Source of the DNA: Octopus vulgaris
Taxonomy: Eukaryota
Reading direction: 5' to 3'
Assembly: GCA_951406725.2 (NCBI GenBank)
Contig: OX597825.1
Span: 18,910,001-18,974,000, forward strand
DNA length: 64,000 bases
The position numbers were made by a program, and so were the translations under genes. Shown here in pieces: positions 1 through 64,000 of the stretch (its first letter is position 1; every line of letters begins with the position of its first letter). The notes beneath the pieces were generated by a model. It searched no databases. It saw only the letters and a list, made by a program, of their open reading frames with translations, and had not been told where the DNA came from.

Positions 1-560
1 CAAAGTGGACGAAACCTTTCCTATCCCACCAAACAGATAACAACTTACGTGGGTGAAGACCTTCTTTGGCCTGGGGTGCCAATGTTTCTCCTTTCTCTAC
101 CCATTTTCTTCTGCGCTTGACATTGTTAGAGAGAACCCGTCTCTCATCACCAGTCACTATTCGGCCCCCAAAATGTTCATTTGTGAGATGTAACAGCAAA
201 GGATCGCACGGTTAGACTCGCTAAGTTTGTAAGAAACACAATGACCCAATTTGCTGGCTTTTCCGATGGCATGCAGTGTTCGAGGATTGGTTGAATGACT
301 AGATCCAAGCTTCTCTGCTAGTTCCTCAGCCGTTACAGTGGGATTTTGGTCCACCAGGATTTGCAGAACGTCCTCATCGAGCTTTGCAGATTTTCCACGA
401 CGAGGTCCGTAGTTCCGGCTCAGAATTTTTGGAACCACCGTTGAGACTGGCTTATGTCTATTGTCCGATCCCCATTTATTGCATTCACATTCCTTACGCT
501 TGCCTTTGTGTTGCCTTTATTGAACTCACACAGCAAAATATGCCGAATATGTTCCCTTGT
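1..560 (-). mobile_element. Decayed mariner transposase fragment (HTH region to first catalytic Asp), runs off window start
   Basis: ORF 157..438 gives LDEDVLQILVDQNPTVTAEELAEKLGSSHST...IGKASKLG (mariner HTH region). The minus strand of 1-165 reads GRIVTGDERRVLSNNVKRRRKW...KLLSVWWDRKGFVHF (IVTGDE and VWWD motifs). Frameshifted. Confidence 0.88.
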
Positions 561-749
561 CATTTCCATTATAGCTTTGAAAAATAACTGTTAAACTCGA
601 ACTGCACTCTTCAAAACTTGCACTAAGAATAAGTCAAGGTAAAATTACTTCTTGCTTTTGTAGTAAGTTGATGCAGGTAGAGTATCCCGTCCCCCTCCGA
701 TTTTTACTTCATGCATTGAAAACATCGCATTATATATAATACATATTCA

Positions 750-1150
750 GGGCAGGGAACTGGCAGAATCGTTAGCACGCCGGGCGAAATACTTACCGGT
801 ATTTCGTCTGCCGTTACGTTCTGAGTTCAAATTCCGCCGAGGTCGACTTTGCCTTTCGTCCTTTCGGGGTCGAGTAAATAAGTACCAGTTACGCATTGGG
901 ATCGATATAATCGACTTAATCCGTTTGTCTGTCCTTGTTTGTCCCCTCTGTGTTTAGCCCCTTGTGGGTAGTAAAGAAATAGGTATTTCGTCTGCCGTTA
1001 CGTTCTGAGTTCAAATTTCACCGAGGTCGACTTTGCCCTTCATCCTCTCGGATTCAATAAAGTTAGTACCAGTTACGCACTGGGATCGATGTAATCGACT
1101 TAATCTCTTACCTTAAATTTGAGGCCTTGTGCTTCCACTAGTGAGGATTA
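750..1150 (+). mobile_element. tRNA-headed SINE, family A, with one internal ~184 bp tandem duplication
   Basis: A-box-like tggcagaatcgtt, B-box gagttcaaattcc, body gaggtcgactttgccttt...ggggtcga. Unit ggtatttcgtctg starts at 798 and again at 982. Many homologous copies in the window. Confidence 0.88.
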
Positions 1151-2002
1151 TTTATGGAATATACAATATATATGTATGCATACATTCACACGCATCATAA
1201 ACCGGTACGCTGATTTCTATATCACTTGCATAAACGTGCACAAGGACACTTACACACAAACACAACACACACACATATACATATATACACATGTGTATGT
1301 GAGAGAGAGTGTGTGGGTGAGGGGATGTGTGTATATTGAAGAGCAAGCATTTTCAAATCACCCTCATTTTTAAAGATCAAATATAATTCCTTTGAACTAT
1401 CTCAGTACATGCAGAATATATGTTAATCTTGAATGCAACCGAAGCAGCGGCCATCTTCATCAATGGATGAATAGAAGATGCTTGTTCTGTGAGAGACAGT
1501 AAAATATACAACCCACATGCAACTGATTCAGATACAGAACAAAAAAATAAAATGACAAACGACACAAGGAAATACCATAGCAAGCAAGCATCGCTTAAAA
1601 AGCAACATTCTAATTAGAGATACGATAATAATCCACGACATGTAACGGGATAAGAAAGGATACTGAAAACGATTATAATAGTATCATGCGTCATATGGTC
1701 ACTGTCAAATTGAATTGATTAAAGCAGTAGGTAACCAGTGAGGTAATCTACGTCAAGGTGATAACTATCCTCAGAGCAACTACCGTCTGTTGACAAGAGA
1801 ATAGAAAAACGGACGAAAGATTACGACATTAGAAACCTAGAATTTCTAAGAGATGCCTTGAAAAGCGCCCTAGAGAGGGAAAATTCGGTGAACGGATGTA
1901 AAGCCTTTGATTAGTAGAAACATGTGCGCATTTGTAGCATATATATAAATATTTATATATGCATGTATTTGCTATTGTGTGTATGAGACAAACACACAGA
2001 AA

Positions 2003-2118
2003 GATAGATAGATAAATAGACAGATGGTTAGATGGATAGAGAGAGAGAGAGAGAGAGAGAGTGAGAGATAGGTAGATAGATAGATCGATCGATGGATAGA
2101 TAGATAGAGAGAGATAGG

Positions 2119-2190
<72 letters not shown>
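2003..2190. repeat. Compound (GA)n/(GATA)n microsatellite
   Basis: Direct reading. Confidence 0.95.
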
Positions 2191-3083
2191 GGGGAGATGG
2201 GAAGAGATACAGAGAAATATCGATAGATACTGATATGTTTACTATGAAAATGTCTTCTTCTAGATACTCTATACTTGATAAGGAATATACTGGGCATTTA
2301 TAGAATATATTTGATCAGTGCTTCATTGAATAGAAAATCCAGTCACGCTTTGATTTACATTACAATAACTCACAAATTGACATTTAGAAGTTATTTAATT
2401 GCTCATGTATTAATTTCTACATCTTTATTAATTTGACATTTCCATTTAAAACCTCATATATTGGATGCATCTTAGAATTACGAAGTATTAGATTTCAAAT
2501 CCTTATCTAATATTTCGATTAACTAAAATATTAAATGCGAGAGTGTGCTGAAACCTTTCTGGTATTACGAACATCGCGAAAGGCCTAGTTAGACTCCCAG
2601 CGTTCGGAGTTCTATTAATTTGGGCTTAGAAAAAACTTTAAGGGTTTTATTTTTTGTAAATCTTAGTAAAACTGAAGGACTGTTATAATAAGTGTGTGAA
2701 TCTAAGAGGGGAATATGGTGAATAAAATCATATTTAACTGATCCCCCTGTATTTTGTTTTTACCCAAAGCCAGATTTTGAGCAACTCCATCCCACGTATA
2801 TGCTTAAAACTTAAAATGTAGCAATAATCTGTAAGTTAAACTCTGATCATTTTCATTTGGTCTTTTTAAATGCTGGCTCATTTTTTTTATACGTGTTAAT
2901 ATACGTATATGCACGTGGGTATATATATATTTATGCATTTGTCTGTGTGAGTGAGATAGACTGCGCAATACTCCCCGCCGTCCACCGATGGCTAGATCAA
3001 TGAACATCAGTTCTTTTCATCATGCATGGATTTGAGAACTCAATTTTGGAAACTGAACAATCACAAATGTATGTGTGTGTTTT

Positions 3084-3125
<42 letters not shown>

Positions 3126-3141
3126 ATTCCTGGTATATATA

Positions 3142-3346
3142 CGAGGGATTGCTGAGAAGTTCCTGGCTCTGAGTAAAAGAAAATATAGGAGAATCAGTTA
3201 ATGATGATTTTATTCAACATATTCACTTTCAGATCCACACATTTATTGCAGCGTTCCCAAGACCTATAAAAGAACTGGGAAGATATGGCCTCAACCCTGG
3301 CCATTCGCGATACCGTAAAAGCCAGGAAATTTTCAGTGTCTCCTCG
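3142..3346. mobile_element. Tc1/mariner-type MITE
   Basis: ta-cgagggattgctgagaagttcctggct ... agccaggaaattttcagtgtctcctcg-ta: imperfect TIRs with TA on both sides. Homolog at 50801. Confidence 0.8.
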
Positions 3347-3367
3347 TATATTTTTGAGATATTAAAG

Positions 3368-3490
3368 CGTCTACCAAATCCACTCACAATGACTTAGTGG
3401 TCCCAGGACTGAGATGAAACGTATCCCGCATTGGTATTGAACCCAACGTTACGTGGTAACAAAACCAGCTTCTTAACTACAAAGCTATAC
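3368..3490 (-). mobile_element. Degenerate SINE family B 5' fragment
   Basis: cgtctaccaaatccactcacaa matches family B copies at 26371 and 47287. Confidence 0.65.
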
Positions 3491-4564
3491 CTGTGTCTAT
3501 ATATGTATGTGTGTGTATACATTCTTCTTGCTTTATCAATACATGTATTAAATTTCGAGGTATGTATAGTCTCTAAACTATATACATTCCACATACATAT
3601 ACAGACACATATGTATATATATATACAACCTCGTCTTTATATTATATATACTAATTGATTGTCATTTTCATAAATTTGTGAACGCGCAACTTCGGTAGTA
3701 GCGGCAAGCAAGAACTGATTATCTCTTGCACCGTCTAAACGCTCGGTTGAATTCTCCGTGATGCTTTGTTGTTTTAGAAATCATCAAAGAGTTTTATCGA
3801 CTGAAGATTCTCCAATGTTCTAAGAAACTATAACATCATTATCTGAAAACCAGTTTCTGAATCGTGTAATTTGGTTTTCTGCAAATCCAAATACTTATAC
3901 ATCTAGAATAGCATGATTTAATTGACATCATTCAAGAGTATAAACTACTTACTTACAAACCAAGACGAAGTTTAAAAATATAATTTACAAGGTGTTTCAT
4001 ATAAATTCAAATTTTCTTTAGAAGTATGCAATGCAAAAGTCTATAAGTTTTGCAAAAGACTACGAGTGAAAAGGTCTCATTAACCTAGATTGTACTATAA
4101 GTTTAAATTGTAAATACGTGTGTTCAATATACGTATATATATGTATGGTATGTGTGTGTGTGTATATATATATACATACATATGTGCATATATGTATATA
4201 TGTGTATACACATACACACATATAGATAAATGTATGTGTGTATATATACATATATATGAATTTTTTTCCGTAATGAAATAAAAAACAAGCCTGAATAGAT
4301 ATTAGGCAAATTCATATATACACACGCTGATATAGAACCAACGTTAAACCCTTTATTCGCAATATTACCGAAACTGGAACTTAACTATGGTCTGTCTATA
4401 GCAATTATTCAGCATTACCTGACACCTTTGGGTCTCAATGACACCATTATCTCATATATATATTTTACTCAAGAAATGAAGAGGCAGGCTGTTATTGTCG
4501 TTGTAAATGCTGAGCATAGCAATTTAGAAATATCACAACTTTTAAAAGTTGCTAAATCTTTAGT

Positions 4565-5165
4565 CTAAGTTTGTAAGGAGCTAGAGACTGAAGAGAGGAA
4601 TGCATCACCAGACGAAAAACCACATTGGAAACAGTGCGGAAAATGGTGGCTAGAGAGAGGCAAGACTTTGCATAAGCTCAGACCGCAGTAGTGTGACAGA
4701 GTCGGAAACAAGCAAAATCCTCTGGGATTTCCCAATCCAAATACATCAGATGCTAGAGAATAACAGACTGGACTTAGTGATGGAGAAAAAGTTGTCCTAC
4801 ATATGCTATATAGTAGATATTGCATGCCCCTTTGGCCCAGTAAAGTCAAGAAGGAAGATGAAATGATAGATAGATACAAACCTATTAAGTACGAAATAGA
4901 CCGCCTATGGAAAATGAAGAAGGTGGAAGATATTGCCAATTATTATTAGATCCTTTGGAACAGTAACAGAAGACATGAAGTGGAATGTAAAGGAAATTAG
5001 AATATAGTGCCCAGTTAACGGAGCATTGGGTTTAATACCACTCAATCTATAAAAAATACCCAACAATCTACCGTTTGTCTGAGGTCCTTGTTGAGACATG
5101 ACATATAGTTCAAACACCTGGTAGGCATGATATCTGTAATCAACAACCTCACGACATTGTATGCT
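4565..5165 (+). mobile_element. Degenerate RLE-type (R4/Dong-like) LINE 3' end
   Basis: Reads ...CYIVDIACPFG...IDRYKPIKYEIDRLWKMKKVEDIA (restriction-like endonuclease C-terminus) plus 3' UTR, followed by (AAT)n. Paralog at 16395-16910. Confidence 0.75.
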
Positions 5166-5228
5166 GTGCGACGTCTATAATAATAATAATGATAATAATA
5201 ATGATAAAATAATAATAATAATAATAAC

Positions 5229-5781
<553 letters not shown>

Positions 5782-5800
5782 TTAATAATAATAATAAGGG

Positions 5801-6553
5801 ACAGAGGGATTTTTAATTGCAGCACAAGACCAAAGCCTCCCCACCAGAAATTACCAAAAACATGTAATGAAAAGAAATATTACAAGTAACTGCAGAATAT
5901 GTGGAGATGGACAAGAAACAATAAATCATATTATCTCTAGCTGCCCAGTCCTGGCTAAGAAGGAATATATTCACAGACATGACAGAGTTGGAACCTACAT
6001 ACATTGGAAGCTATGCCAACATTATGGAATAACAACAGAAAAAAGATGGTATAGGCACACACTAGAAAAGGTCACAGAAAACGAGAAAGCAACCATACTC
6101 TGGGATATGCCGATACACACAGATAGAGAAATTAAGGCCAACAGACCAGATATAGTTGTCAGATACCATGAAGAAAAAAATGCTTTCTAATTGATGTATC
6201 AATACCGGCAGATGACAACGTGCCTCTAAAAGAAATGGAGAAACTCTCAAAATACAAAGACCTGGAAATAGAGGTAACTAGAATGTGGAATCTGAAAACA
6301 GAAACAATTCCTATCATAGTAGGTGCATTAGGCATGATAAAAAAATATTCAGACAAATACATAGCAAAAACAGCAGGACTTACAAACACATATAACATAC
6401 AGAAAATTGCACTACTAGGCACTGCACACATCCTACGCAGAACACTTTCCATACAATAACCATCAGAGCATCACAACAAATCACAGCACATACCCAAGGC
6501 ACACAGAGCTGCGCTCGGTAGTGAAGTGAAAGCACGCTATAAAAATAAAACTA

Positions 6554-6557
<4 letters not shown>
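5801..6557 (+). mobile_element. 5'-truncated R4/Dong-like LINE (family 2): CCHC zinc knuckle and PD-(D/E)xK endonuclease, one frameshift
   Basis: TEGFLIAAQDQSLPTRNY...CRICGDGQETINHIISSC...RHD...NRPDIVV / FLIDVSIP...KLSKYKDLEIE...PIIVGALG...KIALLGTAHILRRTLSIQ*. Frameshift in the A-run near 6174-6180. (AAT)n on both flanks. Confidence 0.93.
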
Positions 6558-6639
<82 letters not shown>

Positions 6640-6682
6640 TAATAATAATAATAATAATAATGATAATAAAAATAATAATAAT

Positions 6683-7061
6683 ACTGATGCAGTACCAAGC
6701 AGTGGCACCTGATTTTAACTGATTGAAAGTGTTATCATGTACATTGTTTTGTCTTGGTATAAAAAATGGGCTAAAGCAAATATTCTGCTCAATACCACAG
6801 ACTTGCTTGTCAGTTGTTTGACCTTAACCAGTTTGAATAATGCAGCGCTGAGCGGGATGGGTTAATCGACCCGAAGAAAATACTAACTAGGCCCCTCCTG
6901 CTAGGTCTTGTGCTGTGAATCTTGATATGAGATCACCATGTCGCGCACATATGGTTGTGATGTATTGCTTGGTGTACCCTTATCAGAGGGTAGTCATGAT
7001 GGTTATAATAGGCTTCGTATATTTCACCCTAGTTTTACTTTGATGCACTGCTCTCTCACTC

Positions 7062-7062
<1 letters not shown>
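6683..7062 (+). mobile_element. Non-coding (AAT)n-associated retroposon 'X', internally deleted copy
   Basis: Homologous to 7131-7690; ends ctctctcactcaataataat. Confidence 0.8.
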
Positions 7063-7130
<68 letters not shown>

Positions 7131-7134
<4 letters not shown>

Positions 7135-7690
7135 GCCCTGATGCAGTACCAGGCAGTGGCTCTCATGGCTTCTGATCTTAACTGATTGGAAGTGTCATCA
7201 TGTACATTGTTCTGTCTTGGTATAAAAGATGGGCTACAGCAAATATTCTGCTCAACACCACAGATTTGCTTGTCAGTTGTTTGACCTTAACCAGTTGAGC
7301 ATGTCCCTTAGTGGCTGACGATATGTGCATCTCTGATCACGAGCAGAAGTAGTGGGGGAGCATCATAGCCATGTGTTGAGAGGGATTCTTTGGGGTTTGA
7401 ATACTTCACCTCTGGAAACATGGGTGGTTATTTCAACATCCTTAAACAACCCTTATTGAGGGACCGTTTGAACGGGATGGGCAACTCAACCTGAAGAAAA
7501 TTCTAACTGGGCCCCACCTGCAAGGTCATGTGCTGTTTATCTTGATATGAGATCACCATGTCGCGCACATGTGGTTGTGATGCATGTGCCTGGTGTACCT
7601 TTATCAGACGGGTAGTCATGATGGGTATATTGGGCTTCGTATATTTTACCCCAGTGTCACTTTGATGGCATGCACTGCTCTCTCACTCAA
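7131..7690 (+). mobile_element. Non-coding (AAT)n-associated retroposon 'X', longest copy (~560 bp)
   Basis: Five copies in the window (6683, 7131, 41430, 48603, 56032) share the 3' end gcactgctctctcactc-(aat)n and all sit next to (AAT)n. Confidence 0.85.
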
Positions 7691-9158
7691 TAATAATAAT
7701 AATAATAATAATATAGTAGCAAATGTATATTTATAATGATGAAAATATAATATAAACCATTATCTATTTATCCCATCCTTCATGTCTTGTTTCCATATCT
7801 ATAAATACTAAGCTGAGAGAAACCATGTATATATTATTAAAGAATACACTACATTCAGTTGTCTTGCACCGCATATCATTGTGTATATCTGGATCAAATA
7901 TACAACTGCATACCTCAGTAGTTCAGTATCAAGACTAGTAGGCTTTGACTTAGGTGTTACGACCTACTAATGGGTGATCTTAAGCATTTATGTGCCACGT
8001 TGAAAAGTGGCAACTATTATTTAAAACATTTAAAGTTAATGATCATAATTTCTTCAGTTATACGGCAATAATGAAGCCCATAAAAGCCATTGCTTTCGTT
8101 TAACATGTATAACATTACAAAAATAATTCGATTATATGGTGCCTTTCATGCTAAATAAGATAATCGTATAGTGAAATAGCACTAAAGGTAAGTATTTAGG
8201 TAAATTTAAATGCACATCAAAATTTCGTATGTCAATTTAAGTATCGTTCTTTGTAGTGCAACAAATTTCATTACGCATTTAGCTTACACAAATTGTTCTA
8301 TTTCCTCGAAAGCTCTTCATTTGCGTTATTTTTGCTGCTTACATTTTATCTTGTTTTGGATCAAAGAGGACGAAAATATAAAAGCATGAAAATATAAAAT
8401 CTCAAGATTGTGCAGAAACAAAAGAAAGTGTCAATTCGTAATGAAGGAGTTGAATTTGAGGACATTCTTACACAATAGCACGTTTTCTACGGAATTGCTC
8501 ATGAGGCACGCACAATGCCAGTAAGCGTGCATAGAAAGCATGACATGTACGAAGAGATATATTGCCTCCGGGCAGTTTTTCAGTTGGCATTCATACAAAT
8601 ATAGATACATTTTTCGTACAAAAATTTATCATAAAATGGTGACTGCATATGCCTCTATATGTACGCATTATGTATGTATGTATGTATATATTTATGCTTG
8701 TATGTATGTATACATACATGTATATATACATGTATATATACATGTGTGTATACATAAATACATACATACATGTATGTCGTTAAAACTATTTACAATGCCA
8801 TTCGCAAAACGAGACTGTCTTGAAATAAACTTAGAAAATCCCTCTCTTATGGAATACATTCATAAATATCAACTCAAAGAATACTGGTGTAATATTCCCA
8901 TCAAATATAAAGGAAGAGCGAAATTATGTGGTTTGGTAGTCTCAGTGCTGGGGTTGGTGGATATTTATATCACCGCTAGCGCACATTTTGCACGAAAAGC
9001 CATAATGAGAAATTCTCTCATGATAACTACCGCAGTATAGCTTCTTCTAACAGAACAACCACATTTGAGTGGGGATAAATATTACCTAACAATCTTAAAT
9101 ATGAGTAAAAAACCATCATCACTAAACCAAGCTATGTATTTATTTCCTTAACATTATA

Positions 9159-9379
9159 CAGTAGTATCTCGCCATATCGCGGTTCACCTATCGCGGTTTA
9201 TTATTTAAGATTATGGCTATTCCTCTGTGGCATTGCCTTGTATTTATAATAAAATAAGTATATACAAATTATAAAAACAAAATATATATATATACAATAC
9301 AGTATTGTTTCTACTTCACGGATTTTTACCTATTGCGTGGGGTGGGAACGTAACACCCACGATTGTCGAGGAATTACTG
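9159..9379. mobile_element. pogo/Tigger-like MITE
   Basis: ta-cagtagtatctcgccatatcgcgg ... cccacgattgtcgaggaattactg-ta: CAGT-type TIRs with TA flanks. Confidence 0.7.
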
Positions 9380-9694
9380 TACATGTATTTGGTTAAACAG
9401 TAAGTCGTTTGTTTTGTTTAACAAAACAACTGTTTAAGCAAATTAGATATACTATCAATTAGTATGTTAATAATGTTGTTACAATGAGTTTCCCTAGACA
9501 CAGCAAAATATGTATATGTATTTATATATATAAATTAGAGAAAAACCACTATTATGCAATTCAAAGATAGATAGAAACAAAATCACAAAGAAAAGATAAA
9601 ATACATTATAAAACACAACTAGATCACAAAAATTACAAAAAGTAATAAACAATATATAATGATAATATTATTATATGTAAATGTGTCTATGTAG

Positions 9695-9866
9695 TGGAAG
9701 CACCTAATGGTTAAAGCTGCATACTCGCGGTCGAGGGATTGCAGGTTCAAATCTCAGACGGGGCTCCGGTAGAAGGTAATGGCTACCTTCTGCTGACACT
9801 TTCGTTACAACTTTCTCTCACTCTTTCCTCCTGTATCTAATAGCTCATCCGCAACGGACCGACGTT
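9695..9866 (+). mobile_element. SINE group C (head H1, partial tail T3), deleted
   Basis: Homologous to 13720 and 60619. Confidence 0.7.
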
Positions 9867-9868
9867 TA

Positions 9869-9884
9869 AGGTGCCTTGAGGAAA

Positions 9885-9921
<37 letters not shown>

Positions 9922-10106
9922 GTTAATATCATTATTGTTGTTGTTGTTATTGTTGTTGCTGTTATTGTTATTGTTCAGGTCACTGCTTGGAATCGAACTC
10001 GGAATCTTCAGGTTAGTAGCCCTTTGCTCTTAACCGCTACGCCTACGGGCATATGGCGTAGTGTAACTACTAACACCAAGTTTCTGAGTTCGATTCCAAG
10101 CAGTAA

Positions 10107-10162
<56 letters not shown>

Positions 10163-10310
10163 TCGAAAAATAGAAATGAGAACCCAGGTTCGAAAGTTCT
10201 TTAGGACACCTGAAGAAGGTGTTAACAACACACAAGATGAGGACAAATATGCGTCAAATATAAATAATGTAACTAACGTACACAATTCCTCGTCTCTTAG
10301 ATATAGAACT
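9869..10310. mobile_element. Palindromic element: two head-to-head tRNA-like heads, each followed by (AAT)n, with a hammerhead remnant in the right arm
   Basis: 9974-10043 (minus) and 10055-10112 (plus) are inverted copies of ggcgtag...ctactaac...gagttcgattccaagcagt(g/a)acctgaa. Flanking (TAT)n and (AAT)n are symmetric. acac-CTGAAGA-ag-gtgt at 10206-10222. Confidence 0.75.
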
Positions 10311-10965
10311 GTACCATTTCATTTCTCCAGTACGCTGTTTTAGGAAAGGCGCGGATGAAAGTATCAGTTACGATATCAGTTACTTTCATTATTTTATCGA
10401 GATGTCTTATATAAGAAACTGTTCTTGGAGAGTGTGATAGCTGTTGGGAAGAAGGGTTTCTATGTTTCTGCAGTGAATGTGTTATTGTGGATTTTATCTT
10501 TAAAAAATTCTGTAACATTTTTCATCAATATATCTCTAAAAATTATAACATGCTTTTGGCTATTTATCAGATTATTTGAAGATTTTTTTTTTTTTTCTGT
10601 ATTACAAGAAGCTTCCGCTGTGTTTACTGTACAGAAAGATAGTTTTTGCGATGCAGTGAAACCAAGTCTGTTGCGAGAACAACTAGCTACTCCGTATTCA
10701 AAAGATACTGATAAATCTATTCAATTTAATACTGCATGAATGATTTTAAAATAGCTTTGTAACACCGTATATTTCAGAAACAAATACAAATAAAGGAGCT
10801 GGATAAACGGCAAATTATCGAATATCAAAACTAATTGAAAACTGTGGTAGGAGCCCTAATGATAATGAGACAAATATCTACTTACATATTACTTAAGATC
10901 TATCACAAGTTACAAGAATATTACATGTTCATTATTACGCGTAACACGAAGCATTCATGAAATAG

Positions 10966-10999
<34 letters not shown>

Positions 11000-11003
11000 A
11001 ACA

Positions 11004-11037
<34 letters not shown>

Positions 11038-11106
11038 ATAATAATAATAATAATAATAGTAATAGTAATATTAATAATAATAATAAAAATAATAGTAGTA
11101 GTAGTA

Positions 11107-11153
<47 letters not shown>

Positions 11154-11188
11154 TATTATTATTATTATTATTATCCTTATTATTATTA

Positions 11189-11229
<41 letters not shown>
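10966..11229. repeat. Compound (ACT)n/(AAT)n/(TAT)n microsatellite with strand switch at ~11152
   Basis: Direct reading. Confidence 0.92.
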
Positions 11230-11231
<2 letters not shown>

Positions 11232-11650
11232 GGTACGGCCACAAACCTGAAGGCATCGTCGAAAATAGAAATGTAAAGACCGTATGGGATTTTATGATCC
11301 AGTGCGACCGTGAGACAGAGAATAGGAAACCAGACATAGTGTTAAATGAGAAAGAAAACAAACTATGCTGGATCATATATATAGCATGTCCAGCTGACAA
11401 CAAGGTAAGCGATAAGGAAGAAAGAAAATTCGAGAGATATGACAGGTTAGCTTGGGATGTTAAGCAGTTGTGGACGATGGAAAAGGTAGTAGTAGTACCA
11501 ATAATTATCAGGGCCCTGGGAACAGTGAGCAAAAATCTCGAGAAGTGCGTGGAACAAATAAGGGCTGCAATAAAGATGGACCACTTGCAGAAAACAGCAC
11601 TGCAACCGCTCGAATACTGCGGAAGGTGCTCAAAAAATAAAAGGTGTTAC
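11230..11650 (+). mobile_element. R4/Dong-like LINE endonuclease fragment (family 3)
   Basis: ORF 11189..11722 contains WYGHKPEGIVEN...VWDFMIQCDRETENRKPDIVL...IACP...KFERYDRLAWDVKQLW...VPIIIRALGTV...LQKTAL. Confidence 0.9.
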
Positions 11651-11659
11651 CTTTACACT

Positions 11660-12093
11660 ATATATACAAGACCTGAAATTTCGGGGAAAGGGATAGTCGA
11701 TTACATTGACCCCAGTACTTGACTTGTATTTATGTTATCGACCCCAAAATGATGAATGGCAAAGTCGACCTCGGCGGAATTTAAACTCAGAACATAAAGA
11801 TAGACAAAATGCCGCTAAGTATTTTTCGCCCGCGTGCTAACGATTCAGCCAGCTCGCCTCTTTAATGATGATGATAATAATAATAATAATAATGACACAA
11901 GACCTGCAATTTATTTAGTGTGGGGTAAGTCGATAATATCAACCCTAGTGTTTGATTGGTACTTATGTTATCGACTCCGAAATGAGGAAAGGCAAAGCCG
12001 ACCTCGGCGGAATTTGAACTCAGATCGGTAAGATGGAGGAAATGCCACTAAATGTTTCGCCCGGCTTGCTAACGATTCTGCCAGCTTGCCGTC
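11660..12093 (-). mobile_element. Two tandem SINE family A copies (11660-11859, 11895-12093)
   Basis: Reverse complement of family A: aaagtcgacctcggcggaattt...ctcaga...ctaacgatt...ccagct. Confidence 0.85.
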
Positions 12094-12645
12094 TTATTAA
12101 TAATAGTAATAATGATGGTACTACTCTTTAATTTCCATCGTTTTCAATGGAGATAAGCGAGGCTTATACCGCAGATAATATTATTTATTGATGGTATTTT
12201 TTATGAAAATGTTCTAATGTCAGTTACTTTAAATAGTATATGATATAAAAGGATTGTCAATGTATTTTCCGCTGCGAAATTGTACATTGCCAAAAAGTAA
12301 TATTGATTTCGATATAATTACTGTATGCACTGTTGGTTGAACACCAACAACAATAGGCCGCTATTACGGTGCTTTGTTTATTTATTTCTTTTTTAACTTA
12401 TGTGTTAAAGGAAGTTGAAAATGGACTTTTTCTTTTTTCTTTAGATTTTTTGGGTGTGATGTTGTGTGTGCGATCTTTGGATGCGAAAATTTCGAGTATG
12501 GTGAATGTAAGTACTAATCAAAATTTTGACCGTATCAAATGTCAAAATTCAGACGACTTTAAGTTGTTATCTTGAAAAAAAATTCATTGATTTTCAAAGG
12601 GCATATTTTTCATCGGTCTTGCTGGAATTGATCAGTTAGAAACTG

Positions 12646-13052
12646 GGATCTTTTCGGTTTGAACGGCAGTTTTTAAAATAATTTCTATGTAACTAAAAAA
12701 TTTTAAACTTCGTATACTGGTAGAATGTGTTTATAGAACATCTTTTTCTCTTGGCTTTATTGAGAAAATCCTATAGTTTGTAAGATATTTGTTGTTTTTT
12801 TCTTCAATTTCTGCAATTTCAACCAATCAATTACTTCCATTGAGGTCAAAAACATTCTGTGCCGTATGAATATGTCCCTCGTTTAAGAAACAGATTGGGT
12901 TTATTTACATTTGTGAAGGAAAAAAGATACCCTTCCTCCACCCCTAACCCTAAAACATTGAAATGCAATAGATCGATAATAGGGTCATAATTATGGGTGA
13001 CAAATTCATATGAAACCGCTAGAAAAAACTGCCGTTCAAACCGAAAAGATCC
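12646..13052. mobile_element. ~405 bp MITE with ~28 bp TIRs (GGATCTTTTCGGTTTGAACGGCAGTTTT) and 7-8 bp target duplication
   Basis: Exact TIR pair; flanks agaaactg (12638-45) and tgaaactg (13053-60); internal ccctaaccctaa; inverted second copy at 15907. Confidence 0.9.
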
Positions 13053-13719
13053 TGAAACTGATCCATGGTAAAACTTAAAAAGAAAAAAAAAACTGCTATG
13101 CATTTAGAACGATTAACGTTTTAAGAGATATCAAATAATATACATTTACAAATTTACGGAGCCACTTATTAAATAAAAAATTGTTGTTTTTTTATTTAAG
13201 TCATATTTGCTTTTTTATTGTACTATATCTATAAATATATCAAAAGAATTACTCAGCCTAAATTATAATGAAGTAAGGAAATAAAATTTCATTAGTGGTG
13301 GTCGAAAGAAATTCTAGCGACAATAGTAAATAATGCCTTAGTCTTACCCAAACATAATATAGATTCTGAAATTTAATTTCCTGCTCTTATCTAACTTATA
13401 TCTAGTCGAATCAGGTTTTAGTGTCGTAAAACATAAAATCACAAGAAAAAAAAAAAAGAAATGAAGTAAAATGTCTAAAAATCGCTGTAAAGAAGACATT
13501 GTTTCTCACAAATGAAGTATATACGGTTTAGCTTGCAAGTATCAGGTTCAAGTCATGTACTAGAAGACGAGAAGAGCAAATTCAAAGAATTGTAATGTTT
13601 CGTTGTAAAGTTTGTTTCGTTTGGAATAATGATAAGCTGTGTAGAAATGCTTTCCTAAGATCAGAAACGTTGGCACCAAACAGAAACATTTTGAAAAGAA
13701 ATAATTTCTTTTCTTAGTA

Positions 13720-14012
13720 GAGGCACGTGGCTTAGTAGTTAGAGCAGCGGACTTGCGGTCGAGGGATCGCGTGTTCGAATCTCAGACCGGGTGATGTGTG
13801 TGTGTGTTTATGAGCGAAACACCTAAGCTCCACGCGGCTCCGGCAGAAGGTAATGGCGAACTACTCCCGACTTTTTCGCCACAACTTTCTCTCACTCTTT
13901 CCTCCTGCATCCTACAGCTCACCTGAGACGGACCGGCGTCCCGTCATGGTGGGGAACCTATACGCCAAGGAAACCGGGAAACCGGCCTTATGAGAAAGGT
14001 GTGGCTCGAAAA
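13720..14012 (+). mobile_element. SINE group C (head H1, tail T3)
   Basis: A box tggcttagtagt, B box gtgttcgaatct; tail ...ggaaaccgggaaaccggcc...ggctcgaa. Confidence 0.85.
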
Positions 14013-14103
14013 AAAAAACAAACAACAAACATGAATGTACGATATTAATCGCTTTATTGTTACTTTTACTTTAGAGTATAACACCTAATTTAAATAAAAA
14101 ATA

Positions 14104-14353
14104 TATGCGCCCTATAAAAGCCTAGCCTGGTTCATGGGCCCGGTTTCCCTGTTTCTATGGCGTATGTGTTCCCCAGATGTACGGGACGCCAGTCCATCGC
14201 AGTGTTACTCATTTTTGCCAGCTGAGTGGACTGGAGCATTGTGAAATGAAGTGTTTTGCTCAAGAGCATAACGCGTCGCCCGGTCCAGGAATCGAAACCA
14301 CAATCGTACGATCATGATGCTGAAACCCCAAACACTATGCCACGGGCCTCCAC
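14104..14353 (-). mobile_element. SINE group C (head H2 with CORE-like body, tail T2)
   Basis: Minus strand: tRNA-like head, ttgagcaaaacacttcatttcac...aaaaatgagtaa, then gcgatggactggcgtcccgt...gggcgcat. Confidence 0.85.
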
Positions 14354-14703
14354 TAACACCTACTTTACATATTTTAAAAGTTTTGCCATAAAAACTAATA
14401 CGAAAGGAAACGAGTAAAATGATATTCTGAAGCAGATGAAAATTTAATCTTACAAAAGTTTAGTGGTTGAGTATTCGACTGCTAATCTATTATATGCGTG
14501 GTTCGAATCAGATGAACATTATTAAGAGAAGACAGTATTTTGAGTGTATTCCGCTATGTAACTATATAGCGTTTAAGCAAGATCCGGCTACATCAGAAAA
14601 CCTCTCACTTCGGAAAAGAATTCTATTTGAAATGCTGTCTTTTAGCTCTTGCTCACTGTCAACTAAACATTTCCACTTTTGAAATGTATAAATTCATTGA
14701 CTG

Positions 14704-14757
14704 TTGTGTGTGTGTGTGTGTGTGTGTGGTGTATGTATGTGTATATATATGTGTGTA

Positions 14758-14810
<53 letters not shown>

Positions 14811-14835
14811 CTGTATATATATGTATATATCTATA

Positions 14836-14872
<37 letters not shown>

Positions 14873-14930
14873 GCATGTATGTATACAACTAAATCTGCGC
14901 ATTTATGTATATATATGTATGTATGTATGT
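14704..14930. repeat. Compound (TG)n/(TA)n/(TATG)n microsatellite
   Basis: Direct reading; source of the YIYI-type ORFs. Confidence 0.95.
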
Positions 14931-15906
14931 AGATATTAATCTGAAAGATTCCAATGCGTCTCACTCTTGAGAAGAAGATTGATAGATAAGTAGCTACACT
15001 ATATATTGGTTCAGTATTAATGACAGATATTTAAGAATTTATACATTTTCGATGCACATTGGTAATTATATGCATTAATATTGATGGGAACTAATGGATA
15101 AATTGAAATTTGTAAGGTAGGATTTCGTGTGGAAAGAAGCCTGTGAGTGGCTTGTCCAATTTGCCGCTTGATAACATAAATAAAGGATAAAAAGGAAAAA
15201 AAAAACGAAAAATGAATGTAAAGATATCTCAAACACTTAGTAAGATTTAAATTAAATTAATTAGGAAATGTGCTTACAAATAAGATAAATTAGGGAAAAA
15301 AACATTCAGAAAATATTGTGTGTATGTGTTTTTGAGTCTACGAGGATAAATTTATAATTAGAAGGAGTAAAAGATAAATGGATATGTTTTTGTAAGAACT
15401 CATAGTGGAAGGAGTATGTGATAGTCTGATAATGCTAAGATAGACGAAAAAATGTGGTTACGTAAATAGCCGAATTACAAATGAAATATAGCAATGGAAG
15501 CAGGCATGTATTGTAATGTGAGTAAAATCTCAAATCAAATTGAAAAATACTAAATTTGTTATATCAAAAGAGGAAAGAAATAACATTCTCACGAATGCAA
15601 AAGAAAAAAAAACAGAAATTAACATAAATTTAAATTTAGCTCTAACATAATTTCTTCACTCACAGCTTTATCTCATCACAAGCACGGTGAGACTTTCACA
15701 GGTTTCAGCTTATATGTATTCATAATTTAATATTTCTATATTTTCATATATCGTTTATTGATATATTTACACATTGTCTTTGTCTTTGTTCACTTTCCTC
15801 TAAATCTCTAAATATCACTCCTTCACGTTCATCAATTCTAGCGATCTCAACATCCCTAGATTTATTTCATTCCCCCTTATCTTACATTCCAATTAGTAAT
15901 CACAAC

Positions 15907-16311
15907 GGATCTTTTCGGTTTGAGCGGCAGTTTTTTCTAGCGGTGTCATATGAAATTGTCACCCATAATTATGACCCTAGTATCGATCTATTGCATTTCA
16001 ATCTGTTTTAGGGGTGGGGGAAGGGTATATTTTTTCTTCACAAATATAAATAAACCCAATCTGTTTCTTAAACGAGAGACATATTCATACGGCACAGAAT
16101 GATTTTTTACCTCAATAGACGTCATTGATTGGTTGAAATTGCAGAAATTGAAGAAAAAGAAGCAACAAATATCTTACAAACCATGGAATTTTCTCAATAA
16201 AGCCAAGAGAAAAAGATATTTTATAAACACATTCTACCAGTATACGAAGTTTAAAAGTGTTTAGTTACGTGGAAATTATTCTAAAAACTGCCGTCCAAAC
16301 CGAAAAGATCT
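15907..16311. mobile_element. Second copy of the ~405 bp MITE, inverted relative to 12646
   Basis: Same TIRs; flanks atcacaac and gtcacaac; interior is the reverse complement of 12646-13052. Confidence 0.9.
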
Positions 16312-16394
16312 GTCACAACATTACTGTAAAAAGGGCGTTTTATCTTTAAGAGATTCAACAGCAATAACTAAGAAGTCTTGTCAGTGCACCTCAT

Positions 16395-16910
16395 GGCCCT
16401 GGTGGGCAAAATAGAAAAGGTGCTGCCCCAAGGTATGGCGAGGAAGACACACTGGAACAGTGAATCCGACTCATCGGCTAAGCACTTACAGATATCTGTC
16501 CCGATAACATTCATCAGACTTCTGGACATAGTGATAGTGGACAAGTTGCCCTACATATGCTATATAGTTGATGTTGCATGCCTCCTAGGCCCACGGAATT
16601 CAAGAAGGAAGATAAAAGGATAGATAGATACACACCTCTTAAATACGAAATTGGCCGGCTATGGAAAATGAAGAAAGTGGAAGATATTGCCAATTATTTT
16701 TGGATCCTTGGGAACAGTATCAGAAGGCATCAAGAGAAATGTAAAGGAAATTACAATAGAGGGCCCACTCAAACTTAAAGGTTATCCCTACTGTTATCGG
16801 AGCATTGGATTCAATACCACTCAATCTATAAAAATTACACCCAACAATCTACCGTTTGTCTGAGGTTCTTGTTGAGACTTGACAAATAGCACAAACACCT
16901 GCTAGGCACA
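16395..16910 (+). mobile_element. Degenerate RLE LINE 3' end, paralog of 4565-5165
   Basis: LDIVIVDKLPYICYIVDVAC...IDRYTPLKYEIGRLWKMKKVEDIA; shared UTR ccaacaatctaccgtttgtctgagg. Confidence 0.78.
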
Positions 16911-17451
16911 ACTGCCACAGGCCCAACCCCAAATCTGTCAGAGCAGCCGATACCCATACTTTCTATTATACATTCTATTAAAACTGCATCACATTTCAAA
17001 TGATCCTTCTATATTTAAATATTACACATGCTGTCTACCTCTCCTTTTCATCTCAACATTTAGAAGCCTTTCTCTCTTCTTTATTTCACCGCAGACACAC
17101 ATTTCTTGTCATCGTGTTTTTCTCATTATTTACTCAATTGCATGTACTCATTCAAATAACTGTGGCTATATCTCTTCAATTAAACTGCTCCTTGCCAGCA
17201 CTAATCCACACCTTAGTCTAGGTCATTGGTCTCATTATTGACGAAAAACAATAAAAGCTTACTTGGCGTTTAATGGTTTCTTTTTCATATTTTTAGACTT
17301 TTCCTCATTTATAAATTTAAGGTTTTTACGTGCTTCTCAAAGTCTATTTTCATTTTCATTTTATTCATTTATTCACACGTGGGGAAAATTTCACACTCCT
17401 TATCTTACAAATTCATAATTTCAAATCTCTCTTTATTCATTAACGTATTTA

Positions 17452-17556
17452 TTGGGTGGCTGCATAATTAACGACTGTATTTTTTTATATTCTAAATTTA
17501 TTCGAAAATAAAACACCAAAGGAAAATAAACGGTCGTTAATTATGCACCAACCCAA
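17452..17556. mobile_element. ~105 bp mariner-derived palindromic mini-MITE
   Basis: ttgggtggctgcataattaacgac ... gtcgttaattatgcaccaacccaa; mariner-like TIRs around a short AT spacer. Confidence 0.78.
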
Positions 17557-17879
17557 TGCATGTATTCATTAGTTAGCATATATTTATGTACTAACGTATT
17601 ATATTATCCAACTTTCTCACGGTTCCGCTCAAATTTCGATATCAATGTTTTTATGAGCTCATATTTTCATACATCTATCCATATATCGAATATATTTAAA
17701 GAAAAATTATATTCTCAATCCTTTACTTCACTACTTGCGTCTGATTTTTGTACATATATGCACAGAAACATTAACATTAATGCATTCCTTCTCTTTTGTG
17801 GTTGCAAGGCTCACCCAGTCTTCTTATTTCTGTTTTCATTTCTCACCAAAATCTACTATGCCATCTCATAAGTAATATG

Positions 17880-18950
17880 CGGGTTTCAAATAACGAAAGC
17901 AAGTGATCAGATCTTACGTTTTAATGAAACTTAATCGTCAATATAGTTATACATATGACATATTTCCATCTATTCGTAAACTTTTTAATCCCATTAGTGA
18001 AAATTTCCTTCAGGTTTGAAGAGAATAATTCTGAAAGATCAGTTTTGACTTCACCAGTTAGTCCATCCAAATGATGCTCTAAACTACGGAACAAATAGTA
18101 ATACGAAAGAGCAAAGTCTGGTCACAAAGGCTAGCTGAGTTCGCGAGAATGAAGTGAGGAGCAGATGTCCATTCAGGATTTGCGGTTGGCTTCAAACAAA
18201 TCAGTGTTCAAATACTCTAATTGTTGACAGTAGCCTGAGTATTGATTTTTAAATTAGTTGGTAGCAAGTCAAAGTGGAAGACTTCTTTCCAATGCTACCA
18301 AACAGAGAGAAGAACATCCTTCCCATAGAGTTCATTTTCGGCTATAGTTGTGACTTTTCCCCTTCTTTTAAAAGTTCTGCAAAAAGGTGCTTGTCAGAGG
18401 TGAGGAGCAGATGTCAATTCAGGATTTGCGGTTGGCACCCATTTCCGAGTTTTGGGACCTTTTCATGTTGTTGAAGATGTCGGTGAACAGTTTTATGGCA
18501 TTAACGAAGCCTGCTTGCCAATTGTTAAGCTGAACCTGCATGAGCTTTTACAAGTTCTGCAAAAAGGAGCTTGTCATCGAATGCAATTTGACGTCCTGTT
18601 CGAGCCTCATCTAGAAGACAGAAATCTCCAATTATGAATTTTTAAAACCATTTTCTGCAAGTTTACTTCATAGGCTGAGTAAATATTTCGAGGCGCTTCA
18701 CCAGGACTGTTTCTTTTTAAAACTCATAATGTATAATGTGCCTCAAATGCTCCTTAAACACTTCCATGTTTCAAGAGCTATAATTAGTGAAATTTCAATT
18801 AGATTATTCTGCAAAATCAAATTTATTTGGTTTAAGTAGGTTTAAATACAAATAAATATTACTTGACGTCATTAGACATATAAAAATGCTATTGAAGACT
18901 TTACAAATTGAAAATATAGAAATGCGGGCATTGCTTAGGGGATGACCTGA
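17880..18950 (-). mobile_element. Heavily decayed, internally rearranged mariner element
   Basis: Minus strand shows GKWVP (WVPH-like, ~18445), FSVW and YYLFRSLEHHLDG (post-YSPDLAP region, ~18060-18110); short internal duplications. Confidence 0.7.
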
Positions 18951-19016
18951 TATAAATCAGTTAATGTCAAAAGCAGAAGCTCTTCATTCCAGCACACCTA
19001 TAAATGACCTTAATTA

Positions 19017-19587
19017 TTGGGTTGTCCGGAAAGTTCGTGCCGATTTTTAGAGGAAGGAAAAAGGTCAATAAATATTTGCCATTACATCTTTAATCAATCA
19101 AATATGAACCATTTTGTTGCACAATGCCTCTCCATCTTTCTTTTAACTTGAAAATACTCTCTTCCCAGAAGTGAGGTGGTTTCATGGCAAAGAATTCATC
19201 AAGGTATCATTTTACGTCATCCAAGGAATTGAAATTTTTACCATTAAGACTATTCTGCACTGCAGAAACCTCAATAAGAGGAAATCCGAAGGAGCAATAT
19301 CTGGTGAATATGGAGGGTGGGGTAACACATCCCAGCCGAGCTGCTGCAATTTTTGTCTGGTTCCCAAAGCATCAAGTGCCGAAAATGAACTTTCTTATCT
19401 TCCATTTTAAAGGGTTACAAAATTAACACAAATTATAGGAACATAAACCTTCTTCCAGAAAAAGATAGCTGAAACTGTGCTCTAAATGGAGGTGTAGTCA
19501 AATCCTATTTTATGGACCCAACCATGTTCTAAAATAAGTCGAAAGGTAAGCTACTATAAATCGGCACGAACTTTCCGGACAACCCAA
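19017..19587 (-). mobile_element. Internally deleted non-autonomous mariner with perfect TIRs
   Basis: ta-ttgggttgtccggaaagttcgtgccgattt ... aaatcggcacgaactttccggacaacccaa-ta; the minus strand retains PPYSPDIAPSDF. Confidence 0.93.
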
Positions 19588-20876
19588 TATTTACCTGCAG
19601 TAAAAATTCAAATATTTCTCGCCGTTTATTTTCACAAAACTACACGTCTCCCAGTCGCATATAAACCTTGATTTTACTTGTTAAATAACCCAGTCTTTAA
19701 GAAATTCCATAGAATGAAGAAAACCAAAATTAATTTCGTAAGAGCTACGCGCACGCGTGTATGAGCATGTATTTTATTTATATGCGTTTGCCCGTGCGTG
19801 TCTTTAGATATGGTTAGCCACAAGTATTTACAAATACATACATACATACACACATATACACATGTATATCACAAACACACACAAACGTATACACTGGTAT
19901 ATCACACACACACAAATATATACACGCACTTTTTCATCTCTGATTTCTTTCCTACAAATCCGTTTCTCGAAGAATTGCTCTATATTGTGTCTGCCAAGTA
20001 ATTTTTCTCATCTTTTATTATTCGTGTATTTGAGTTGGTAAATGTGTGTGAATGTGTGTGTGTGTGTGTGTGTGTTTGTGTGGGGGGAATGTATGCTCTT
20101 ATTTGAGATATATGCCTGTAAGTGTCCATGTGTGTAAATATATCATTTTCAAATGAGTTTTGAAGGAGAGAAGCAATATTTGAATAGTAATTACATTTGG
20201 CAGAAAAAACTGCAAGCACAGTTATCACATTCCTAAGCAACGTCTTAAATATGTATATGCATCTTATTGTCAAACAAGATAAACATTAAATTTTCATTCC
20301 CAGAGATATGACTGACTAAAGAATCTAAAAAGTCTTAATCATTGGCACTTATTAACATACGAAATTTAATTTGAAACTGCAAAGATTGTTTTCAAAATGA
20401 ATTACATTTTTTTTTCTTTTACTCTTCGGCGCCTTATTGATGTCTATTTGATGATGAATGTTAGTTTTACGACCTGAATATTGCAATGGAATTCAATTTA
20501 TTTTAATAAATTGGAGTAAACCTGACACATTGTATTGTAAGTTCTAAAATTGTTGTTCTTGATATTTATATATATATTTATTTATGTATGTATTTGATTT
20601 AGACTCTTTTTTTTTTTTTTTCTAATTCGCAATTCGATGCACACCTTTAACTTAACATATTCTTACAGAAATTTGAACCAAGGTGATGTTGGAAAACTGT
20701 ATTTGTTGTTAATTTATACAATAATTCTTCTTCGGAACTGATCGCACGATAGCTGATAGATGTAGAAAATGTGTGTCGAAAGTGCTATAAAAAGTGTTAA
20801 AGTGATTTTAATTTGTAAAATTATAAAGGAAAATCAAACCTAGACAAAATATTCATTATCTTGCTTTCGCAGACGG

Positions 20877-20914
<38 letters not shown>

Positions 20915-22339
20915 ATTATATGGAAAACAACATATTTATCGGTTATTTTGTCTAAGCCAAGCTATACTATTGATGTATTTTTTCTAAATTATATTATTTC
21001 ATAATTTATTTTGTTATATGAATATATTATTACATATTTTTTTATAGAATATTTTATATAATTATTTGATATTTTTATCAATCTTTGTGTCTGTATTTGA
21101 TGCAAATGAGATAAGTATAGAAAATATATTCAGGAAATTTATTTTACGTAATTCAACTTTTAAATTATATATTTTGCTGAATATTTTTGTGATTTCACTG
21201 CCAAAAATTATCATATATCCCTCTTCGTGGACATTTCTTACATATATGTATATCAGTAACAAAATTAAAGATATCGAGTTTTATGACTGTATAGTTTCCA
21301 GTTGGACACAGTCACATCCATCCGTGGCTTGTTATTGGTTTGCTTAGGATGCGTCATAGGGGAAAGGATATTTAAGAATTTATTGGGTTATCCCACGAAT
21401 TTGACTATAATAGTAATTTGTATTCTAAACACACAGATAAATAGGTAGAGAGAAAGAGCGTGAAGTACTTTGGAAATGAGTTGTGGAGCTAAAGATTTCC
21501 AAGAGAAGTGTGGGAAGCCTTATAACCCAGTGCGGAATGGCGAATTGTAAATTCGTGTTTAATATACTACAATCGGAGATTCAAGATAAAATCCTGCTTC
21601 AACATATATTATAACAGCATCATGAGTTTTCAACCGATATGAATAAGTAATTCAGAAAATAGATCCCTATTACCTGTGCGTTCATCCTACGTTCAAACAA
21701 ATTCTCTGAAATTTCAACAATATATAAGTATACTATTTGAAATATACAACCAGGATTTGGTTGATAACAACTCATGGAACGAGGATATTTTAATTTCGTG
21801 AGTCTATTTTTTATCGAAGTTATATCACTCGAGCACAGTCAAATAAGATAAAAACATATTATGTTGCTATTATAAACGTGCCATATGATAAATTGAATCT
21901 GTGTAGATTATACGTGGCAGTTTTGATGCAAAATTCGGCACCATCGATGTAGTAGAGAAACGTGAGCATGTAATTCATATAGTAAATCCAATCATGTAGG
22001 TCAACATGTTGACATGGTTCACTGAATAAGGCCGCTTTTATTTGAAGAGATGTATGTTATTGATAAGTCAATGCAAATTATTTGATTAATATTTATAGCT
22101 TAGAATTCACATTCAGTTACGTTAAGAAATGAATAAACAATACTTCCCTGCGTGTCTTCTCAAATACTTCGATTCACAGTGTGCTGTGCTTGCCCTTTGT
22201 AGGTTAAATCATAAGGTATATATGTATGCATCCACGTAATGTCACATACACAAAGACACAAACCGGCGCACAAACAAACACACAGGCACATATACACATG
22301 TGTGTGCGTGTGGATAAATATATATGTATATGTAAACAT

Positions 22340-22373
22340 ATACTCTGTATGTATGTATATATATATATATATC

Positions 22374-22460
<87 letters not shown>

Positions 22461-22465
22461 GTATA
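22340..22465. repeat. (TA)n microsatellite
   Basis: Direct reading. Confidence 0.95.
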
Positions 22466-23369
22466 CCGCCTGCAACTATTAAGAGAATAATTCTCAGCTT
22501 CTTAGAAATGAAAATTGATATTTTAAAATTTAAATTGTTGTTCTTTAGCCTAGTTGAAGTGACGGACAGTATTTACAATGTTATATTGAGTCAATATTAT
22601 AGATTGCTGCTTACACCTTAAGGCAAACGGTTTTCATGAGATTTCAACAGATATTACGATTTGTTGATTCAATTCTGCTCAGCGTAAAAGAATAAAGAAA
22701 GCCAAAAAATCAATAAACAACGGTATGCCGCACGTTATGATATAATAACAATTTTATGCAAGTATACAGACAGTTTGTCAATCTCTATCTTCTTATCTAC
22801 CTTCCCATCTCTTCTACATGCGTTTGATTTGTCTGTCTGTAAGTTTATATCTTTATTACAAAGAATCTCATGTATGTCTGGTAAATTGTTTGTGTGGGTG
22901 ACTATATAACTACACACACAGAGACACACACTCTCACTCACATTCACACATACACATATATGTAAAGACATATCTATACATGTATTTATATGCACAAACA
23001 CACACACACACTCACACAAACATATATATATATATATACGTGTGTATGTGCATGAGTGTATGGATGTGTGGGTGTGTGTTTGCGGATATACATATATCTA
23101 TGTATGTGTGGAGCAGACAAGGAAAAAGCGAGGCTTAGGATTACAGGGGATAGACGCATCGACTACAGAAATTTGATAAATACACATATACTTATACTTC
23201 TATGTTTATATATATATATATATATGCACAGATATAAATAATTATATTTATATATTGATAATAACAATGACGAAAATAGGTTTATAAAACGGTTTACATT
23301 ATTTGAATATATAAGGAAATCTGTGCTTATATATACATATGTAAGTATGTACGTATATACGCTTATACG

Positions 23370-23400
<31 letters not shown>

Positions 23401-23792
23401 CATACAAGCATATTTACTTGCGGTGTGCGCGTATGTATGACTGTATTTATGTATGCATGCATGTATGAATATATATGTATATGTATATGTATATATATAT
23501 ATATATGTGTGTATGTGTGTGTGTGTGTGTGTGTGTGTATACACATATACACAAATGGGATAAGAACGTAACAGGCGACAATGAAACCATACGGACAGAT
23601 AGACGATAGAAAAACAGACAGGAAAAAAATCACGGATGTATCATTCTTGGTCTTCTATTCACCAGACAAGTTTCTAAATTATGATTACAGTTTCGGCGTG
23701 CTATTCTTCAGACAGTTCAAAAATTGGCTGGCCTCAAAAATCTAAGCTAAACGCATATATTTTTGGGAAGAAAGCAAGCGAATCTTCACATA

Positions 23793-24176
23793 TTGGAGCA
23801 CTCAGTCGGTTACGACGATGAGGGTCCCAGCTGATACGATCAACGGAACAGCTTGCTCATGGAATTAACGTGCAAGTGGCTGAGCATTCCACTGACACGT
23901 GTACCCTAAACGTAGTTCTCAGGGAGATTCAGCGTGACACAGAGTGTGACCAGGCTGGCCCTTTGAAATACAGGTACAACAGAAACAGGAAGAAAGAGTG
24001 AGAGAAAGCTGTGGTGAAAGAGTACAGCAGGGTTCACCACCATCCCCTGCCGGAGCCTCGTGGAGCTTTAGGTGTTTTCGCTCAATAAACACTCACAATG
24101 CCCGGTCTGGGAATCTAAACCGCGATCCTACGACCGCGAGTCCGCTGCCCTAATCACTGGGCCTTTGCGCCTGCAC
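23793..24176 (-). mobile_element. SINE group C (head H1, tail T1), near full length
   Basis: Minus strand: ggcccagtgattagggcagcggactcgcgg...aaacacctaaagctccacgagg...tacctgtatttcaaagggccagcc...gtaaccgactgagtgctcca. Confidence 0.87.
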
Positions 24177-24914
24177 TGAATCTTCACAACACAAATAAAT
24201 AAAGCCGAGGAAACTGAGAAAATGTAATACGATTGCAAATAGAAAGAACAAGAGAATAACAGCGGGTGTCTTTTTGGCTAATAAGGACGAATCAAGTTGA
24301 GCTGATTTGTGGAGTGAAAGACTTAACGCACCAACTTAGATGAAAGTCAGGAGAGAGAGGAAAATAAGGCGTGCTGTACGGATGACGGTGGGTCACAAAC
24401 ACCGGTCAGTGGAAAGAAAAGACGAACTGGAAAAAAATCAAGGACGGAAAATTTGTATACGCAGGCGTAGGAGTGGCTGTGTGGTAAGTAGCTTGCATAC
24501 TTCCCATGAGTCTTTGTTATCAGTGTGCGCATGTGTCATTGTGTTGTGTACTGAAAAAGATAGCCGGCAGTGTTTAACCTGCCAAAAGAAGCTACTGCAA
24601 GGTAAAACCTTTCTCTTGGACCCAGTGTGGGTCGTTGTCTGTGCTTATATGTTTTACAAACATGTTGGTCTACTTGCGGTTCATCAATATGGTCCATAGT
24701 AAGTGAAATTTTTTTCTCATTTTGTGAAGTACAGTTTGGTAGGCGTATCATTCAACCAAAAATCGTTCACTTTTAAACAGTGTATGTTTTTACCATTATT
24801 GGAAAACTGTATTTCAAGTGTTCACATAAAGTGAAAATTTTAGGAAAGTTAAGTCAGATTTTTTGTTTAGATGTGATACAATAACTAACTATGACTTAAC
24901 TTTCCTCTCATACC

Positions 24915-24966
24915 GTCTCCGATGAAGGGATATTATTAATTAATATCCTAGAAACAGCTGTAAGAC
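24915..24966 (+). ncRNA. Minimal type I hammerhead ribozyme-like motif (U4C core variant) in a Penelope-like repeat (~24770-25085)
   Basis: gtct-CCGATGA-a-gggatatta(ttaat)taatatcct-a-GAAAC-agct-GTA-agac: helix I gtct/agac, 9 bp helix II, palindromic helix III acagctgt. Confidence 0.65.
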
Positions 24967-25079
24967 CATCTATCTATAAATGCTCTAATATCTATACAGC
25001 CTTGGTCTTTTTATCTTATTACGCAAAAACTTATTATATACACACGCTGACATAGAACCAACGTTAAACGCTTTATACG

Positions 25080-25081
25080 CT

Positions 25082-25177
<96 letters not shown>

Positions 25178-25206
25178 GTATATATATATGTATATATATA
25201 TGTATA

Positions 25207-25288
<82 letters not shown>

Positions 25289-25293
25289 TATAT
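25080..25293. repeat. (TA)n/(TATG)n microsatellite
   Basis: Direct reading. Confidence 0.95.
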
Positions 25294-25849
25294 ACGACGG
25301 GCTTCTTTCTGTTTCCGTCTACAAATCCACTCACAATGCTTTGAGCGTATGTGTGTACATGCATTTCCTCGCACAATCTGTTAATTTCTTACTCGAGTAA
25401 TTAATAATGTAAGTATCAGCTTTGGTTTTGTATATGAGTCAATTGCTACATCGTATCATTTAAGCATTATTTTTATTATTTTTTTATCTTTTATCTTTTA
25501 TTTTTTTCAGCTATTAGACTGCTGCCATGAGTCGATACTACCTACCCTGAAAAATTTGTAGACATATGAATTCACTCCAGTACATTTTTTTTTTTTTTTT
25601 ATGTTTGGTGATTATGTTGCCGAACCGCTACGTTATGCATGCGTAAACACGTACATACATGTATACACACATTGGTAATTATTTCATCGACTCCAAAAAG
25701 ATGAAAAGCAAAATCGATACCATCAGAACTGAGACTCAGAAAATGCTTATGTGCATATATCTATCTATAAAACACGGAGCATCTGTGTGTGTCTATCATA
25801 AGAATATTTTTCGGTCTGAGCTAAAATAAACAACTAGATTACATGTTCA

Positions 25850-26098
25850 GCTCTTTTACTCTTTACTCTTTTACTCTTTACTATTTTCATTGTTTCAGTC
25901 ATTTGACTGCGGCCATGCTGGAGCACCGCCTTTAGTCGAGCAAATCGACCCCGGGACTTATTCTTTGTAAGCCCAGTACTTATTCTATCGGTCTCTTTTG
26001 CCGAACCGCTAAGTGACGGAGACATAAACACACCAGCATCGGTTGTCAAGCAATGCTAGGGGGACAAACACAGACACACAAACACATACACACACACA

Positions 26099-26150
<52 letters not shown>

Positions 26151-26502
26151 GATATATAAATAAACATATATATATAACGGGAACGTTTATGAAAATAAAC
26201 AAAAGACGAAGGCAGGTGGAATACAAACAAACAATTGTATTAGTATGGAGCTCAGGAATATAAATAAAACAAGTCTTTTACGTTTCGAGCCTACGCTCTT
26301 CAACAGAAAGATACACAGTACGGAAAGAAACAAGTATATATACATATATACGACAGGCTTCTTTCAGTTTCCGTCTACCAAATCCACTCACAAGGCATTG
26401 GTCGGTCCGGGGCTATAGCAGAAGACGCCTGCCCAAGATGCCACGCAGTGGGACTGAACCCGGAACCATGTGGTTGGTTAGCAAGCTACTTTCCTGCGCC
26501 TA
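25850..26502 (-). mobile_element. SINE family B with internal (TA)/(TG) microsatellite, interrupted by a nested insertion at ~26175-26335
   Basis: Matches 57091-57493 in reverse; tail (tactctttt)n; head ccacatggttccgggttcagtccc on minus strand. Confidence 0.9.
26274..26311 (-). ncRNA. Ultra-minimal hammerhead-like motif (core CUGUUGA) in a ~160 bp element nested in (TA)n
   Basis: Minus strand tcttt-CTGTTGA-a-gagc(gtag)gctc-GAAAC-GTA-aaaga; homolog at 62661. Confidence 0.65.
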
Positions 26503-27323
26503 TATTTATTCTTAATTTTCATATCTGATTGAGATGGCATGTACTTTTGGTTGAACATGCATTCGGGTATCCTATATTCCACTCTTTATAAAGTGATTGA
26601 AAGTTGTCACAACGTTATTACACATATTTATGACTGTGTAGAAGCTCTTTCATTTTTTGTTTGTACATTACCTGACGCTTCTTGTGAAATACACTACATA
26701 ACAATATAAAAACTTGTAATGTAATTTCAGACATGAATTAATTTAAATCTTTGCAATATATAATAAACTGCAAATTTTAAAATGCTTATCGCTAAATGTT
26801 TCAGATATATCAGACTCTTGACAGAAGCAAAATATTTATATCCTGTCATAGTGTCTATTGGAATACGTTTATCATTGTGAGAACTTCTGTTGGCTTTTCA
26901 TTAATTCATTCAATGTAGAAAGTATTTGTTTCCATATCAGTTTCTTGATCAGTAATGATACAATGGAAAAAAGAAAATTCAGTATTTTAATGTTTATATT
27001 ATAATCCAGGAACAGACAGAACGCCGAGCTGATATGTGCACACAACAAAGTACGTAATGATATCTGTGTGTGCGCGTGTGTGTGTGTGTGTGTATGTGTG
27101 TGTGTGTGTGTGTATAGATAGATAGGTAGATAGACAGATAGATAGATTTATGTATTTTTCGTTAATTCATCTTACAGCAAACGTGGACAACAATGGCGTC
27201 CTTTAAGCAATCGCTCAGGCTAATAGAAGTAGCATTCTAATCTTCCTCAAATCTCAACCATTAGTCTGAAAAGAATGCGCAAAAACGCTGGATAAATCTA
27301 AACTTTCTGAGCAACGAAATATA

Positions 27324-27491
<168 letters not shown>

Positions 27492-28215
27492 CAATTTGGG
27501 CCAAAAGTATTAGGCCACCCCAATGATTTGGGGTTCTGCTATCTCAACGTTAATGAAAATCGTGCACATAGATTATGGTATACTTCATAATATGCATTAG
27601 TTGTAACACATGGTTGACCCTCCTTTAGCATCAGTTACCGCTTTTATACTGTTATGTACATATGAAGCCATTTATTAGTAAGACCAACGTTCAAAAAATA
27701 AAAAAAAAATATTATGTTACCTTGATTATTTCAGAGTTTTATGCTAAAATACGTTGTAGATATAGTTAATAAACAGTAAAATGCCTAAAACGAGTGAGTT
27801 GAAGAGTGTGAGCGAAGTCAAATCTTAGCTCATCATGAAGATGGATGTCTGAAAGGCAAATTGCTCAGAAGAGGAAATGTTGTCGATGTGCAAACGATTC
27901 TCAATCACTTCAGAGATACAAAAGAAGTGAAGACAATTCGAAGAACAGGCAGAAAAAGGTTACATCACCTCATTATGATAGATCCATCATCCGTCAGTCG
28001 CTCAGAAACAGAAAAAAACATCGTTGCTCTGAGTTCAAAAATATCGACCAGAACTGTTAGAAGAAGGCTTGTAAAGTGCGGTTTGAAAGGCTGTATTGCC
28101 AGTAAGGAGCCATGGGTTTTTGAAGCGAATATGGAAAAACGTCTTCTGTGGGTCAAAATCCACTCAAATTGGAACAGTGAGGAATGGTCAAAGGTCAAAT
28201 AGTCTGATGAAAATA
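27492..28215 (+). mobile_element. 5' half of a decayed Tc1-like element
   Basis: Left TIR ta-caatttgggccaaaagtattaggccacc; ATG 27781 (MPKTSEL...), RRTGRKR, ISTRTVRRRLVKCGLKGCIASKEPW, WSKVK*SDE; truncated at the first catalytic D. Confidence 0.88.
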
Positions 28216-28338
28216 ACTAAGAGGTAAGATAGTACATGTATATATATAACGGAATATATTTTAAAGAAACTCATTATCACTGTGGACTCCATGTGGGCAG
28301 TCATCTAAAAGTTTTTGTTCGTCATGATGCTGATATAG

Positions 28339-28439
28339 ATTCCTTGTCTTTCCTGATGAGAAGGCGGCATAATGCACCCTTTATTCCTTCGGAATTAAGA
28401 ATATGCAGTCTTCGAAACATATGTCGAGAGTAAAGGAAT
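28339..28439 (+). ncRNA. Canonical-core type I hammerhead ribozyme; predicted cleavage after GUC at 28425
   Basis: Helix I ctttc (28348-52)/gagag (28426-30), extended by attcctt/aaggaat. Core CTGATGA 28353-59. Helix II gaaggcggcata/tatgcagtcttc. GAAAC 28414-18. Palindromic helix III acatatgt. GTC 28423-25. Confidence 0.82.
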
Positions 28440-28472
28440 GTTGTTAAAATCGTCGTTCGACTCCATTCTTTC

Positions 28473-28556
<84 letters not shown>

Positions 28557-28559
28557 AAC

Positions 28560-28810
28560 TAAAATCATTGAACAAGCAAATACAAAGTCAACCGCATGTC
28601 ATTTCATAATTCGAACATTTAATTATAGAATAAACATATAACCCGCAAGATGGAACAAAATTCATATGTACAGCACGTAATAATTCAAATGTACTGCTTT
28701 CACTCTTCTTCTTATTTTTCAAATCAAGGAAGAAGGCTCGCCATCTTAGCCTGTTGATGAATTCCGTAGTTCGGTGGATCAATGATTCCATGTATAAATT
28801 CCATGTATAT
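28560..28810 (-). mobile_element. Penelope-like element ORF N-terminal fragment
   Basis: LYMESLIHRTTEFINRLRWRAFF resembles, from memory, the LI.K.E.FI.RMRWKAFF motif upstream of the RT in Penelope-like elements. Confidence 0.65.
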
Positions 28811-30583
28811 ACGAGCTTCCACACAGTTCCGTTTACTCTCACAAGACATTGATCGTCCCGGAACTCTAATAGAAGACACCTGCATAAGCTACCTCTCACA
28901 CAGTGGGACTAAACCTGGAACCATGTATTTATAATAGTAAAGAGCTGTTTTTTGACGAAAGCATTACACCGGTATTCACAACACACACACACGAACACAC
29001 ACGCAGACAAATACGAAAGACGGAGAGTACGTTTATGTTTATATGCGAGAATATGATTGAATACCATGGCTTTCGTTTACCAAATTTCCCTCCCAAGACA
29101 TTACTCAAACCGAGGCTTCTCTAGGAGCCATTTGTATATTGTATCACACAATATGATCGAGCTTAGAAACTAGACGGTATTTTAAAGAAATAGCATTAAA
29201 GTAACACTACTTTATAAATTCAATAATTGTGAAACAATTCCTGTTAAATATAAGTTAGATTTTCATATTGAAAAATCTCCGCATGATATTATTCTTTCTA
29301 TATTTTTGTGTAATGATAGATTTGTGAAAGTATTTGTTTAAAATAAAACTGAATACACATTATATAAGACGTATGAAAATCAATAATCACTTAGATTCTG
29401 TTACTATATATGATAATAAATTTTTTCCATTGTCTTCTCGTTTTTTTCAACGTAATTATAAATATTTGACTAACAGATTCCCCTCTGATATGAGGCAGTA
29501 ATAGATACGATTGATACATTTTGAATCTCAAGCTCAAAATGGTTAACATTCTTTATATTTTGTCGTATATATTCGAAAATATTGTACGACAATTAAAAAG
29601 CAAATCGTTTACATATGTATACTTACAATTGAAATCCTGTCTTCATTGCCGAGGAATGATGTAGTAGGTTTTTGTTTAATTGCATGTGTTATTATCAATT
29701 AATAGTAATTTATATTAAATCAATAGATACGCTGGGCTTTCGACTTTGATTTTTGAACACTCTGAACTTCTCACATTAGAGTTATGTAAGACTGAGCTAT
29801 TGGATTGGGTTCATTACTCATAAATATATTTTTCCTGCACATATGCTTTTGCATGTATTTGTTTGGTAACCTAAGAACACAGAAATGAGGTAGCGAAGCA
29901 CTATATCGGCATAGCACAAGGTTGATTTAAGGAGATGTTCTACAATCATATGTCATGTTTACATTAATCTGACAAACATACATCCAGGGTAGAGACATGA
30001 TATATATGATCATGATTGTACAAAAAGATTGGATATAAAATCAAGCGAACGTAGATTAATGGACTCAAGAACTGATAAATTTTGTTTCTTCTAATGTCAT
30101 TATCGTTCAGAATTTATGAGGAGAATACGCACGTATGTATTTTAGAATGTTACGTCTCCTTGACTTTGTATTTCTTTTTTCTCTGAATAAAACGGACCTG
30201 GTTTTTATTATATTTTATTACAGATTTCTATTTTACGCGAAAGTTTACAATGTCGGCACCTTCACTAATTCTTTGTTATTCAGAGAATAATCACGGATGT
30301 AGGATATTTACCTACATACAGGAATGGATCTGTTTCAGACATGAAAACTATGGTAGCGTGTATATGAATGACAATGTTAGGGAATAATACGCTCTTTACT
30401 GAGTTGAATAACATAATAGAAACACTAGTAAAATCGTCTGAGCATCAGACTGAATACCTTGCGTTGTTTGTTCTCACTCTCAGTGAATAACGTTTATATT
30501 ATGCTGAGGTCAACTTCATCCTCACGAAAAAATTACTCCAGCAAGGCTGTAGGAATGACTGAAGCATTTAAAAGATATGCATT

Positions 30584-30649
<66 letters not shown>

Positions 30650-30658
<9 letters not shown>

Positions 30659-31312
30659 CAGTTATTGAATTGGTACGATGATGGGGCAGCGCCTTGTTAG
30701 GTTTATTTAAACAAAATTATCCTACCACGAAATATTTTTAATTCCATACATATTCTATCAATCTTATTTATCGGGCCGCTAAGTTTCGGAGAGCTAAACA
30801 AACCAACACCAGCTGTCAACGGTGGTATAGGTCAAACACACACATAAAGACACACATACATATATGGAGTAAACTTCTTTGAATTTCTCTTTACCAAGTC
30901 CAATCAGAAGCCTTGGTTAGCCCGGAGCTTTAGTACAAGACTCTTGTATAAGGTACAACGCAGAGTGACTGAAGTCTGAAGTCTGTGATTGCAAAGCAGC
31001 CTCCTTACGATACAGTCAAGCTTTAGAATATGTGTGTGTGCTTCTGTCTGTGTGTTTGTGTGTTTGATGTAAGTATACATATGTTTGTGTGTGTGTGTGT
31101 GTGTGTGCCTGTGTAGATCCTCCATCACCACTTCAGAATAGGTGTTGTTCTGTTTGCGTACCTGTAACAAGGCGGTTCAGCAAGAGAGATCGATAGAATA
31201 AGTACCAGTCTTTAAAAATAGTACTCGTGTCCATTCATTCGACTAAAATTTCTTCAAGATTGCACTCCAGCATGACCACAGTATAATGACTGAAACGAGG
31301 AAAAGATTAAAA
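30650..31312. mobile_element. Two degenerate SINE family B copies in opposite orientation (30650-31022 minus, 31085-31312 plus)
   Basis: Diverged matches to family B body and tail. Confidence 0.7.
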
Positions 31313-31783
31313 AAACACACACAAATATATAAAATATATGGTTAAACTAAAGCGTTTAACCTGAGCAAAAAAAAAAGAGAAATAGTGTAATAGGTATAAA
31401 ACAACTTGCTAATATATCAACACGAATCTTTCTGCAAATCTTTCACAAATATCGTAAAAAAAAGATGTTATATATACATTTGTGAAGAAAAAAAGGAAAC
31501 TTAAATAACCGGTTGTATTTATGTTTTAGTTATACTGAAGTCAATAATAGAACCATAATTAATGTATGATGGCTAATTGTGTAAATCGACTAATATAAAC
31601 ATCTTGTTACTTATTTTAATTCATAATAACAACATCCTGATATTTTTCCGTCGCAATACAAAGTTGTTCTATTTTCCCATCTACTGCAGCTATAGAGAAA
31701 TTCTTCTTTTTCACCTCCTGTTTAGAAAACAAATTTCTTTCTCCAACCAACCGAGGAATTATTACGCTTTCACTTTGCTTTAG

Positions 31784-31800
31784 ATGGCAAAATAAATGTG
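31784..31800 (+). other. Candidate 17-nt microexon
   Basis: ctttcactttgctttAG|ATGGCAAAATAAATGTG|GTGAGT within non-repetitive sequence; no other exon identified. Confidence 0.3.
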
Positions 31801-32205
31801 GTGAGTAGAAAATTCCATCTGTTTCTGCTTCCATGCATTAAGATAGGGCAATCAGCTGCTGACAAAATGATAGGAAATGTCCTGAATTGCTATGAATTTT
31901 CAACATTCACAGAACAAATACAAAAGGAACAGTGTAAATTTTCTCGCTCATATGCTATGTTAAGTCTGTACATTTTTCTAGTTGACTGTATTTTGAAAAC
32001 TCTGTGTGAATATTTTCATAAATAATATTTACACACACACAGCAGCTAAAATACCCTTTTATATATCCTGCAGATAATGGTTCACATATTCTGTACATTT
32101 CGTTCAGAGCGACAACGACACGTAGGAAACTTGATGTCAATAAAGTCGGAAAATACATGAGCGCAAATCCCAAACGCTTCTACATCAACCAATTGCTGGC
32201 GGCAA

Positions 32206-32314
32206 TACACACACACACAGACACACACACATACATACATACATACATACATACATACATACATACATACATACATACATACATACACACATACATACAT
32301 ACACACACACACAA

Positions 32315-32379
<65 letters not shown>

Positions 32380-32443
32380 TAGATAGATACATACATACAT
32401 AGATATATATAGATATAGATAGATATACATACCTACGTACATG

Positions 32444-32508
<65 letters not shown>

Positions 32509-32572
32509 ATATAAACGCGCATGTATATACACGTGTATATATATATATATATACAAACATGTGTGTGTGTGT
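32206..32572. repeat. Compound (CA)/(CATA)/(TA)/(GA) microsatellite
   Basis: Direct reading. Confidence 0.95.
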
Positions 32573-32689
32573 ATCAATAATATAATCAAAAGTCCTTCCC
32601 GTGCCATAGGTTAGTAAGACCGGTTTTCCGGCTTATATATATTACTTACATAAGCATAATACGTATAATATATTATATCCTACCTACTG

Positions 32690-32880
32690 TCCTAACATTT
32701 ATGGGGCGGTTTTTTTTATCGATCACATGGAACCCAGTACTTGACTGGTACTTAATTCATCAACCCCGAAAGAATGGAAGGCAAAGTCGATCTCAGCCGA
32801 ATTTGAATCGAGAACGTAGCGACCGACAAAATACCGCTACGCATTTCTTCCAGCGTGATAACGATTCTGAAAGCTCGCCA
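32690..32880 (-). mobile_element. SINE family A, diverged
   Basis: accccgaaagaatggaaggcaaagtcga...gctcgcc. Confidence 0.75.
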
Positions 32881-33024
32881 TAACATAACTCGATGTTAGA
32901 AAAACTAGAAACTATAATAATATTTGGCTTTTCGAAAGTGAAACAGTCGGAAGTGTTCTGATCTCGGAAACGCGTGGCTGCAAAGCGAGCGTCTTAAAAC
33001 AGACAAACCAGTGACTTAGCAGTT

Positions 33025-33330
33025 ATAGGATTCTTTCAGTTTCCATCAACCAAATGCACTCACAAGACTTTGGTCGACTCGAGGCTATAGTAGAAGACAC
33101 TTGCCCAAGGTGTCACGCAGTGGGACTGAACCCGGAACCATGTGGTTGGTAAGCAAGCTACTTACAACACGACGTGCTTATATTAGTTTGCTTCCCAAAC
33201 CAACTCACAAGAATTTGATCCGCCCAAGGCTATAGTAGACGACACTTGCCCGAGATACTATGCTATGGGACTGAACCCAGAACCATATGTCCTGAAGCAA
33301 TTTTTTTACGACACTGCCACACCTGTGTCT
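33025..33330 (-). mobile_element. Two tandem SINE family B 5' fragments
   Basis: gaggctatagtaga.gacacttgccc...tgggactgaaccc occurs twice. Confidence 0.8.
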
Positions 33331-34058
33331 ATGGGATATTTTTTTTCTAATATTTTCTGACATTCCATACACCAGAATTTCTTAACATAAATATGAGTAA
33401 ACAATATCTAATTTGGAGGTAAAAATACTGTTTTTTTATCTCATTTTGTACAGTTAACATTTCAAATTATTTCATTGTGTAATCTTAAGTTAAACGTATT
33501 AGAAATATATTGTCTATAATGATGACACAGTTATTCGTTCAGACGTATTTGTATGTTGATTTTTATTATACATAAATAATGTATGTCTATTTAAATACCG
33601 TACATTGAAATAACATTTACAAACATTGAATAAAAAAAATATAAGATGAAAAACAAAACATAAAACTCGAAATAATCCTCAAGAAAATATCAATAGATAA
33701 ATTTTGAAAGTTGTAATATTATTTATTCAGATATTTGTCATGAATATTACATCTAAATTTTATAACAAATATACACTTACAATTTGTGTACAGTTTCAAT
33801 TATTTTTGATGAATACAAATAATTGTAATAAATAGAAGTATAAACTTAATGTATACTATTGACACGCGGTTTAATACATAAGCAAAAACTATAATGTATA
33901 ATAAGATATTTAGCAGAATATACGTTTGTGTATTGGAATACTGTTACTGACATATCCCCAAAATTATATAACACTTCAAAATATATTTCTACACAATGTC
34001 TCAATCACAGCAGAATGAAAGTGATCTCGTAGACGTACATAGTGTAATAATTTTACAC

Positions 34059-34340
34059 TGGGCAATGGCCCAGTGGTTAGGGCAGCGGACTCGCGGTCGG
34101 AGGATCGCGTTTTCAATTCCCAGGCCGGGCGTTGTATGTATTTATTGAGTGAAAACACCTAAAGCTCCACGAGGCTCCGGCAGGGGGTTGTGGCGACCCC
34201 TGTTATACTCTTTCACTCCAACTCGTTCTTGGGTAACGCTGCGATGGACTGGAGTCCCGTTCAGCTGGGGGGAGCACATACGCCACAGAAACAGGGAAAA
34301 CGGGCCCATGGGCCTGGCTAGGCTTGAAAAGGGTGCATCA
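34059..34340 (+). mobile_element. SINE group C (head H1, tail T2)
   Basis: tggcccagtggttagggcagcggactcgcgg...gcgatggactgg...ggcttgaaaagggtgcat. Confidence 0.85.
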
Positions 34341-34484
34341 ATAAAACAAAATATACCTTGTAGTATAAAGCCTGTTCACTGTATACGAGAAGCTACAAAT
34401 AACAGCCGAAAAGTTTATTAATCGAAACAAGCGAAATGGGGGTAAAAAAATGAGGTACTTTTTCACTAGTTACCTGTCGAGATA

Positions 34485-34550
34485 CATCTGCTCCGATGAT
34501 GAACCACGATCGTTGTACAGCAGGTTGAAACGATCGTAATGGTCAATAAA
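34485..34550 (+). ncRNA. Degenerate hammerhead-like motif followed by AATAAA
   Basis: CCGATGA-tg-aacc...ggtt-GAAAC-gatc-GTA; palindromic helix III acgatcgt; helix I poor. Confidence 0.45.
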
Positions 34551-35135
34551 AAATCTCGTGAATTTCATTTCCTTTCCTTTTCTCTCATATTATATGTATG
34601 AGACAATGTGGAGCCAAGAGAACGGGTGCCTCACCAGCCTATTTAAAGGCAGGCAAAGGAGAAGCCTGCCACAAGTGGATTTTTTGTTCCAAGGACATAT
34701 TAAATATAAAGCTTTCATAATTGTTTGCCTGATTCTTGACCTGAACTCGTCTGTTCAATCATATTTTGTTGTATCTCGGTTGGGTCATTCTGACATTTAC
34801 ATGACCTTTTAGCAAAATTATGCGTTATACTTTCTGCATAGAATGGGAGTAAACTGCTTCAGGTAGTTCCAACTAATTCTGTGTCAAAGAATGTCTTGAC
34901 AGATGGCCATATATCTAAACATTTTCTCAAATCCCACTTTATATTTATAAATGCTGGCAGGCATATAGCATAATGTAATTGTGGAAACAGTATTAAAACT
35001 GAAAATAAAATATTTATAGCTTGACACATTATTGCTAGAAAACGCATACACAAACACATACACTCTCACACACACACTTCTATGTAGGTACATATATATA
35101 TTTATGTATATGTGTGTGTGTGTGTGTGTGTGTAC

Positions 35136-35186
<51 letters not shown>

Positions 35187-35407
35187 GAAAATATATACAG
35201 GACAGAGAAATTAGAGAAATTTTCTAACTGTGGCTAGCATGCAATGGACAACATATTTTTCATATAAAATTTGTGTATATTCATCCCCTTCGAAATTACT
35301 CTTAATCGTGGTTTGGACTTTCACTGTTCTTTTTATCATGTAAGCTGTCCTGTTAGGGTAGATATACGGTCAACTCTCTCGTGCGTGAATGTACACTAAT
35401 TTTATGT

Positions 35408-35461
<54 letters not shown>

Positions 35462-35494
35462 TTATATATATATATATGCTTACATATATACGCG

Positions 35495-35621
35495 CAGATG
35501 TGGGTGGGTGTTAAGTCACTTGCTTACCAACACATGGTCCCGAGTTCAGTCCCACTGCGTAGCACCTTGCCGGAGTGATTTGTGGGTGGATTCGTTAGAC
35601 GGAAATTGAACGAAGCCCGTC

Positions 35622-35703
<82 letters not shown>

Positions 35704-35910
35704 GTGTGTGTCTGTGTTTGTTTGCCCCCCCCCCCCCCATCATCGCTTAACAACTGATGTTGGTGTGTTTAAATCCCCGTAACTTAACGATTCGGCAACA
35801 GAGACCGAAAGAACGAGTACTAGGCTTACAAAGTTTAAGTCGTGGTGTCGATTTGCTCGGCTAAAGGCGGTGCTCCAGCATAGCCGCAGCCAGATGAGTG
35901 ATAAGAAAAA
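35495..35910 (+). mobile_element. SINE family B
   Basis: cacatggtcccgagttcagtcccactgcg...(TA)(TG)...aaaggcggtgctccagcat. Confidence 0.85.
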
Positions 35911-36750
35911 AGAATTTAAAAATATATATAAATATAGACATATTAACACTCGCGTATGCACATATGTACGCATACGCAAATGTACATACACGTACGCCAC
36001 ACACAAATATACGCACGCACACATACACACACACACTTACAATCGTTTTTGGTCCTCGTCTGTGTGTGTGGTGTGCGTGTATGCACGCTTGTGTTTGTTT
36101 ATATGTGTGTACACACGATTGTTAATTTGTCTACGTACATCGTATTTGTTTACGATTTATTGTACAAAACTATAAAGCCTTGCTCAATAGACCATTATAT
36201 AAGAAGTGTATAGAGTAAACTGTATGAATATGTGGCACCAGGATTACAAATATATACGAGAAGTGCCTATCTCCTCTAACCTATTTAAAGAAATAATGGA
36301 TAACGGTTGAAAGTTTTAAATGGCATCTGAACTATTAAGCTGGTTACATTATCATAGTGCACCAACGTTTAGGAATGGGTCAAGATTCAACGACCTGTTT
36401 ATTACATAAAAATATTCCACATCATTCAACACATCACTCAAATTCTAAACAAACAAAAAAAAAACTGAATTGATCAAAATCTGCTGCTATATAGCAAAGC
36501 CAGTCGTAACTAAATTAAAAGGGAAACAAGAAAAAATATACAAAATTCGTAGTGTATATTAGAAAAGGAATATCGTATAGTAACTAAAAATAGTGCAGTC
36601 GCATTAACATGTCCTACTTAGAACTATAACCCACGAAGTGTTAGTCAATTTGTCAGAGAAATAAGGATCAACTGTCTAACTCGATCAAGAGTGTAAGAAA
36701 TTCGTAGAGACATACGTAGATATACATCCATACGCGTGTGTGAACTTGCT

Positions 36751-36791
<41 letters not shown>

Positions 36792-36959
36792 CACCGTGGA
36801 TGGTGTCAGCCTATCTGGTGACGTTGATGATCGCCTGGGGCTAAATGCATCAGTAACACCCCCACCGCCCTGCCCTGTCTCTAGCCACATTCAAATGGCT
36901 AATGTCCCTTACGTTATGGAGCAGTTACTGTCTATATCTCGTTTAGAGAATTAATATTG

Positions 36960-37029
<70 letters not shown>

Positions 37030-37211
37030 CAATATATGCAGTGTGGCAATCCAAAACAGAATTGTAACCAGCTGCAATTTGTCCGGGGTGGTAAATGAAA
37101 ATATCCTAAGCCTCAAAGGTCTGTGTTTCCTCAGTTTAAGAGATAACCACATGCAGCTTTTGCTCTCATGGCTAATATATTCATATACATATATACATAC
37201 ATATATATAAA

Positions 37212-37276
<65 letters not shown>

Positions 37277-37414
37277 ATAAAAATGGTAAGACAACAAAAG
37301 AAAGAAAGAGACCTCGATATTATGTAAATAGAGGAATTTATCTGTAAACGTAATATGTGACAATTATTCGGTAGCCAAACACGGATTCCCATATATAAAT
37401 ATATGCGTGTGTGC

Positions 37415-37469
<55 letters not shown>

Positions 37470-37682
37470 CATGTTTTAATGTGTAAGTGTGTGCCTGCGT
37501 GTAAATGTGTGTGTGAGATGTGTGTGTGTGAATGCGTGCACCTGAGGCTCTTTTAAATAAGTACAGTACACATCCCAGTCTCTAAGCAGTGTTTGCTGAA
37601 GAAAATGCTCATTATCAATTTTATATTAATCATTTCTTTGTTGTTTTTATTATTCTTGTTGTTGTTATTAGTAGTATTAGTA

Positions 37683-37860
37683 AGGCGGCGAGCTGGCAGA
37701 AACGTTAGCACGCCGTGTGAAATGCTTAGCAGCATTTCGTCTGCCGCTACGTTCTGAGTTCATATTCCGCCGAGGTCGACTTTGCCTTTCACCCTTACGG
37801 GATCGATAAATCAAGTATCAGTGAAACACTAATACTTGTGCCTTTAGTCGAAATAATTAT
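37683..37860 (+). mobile_element. SINE family A
   Basis: aggcggcgagctggcagaaacgttagcacgccg. Confidence 0.85.
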
Positions 37861-37940
37861 CAGTTATATTGGTAATAATAACTGCTACAGCAACTGCCAC
37901 AATGATAATAAGTATAATAATTTTCATGAGGACGTTATAC

Positions 37941-38347
37941 TCTATATATCTTTATATATAAAAGTAAGGTTGTTTGTCTGTCTACTCCGATTTAGATTCC
38001 GAACTACTCACACGTTTTGCGGTGCAGTTTAACCAAAACCGGGTATCTTATAGTCGTGATTCATATCGAGCCTTTCTGGGTATTAGCGCGCGTCTACGAT
38101 GAGTCTACGATTTAAAAAAGATTTACCGTCATTTTGTTCCATTTTAATGCATTTTTTCGCTATTATATAAGGGAAGTAACTCTCTAAAAATGTCTACGAT
38201 GTGTCAACGATTTAAAAAAAAATTTACCATCGTTTTTCTTCCATTTTTAATGCATTTTTTTTTTGCTATTTTTTGGCTATAACTCTCTAAAAATGCTTTA
38301 TAGTTATTTCCCTTACAAACCCGAGCAACGCCGGGCGATACTGCTAG
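37941..38347 (+). mobile_element. Non-autonomous Helitron-like element
   Basis: 5' tc(t)..atatataaa; 3' GC-rich hairpin cccgagcaacgccggg then CTAG followed by t; 3' ~110 bp shared with 55158-55536; internal direct repeat gtctacgat...tttacc. Confidence 0.75.
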
Positions 38348-38616
38348 TTGTATATATGATAAGATCATTTACGCTTAAAGTTCCGCTCCGACGAGTGTTA
38401 TATCTGTGGGTAAGCAACAATGCGATGCCGTTTTGTTCCCAAATCAATTTTTCGTTTCCTATAAGGACATAACAGGGATCTCCACGTATAAATGGATAGT
38501 TCGTAGAACAGTAGAAAAAAATGTGTGTCCAAAATTTATATTTTGCTACTCAAACAATGAATATAGTGAATCTGGTAAAGCGTGAAGTATTGTCAACAAT
38601 TAGTTGAAGAAAAATT

Positions 38617-39030
38617 ATGTGGTTGTGTGGTAAGAAGCCTGCTTCCCAAATATATGGGTCCGGGTTCAATCCCACTGCGGGGCACTTTGGGAATGTGTCT
38701 TCTGCTATAGTATCTGGCTCACCAAAACCTTGTGAGTGAATTCGCTACACGGGAACTGAAAGAAACCCACCGAATATATGCTTACATATATACTTATGTT
38801 TGTGTGTGTCCTCATGTTTGTATTCCTGTCCTCACCACCAATTGACAACCGATGTTGGCATGCTTGCGTTCCCGTAATCTAGTGGTTCAGCATATATATC
38901 GATATAATAAGTACCGGGCCTTAAAAAATATGTACTGGATTCGATTCATTCGAATAAGAATTCTTCAAGGCGGTGCTCAAGCATGGCCGTAGTCTAATGA
39001 CTGAAACAAAAAAAAAAGAATGAAAGGTAA
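38617..39030 (+). mobile_element. SINE family B, diverged
   Basis: gtggtaagaagcctgcttccc...gggttcaatcccactgcg...aggcggtgctcaagcatggccg. Confidence 0.82.
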
Positions 39031-41179
39031 AAACCTGATAAGTTAGATTCTGAGAAACATAAACATGATACAAAAAAAAAGGTGATTAACACGCAGGAAA
39101 ACCTGTGAAAATACCAACAGGAAGATTGTGTAGTTTAACCCTTCAAATTTTGTATAAACATAATTTCCAAGAAGGCAGAACAACTTTGGACGTGGTACAT
39201 ATTCGTTTCCTTAGTGACCATAACTAACAAGCAAAGTGTTATATCTTTTGAATAACATAAACATTTGGTACAACTGTACTGAAAACATTTCTTTTCATTT
39301 TCCTTCAGAATGTTAATACATCAGTATCTCTGTTTTTTGACTCTTGCATTCCCAAAGGGGGGTAACTCAAGTAGTATAAAAGAAAACATTGGTGGTCATA
39401 GTTGTAGTACTGTGTTTGATAGCGATTTTGATGATGAAAATGTTAAATAAGGAGGTGGAGAAAGAAAGGGAGACAGAGTAGAGAGAGAGAAAAAAAGAGA
39501 GAGAATAAACGATAAAAGCAGGATGTGCTGGAGAAAGTGAGAGTGAGAAAACATCAGATAAATTTACGTGGAGATAAATAAAGAGAATGTCAGAGAAAAC
39601 AGAAAAATGAACAAACTAAAGAGAAAAGAATGGGATGTAATACTATTAGCGGGAATAGAAACATACTTAGAAGTAAACAAATGAGAGGGGATGAGGGTAA
39701 AAAAGAAAGATAGGGGAAAATGTATGAACACACAGTAGCATGTATCGGGACACTAACCAAAGAAAAACATTTAGATAAAGGATTCTAATTTTTTTTTCTA
39801 AGCTAAAAGAGTTATTAGAAAGAACGCCTGTTGATTTATACTTTGACCTTGTATTTAAAAATTTCAGGACATGGATACCTTCAAGAAATCTTCGGAAAGA
39901 AAAGATAAAAGTACAAACCATCTACTTGTATTCTTTCTTATAACTCGTATTGTTTTAGATTTTCAAGCAATTGAAAATATTTATCAATATCAGATAATGT
40001 TTCATGTAAACTACACCACTCTACATTTAGATAGAATAAAACGGGAGAAAATAAAACTCTTATCCTATAGACAAAAAATTGTTATGCTACAGACAAAAAA
40101 AGGCGAGAAAAGTCAACTCCATGTTAAGAACAGGAAGGATTCACTCCAGAATTAAAACGAACCATGGCTCGTTTCGGTAAAAACCGAAATTGAAGGAATG
40201 ATATGAGCTCTACACGAACAATGACTAGATTCGAAACTGTTGTAAAAATAAAGAATGCATATGCATCTAACATCAAATGTAAAGTATTCAATCTGTATAA
40301 TGCAACAGATGACGACATAATTTATTTACGCCTATCACATTCCAAATTATAATATATTTCTAGTGTCAACAGCTACACTCAGTGGATAATCTACCCACTC
40401 ACTGACATAAAACAGGAGAAATTAATACAGTTAAGTATTTAACAAACCAATATATATATGTATAATATGTATTAAATGCAGCTACATAAGGAGGTCTTGG
40501 AAAAGTAATCTAAGAGAAGAAAGCTTATCTTCATTTAAGGAGATGAAGTTAAACCTTCGAAATATAATAATCATGAACCGTATCTAAAATTCATGTAGTC
40601 TGGAAGATATCTATATACTTTGTGAAAACAAAAAAATGTTGCCCAAGAGGTGACAGTGAAACGGATTCTTAAAGAGGTGGTGCTGCTACAAACAAAAAAC
40701 ACTTTCTAGTGAACCTCATTCCAGATTTAGACACGGATGACAGGTCGTTTTTGACATGCCTCGGACTGTGGCAACTACAGTCTCTTGAAGGTATCAACGT
40801 TCTCGTTTAATTTACTGTTATTTTTATTTCTGTCTTTGTTGTTCGAGTCAGCAAAGAACCCTCAAATGTTTACTTTTTCATTTTCCTTTTGATTATATTT
40901 TGTGTTTATTTAATTTTACCAAATCATGTGTAGCAATATGGCTATTTGCCCTCCATTACAATCTTCGATGCCATTCCTTGTATACGCATGCTTCGAAGAG
41001 TTTAGTCACTGTCGTATAACCTTTGTGTTCATAATGATAAAATTTCCAATGTGACCGCACCAATCATGTATACTTTGAGACTTCGGCTCATAAAACCATT
41101 GCAAACTCTGCCATGAACGTGACAATAAGCTATAGGTCAGCATCGTTACGGGAAACGTTTCCCTGACCTTCGTACCTGC

Positions 41180-41962
<783 letters not shown>

Positions 41963-43364
41963 CGTTTCGTATATCCGCTATATGCACGACGGATGGAAAA
42001 CATATCAAACATATCCAACGCTTTAAGTTTAGGATAAAATGTATCAGAATCAAAAATCTATAAAAAATACATTGAAATTAAAAAAGATACATAACATTGT
42101 TAATGGAATTTCACAAAATACTGGCCACCATGTAAGGCGACAACATATTAATTTTACTATGAGGTTCAAAGATACTCTTCCAGAAGCTTCCTTTCAGATG
42201 AGTTAGACGTCTAGATTTTCATTTTTCTACATGTCTGCAACACATAACAAAATCATGCTTTTATCAGTCTGATCCAAACTTGCAGTAATAGTAGTAATAG
42301 TAGTCATAGCAACTGCACTAAGAGCAGACAAAAAATTACTACTAATACTACAACGACAAAATACTGCATTACTAACAGTACTAAAGTTTTCGTTTGTAAA
42401 ACGAAAAACAGAAACCGAAGCTAAGCTCACAATTACAGGAAGAATTACAGCAATATATAAAAAAAAGATTTCTTCAGATTTTTCGTATAAGTGTATGATA
42501 TATTTAGTATGAATTTGTTTTTCGTATCATATGTTATATAACTTTCGTGAGATCAACATATCACCCTTACTTTTTTAATGCTTTTGCTCGCATACTAACT
42601 GATAAAATCAGAGCTAAAATAAATAGAAAATAATTTGGTAACGCTAACAGCTGAGATATACTTAAAACATACGTTGCTTTATAGCTTGCTGCATTACGAT
42701 AGACAATGTGACATGGATTTGCACTTGATACAATCGCATGCTAATTATTTTACACCGAAATCATTATTAGATGTAGCTAGATCATCAATTGCACATGCAC
42801 ATGTGTGTGCACGTACCTAAGTACACACACACACACACTCAGACATGGGAAAATGCATACGTATACATGTGTGTGTGCGTGTATATGTATATATTATATA
42901 TATTTATACGGATATATATATATGTATGTGTATGTCTGTGAGTGTTTATATATAGATATAATTATATGCACATATGTACATATATATATATGCATATATG
43001 CACGTATATGCATATATACACGTATATGCATACATATGTATGTATATATATATATATACATATACATATGCACATTTATTTATACTTACATACATAGACA
43101 CATACATAGGCGCATACCTACACACATACTTATGCACATTTATGGATATGCTTAATACAAGCTTACGCAGAAGTTTAATTTGGCAGCCATTTTCTTATTG
43201 TACCTTGTCAGACTTACAGTGCAACTAATCATTTATTTATTTACCTATTTTTTTCGTGGAAGATATATATCTTCGTTTTGTAGATGGCGTATTTAATTTG
43301 CAATATACAACATACATAATTGTTCTAGTTTTTGCACATACACACATATACACACACACACACA

Positions 43365-43452
<88 letters not shown>

Positions 43453-43485
43453 ATATCTATCAAACTCTCTCTCTCTCTCTCTCTC

Positions 43486-43537
<52 letters not shown>

Positions 43538-43652
43538 TTTCACGTACACAATTATATATATAAAGCAACGTAATCATACGATCATATATGGGCAATTATG
43601 TATTGTCTATTGATAAATTTGTTTCGGTAACATACATGTTTGAATTAATCTT

Positions 43653-43815
43653 TCCTACTATAGGCACAAAACCTGAAATTTTGTAGGAGAAGACTAGTCA
43701 ACAACATTGGCCCCAGTCCTCACACGGTATTTGTCTTATCGACTCCTGACAATGAAAGGTAAAATTGACCTCAGCGGAATTCGATCTCAGAATGTAAAGC
43801 CGAAAAAATGCCCCA
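43653..43815 (-). mobile_element. SINE family A 3' fragment
   Basis: ctactataggcacaaaacctgaaatttt...tgaaaggtaaaattgacctcagcggaatt. Confidence 0.7.
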
Positions 43816-44172
43816 AAGAATTGTTCAAACAGTGAAATGTTTCTTCCATCTCTCTCTACATGTTTGTATAAGAATATGTCGTTCATATGACATGGATTAT
43901 TTAAATAATGTAATATTTAAAGCAATTCCAAACGTTCCCGAGCTGTTTTCTATAAAAGCGTCATCCGATTGTTGCTGAAACTTTTTTATACGCGGTCAGT
44001 TTTAGCTCAGGTGACATAATTTCAAAATCACGTGCAATTAAAACGCCCATTCTTTCCATATGTATGTCAAGATCTGTATTTTTCAACATACCACACTATA
44101 TGTATGTGTGTATTATATATACATCATATCATGTATGTATCTATATATATTTTATATGTGTTTGTGTGTATA

Positions 44173-44213
<41 letters not shown>

Positions 44214-44280
44214 ATATATTTTTCATTTTTGGATTTCGTTTGCAAGATTACTTATATGAGTTCGTGTGTTGAAGCATATT

Positions 44281-44687
<407 letters not shown>

Positions 44688-44721
44688 GCATATGAATATA
44701 TTTACACACTCCCGCACGCAA

Positions 44722-44755
<34 letters not shown>

Positions 44756-45319
44756 TCGTTGTATCCAAAATTTCGCCAAGTGTAATTTATCATTTTCATT
44801 CGCATAAACCAGTTTGATATAATTTTAGCCGTACACATCCACTGGCAAATGATTGACCACTGCAAAATGTTGAAATAATTGCCACCATGCTGTATAAGAC
44901 GAAAGCCTTCTCGAAACGTACGTAGTTTCCCTGAGTTCATGTAGACGACTATTAAGCTTACTTCACCATTATCTCTTTTTCGTACATGCTGACTAAATAT
45001 TGCAACACTTTCCTCTCTCTATTTCCGTCCCTCTCTAGCTCACATATTACTCCTCCTCCAATTTTCACTAAATACATAGTACTTTCCTACCATCCGCTCT
45101 ATTTGTCTCACTTCTCTCACTTGCAATATCATTTATCACCTCTCGCTCTCTTCGACATTCGGGCTATTACACGACCTCATTCATTTTTCACTTCAAAACT
45201 ACAGTTTTAAAATGTTCGAAATTTAAAGAGAGGACATGAAAATAATATTAAAAAAAAATACATTCGGCTTATTATATAACATACATAAGTAAGTATTCTT
45301 ACCTATAAATGTTGACACA

Positions 45320-45385
45320 TACATATATGCGCGTATGTATGTATATATATATATACATTAATGCATATGTATATATATATATATG

Positions 45386-45481
<96 letters not shown>

Positions 45482-45610
45482 TATATATACATTTATATAT
45501 AAATATATCTATATATATAGATCTGCATATATATATATGTGTGTGTGTGTATGTGTGATTTATATTCATATATGTACATACACTCACATACACACAGACA
45601 CACACAAACA
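45320..45610. repeat. (TA)n-rich compound microsatellite
   Basis: Direct reading. Confidence 0.93.
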
Positions 45611-46017
45611 CATATATTTCAAATTAATCAGTATTTTACTAGCGTTTAATTAGCTGAGTGACAAGTTAAGTGGGTTATGACATGTGCCTCGCCATCATGA
45701 CAAATATATTTAGATTCATAGATATATCTTCAATTATTTTCGGCAGATGTATATTTTATTCTTGTTCTTCTTCATAAAGACTACGTAGTTATTAATTACA
45801 TTTTGCTGATGCATTTGTAGACGATATTATTCTTTTTAAGCACGCAATATATACATGCGCCCACATACATACACATATTTACATATTCATGCACACATCC
45901 ATCCATATAGATACATGTATATATACATATATGTATAAATTAATATATATGTGTGTATGTGTATGTATATATGTATATATATGTATGCATATATATATAT
46001 ATATATGTGTATTTATA

Positions 46018-46072
<55 letters not shown>

Positions 46073-46479
46073 ATAGATGTTGTGTGTATATGTATGTAAA
46101 TGTATGTATTCAAATAGAAAATGCAGTAAAGACTGTGAAGTCAGTTTCGCTGATAGATTTTATTGTTTAAAAAACGTAGGAAAAAATCATTTAAGTTACA
46201 TCGTAATTTTCACAATAAACATAAAAAATAGGATAAGAGTTTGAAATACGCCACGTCCAAGAACTTTTCTTTTATTCTCTATCATATGAGAAGCAATAAA
46301 CATGGAGAAAATTGAAGAAAAGTAAGTCCCTTAAGTAGGCGGAGAAATAGAAGGAAAATGATCCTTTCTACGATAGGCTGCAAAATACATTTTGCAGAAT
46401 AAAACAGTAAAGATAATGACGATGAATATAAATGCGTGTAAACGATAAAAAGTATTTATCAATTAAAAAACAGAATTAC

Positions 46480-46858
46480 TATCATCATCATCATTGTTCG
46501 ACCGTGGTCGAGACAATGGAATTTACCATGCTACGCCAGACTTCACGGTCCATCATGGCATTACGGAGGTCCTGTTGCTGGATGCCTGTATCCCTGGAGA
46601 TTACATCAGGGTAGGAGAGTGTGCGCCCTCTGGTATTGCGAGTAGATGGCTTCCAGAGAAGAAGAGTAGAAATTACCTCTTCTTCAGCTCTACAACAATG
46701 TCCAGCAAACTGGACTCTTCTACCTTTCACAAGAGATGACACAGGTGGTAGTTTCCCATATATTTGCATTTTGTTTGGATGGCGCTTCTACGAGAGATTT
46801 TGAGTTCTCATAAGGAGGCGAGTGTAGGTTCCATCCAACCGCCTCTCAAGCTTCTTTA
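46480..46858 (-). mobile_element. 5'-truncated RTE-clade LINE 3' end with (TGA)n tail
   Basis: KLERRLDGTYTRLLMR...YGKLPPVSSLVKGRRVQFAGHCCR...LLLWKP...RGR...AMMDREVWR: R.FAGH and DR..WR motifs typical of RTE C-termini. Confidence 0.85.
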
Positions 46859-47003
46859 TAATTACTATAGTAAAATACTACAATAATGAAGGAAACCACA
46901 GGTCTTACCAAGGAAACTCACTGATCTCTAGTAACCGTGCTCACCAGAAGTGCCATGGTAAGTGTTCCTTTTATGTATAAAAATGTTAGTGATATAATTT
47001 ATC

Positions 47004-47224
47004 CTACTCTTTACTCTTTTTACTCTTTTACTTGTTTCAGTCATTTGTTTGCGTCCATGCTGGAGCACCGCCTTTAATCGAGCAACTCGACCCCGGGACT
47101 TATTCTTTTGTAAGCCCAGTACTTATTCTATCGATCCCTTTTGCCGAACCGCTAAGTAACGGGGACATAAACACACCAGGATCGGTTGTCAAGCAATGCT
47201 AGGGAGACAAACACAGACACACAA

Positions 47225-47257
<33 letters not shown>

Positions 47258-47424
47258 CATATATACGACGGGCTTCTTTCAGTTTCCGTCTACCAAATCC
47301 ACTCACAAGGCTTTGGTCAGCCCGAGGCTATAATAGAAGACACTTCCCCAAGATGCCACGCAGTGGGACTGAACCCGGAACCATGTGGTTGGTAAACAAG
47401 CTACTTACCACACAGCCACTCCTG
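47004..47424 (-). mobile_element. SINE family B, near full length
   Basis: Close reverse-complement match to 57091-57493. Confidence 0.92.
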
Positions 47425-47559
47425 TGTGTGTTTTTTTTTTTTGTTTTTTGCTATGTGGAATAACAGCTCTATTTTTGCAGCTCACGAACATGAAGCGGTA
47501 TATGGGAGTAACTTGCTGTTATTTTCTGGTGTGGGTTCAGAGAGAGCGAGAGAGAGTTA

Positions 47560-47718
47560 GGAAAATCGTTAGCACGTTGAGAAAGAAGGCGTTTTATGTT
47601 CTGAGTTCAAATTCCGCCGAAGTCACTTTGTCATTCGATAAAATAAGTACTGGTATCGATACACTCGACGACACCTTCCACCAAAATTTTAGGCTTTGTA
47701 CCTATATTGGAAAGGACT
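47560..47718 (+). mobile_element. SINE family A, degenerate
   Basis: aatcgttagcacg...ttctgagttcaaattccgccgaagtc. Confidence 0.65.
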
Positions 47719-47859
47719 ATTGTGGGCCCTTTCTACCTGAGCGTTAGTGGCCGTCACCAGGTCCTGGCTGATAAAACTTAGCAGCAACATATAATCGTAT
47801 TTCTAGTAATTGCAGTTAGAGTTTCAGAAGGGGCTTTCTCTTGTATACTGTGAGACGTA

Positions 47860-48600
<741 letters not shown>

Positions 48601-48602
48601 AA

Positions 48603-49118
48603 ATTTTAACTGATTGGAAGTGTCATCATGTGCATTGTTTTGTCTTGGTATAAAAAAATAAGCTACAGCAAATATTCTGCTCAATACCACAGATTTGCAT
48701 TTTCAGTTGTTTGACCATAACCAGTTGAGCATGTCCTTTACTGGCTGACAATATGTGTATTTCTGATCACGAGCAGAAGTAGTGGGGGAGAATTATAGCC
48801 CTCTGTTGAGGAATTCTTTGGGGTTCGATAGTTCGCCTCCGGAAACATGGGTGTTTAATTAAACATCCTTAAACAGTCCTTATTCAGGTACCTTTTCAGC
48901 GGGATGGGCTACACGACCTGAAGAAATTTCTGACTGGGCCCCACCTGCAAGGTTATGCGCTGTTCATCTTGATATGAGATCACCATGTCGCGCATATATA
49001 GTTGTGATGCATGTGCCTAGTGTACCCTTATCAGACGAGAAGACATGATGGGTATACTGGGCTTCGTATATTTTACCCCAGTGTCATTTTGATGGCATTA
49101 ACTTCTCTCTCGCTCAAT
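48603..49118 (+). mobile_element. Retroposon X copy
   Basis: Homologous to 7178-7690. Confidence 0.87.
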
Positions 49119-49533
49119 AATTATTATTATAATTCTTTTTAATTGTTGGCTATTTCTAAGAAAACAATGAGCCAATTTTGTAACATTATAATTTATAATG
49201 CTTCAATTATATTTTTTAATTTTTTGCATAATCTTAAAGCAATATACATGCTGCAAATTAATATTGTAGTTGGAATAAAAGGCAATAGATTGCAGTTTAC
49301 ATCATACGTAATATATCATAGTGTCTTAAATTTACTTTTTGAAGCAACATGTTTTCTGATTATTATATAAACGTAACTGTACATTTCTAATTTGAACGAA
49401 AGCTGTGAAAGAATTTAAAACAATTTTTGTTCAAATTACATTGATATACGCGTATGGAAATGAGTATGAGGATTCTTATAATATACGTATATATTCTGTT
49501 TACACACACACAGATACACACCCGCACAAACAC

Positions 49534-49577
<44 letters not shown>

Positions 49578-50800
49578 TTACTGTCTCCCGGGTTTATTGT
49601 GCTAAGTCGCTTGGTGTTAAAATAAGGGTATTATTAAATTAATATCTAATTTTTCACCCTCATTTTTGTATATATATATATATACTTATATGTGTGTATA
49701 TATATATATATAAATATGTGTGTGTGTGTGTGTGTGTGTGTTTGAATATAAATATGTTTCGTAATATACTTATTAATATAACATTTGCGATGCCCATACC
49801 AAAAAATACTCTTCTCATTACTATGAAATATCAGTTGCCAGTTGTATGAATGTCAGAGGAAAAAAGGTGCAATTTTGAGATTCAGCATTTAAATCGTCAC
49901 GTTCTTGACGTCTATTGTCTAACTCTGATGGAGATTAAGTGTGTTCGTAACTAGAGCTGCAATATATTACTCTAAAATACTTGTAATATTTTTTAGCAAA
50001 GAAGTTTAAACTTATCATCAAATACTGAATTTGCAGTTTTTTACGGTACACGACATATGCAACACACAGACAGCATGTAGGATATGATTGTAATATCTCC
50101 CATATGAACCCTTTTTGTATTCTAACCTTTTATATTTCTTAATCGTAACGAGTAAACCATTCTACGTTTCCCGCAGTCAAACTTAAATATTTGATAGAAT
50201 TCCAATGACTACAAGTTATAGCTGTTCACAAAACATGTAAGATATAATTACAAAAAATTAAACTATACCAACTGACATAAGTTATTTGTGTTGGGACATC
50301 TGCAAAGTGATCTCTTCTAAATTAGTCATACAATAAGACAAGACAGCTTTATAAGATCAACTTATGTCTGTGAGAAGACATTAGGAAATTGGAATATGTT
50401 CGGTAAGGAATGAAAAATTCTTAAAGAATATCAGTATGCATACTCATATATGTATGTGTATGTGTGTGTGCGTGCCTACGTGCTTACGTACGTATGTATA
50501 TATGTTTGTATGTATGTATGTGTTTGTATATGGATGAATGGGTGCTGAAAATTTCCTCAATTTAAGGATATCACAAGTAATTTATTTATTGTGATAAATA
50601 TTAGGGTGCACAATCTCCGACCGAATCTTTCATATTCATGAATCTCATGAACTTTGGCCATTTAAACTTCAAATCCGTGATTGTTGGTAAAACAAGAAAA
50701 GTTTTTGATTCAAATTCGGAAAAATACGTCAACATCTGTCTGGATGAATGTATCACATTATAGAAGCAGACACATACACATGAACACATGTATGCATACT

Positions 50801-51012
50801 TACGAGGGACTGCGAAAAACTTCCTGGATTTGATGAACAGAAACTACAGAAGGGTCAGTTAATTATGATTTTATTCAACATATGACCCTCTCAGATTCAC
50901 ACACTTATGACAGCAGCCCTTCAGTGTTTCTAAGACCTCTAAAGGAATTCGGAAGATCGGGCCTCCAACTAGGACTTTCACGATACCTTAAAACTAGATA
51001 ATTTACAGCACA
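50801..51012. mobile_element. Tc1/mariner-type MITE, same family as 3142
   Basis: tacgaggga...cagttaattatgattttattcaacatat shared with 3140-3225. Confidence 0.75.
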
Positions 51013-51081
51013 TACTCCTACATACATACATACATACATACATACATACATACATACATACATACATACATACAGACATAG

Positions 51082-51238
51082 GCACGTACACCGAACCCAC
51101 GCACACAATCAGGCACGCACACGAGCACATACACACACACACACATACATACATACATACGGACACACGCACGTTACACCGAACCCACGCACACAATCAG
51201 GCACGCACACGAGCACATACACACACACACACACACAC
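51082..51238. repeat. Local tandem duplication, period ~89 bp
   Basis: acaccgaacccacgcacacaatcaggcacgcacacgagcacatacac at ~51087 and ~51176. Confidence 0.9.
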
Positions 51239-51329
51239 ATCTATTATATGTTTCAGCCCTGAGGCTCTGGCCATTCTGAGACACCGCCAATGTAATCATC
51301 TATTAAATGTCTAATTCTATATTTCTATG

Positions 51330-51634
51330 TGATTGGCTTTTAGCGAAGGAGGGAGTTCGATACGGCTGTTCCATTTTTAGTTTCCTACTTTGATATTGGT
51401 TCGTCTCGTATCTTGGATAGCAAGAGGTCAAGTTGTTTCTTGAAAACATATACCCCACTCCATGGAGATCCAAGGCGTTAAATAAATGCCGGATTTTGAA
51501 TTGCAAGCTATTGCAGTACATGGTTCTCGCCTTGGATGAAACAGCTTGGACTTGGGAACAATAAAGTGTCGTCCAGTTTGAGGACTGGTAAAACTCTGAA
51601 TTCCAAAGTTTAGTACCAGCCCCTCCAGTATCTT

Positions 51635-51640
<6 letters not shown>
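51330..51640 (-). mobile_element. CR1/L2-like LINE C-terminal fragment
   Basis: WKILEGLVPNFGI...TGRH.IVPK / YCNSLQF...LFNAL..DLHGV / FKKQLDLLLSKIRDEP across frameshifts; FK..LD-type terminus. Confidence 0.65.
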
Positions 51641-51687
<47 letters not shown>

Positions 51688-52240
51688 TGCATACCTATCT
51701 CTCTTCGCTCCTGGAAGTAGTGTCATATATACATAGGCTATCGTCATCCAGTTTGCTTCCAGTCAGCGGTTTATTTATTTCTAAGTTATGACATACAGGT
51801 TACATGACGGAAAAATTATGATAAACACATGCTTGTCATTTGCTCCTTACGTAGGTTTCCTAAATGAGGCCGCATGGTATTCAGCTATAACAGTTCCAAA
51901 TGAAACTGGTAGTTTAATCACAACGGAACAACACAAGAGGACTTTATTGTATTATGATACAGAGATCAAGTATTTATGATCAAATGTCTGTGAAACATTT
52001 CATCTGTGAATCATAATGAAATAAAGAATTCCTCTGATGGTCTGTAGGGATTAAGCATCAATTCAAAGTTCGAACATGTAATTCACAAATTCCATTCTAC
52101 CACATCTTGTGTGTATCAGAAAGTCTAATATACATATGTGTGTGTGTGTATACATATATACAAATACATATATATCTGTATAAGTACATATATATATATA
52201 TGTATAAATATATATGTATATATATATATATGTGTGTGTG

Positions 52241-52300
<60 letters not shown>

Positions 52301-52312
52301 ATATATAAACGG

Positions 52313-52348
<36 letters not shown>

Positions 52349-53844
52349 GTTATCTATTTTGGCCGTCTTTTTTAAATATACCAATATGTTTTATTATGAA
52401 ACAATAATTTTACGATTTTACATTTAAATATATATTGCCTTATATGTTTGAAATCATAATTCATTAGAAATGAAAAAAACTTCACCGTCTATAACAGTAT
52501 TAATATGTTGACTTCTTTAAATGAAACGCTAATTGAAGTCATTTTTCGAATCCATTCTTTGTTTTTGGCGCAGGTATAATTATGTAAATTCATGATTTTC
52601 TTTTGGTTGTTTTATTACATTCATAACCGTACACCGTGTTTGATGTTAAATAATTTCCAAATTGCAAATCCATTTATTATTTTTACTGTAGCTTTTATAC
52701 ATATATTTTTTTTATTTTTCTATTCTACACGTTTATTTCTTTTTTGTTTTTTTTTTACTTTGAAATCTTCATGTGCATTAGTGATATTACACCGTATTTT
52801 CTACCCCTCAATTATGAAATCAATGCGATTAAATATCATTTTCGTCATATACCGATTATTACGCGAAACGATTCCGAATATACAGTTAGTTGGTGTATAT
52901 TCCCCCAAATATACCAATTTCGTATTTATAATTTAAAATACTTTAGCTATTTTAATTGTCACCCATACATCTAGATTTCGAATTCTTAAGATGATAATTA
53001 CATTTGATAAATCGGAATGTAACTTTAGATATGCAACAGAAGAGGGAAGATAGGTATTTGCTATTTTTGTTTTGTTTTGTCTTGCATTTTCTTTTGTATT
53101 GTTTTTGTGACCATTATTGTATGAGAATATATGGATAAATGATATATTCCTTCTCTGTTAATACAAAATGGGTGAATTAACTGCTGGATACTTCCATGAA
53201 TCTGAAAAATATAGGAAATAATCTTATTAGATTACGAAGATAATATCTTCTTAATATTTTTTTCCTATCGAGATAATGGAAATGATGATGAATATGAACA
53301 TGAAAAATGAATATTCTGAAAACGTGAATGTAATATAGACACACATATACACTCACTCGCACACACACACAAACACAAACACATGAAAACACACACACTG
53401 AAATACACACAGACACACACACAAACACGCATGTATTCTTTAAAAATTAGAAAAAACGCCATAAATATTACTCTCTTAAAAAAATTATTAGTTTTCATGA
53501 TAGATTGTTTTCAGCTTGCATCTTGCGATAACGTGAATGTGGTTTTATCATTGAGCAATATAGACTCTGCTGCGATAATATCTGCTGATGATACGTGGTA
53601 AAGTGTATTTCGACACAGGGAACGTTAACCAAATCCTCATTTAAAATCAACCAAATACGTTGATATTTTTGTAAATTATCTGACATTATTGAGTGTTAAT
53701 TTAAATAATTATGTAAGCTCGAATCTCGTCAAAATCTGCTTTGCTGATATAGTAATTTCAAGTTATTTGCTATATTACTTTTCTGTGAGACTTCGTTTTC
53801 TCTTTCGTTTTAATTAAACATTTATATATATTTATGTGTATCTA

Positions 53845-53998
53845 TTGGGTTGTGCGGAAAGTTCATGCCGATTTTTAAAGGAAGAAAAAGGTCAATAAAT
53901 ACTTGCCATTACATTTCTAATGAACCAAATATGAACCATTTTGTTGCACAATGCGTCTCCATCTTTCCTTTAACTTGAAAATACCCTCTTCCCAGATT
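53845..53998 (-). mobile_element. One end of the mariner family seen at 19017
   Basis: ta-ttgggttgtgcggaaagttcatgccgattttt...ctcttcccaga closely matches 19017-19169. Confidence 0.88.
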
Positions 53999-54560
53999 GG
54001 AAAGCCTCCAGACCCAAACACATCCACTGTATGAAATAATGCAAATCTGGATTCATCTCAGAAAATCTCTCTATCCCCAAATGAAGCGGATTTTTCTGAC
54101 ATCTCCTTAGCCCATTTCTTTGTTTTCATAATATTAATTGGTTGAAGAAGAGGTTTTCTTCTAGCTGCTCGTCCATAATACCCAAGCTTATGCAGATATG
54201 TAACACACGTTCTTAGAATAACTTCTAGCGGCTTTGCTATGGCAGAAGCCTTCGACCGGAGTTCGTTTTCCATAATTCTCTTCAAATAGCGAAGCCTCCT
54301 TTCCGAGGGCCCAAGTCGGCCGGACGAGAATGTGTTGATTCTTTTCCTTAGATTTTGAATTTCACTATAATTCTATTAACAATAGGAAGATTTTCGGCAA
54401 TTTTTACGCTGGCTAAGACCAACATCAGACTGTCCAACAATACGATCTCTTTGAAAATCTGATAGTTCTGGTTAATTTTTTGTGCGGGGCATGGTTACTC
54501 TTCGCAAATGTTTAATATAATGGCACCTGGAATGAAAAAGAATAATAACATTGTAAATTC
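53999..54560 (-). mobile_element. Decayed Tc1 transposase N-terminal fragment
   Basis: MPR.. near 54493; YLHKLGYYGRAARRKPLL...KWAK...IF.DESRF. Confidence 0.85.
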
Positions 54561-54637
54561 TACACCGCTGAAAGCATATTAAATCGCTTAGATCAGAAAT
54601 TTTGAAAATTAAAGGTGTCTATTTCCTTCCTATATGT

Positions 54638-54720
<83 letters not shown>

Positions 54721-54849
54721 AAAACTTACTTGGAGAAAAGAAAACAACGCGTGCGTTCGGTCATATAAAAACAATATAATAAATAAACATATGCATATAT
54801 ACATACATATATGTACATACTTACAACTATATGTATATATACATGCATA

Positions 54850-55025
54850 TATGAGTACAGGACACCACAAATAAACGTAGAACACAGCGAGAAACGAAAA
54901 CATAAAATCAAACAAGGAAACTGACTTTATTTAACAACGAAAAAACAGAGTACAGGACAAACAATACAAGGAAAATTCCCCTTCATCAGCTGCCCCTGGT
55001 TCGACTCAATGCGTGTTTCGAAGGT
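54850..55025 (-). mobile_element. Short TA-flanked element with GAAAC and CTGATGA hammerhead half-motifs (Penelope-like LTR fragment?)
   Basis: Minus strand ccttcGAAACacgcattgaGTCgaaccaggggcagCTGATGAagggg; helices imperfect. Confidence 0.35.
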
Positions 55026-55069
55026 AAGTATGTATATGTATGTATATATGCATATGTTTAATTAATTAT

Positions 55070-55142
<73 letters not shown>

Positions 55143-55157
55143 ATGTATATGTATATA

Positions 55158-55536
55158 TCTCTCTATATATAAACGGCAGTTTGTCTGTGCGTTTTCTGTG
55201 TGTCTGTTTTCTCGTACCCTCACTCTGACCACGGCTTTCAACCGATTCTGATGAAACTTGACACACACATAGCCCAATGTCATAATTCAAAACTAACGCA
55301 GCGAAAATTTTGAAAAGTTCCCCCAGTTCTGAAAAAAATCGATAAATTCGACATGGGTTCGAGAATCAGAAACCCAAACCACAGACCGTCTAGGGGACGC
55401 AACTCCACCTTTTTTAACTCTCAAAAAAAATTTACCATCATTTTTTTTCCATTTTTTTGCTATTTTTTGGCTATACTAAAAATGCTTTATAGTTATTTCC
55501 CTTACAAACCTGAGCAACGCCGGGCGATACTGCTAG
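55158..55536 (+). mobile_element. Non-autonomous Helitron-like element
   Basis: 5' tctctctatatataaa; 3' end acaaacctgagcaacgccgggcgatactgCTAGt shared with the 37941 copy. Confidence 0.75.
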
Positions 55537-55990
55537 TATGTATATATCTATATCTATTTATCTATCTCTCTCTCTCTATATATATATATACATATATGTG
55601 TGTTTGTGTGTATAATTATTTTTTTATATCAGTAATTAAAAATAGAACAAGGTGACATGGCTCTTTTCAAGGCCAAGGTCAGCATTCTCATTGCTCGGTA
55701 GTAGTAGTAAACATATTTGACCTCTGCTGATCCCAAGCATGCGAGGCCGCTTTTGTCTCCTTATCGCACAGGAATGCCCATTGCTAATCTCTTCACCATC
55801 TGCTGAATCTATTTACAGAGCTGTAGAATTTAATCTATCTACCAGGCAGTCTATCTTGCCCCTACTACTCCCTTAAATACTCACATATTTATGATCATCC
55901 CAATATAAGACCAAAGTTGAAAAAAACAACATTTAAAAATACCTTTTAATAATAAAAGGAAATAATAATAATGACAATAATAGTGATGGA

Positions 55991-56031
<41 letters not shown>

Positions 56032-56033
<2 letters not shown>

Positions 56034-56140
56034 CATGTGCCTGGTGTACCTTTATCAGACGGGTAGTCATGATGGGTATATTGGGCTTCGTATATTTTGC
56101 CCCAGTGTCACTTTGATGGTATGCACTGCTCTCTCACTCA
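56032..56140 (+). mobile_element. Retroposon X 3' fragment in (AAT)n
   Basis: Matches 7581-7690; (AAT)n on both sides. Confidence 0.85.
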
Positions 56141-56158
56141 ATAATAATAATAATAATG

Positions 56159-56223
<65 letters not shown>

Positions 56224-56290
56224 TTAGCCAAAGCTCATATCAGATCAGAGGGAATATAAACCATGACAAATAGTAGTAAAAGAAATGACT

Positions 56291-56752
<462 letters not shown>

Positions 56753-56884
56753 ATTAGTGATGATAATAATAATTATGAAAGTAAGCAGTTGGAATCTCCC
56801 TATGCTATGATCTAGTGATGGTGTCACAATAAAAACAATGATAATTGCGCAGCCTGATAATCGCTACCTCATATGTGTGACTAC

Positions 56885-57045
56885 GCACTGATATGTAGCT
56901 CCCAGGAATAAGACCTAAGAACTATTTACACCAAGTTTCAAATAGATAAGAACAGTGAATCCTCCCTTTGTTGGATGTGTGGCAGCAAAAATGAAACAAT
57001 TTCACATATTTTGAGTGAGTGTAGCAAGCTGGCCCAAATGCATAT
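56885..57045 (+). mobile_element. RLE LINE CCHC zinc-knuckle fragment (absent from the ORF track)
   Basis: ALICSSQE*DLRTIYTKFQIDKNSESSLCWMCGSKNETISHILSECSKLAQ aligns with LIAAQDQSLPT...CRICG..ETINHIISSC.VLA at 5801. Confidence 0.82.
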
Positions 57046-57090
57046 TTGGACAGAAAACAGTGCAATACATTTTAAAGAAATAAGTAGTAT

Positions 57091-57493
57091 AGGCGCAGGT
57101 GTGGCTGTGTGGTAAGTAGCTTGTTTACCAACCACATGGTTCCGGGTTCAGTCCCACTGCGTGGCACCTTGGGCAAGTGTCTTCTACTATAGCCTCGGGC
57201 CGACCAAAGCCCTGTGAGTGGATTTGGTAGATGGAAACTGCAAGAAGCCCGTCGTATATATGTATATATATATATATATATGTATGTGTGTCTGTGTTTG
57301 TCCCCCTAGCATTGCTTGACAACCGATGCTGGTGTGTTTATGTTCCCGTCAACTAGCGGTTCGGCAAAAGAGACCGATATAATAAGTAATGGGCTTACAA
57401 AGAATAAGTGCCGGGATCGAGTTGCTCGATTAAAGGCGGTGCTCCAGCATGGCCGCAGTCAAATGACTGAAACAAGTAAAAGAGAAAGAGAGT
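57091..57493 (+). mobile_element. SINE family B, reference copy (tRNA-like head, internal microsatellite, aaaagag tail)
   Basis: ggcgcaggtgtggctgtgtggtaag (A box) ... gggttcagtccc (B box) ... caccttgggcaagtgtctt (CORE-like) ... aaacaagtaaaagag. Confidence 0.92.
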
Positions 57494-57979
57494 ATACTGT
57501 TTTTGAGTACGTTTGCCGTTAATCTGTTTTAACAGTAAGCCGAGCCTGACTGACCAACCGTATAATCTAAATCGTTCACTCGTGACTACTTCATATTTTT
57601 GCATATCTGTGATCATTATATTCATTGTGGTCATTGGTAGGAAATAAATTTTGGTAGCAAGTCAAGTGATGGCTTATAAACGTTATTGTTGGTGTAATTA
57701 GTTTAACGCGAGAATGACGTCTGCACACTAACTGGCGGGTCAATGCAGATCAAAAGAATTGACCGATAATCTGTGATGAGTGTTTGAGTACTGCAGCTAA
57801 TCTGAAGTGTCATTGAAGGTGCTAAAATGCAAATACGTCTTAAGTGAAAAGAAAAAAAAATTACTGGTTAATGTTAAATAAATCTAAGAGTTGATCTGCC
57901 TGAAAAACACTAGTGCAATTAGCATAATTATACCATTGTCATTAGGCTATTAATGAAATTATAATAATATAAAATATTT

Positions 57980-58207
57980 CTTCTCGAGCCATGCTAGGCT
58001 CATAAGGGCCGGTTTCCCGGTTTCCCCCACCTGGACAGGACGCCGGTCCGTCGCCGGATTACTCATTTTTGCCTGCTGAGTGGACTGGAGCAACGTGAAA
58101 TGAAGTGTTTTGCTCAGGAACACAACGCATCACCCGGTCCAGGAATCGAATCCATAACCTTACGATCTTCAGTTCAACACCCTAACCACTAAGCCACGCG
58201 CCTCCAC
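57980..58207 (-). mobile_element. SINE group C (head H2, tail T3)
   Basis: Minus strand tggaggcgcgtggcttagtggttaggg...aaaaatgagtaa-tccggcgacggaccggcgtcc...ggctcgagaa. Confidence 0.87.
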
Positions 58208-58437
58208 ATTAATGAAATTAGTGTAAAGAATTTAATGAAGCGAACAATGTATATCTAACTTTCTATAATTCTACTGTGGATAAAAACCTTATTAAGCCAA
58301 TGAGCGTACAAGATTGTACACAGGTGATCATAAAGATATAAAAATTCCTAGATGAATTTTCCCGCCGATATTTCATTTTATATAGAGAGTTCTGCATATT
58401 GCTCAGTATTTCAATTGGTCAGAAGCATGTCTGTAAT

Positions 58438-58732
58438 TGGAGGCGAAATGGCCCAGTGGTTAGGGCAGCGGACTCACAGTCGGAGGATCGTGGTTTCGAT
58501 TCCCAGACCGAGCGTTGTGCGAAAACACCTAAAGCTCTACAAGACTCCGGCAGGGGCTAGTGGCGACCCCTGTTCTACTCTTTCGCCCCAACATTCTCTC
58601 ACTCTTTCTCCCTGTTTCTTCAGTAACGCTGCGATGGACTGCCGTCCCGTCCAGCTGGGAGGGAACACCTACGCCATAGAAACCGGGAAACCGGGCCCAT
58701 GAGCCTGGCTATGCTTGAAAAGGGCGCATAAA
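58438..58732 (+). mobile_element. SINE group C (head H1, tail T2)
   Basis: tggaggcgaaatggcccagtggttagggcagcggac...cttgaaaagggcgcat. Confidence 0.87.
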
Positions 58733-59160
58733 TAAATAAAATAATGTTTGTAATTATTTCCTGTTTTGGGCGAAATGATTTTAAACAAATTTTGTTTGTC
58801 TTCACCGCATAGTTATTTGCAGATTGCTTTAAGACTTTCCAGCATAAGAAACACAATGCTCAACATTATAACTAACTTAACGATTTTTAACTTTAAACTA
58901 CATTTGCTTACTTCAGAGATGTCTGCTAAAACGTTCTAAGTTAATGCAGTCGTTTGTAATAAGCAACTGAATTTGCATTCAAGTATTCGATTAGCAAACT
59001 CACTAATTACACATACTAAAATCTAACAACCATGTGATTGACGGAGTACAAGATTTAACAAATACAGACGCATAGAATTAATTCGGTTCACAACCCGACT
59101 CAATAGCGGCAGTAACATTACTGCTGCTACACGGATTTTAGTATCAGCAGAAGTAGTTTC

Positions 59161-60462
59161 AGGCGGCGAGCTGGCAGAAACGTTAGCACACCGGGCGAAG
59201 TGCTTAGCGGTATTCGGTCTGCCGCTGCGTTCTGAGTTCAAATTCCGCCGAGGTCGACTTTGCCTTTCATCCTTTCGGGGTCGATAAATTAAGTACCAGT
59301 TACGCACTGGGGTCGATACAATTGACTTAATCCGTTTTTCTGTCCTTGTTTGTCCCCTCTATGTGTAGCCCCTTGTGGGCAGTAAAGAAATAAGTATTTC
59401 GTCTGTATTTACGTTCTGAGATCAATCCGCCGAGGTCGACTTTGCCTTTCATCCTTTCGGGGTCGATTAAATAAGTACCAGTCACGCACTGGTGTCAATA
59501 TAATCGACTTAATCCGTTTGTCTGTCCTTGTTTGTCCTCTCTGTGTTTAGCCTATTGTGGGTTGTAAAGAAATAGGTATTTCGTCTGTATTTACGTTCTG
59601 AGTTCAAATTCCGCTGAGGTCGACTTTGCTTTTCATTCTTTCGGGTTCGATAAATTCAGTAGCAGTTGAGTACTGGGGTCGATCTAATCGACTGGCCCCC
59701 TCCCCTAAAAATTTCAGGCTTTGTGCCTAGAGTAGAAAAGCAACATTACTTCTACTACACGGATTTCAGTATTAGCGAAGTTGTTTCAGGCATTGATCTG
59801 GTAGAATGGTTAGCACGCCGGGCAAAATTCTTGGCGGCATTTCGTCTGCCTTTACGTTTTGAGTTCAAATTCCGGTGCAGTCGACATCACCTTTTATCCT
59901 TCCGGGCTCGATGAAATAAGTACGTCTTGGGCCAGGTTAGATGTAATCGACTTAATCCTCGCCAGATATTGCTGGCCTTTTACCAAAATATTAAATCAAT
60001 ATCAGTGTAAGTAATTAAAAGCGACGTACTGGCAGAATCGTTAGAACATCGGTTTAAATACTTAGCAGCATATCGTCCCTCCTAACGTTTTGAGTTCAAT
60101 TTCCGCCGGGGTCGATTTTTGTCCTTCATTCTTTCGGAATCGATGAAATAAGTACCAGTTGAATACTGGCGTCAATATAATCGACAAAAAGTTTCCCGGA
60201 AATTGCTGACCCTGTGCCAAAATTTGAAATCAGTATTAGTAACAAGCAGTTTCAGGCGGTGAACTAGCTGAATCGGGTAAAATGCTTAGTGGCGATTTGT
60301 CCGTGGCTATTTGTACGTTCTGAGTTCAAATATCACCTTGGTCGATTTTGACTTTCACTCTTTTGAGGTCAACAAAATAAGTACCAGTTGAACACTGGGA
60401 TCAGTTTGGTCATCTTAGCCCCTTTACAGAATGTTCAGGCCTTGTGCCAGAATTCGAAAACA
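59161..60462 (+). mobile_element. Head-to-tail array of four SINE family A units; the first has an internal triplication
   Basis: Heads at 59161, 59787, 60020, 60253; internal unit starts at 59209, 59393, 59575. Confidence 0.88.
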
Positions 60463-60618
60463 TTACTAGTTCAAGTAGTATGTCTTATCTGGTATAGAGA
60501 ATGTTTCATAACGTAAATTTATGGCAGAGAAATATTGTAGATGCAAACATACTATAGTGTTTAACACCCACAATCAACACCCGCATTTGTATATATTACA
60601 TGTGTATATTGTACAGAG

Positions 60619-60905
60619 TGGAGGCACATGGCCAAGTGGTTAGAGCAGCCGACTCGCGGTCGAGGGATCGCAGGTTCGAATCTCAGATCATGTGATGTTC
60701 GTGTGTTTATGAGCGAAACACCTAAGCTCCACGTGGCTCCGGCAGAAGGTAATGGCGAATTTCTGCTGACACTTTCGCCTCAACTTTCTCTCACTCTTTC
60801 CTCTTGCAGCTCACCTGCGACGGACTGGCGTCTCGTCCAGGTGGGGAACCTATACGCCAAGGAAACCGGGAAACCGGCCGTCATGAGCCAGGCGTGGCTC
60901 CAGAA
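60619..60905 (+). mobile_element. SINE group C (head H1, tail T3)
   Basis: Homologous to 13720-14012. Confidence 0.87.
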
Positions 60906-61533
60906 TGAACACAACATATTGTATAGAAAGTATGACTTTTCTCGCTAGTTGTGATTTACCAAAAGTTTGTCGCAATTTTTTTTGTAAATTCCTTATAGTT
61001 TGCTTGAAACTGAATTCCCTATATTCATCACCGACGGCACTAGGTCAACACGATTTCAACTCCTATATAAAATAAAGGTGGCATGTATTATTTTCGTTAT
61101 ATATCATGAATATCAGAAGGCCAGCGTGATCAACGTAAGCTGCAGCGTTAATATTAGATTTTACGTTAGATTCACGCGTCAATAGCGTGGAACATATTTT
61201 TGTTTATGATTACAAAATTATGTTTCCGTTTGTGTGTGTATATGTGTGTGTGGGTTCCTAGATCTATGCATCTGTATATGTGCGTGTGTAAAAACATGTG
61301 TGTTTATTTTAACAATGTGCAGTGATCTGATTATTGCTTCAAACATTCATCTTAAATTTTTCATGCGAAGCTATTCATAATCATTAGAAGTACTTTTTGC
61401 TAATTTCCTTTTATGATGTATGAGTGTCGGACGAAACACATTATTGTTTTTATTACAGGAACTTTATCTTCTGTGTTTATATACGCTTACGCATATATAT
61501 ATAACAAATAAAAGAGAAAAGAATTTATATATC

Positions 61534-62212
61534 TCTTTTACTCTTTTACTTGTTTCAGTCATTTAACTGTGGCCATGCTGGAGCACCGCCTTTAGTCGAG
61601 CAAATCGAGCCCAGGACTTATTCTTTGTAAGCCTGATATTTATTCTATCGGTCTCTTTTGTCGAACCTCTAAGTTAAGGGGAAGTAAACACACCAGCATC
61701 GGTGTGGTTGGCCCGAGGCTATAGTAGAAGGTGCCACGTAGTGGGACTGCACCCGGAACCATGTGGTTCATAAGCAAGATACTTACAAAACAGCCACTCC
61801 TACGCCTATAATATAATTTTTATTTTTTTATCCTTTTACTTGTTTCAGATTTGAGTGCGGCTATGCTGGAGCACCGCCTTGAAGGAATTTAATAGAACAA
61901 ATCGACACCAGGACTTACTTGTTTTAAGCATAGAACTTATTCTATAGCTTTATTGTGCTGAACCGCTAAGTGGGGGGCGTAAACACACGAACACAGGTTG
62001 TCAAGCAATGATGGGGGAGACGAACACAAAGACGCATACACACACACATATACGACAGGCTTCTTTTAGTTTCTTTCTATCAAATCCACTCACAAGTATT
62101 TGGTCGTCTCGAGGCTATAGTGCAATACACTTGACGAAGATGTCAAACTGTGGGATTGAACCGAGAAACAAGTGGTTCAAAAGCAAGCTCCTTATCACAC
62201 GACCCACCCCGT
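61534..62212 (-). mobile_element. Two tandem SINE family B copies (61534-61808 internally deleted; 61831-62212 diverged)
   Basis: Both begin ttttacttgtttcag...gctggagcaccgcctt. Confidence 0.85.
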
Positions 62213-62236
62213 ATATATATGTGTGTGTGTGTGTGT

Positions 62237-62562
62237 GAAGGCGAGTAGCTTAGTGGTTAGTGCATTTGGCTCACGATCGTATGGTCGTTAGTTCAATTAT
62301 CGGCGGCACGTATTGTCCTTGAGCAATATACTTTATTTCACGTTGCTCCAATCATCTCAGAAGACAAAAATGAGTAATACCTGTACTTCAAAGGGCCAGC
62401 CTTGTCACGCTCTGTGTCAAATTGAATCTCCCTGAAAAATACGTTAAGATTACTCGTGTCTCTGGAGTGTTTAGACATTTGCACTTTAATTTCATGAGCA
62501 AGCTGTTCCGTTGATCGTATCAGCTGGAACTCCGTCGTTGTAACCGATATGAATTGCTCCCC
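62237..62562 (+). mobile_element. SINE group C (head H2, tail T1)
   Basis: tagcttagtggttag...ttgagcaa...tttcacgttgctcca...aaaaatgagtaa-tacctgtacttcaaagggccagcc. Confidence 0.85.
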
Positions 62563-62566
62563 AAAA

Positions 62567-63118
<552 letters not shown>

Positions 63119-64000
63119 TTAATTAGTGGCACACTAATCAGTGTTGAATGAAATACGGGCAAGTGAGCGTATTTATGTATAGATTTTGTGTGTATGTCTG
63201 TTTGTGTGTATGTGAAAGAGAGAAAGTGAGACTGGGAGAGAGAGAGAGAGAGATAATTAGAGAGAAGTGTGAATGATTGTATTTGAAAGCATTATTCCGT
63301 TCAGTGCTTCCACTACTTCGCAATTATTTACACAATATCAACGATTTCCTAAAACATAATCAAAATATTGTTTATATGAATACAAGTTATATGTAGCTGT
63401 CATAATTTGAATACGCATTTTAAATTTGTACAAGTATATCTTTTGGGGTTTTTTTATATATTATTTTACTCACCATTATATATAGAAAAATCTTAGAACT
63501 GCAAAAAAAAAAATAATAAATAAATAAAAAACAGAAAAAAAATGCGCCATTTTCAGTCGACAGGATAGCCAGCTTTTCAGCCACTTCCTAGCGATAAAAT
63601 TGGTCAATGACTGAAGATGAACTGTCATCTTTAGAACTTTTATTAACTGTGATAAATTAATTTCAGTCATTGCACCTGATAGCATACACATCTTTCTCTT
63701 GATAAACGCCGCTTCCGAAAACAGCAACTACCGCCTGTGTTGTCATTTATTCAGAGCGATTATAATTCATAATAACATTACTATAGAACTATTGTCTTCC
63801 AATCTTTCGAAATCATCTCCAGGGTCCATTTATCTCTCGAACATAATCTATCAATGAGCATTGCGGATAATTCTAAAAAGCTATTAGGAGAGTAATAGAG
63901 CAACATTCCTGAGATTCACAAGGGAATATCTCAAATGACCTACAGTAGGCAGTTCACTCAGGATTAATGATATTTTCAGTGACATTAGTCATTGGTTACG

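What the first reader, a model, noticed from the sequence alone, without database searches (positions are those of the whole stretch)
26175..26335. Ultra-minimal hammerhead element nested in the internal microsatellite of a SINE
Seen: a ~160 bp insert splits SINE B at its (TA)n, and a diverged homolog sits independently in (TA)n at 62610-62789. The best-conserved part between the two is GAAGAGCGTAGGCTCGAAACG (helix II plus GAAA). Helix III is reduced to ACGU, which can only pair between two copies. Inference: an obligate-dimer ribozyme in a tiny non-autonomous element that uses SINE-borne microsatellites as landing pads.
Basis: partly seen in the sequence, partly recalled or inferred. Interest (0 to 1): 0.7.

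Follow-up and report, generated by a model that had tools for sequence, protein, structure and literature searches.

The report
Penelope retroelement tail with altered hammerhead
The 160-base insert is the broken-off tail of a very common protein-coding jumping gene that lands in TA repeats, and it carries that group's known minimal self-cutting RNA motif with one core letter changed (A6 to U), which likely slows the cutting, though cutting is untested.

Summary
The insert, its homolog and the shared 21-mer are real, but this is not a tiny element of its own. It is the last 157 bases of an autonomous 4.46-kb Penelope-like element (RT, CxxxxCxxC linker, C-terminal GIY-YIG), 95% identical to an intact copy. 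The 21-mer has 18,144 exact copies, mostly 5'-truncated ends in (TA)n. SINE nesting is not enriched (1 of 89 against 14 of 146 TA arrays). Minimal, dimer-requiring hammerheads in such elements are published (PMC4209133). Between four subfamilies the motif changes almost only at the two free positions (1 of 36 constrained sites against 18 of 50 flank sites), and U6 is predicted to pair with the ACGU palindrome and favour an off fold. Tandems exist, but in source elements, not here. The scan had already noted this A6U variant in this genome and in others. Cleavage is untested.

The parts
26178..26334 (-). Copy A: 5'-truncated 3' end (pseudo-LTR fragment) of a Penelope-like element, subfamily A
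   Evidence: 95.1% identical over 143 columns to the last bases (4321-4463) of the intact 4463-base unit in L092
26274..26311 (-). Minimal type I hammerhead motif: helix I UCUUU/AAAGA, core CUGUUGA-A (U6 at 26303), helix II GAGC/GCUC with GUAG loop, GAAA, ACGU palindrome, H17 = A; predicted cut between 26279 and 26278
   Evidence: sequence; pairing model, 5 + 4 base pairs
26170..26177 (-). TTATATAT tract at the element's 3' end; the same tract stands at the head-to-tail junction of source elements
25851..26500 (-). Host SINE-like repeat (about 430 bases without the insert), with internal (CA)n(TA)n run at about 26064-26176 and 26335-26349; this copy lacks 13 bases near its head
   Evidence: window copies at about 47005-47424, 57096-57494, 56288-56743 and others; tandem repeats; head compared by eye with L181 and L246
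62611..62788 (+). Copy B: 5'-truncated 3' end of an older subfamily of the same element, in a (TA)n array with no SINE halves adjoining
   Evidence: 76.6% to copy A; 80.5% to the L092 unit; groups with B/C-type copies
62660..62697 (+). Hammerhead motif of copy B: core CUGUGGA-A, helix I of 4 pairs, U16.1 replaced by C at 62691 so that the palindrome and the NUH site are lost
62572..62610 (.). (TA)n array 5' of copy B
62789..63112 (.). (TA)n / (TATG)n array 3' of copy B

Best explanation
The insert is the last 157 bases of an autonomous Penelope-like retroelement and carries that element's minimal hammerhead motif with U in place of the core A6, which likely makes it a slow, conditional self-cutter that would act only in tandem transcripts and not in this solo copy. 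Shown: identity with the intact element, fixed 3' ends in (TA)n, variable 5' ends, U6 in intact young elements, head-to-tail tandems. Inferred mechanism: a transcript reading through a tandem carries two motifs; the element's GIY-YIG nuclease nicks (TA)n, and its RT starts inside the RNA at the junction tract UUAUAUAU, about 105 bases 3' of the predicted cut, and usually stops early, leaving tails of about 195 bases. Any copy that extends 5' of the cut site must come from RNA that was uncut (or rejoined) there, so fast cutting would be costly and a weakened core is tolerated or favoured. Dimer pairing of two ACGU palindromes, probably with protein help, would allow occasional processing. Identity as a Penelope-like tail about 0.97; the slow-cutter mechanism about 0.55.
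For: Intact RT + GIY-YIG frames of 883-1214 codons stop to stop upstream of the motif in 19 of 19 loci chosen for long frames, all with U6; motif on both sides 4.4-4.6 kb apart with a head-to-tail junction in 12 of 19; Pfam RVT_1 E 1.4e-07, GIY-YIG E 0.0066 below its cut-off; DKG, C-x4-CxxC, IIY..YIG motifs. 84 of 89 copies end in a TA-type repeat; lengths 53-1397, median 195; 71 of 89 keep the motif. U6 15,730, A6 180, C or G 422. Between four subfamily majority rows 1 of 36 constrained sites varies (outermost helix I pair), both free sites (7, 17) vary, 18 of 50 linker sites vary, p = 1.5e-4. Sister families in the genome have CUGANGA with the same layout, 14,792 matches against 45 in the reversed control. 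Published: minimal dimer-requiring hammerheads with low activity in PLE pseudo-LTRs (PMC4209133); internal RT initiation, unprocessed RNA as main template and protein-assisted cleavage (PMC11167929); A6C cores give low but detectable activity (PMC3088659, PMC7151607).
Against: No cleavage data. All single mutants of the CUGA turn had low activity in a deep scan (PMC9901934), so U6 may simply be dead. 5' ends show no clear pile-up at the predicted cut: 6 to 8 of 32 distinct loci start within 2 bases of it, about as many as at other TA-like positions (read by eye). No compensatory base change separates the four U6 subfamilies (helix II is invariant), and the non-catalytic loop II is just as invariant, which fits a protein-binding or promoter role too. 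The simple cofold of two copies prefers a helix II duplex (-26.8 kcal/mol) over the hammerhead dimer model (-14.7). Subfamilies were assigned by simple motifs and are related, so the p value is a rough guide.
Confidence: 0.55

Rival explanations
1. Same element, but the U6 motif no longer cuts; its sequence or fold is kept because it serves another step, such as binding the element's protein, positioning RT initiation or acting in the pseudo-LTR promoter.
For: CUGA-turn mutants have low activity; U6 is predicted to sequester the palindrome; loop II is as invariant as the core; catalytic mutants did not affect insertion in vitro for a lizard element (PMC11167929); no clear pile-up of 5' ends at the cut; Naiad elements spread without canonical hammerheads (PMC8557442).
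Against: The only freely varying sites between subfamilies are 7 and 17, and 17 stays A or U (68 of 70), the pattern expected of selection on hammerhead chemistry; C3-G8, G12, A13, A14 and the palindrome are all kept.
Confidence: 0.3
2. The U6 core is a fully working variant, rescued by the element's protein, by another metal ion or by an unseen tertiary contact with the invariant GUAG loop.
For: U6 persisted through at least four amplifying subfamilies; A6C cores are rescued by Mn2+; a PLE hammerhead was protein-assisted.
Against: 71 of 89 copies span the cut site, so most templates were uncut there; predicted off fold.
Confidence: 0.08
3. The motif is a dead relic and its conservation is chance over short branches.
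For: Individual copies do decay in the core: 21 of 70 have lost at least one further core base, with CpG decay of 7.0%.
Against: 1 of 36 against 18 of 50 variable sites between subfamilies; read-depth of related copies peaks at the motif in four runs of four organism codes.
Confidence: 0.04
4. One reading: a discrete ~160-base non-autonomous element that uses SINE-borne microsatellites as landing pads and cleaves as an obligate dimer between such copies.
For: The nesting is real at this locus and at 1 more of 89; the length distribution has a mode near 150-230 bases; two short tandem arrays of 492 and 465 bases built from the element's two ends exist.
Against: 5' ends are continuous from 53 to 1397 bases and run on into the ORF; 18 of 89 copies lack the motif; nesting is rarer than for background TA arrays (1 of 89 against 14 of 146, p 0.011; either side 9 of 89 against 29 of 146, p 0.067); the short arrays are 99% copies of the autonomous element's ends, not of a 160-base unit.
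Confidence: 0.03

Closest known systems
Minimal hammerheads (min-HHR) in pseudo-LTRs of metazoan Penelope-like elements (Cervera and De la Pena 2014, PMC4209133; parts 1-2 of 4 read, supplements not seen)
   Same: Type I layout, helix I of 4-5 pairs, extra base between 9 and 10.1, G10.1-C11.1 pair, palindromic 15.2-16.2 in place of helix III, mostly solo copies from truncated elements, some inverted pairs, dimer predicted.
   Different: Core position 6 is U, not A; helix II is 4 pairs, not 7-8 as in the Schistosoma families. The only core variant in the parts read is U3-A8.
Small hammerhead variants of Penelope-like retrotransposons that cleave as dimers (Lunse, Weinberg, Breaker 2017; title seen in reference lists; text not held)
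   Same: By its title, the dimer-cleavage claim itself.
   Different: Cannot tell: I could not see whether an A6U variant is among its classes. This is the main gap in the novelty claim.
Neptune / Nematis EN+ Penelope-like elements (Craig et al. 2021, PMC8557442; passages read)
   Same: RT then C-terminal GIY-YIG, CX2-5CxxC linker, partial tandems, inverted truncated copies, microsatellite targeting linked to the linker.
   Different: Neptune versus Nematis not resolved (no RT tree with named references).
A6C hammerhead of phage Bcep176 (PMC3088659 passages; PMC7151607 part 1 of 4)
   Same: Natural change at core position 6 with low Mg2+ activity.
   Different: C not U, a single full-size ribozyme, not a fixed state of a high-copy retroelement lineage.
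Metazoan non-LTR retrozymes (bioRxiv 10.64898/2026.07.22.740005, part 1 of 5 and passages; PMC7229834, search listing only)
   Same: The 492-base five-unit array in L250 and the 465-base pair in L251 are tandem, non-coding, one motif per unit and derived from pseudo-LTR sequence.
   Different: The window copies are solo truncations, not retrozyme units; only 2 short arrays were seen among the first 100 of 167 junctions listed.

Membership tests
EN+ Penelope-like element | Single ORF with RT and C-terminal GIY-YIG | tested here: met
   (RVT_1 above cut-off; GIY-YIG E 0.0066 and 0.00067, below cut-off, motif visible)
EN+ Penelope-like element | Partial tandems forming pseudo-LTRs; 5' truncation | tested here: met
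   12 of 19 long-frame loci; 167 exact junctions; lengths
Neptune/Nematis clades | CX2-5CxxC linker before GIY-YIG | tested here: met
   CSRPRCRTC at residue 837 of 1081; definition
Neptune clade proper | RT phylogeny | not tested
   no named reference sequences fetched
Minimal type I hammerhead | Helix I and helix II flanking the core, extra base 9a, G10.1-C11.1 | tested here: met
   position table
Minimal type I hammerhead | Core C3 U4 G5 A6 N7 G8 A9 | tested here: not met
   U6 in 15,730 of 16,332 matches and in both window copies
Minimal type I hammerhead | G12 A13 A14, A15.1-U16.1, H17, palindromic 15.2-16.2 | tested here: met
   met in copy A and the family; not in copy B; U16.1 in 51 of 51 aligned copies
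Minimal type I hammerhead | Covariation in helices | tested here: inconclusive
   helix II invariant among U6 subfamilies; swapped pairs seen in sister A6 families and in 5 of 38 rarer U6 matches
Minimal type I hammerhead | Self-cleavage, as a dimer | not testable with these tools
   only assembled contigs available
Rfam hammerhead families | Covariance-model match | tested here: inconclusive
   none in the window; none at E 10 for U6 motifs or for the canonical A6 sister motif in L226, so the models miss minimal forms
Non-LTR retrozyme | Tandem units of fixed length, each with a hammerhead | tested here: not met
   window copies are solo; met only by L250 and L251

The most novel reading that the evidence does not exclude
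A6U is an evolved safety catch: U6 pairs the 5' core strand (U4 G5 U6) with the A15.1 C15.2 G16.2 palindrome, hiding the dimer site so that templates reach the RT uncut, and is opened only in tandem or by the element's protein; it has been fixed in a highly successful lineage here and, by the scan's earlier unreviewed notes, in other animals too, which would make it a recurrent natural hammerhead class and a direct test of what Penelope hammerheads are for.
Probability: 0.25. Interest if true: 0.65.

Novelty: new variant of a known kind. Interest (0 to 1): 0.38.

Why it matters
The function of hammerheads in Penelope-like elements is stated to be unclear (PMC8557442), and catalytic mutants did not affect insertion in vitro (PMC11167929). 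A young, intact, high-copy lineage with a fixed core change beside sister lineages with the canonical core in the same genome is a ready natural pair for testing whether cleavage matters. It also shows that searches for CUGANGA miss over 15,000 motifs in this genome.

Tried and rejected
Rfam: no hammerhead match in the window or in L250/L226, also not for a canonical A6 motif: uninformative. SINE targeting: tested twice, not enriched; the background set was the window plus 41 stretches fetched around element copies, so it is not a random genome sample. Cut-site signature at 5' ends: no clear peak. Expression: no RNA holder listed on record; only contigs, which cannot show ends or strand; the variant table did not list even the known position-7 differences, so it says nothing on position 6 in other organisms. 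Tree of 102 3' ends: A6 copies are scattered (20 changes) and sister A6 families join the oldest group, but the root is by midpoint, long branches meet and the bootstrap had not settled, so the direction A6 to U6 rests mainly on the canonical state of sister families. U6 in other families: 702 matches against 44 control, nearly all single mutants of this family or of A6 families among the 100 listed; 30 of 38 matches with GGRC/GYCC helix II are A6. Literature: 'hammerhead' + 'A6U' gave one twister paper; 'hammerhead' with CUGUNGA-type words gave nothing relevant among 20 of 56 listed; 'octopus Penelope hammerhead' gave nothing on this family; the O. vulgaris repeat paper PMC13282606 has no mention of ribozymes (passages). 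The 2017 dimer paper and all supplements were not seen and may describe A6U.

Full report
Observation. The window holds a 157-base insert at 26178-26334 (minus strand) inside the internal microsatellite of a SINE-like repeat, and a homolog at 62611-62788 (plus strand) between two (TA)n arrays; they are 76.6% identical. Read as RNA, copy A gives helix I UCUUU/AAAGA, core CUGUUGA plus an extra A, helix II GAGC/GCUC, GAAA, the palindrome ACGU and A17; copy B has the same layout but C at 16.1, which destroys the palindrome and the cleavage triplet.

What it is. The 21-mer has 18,144 exact copies in the 2.8-Gb genome, none in the reversed control. The first 30 share a fixed 3' end followed mostly by (TA)n and have ragged 5' ends; the longest run on into a GIY-YIG frame. 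A protein search gave 18,651 candidates, 150 scored, many at 91-93% identity. I fetched 19 of these loci for their long frames: all 19 have an RT plus GIY-YIG frame upstream of the motif, and 12 have a second motif 4.4-4.6 kb upstream joined head to tail. The protein (about 1080 residues from the first shared Met) matches RVT_1 above cut-off and GIY-YIG below it, and has DKG, YIDD, a C-x4-CxxC linker and IIY..YIG. That is an EN+ Penelope-like element of the Neptune/Nematis type as defined in PMC8557442 (passages), where the linker is tied to microsatellite targeting. The unit is 4463 bases, copies are 95.5-98.4% identical to one another's longest block, and window copy A matches its last bases at 95.1%.

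Unit or fragment. I sampled copies by a 19-base anchor outside the motif (20,661 matches): the first 90 places listed, one dropped as a duplicate. Of 89, 84 end in a TA-type repeat, 71 keep the motif and 18 are truncated 3' of it; estimated lengths run from 53 to 1397 bases, median 195. So the insert is one of many truncations, and the motif is not needed in the inserted piece.

Landing pads. Both SINE halves face the site in 1 of 89 copies and at least one half in 9 of 89, against 14 and 29 of 146 background (TA)5+ arrays; p = 0.011 and 0.067 in the direction of fewer. The target is (TA)n in general; the SINE is hit because it carries one.

Tandems. The youngest subfamily has 167 exact head-to-tail junctions, including a triple full-length tandem and two short arrays of 492 and 465 bases made of the element's two ends. 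Dimer partners in cis therefore exist in source elements, and are rare beside the solo tails. The window copies are 36 kb apart, on opposite strands and solo.

The core change. With the rest of the motif fixed, position 6 is U in 15,730 matches, A in 180 and C or G in 422; the A6 copies are scattered over the tree like private mutations, with a few in the oldest group. All 19 long-frame loci have U6. Sister families in the same genome carry CUGANGA in the same layout (14,792 matches, control 45), which fixes the register and makes U6 the likely derived state. In 70 aligned copies (71 with motif, one inverted twin dropped), majority rows of four rough subfamilies (29, 22, 5 and 8 copies; 6 unassigned) differ at 1 of 36 constrained sites, at both free sites (7 and 17), and at 18 of 50 linker, 13 of 20 upstream and 16 of 23 tail sites (p = 1.5e-4 for motif against linker). 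Individual copies decay: 49 of 70 keep all other core bases; departure from the subfamily row is 7.0% (CpG) and 2.4% (other) in the motif against 9.7% and 4.4% in the linker, the latter probably inflated by unresolved subfamilies. Folding of natural 38-base variants predicts that U6 pairs with A15.1 and G5 with C15.2 (probability 0.44-0.98 by subfamily, 15 sequences) whereas A6 carriers do not (G5-C15.2 at most 0.10, 7 sequences): a rod-like off fold that hides the palindrome. This is a nearest-neighbour prediction only.

Mechanism. Shown: element identity, (TA)n ends, truncation, tandems, U6, conservation pattern. Inferred: transcription through a tandem, nicking of (TA)n, internal RT start at the junction tract TTATATAT, early termination. 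The predicted cut lies about 105 bases inside the 3' end, so the 71 of 89 copies that span it came from RNA uncut or rejoined there. This agrees with PMC11167929 (parts 1-2 of 4 read): unprocessed RNA is the main template, cleavage needs protein and is dispensable for insertion in vitro. Position-6 changes lower activity strongly but not always to zero (PMC3088659 passages, PMC7151607 part 1, PMC9901934 passages). I therefore favour a slow, conditional dimer cutter (0.55) over a non-cutting structural element (0.3). Against cutting: no clear pile-up of 5' ends at the site among 32 loci, and no RNA evidence could be had.

Comparison and novelty. Minimal, dimer-requiring hammerheads in Penelope-like pseudo-LTRs are described in PMC4209133 (parts 1-2 read) and reviewed in PMC6765202 (passages). 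My searches found no paper on a natural A6U hammerhead, but the 2017 paper on small variants was not held and no supplements were seen, so absence from print is not established. The scan's earlier unreviewed notes report the same variant in this genome and in others, including sharks; I reached the reading before seeing them and did not test the other genomes. Verdict: a real feature, mostly an ordinary truncated retroelement tail; the fixed core variant is a new variant of a known kind with a clean test. Interest 0.38.

Noticed in passing
L250:3220-5398 (G000:C8:18600219-18602397, minus strand) and L250:5495: Five-unit tandem of 492-493 bases joining the element's last 206 and first 286 bases, 99% identical to the young element, one U6 motif per unit, with a short inverted copy at its 5' end and (TA)n on both sides: a retrozyme-like array caught at birth.
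   Followed up: partly
L251:4555-5489 (G000:C2): Second, independent mini-tandem with a 465-base period (first 290 and last 181 bases of the unit).
   Followed up: partly
L094, L095, L252 (G000:C6:117391800-117405400): Tandem of three full 4.47-kb units with four motifs.
   Followed up: partly
L083-L102, tandem junction: The element's own unit ends in TTATATAT, matching its (TA)n target; this may let the nicked target anneal to the RNA, unlike the non-homologous start reported for the lizard element in PMC11167929.
   Followed up: partly
L009/L010, L115, L180, L027: Inverted pairs of truncated 3' ends, as described for Penelope-like insertions.
   Followed up: no
L211-L229: At least two other high-copy families with canonical CUGANGA minimal hammerheads; the one with helix II GAGC/GCUC and a 3-base loop also ends in (TA)n, the one with a longer helix II does not.
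   Followed up: partly
window 6295-7756, 41442-41922, 48119-49133, 56031-56222: A repeat whose pieces are bounded by long (TAA)n arrays, copies up to 97.7% identical; possibly the end of another microsatellite-associated retroelement.
   Followed up: no
window 59111-60447 and 746-1132: Partial tandems of a 182-base unit of another dispersed repeat.
   Followed up: no
L187 and L191 (G000:C1:8012344 and 9154629): Same insertion with the same flanks twice, about 1.14 Mb apart: a segmental duplication.
   Followed up: no
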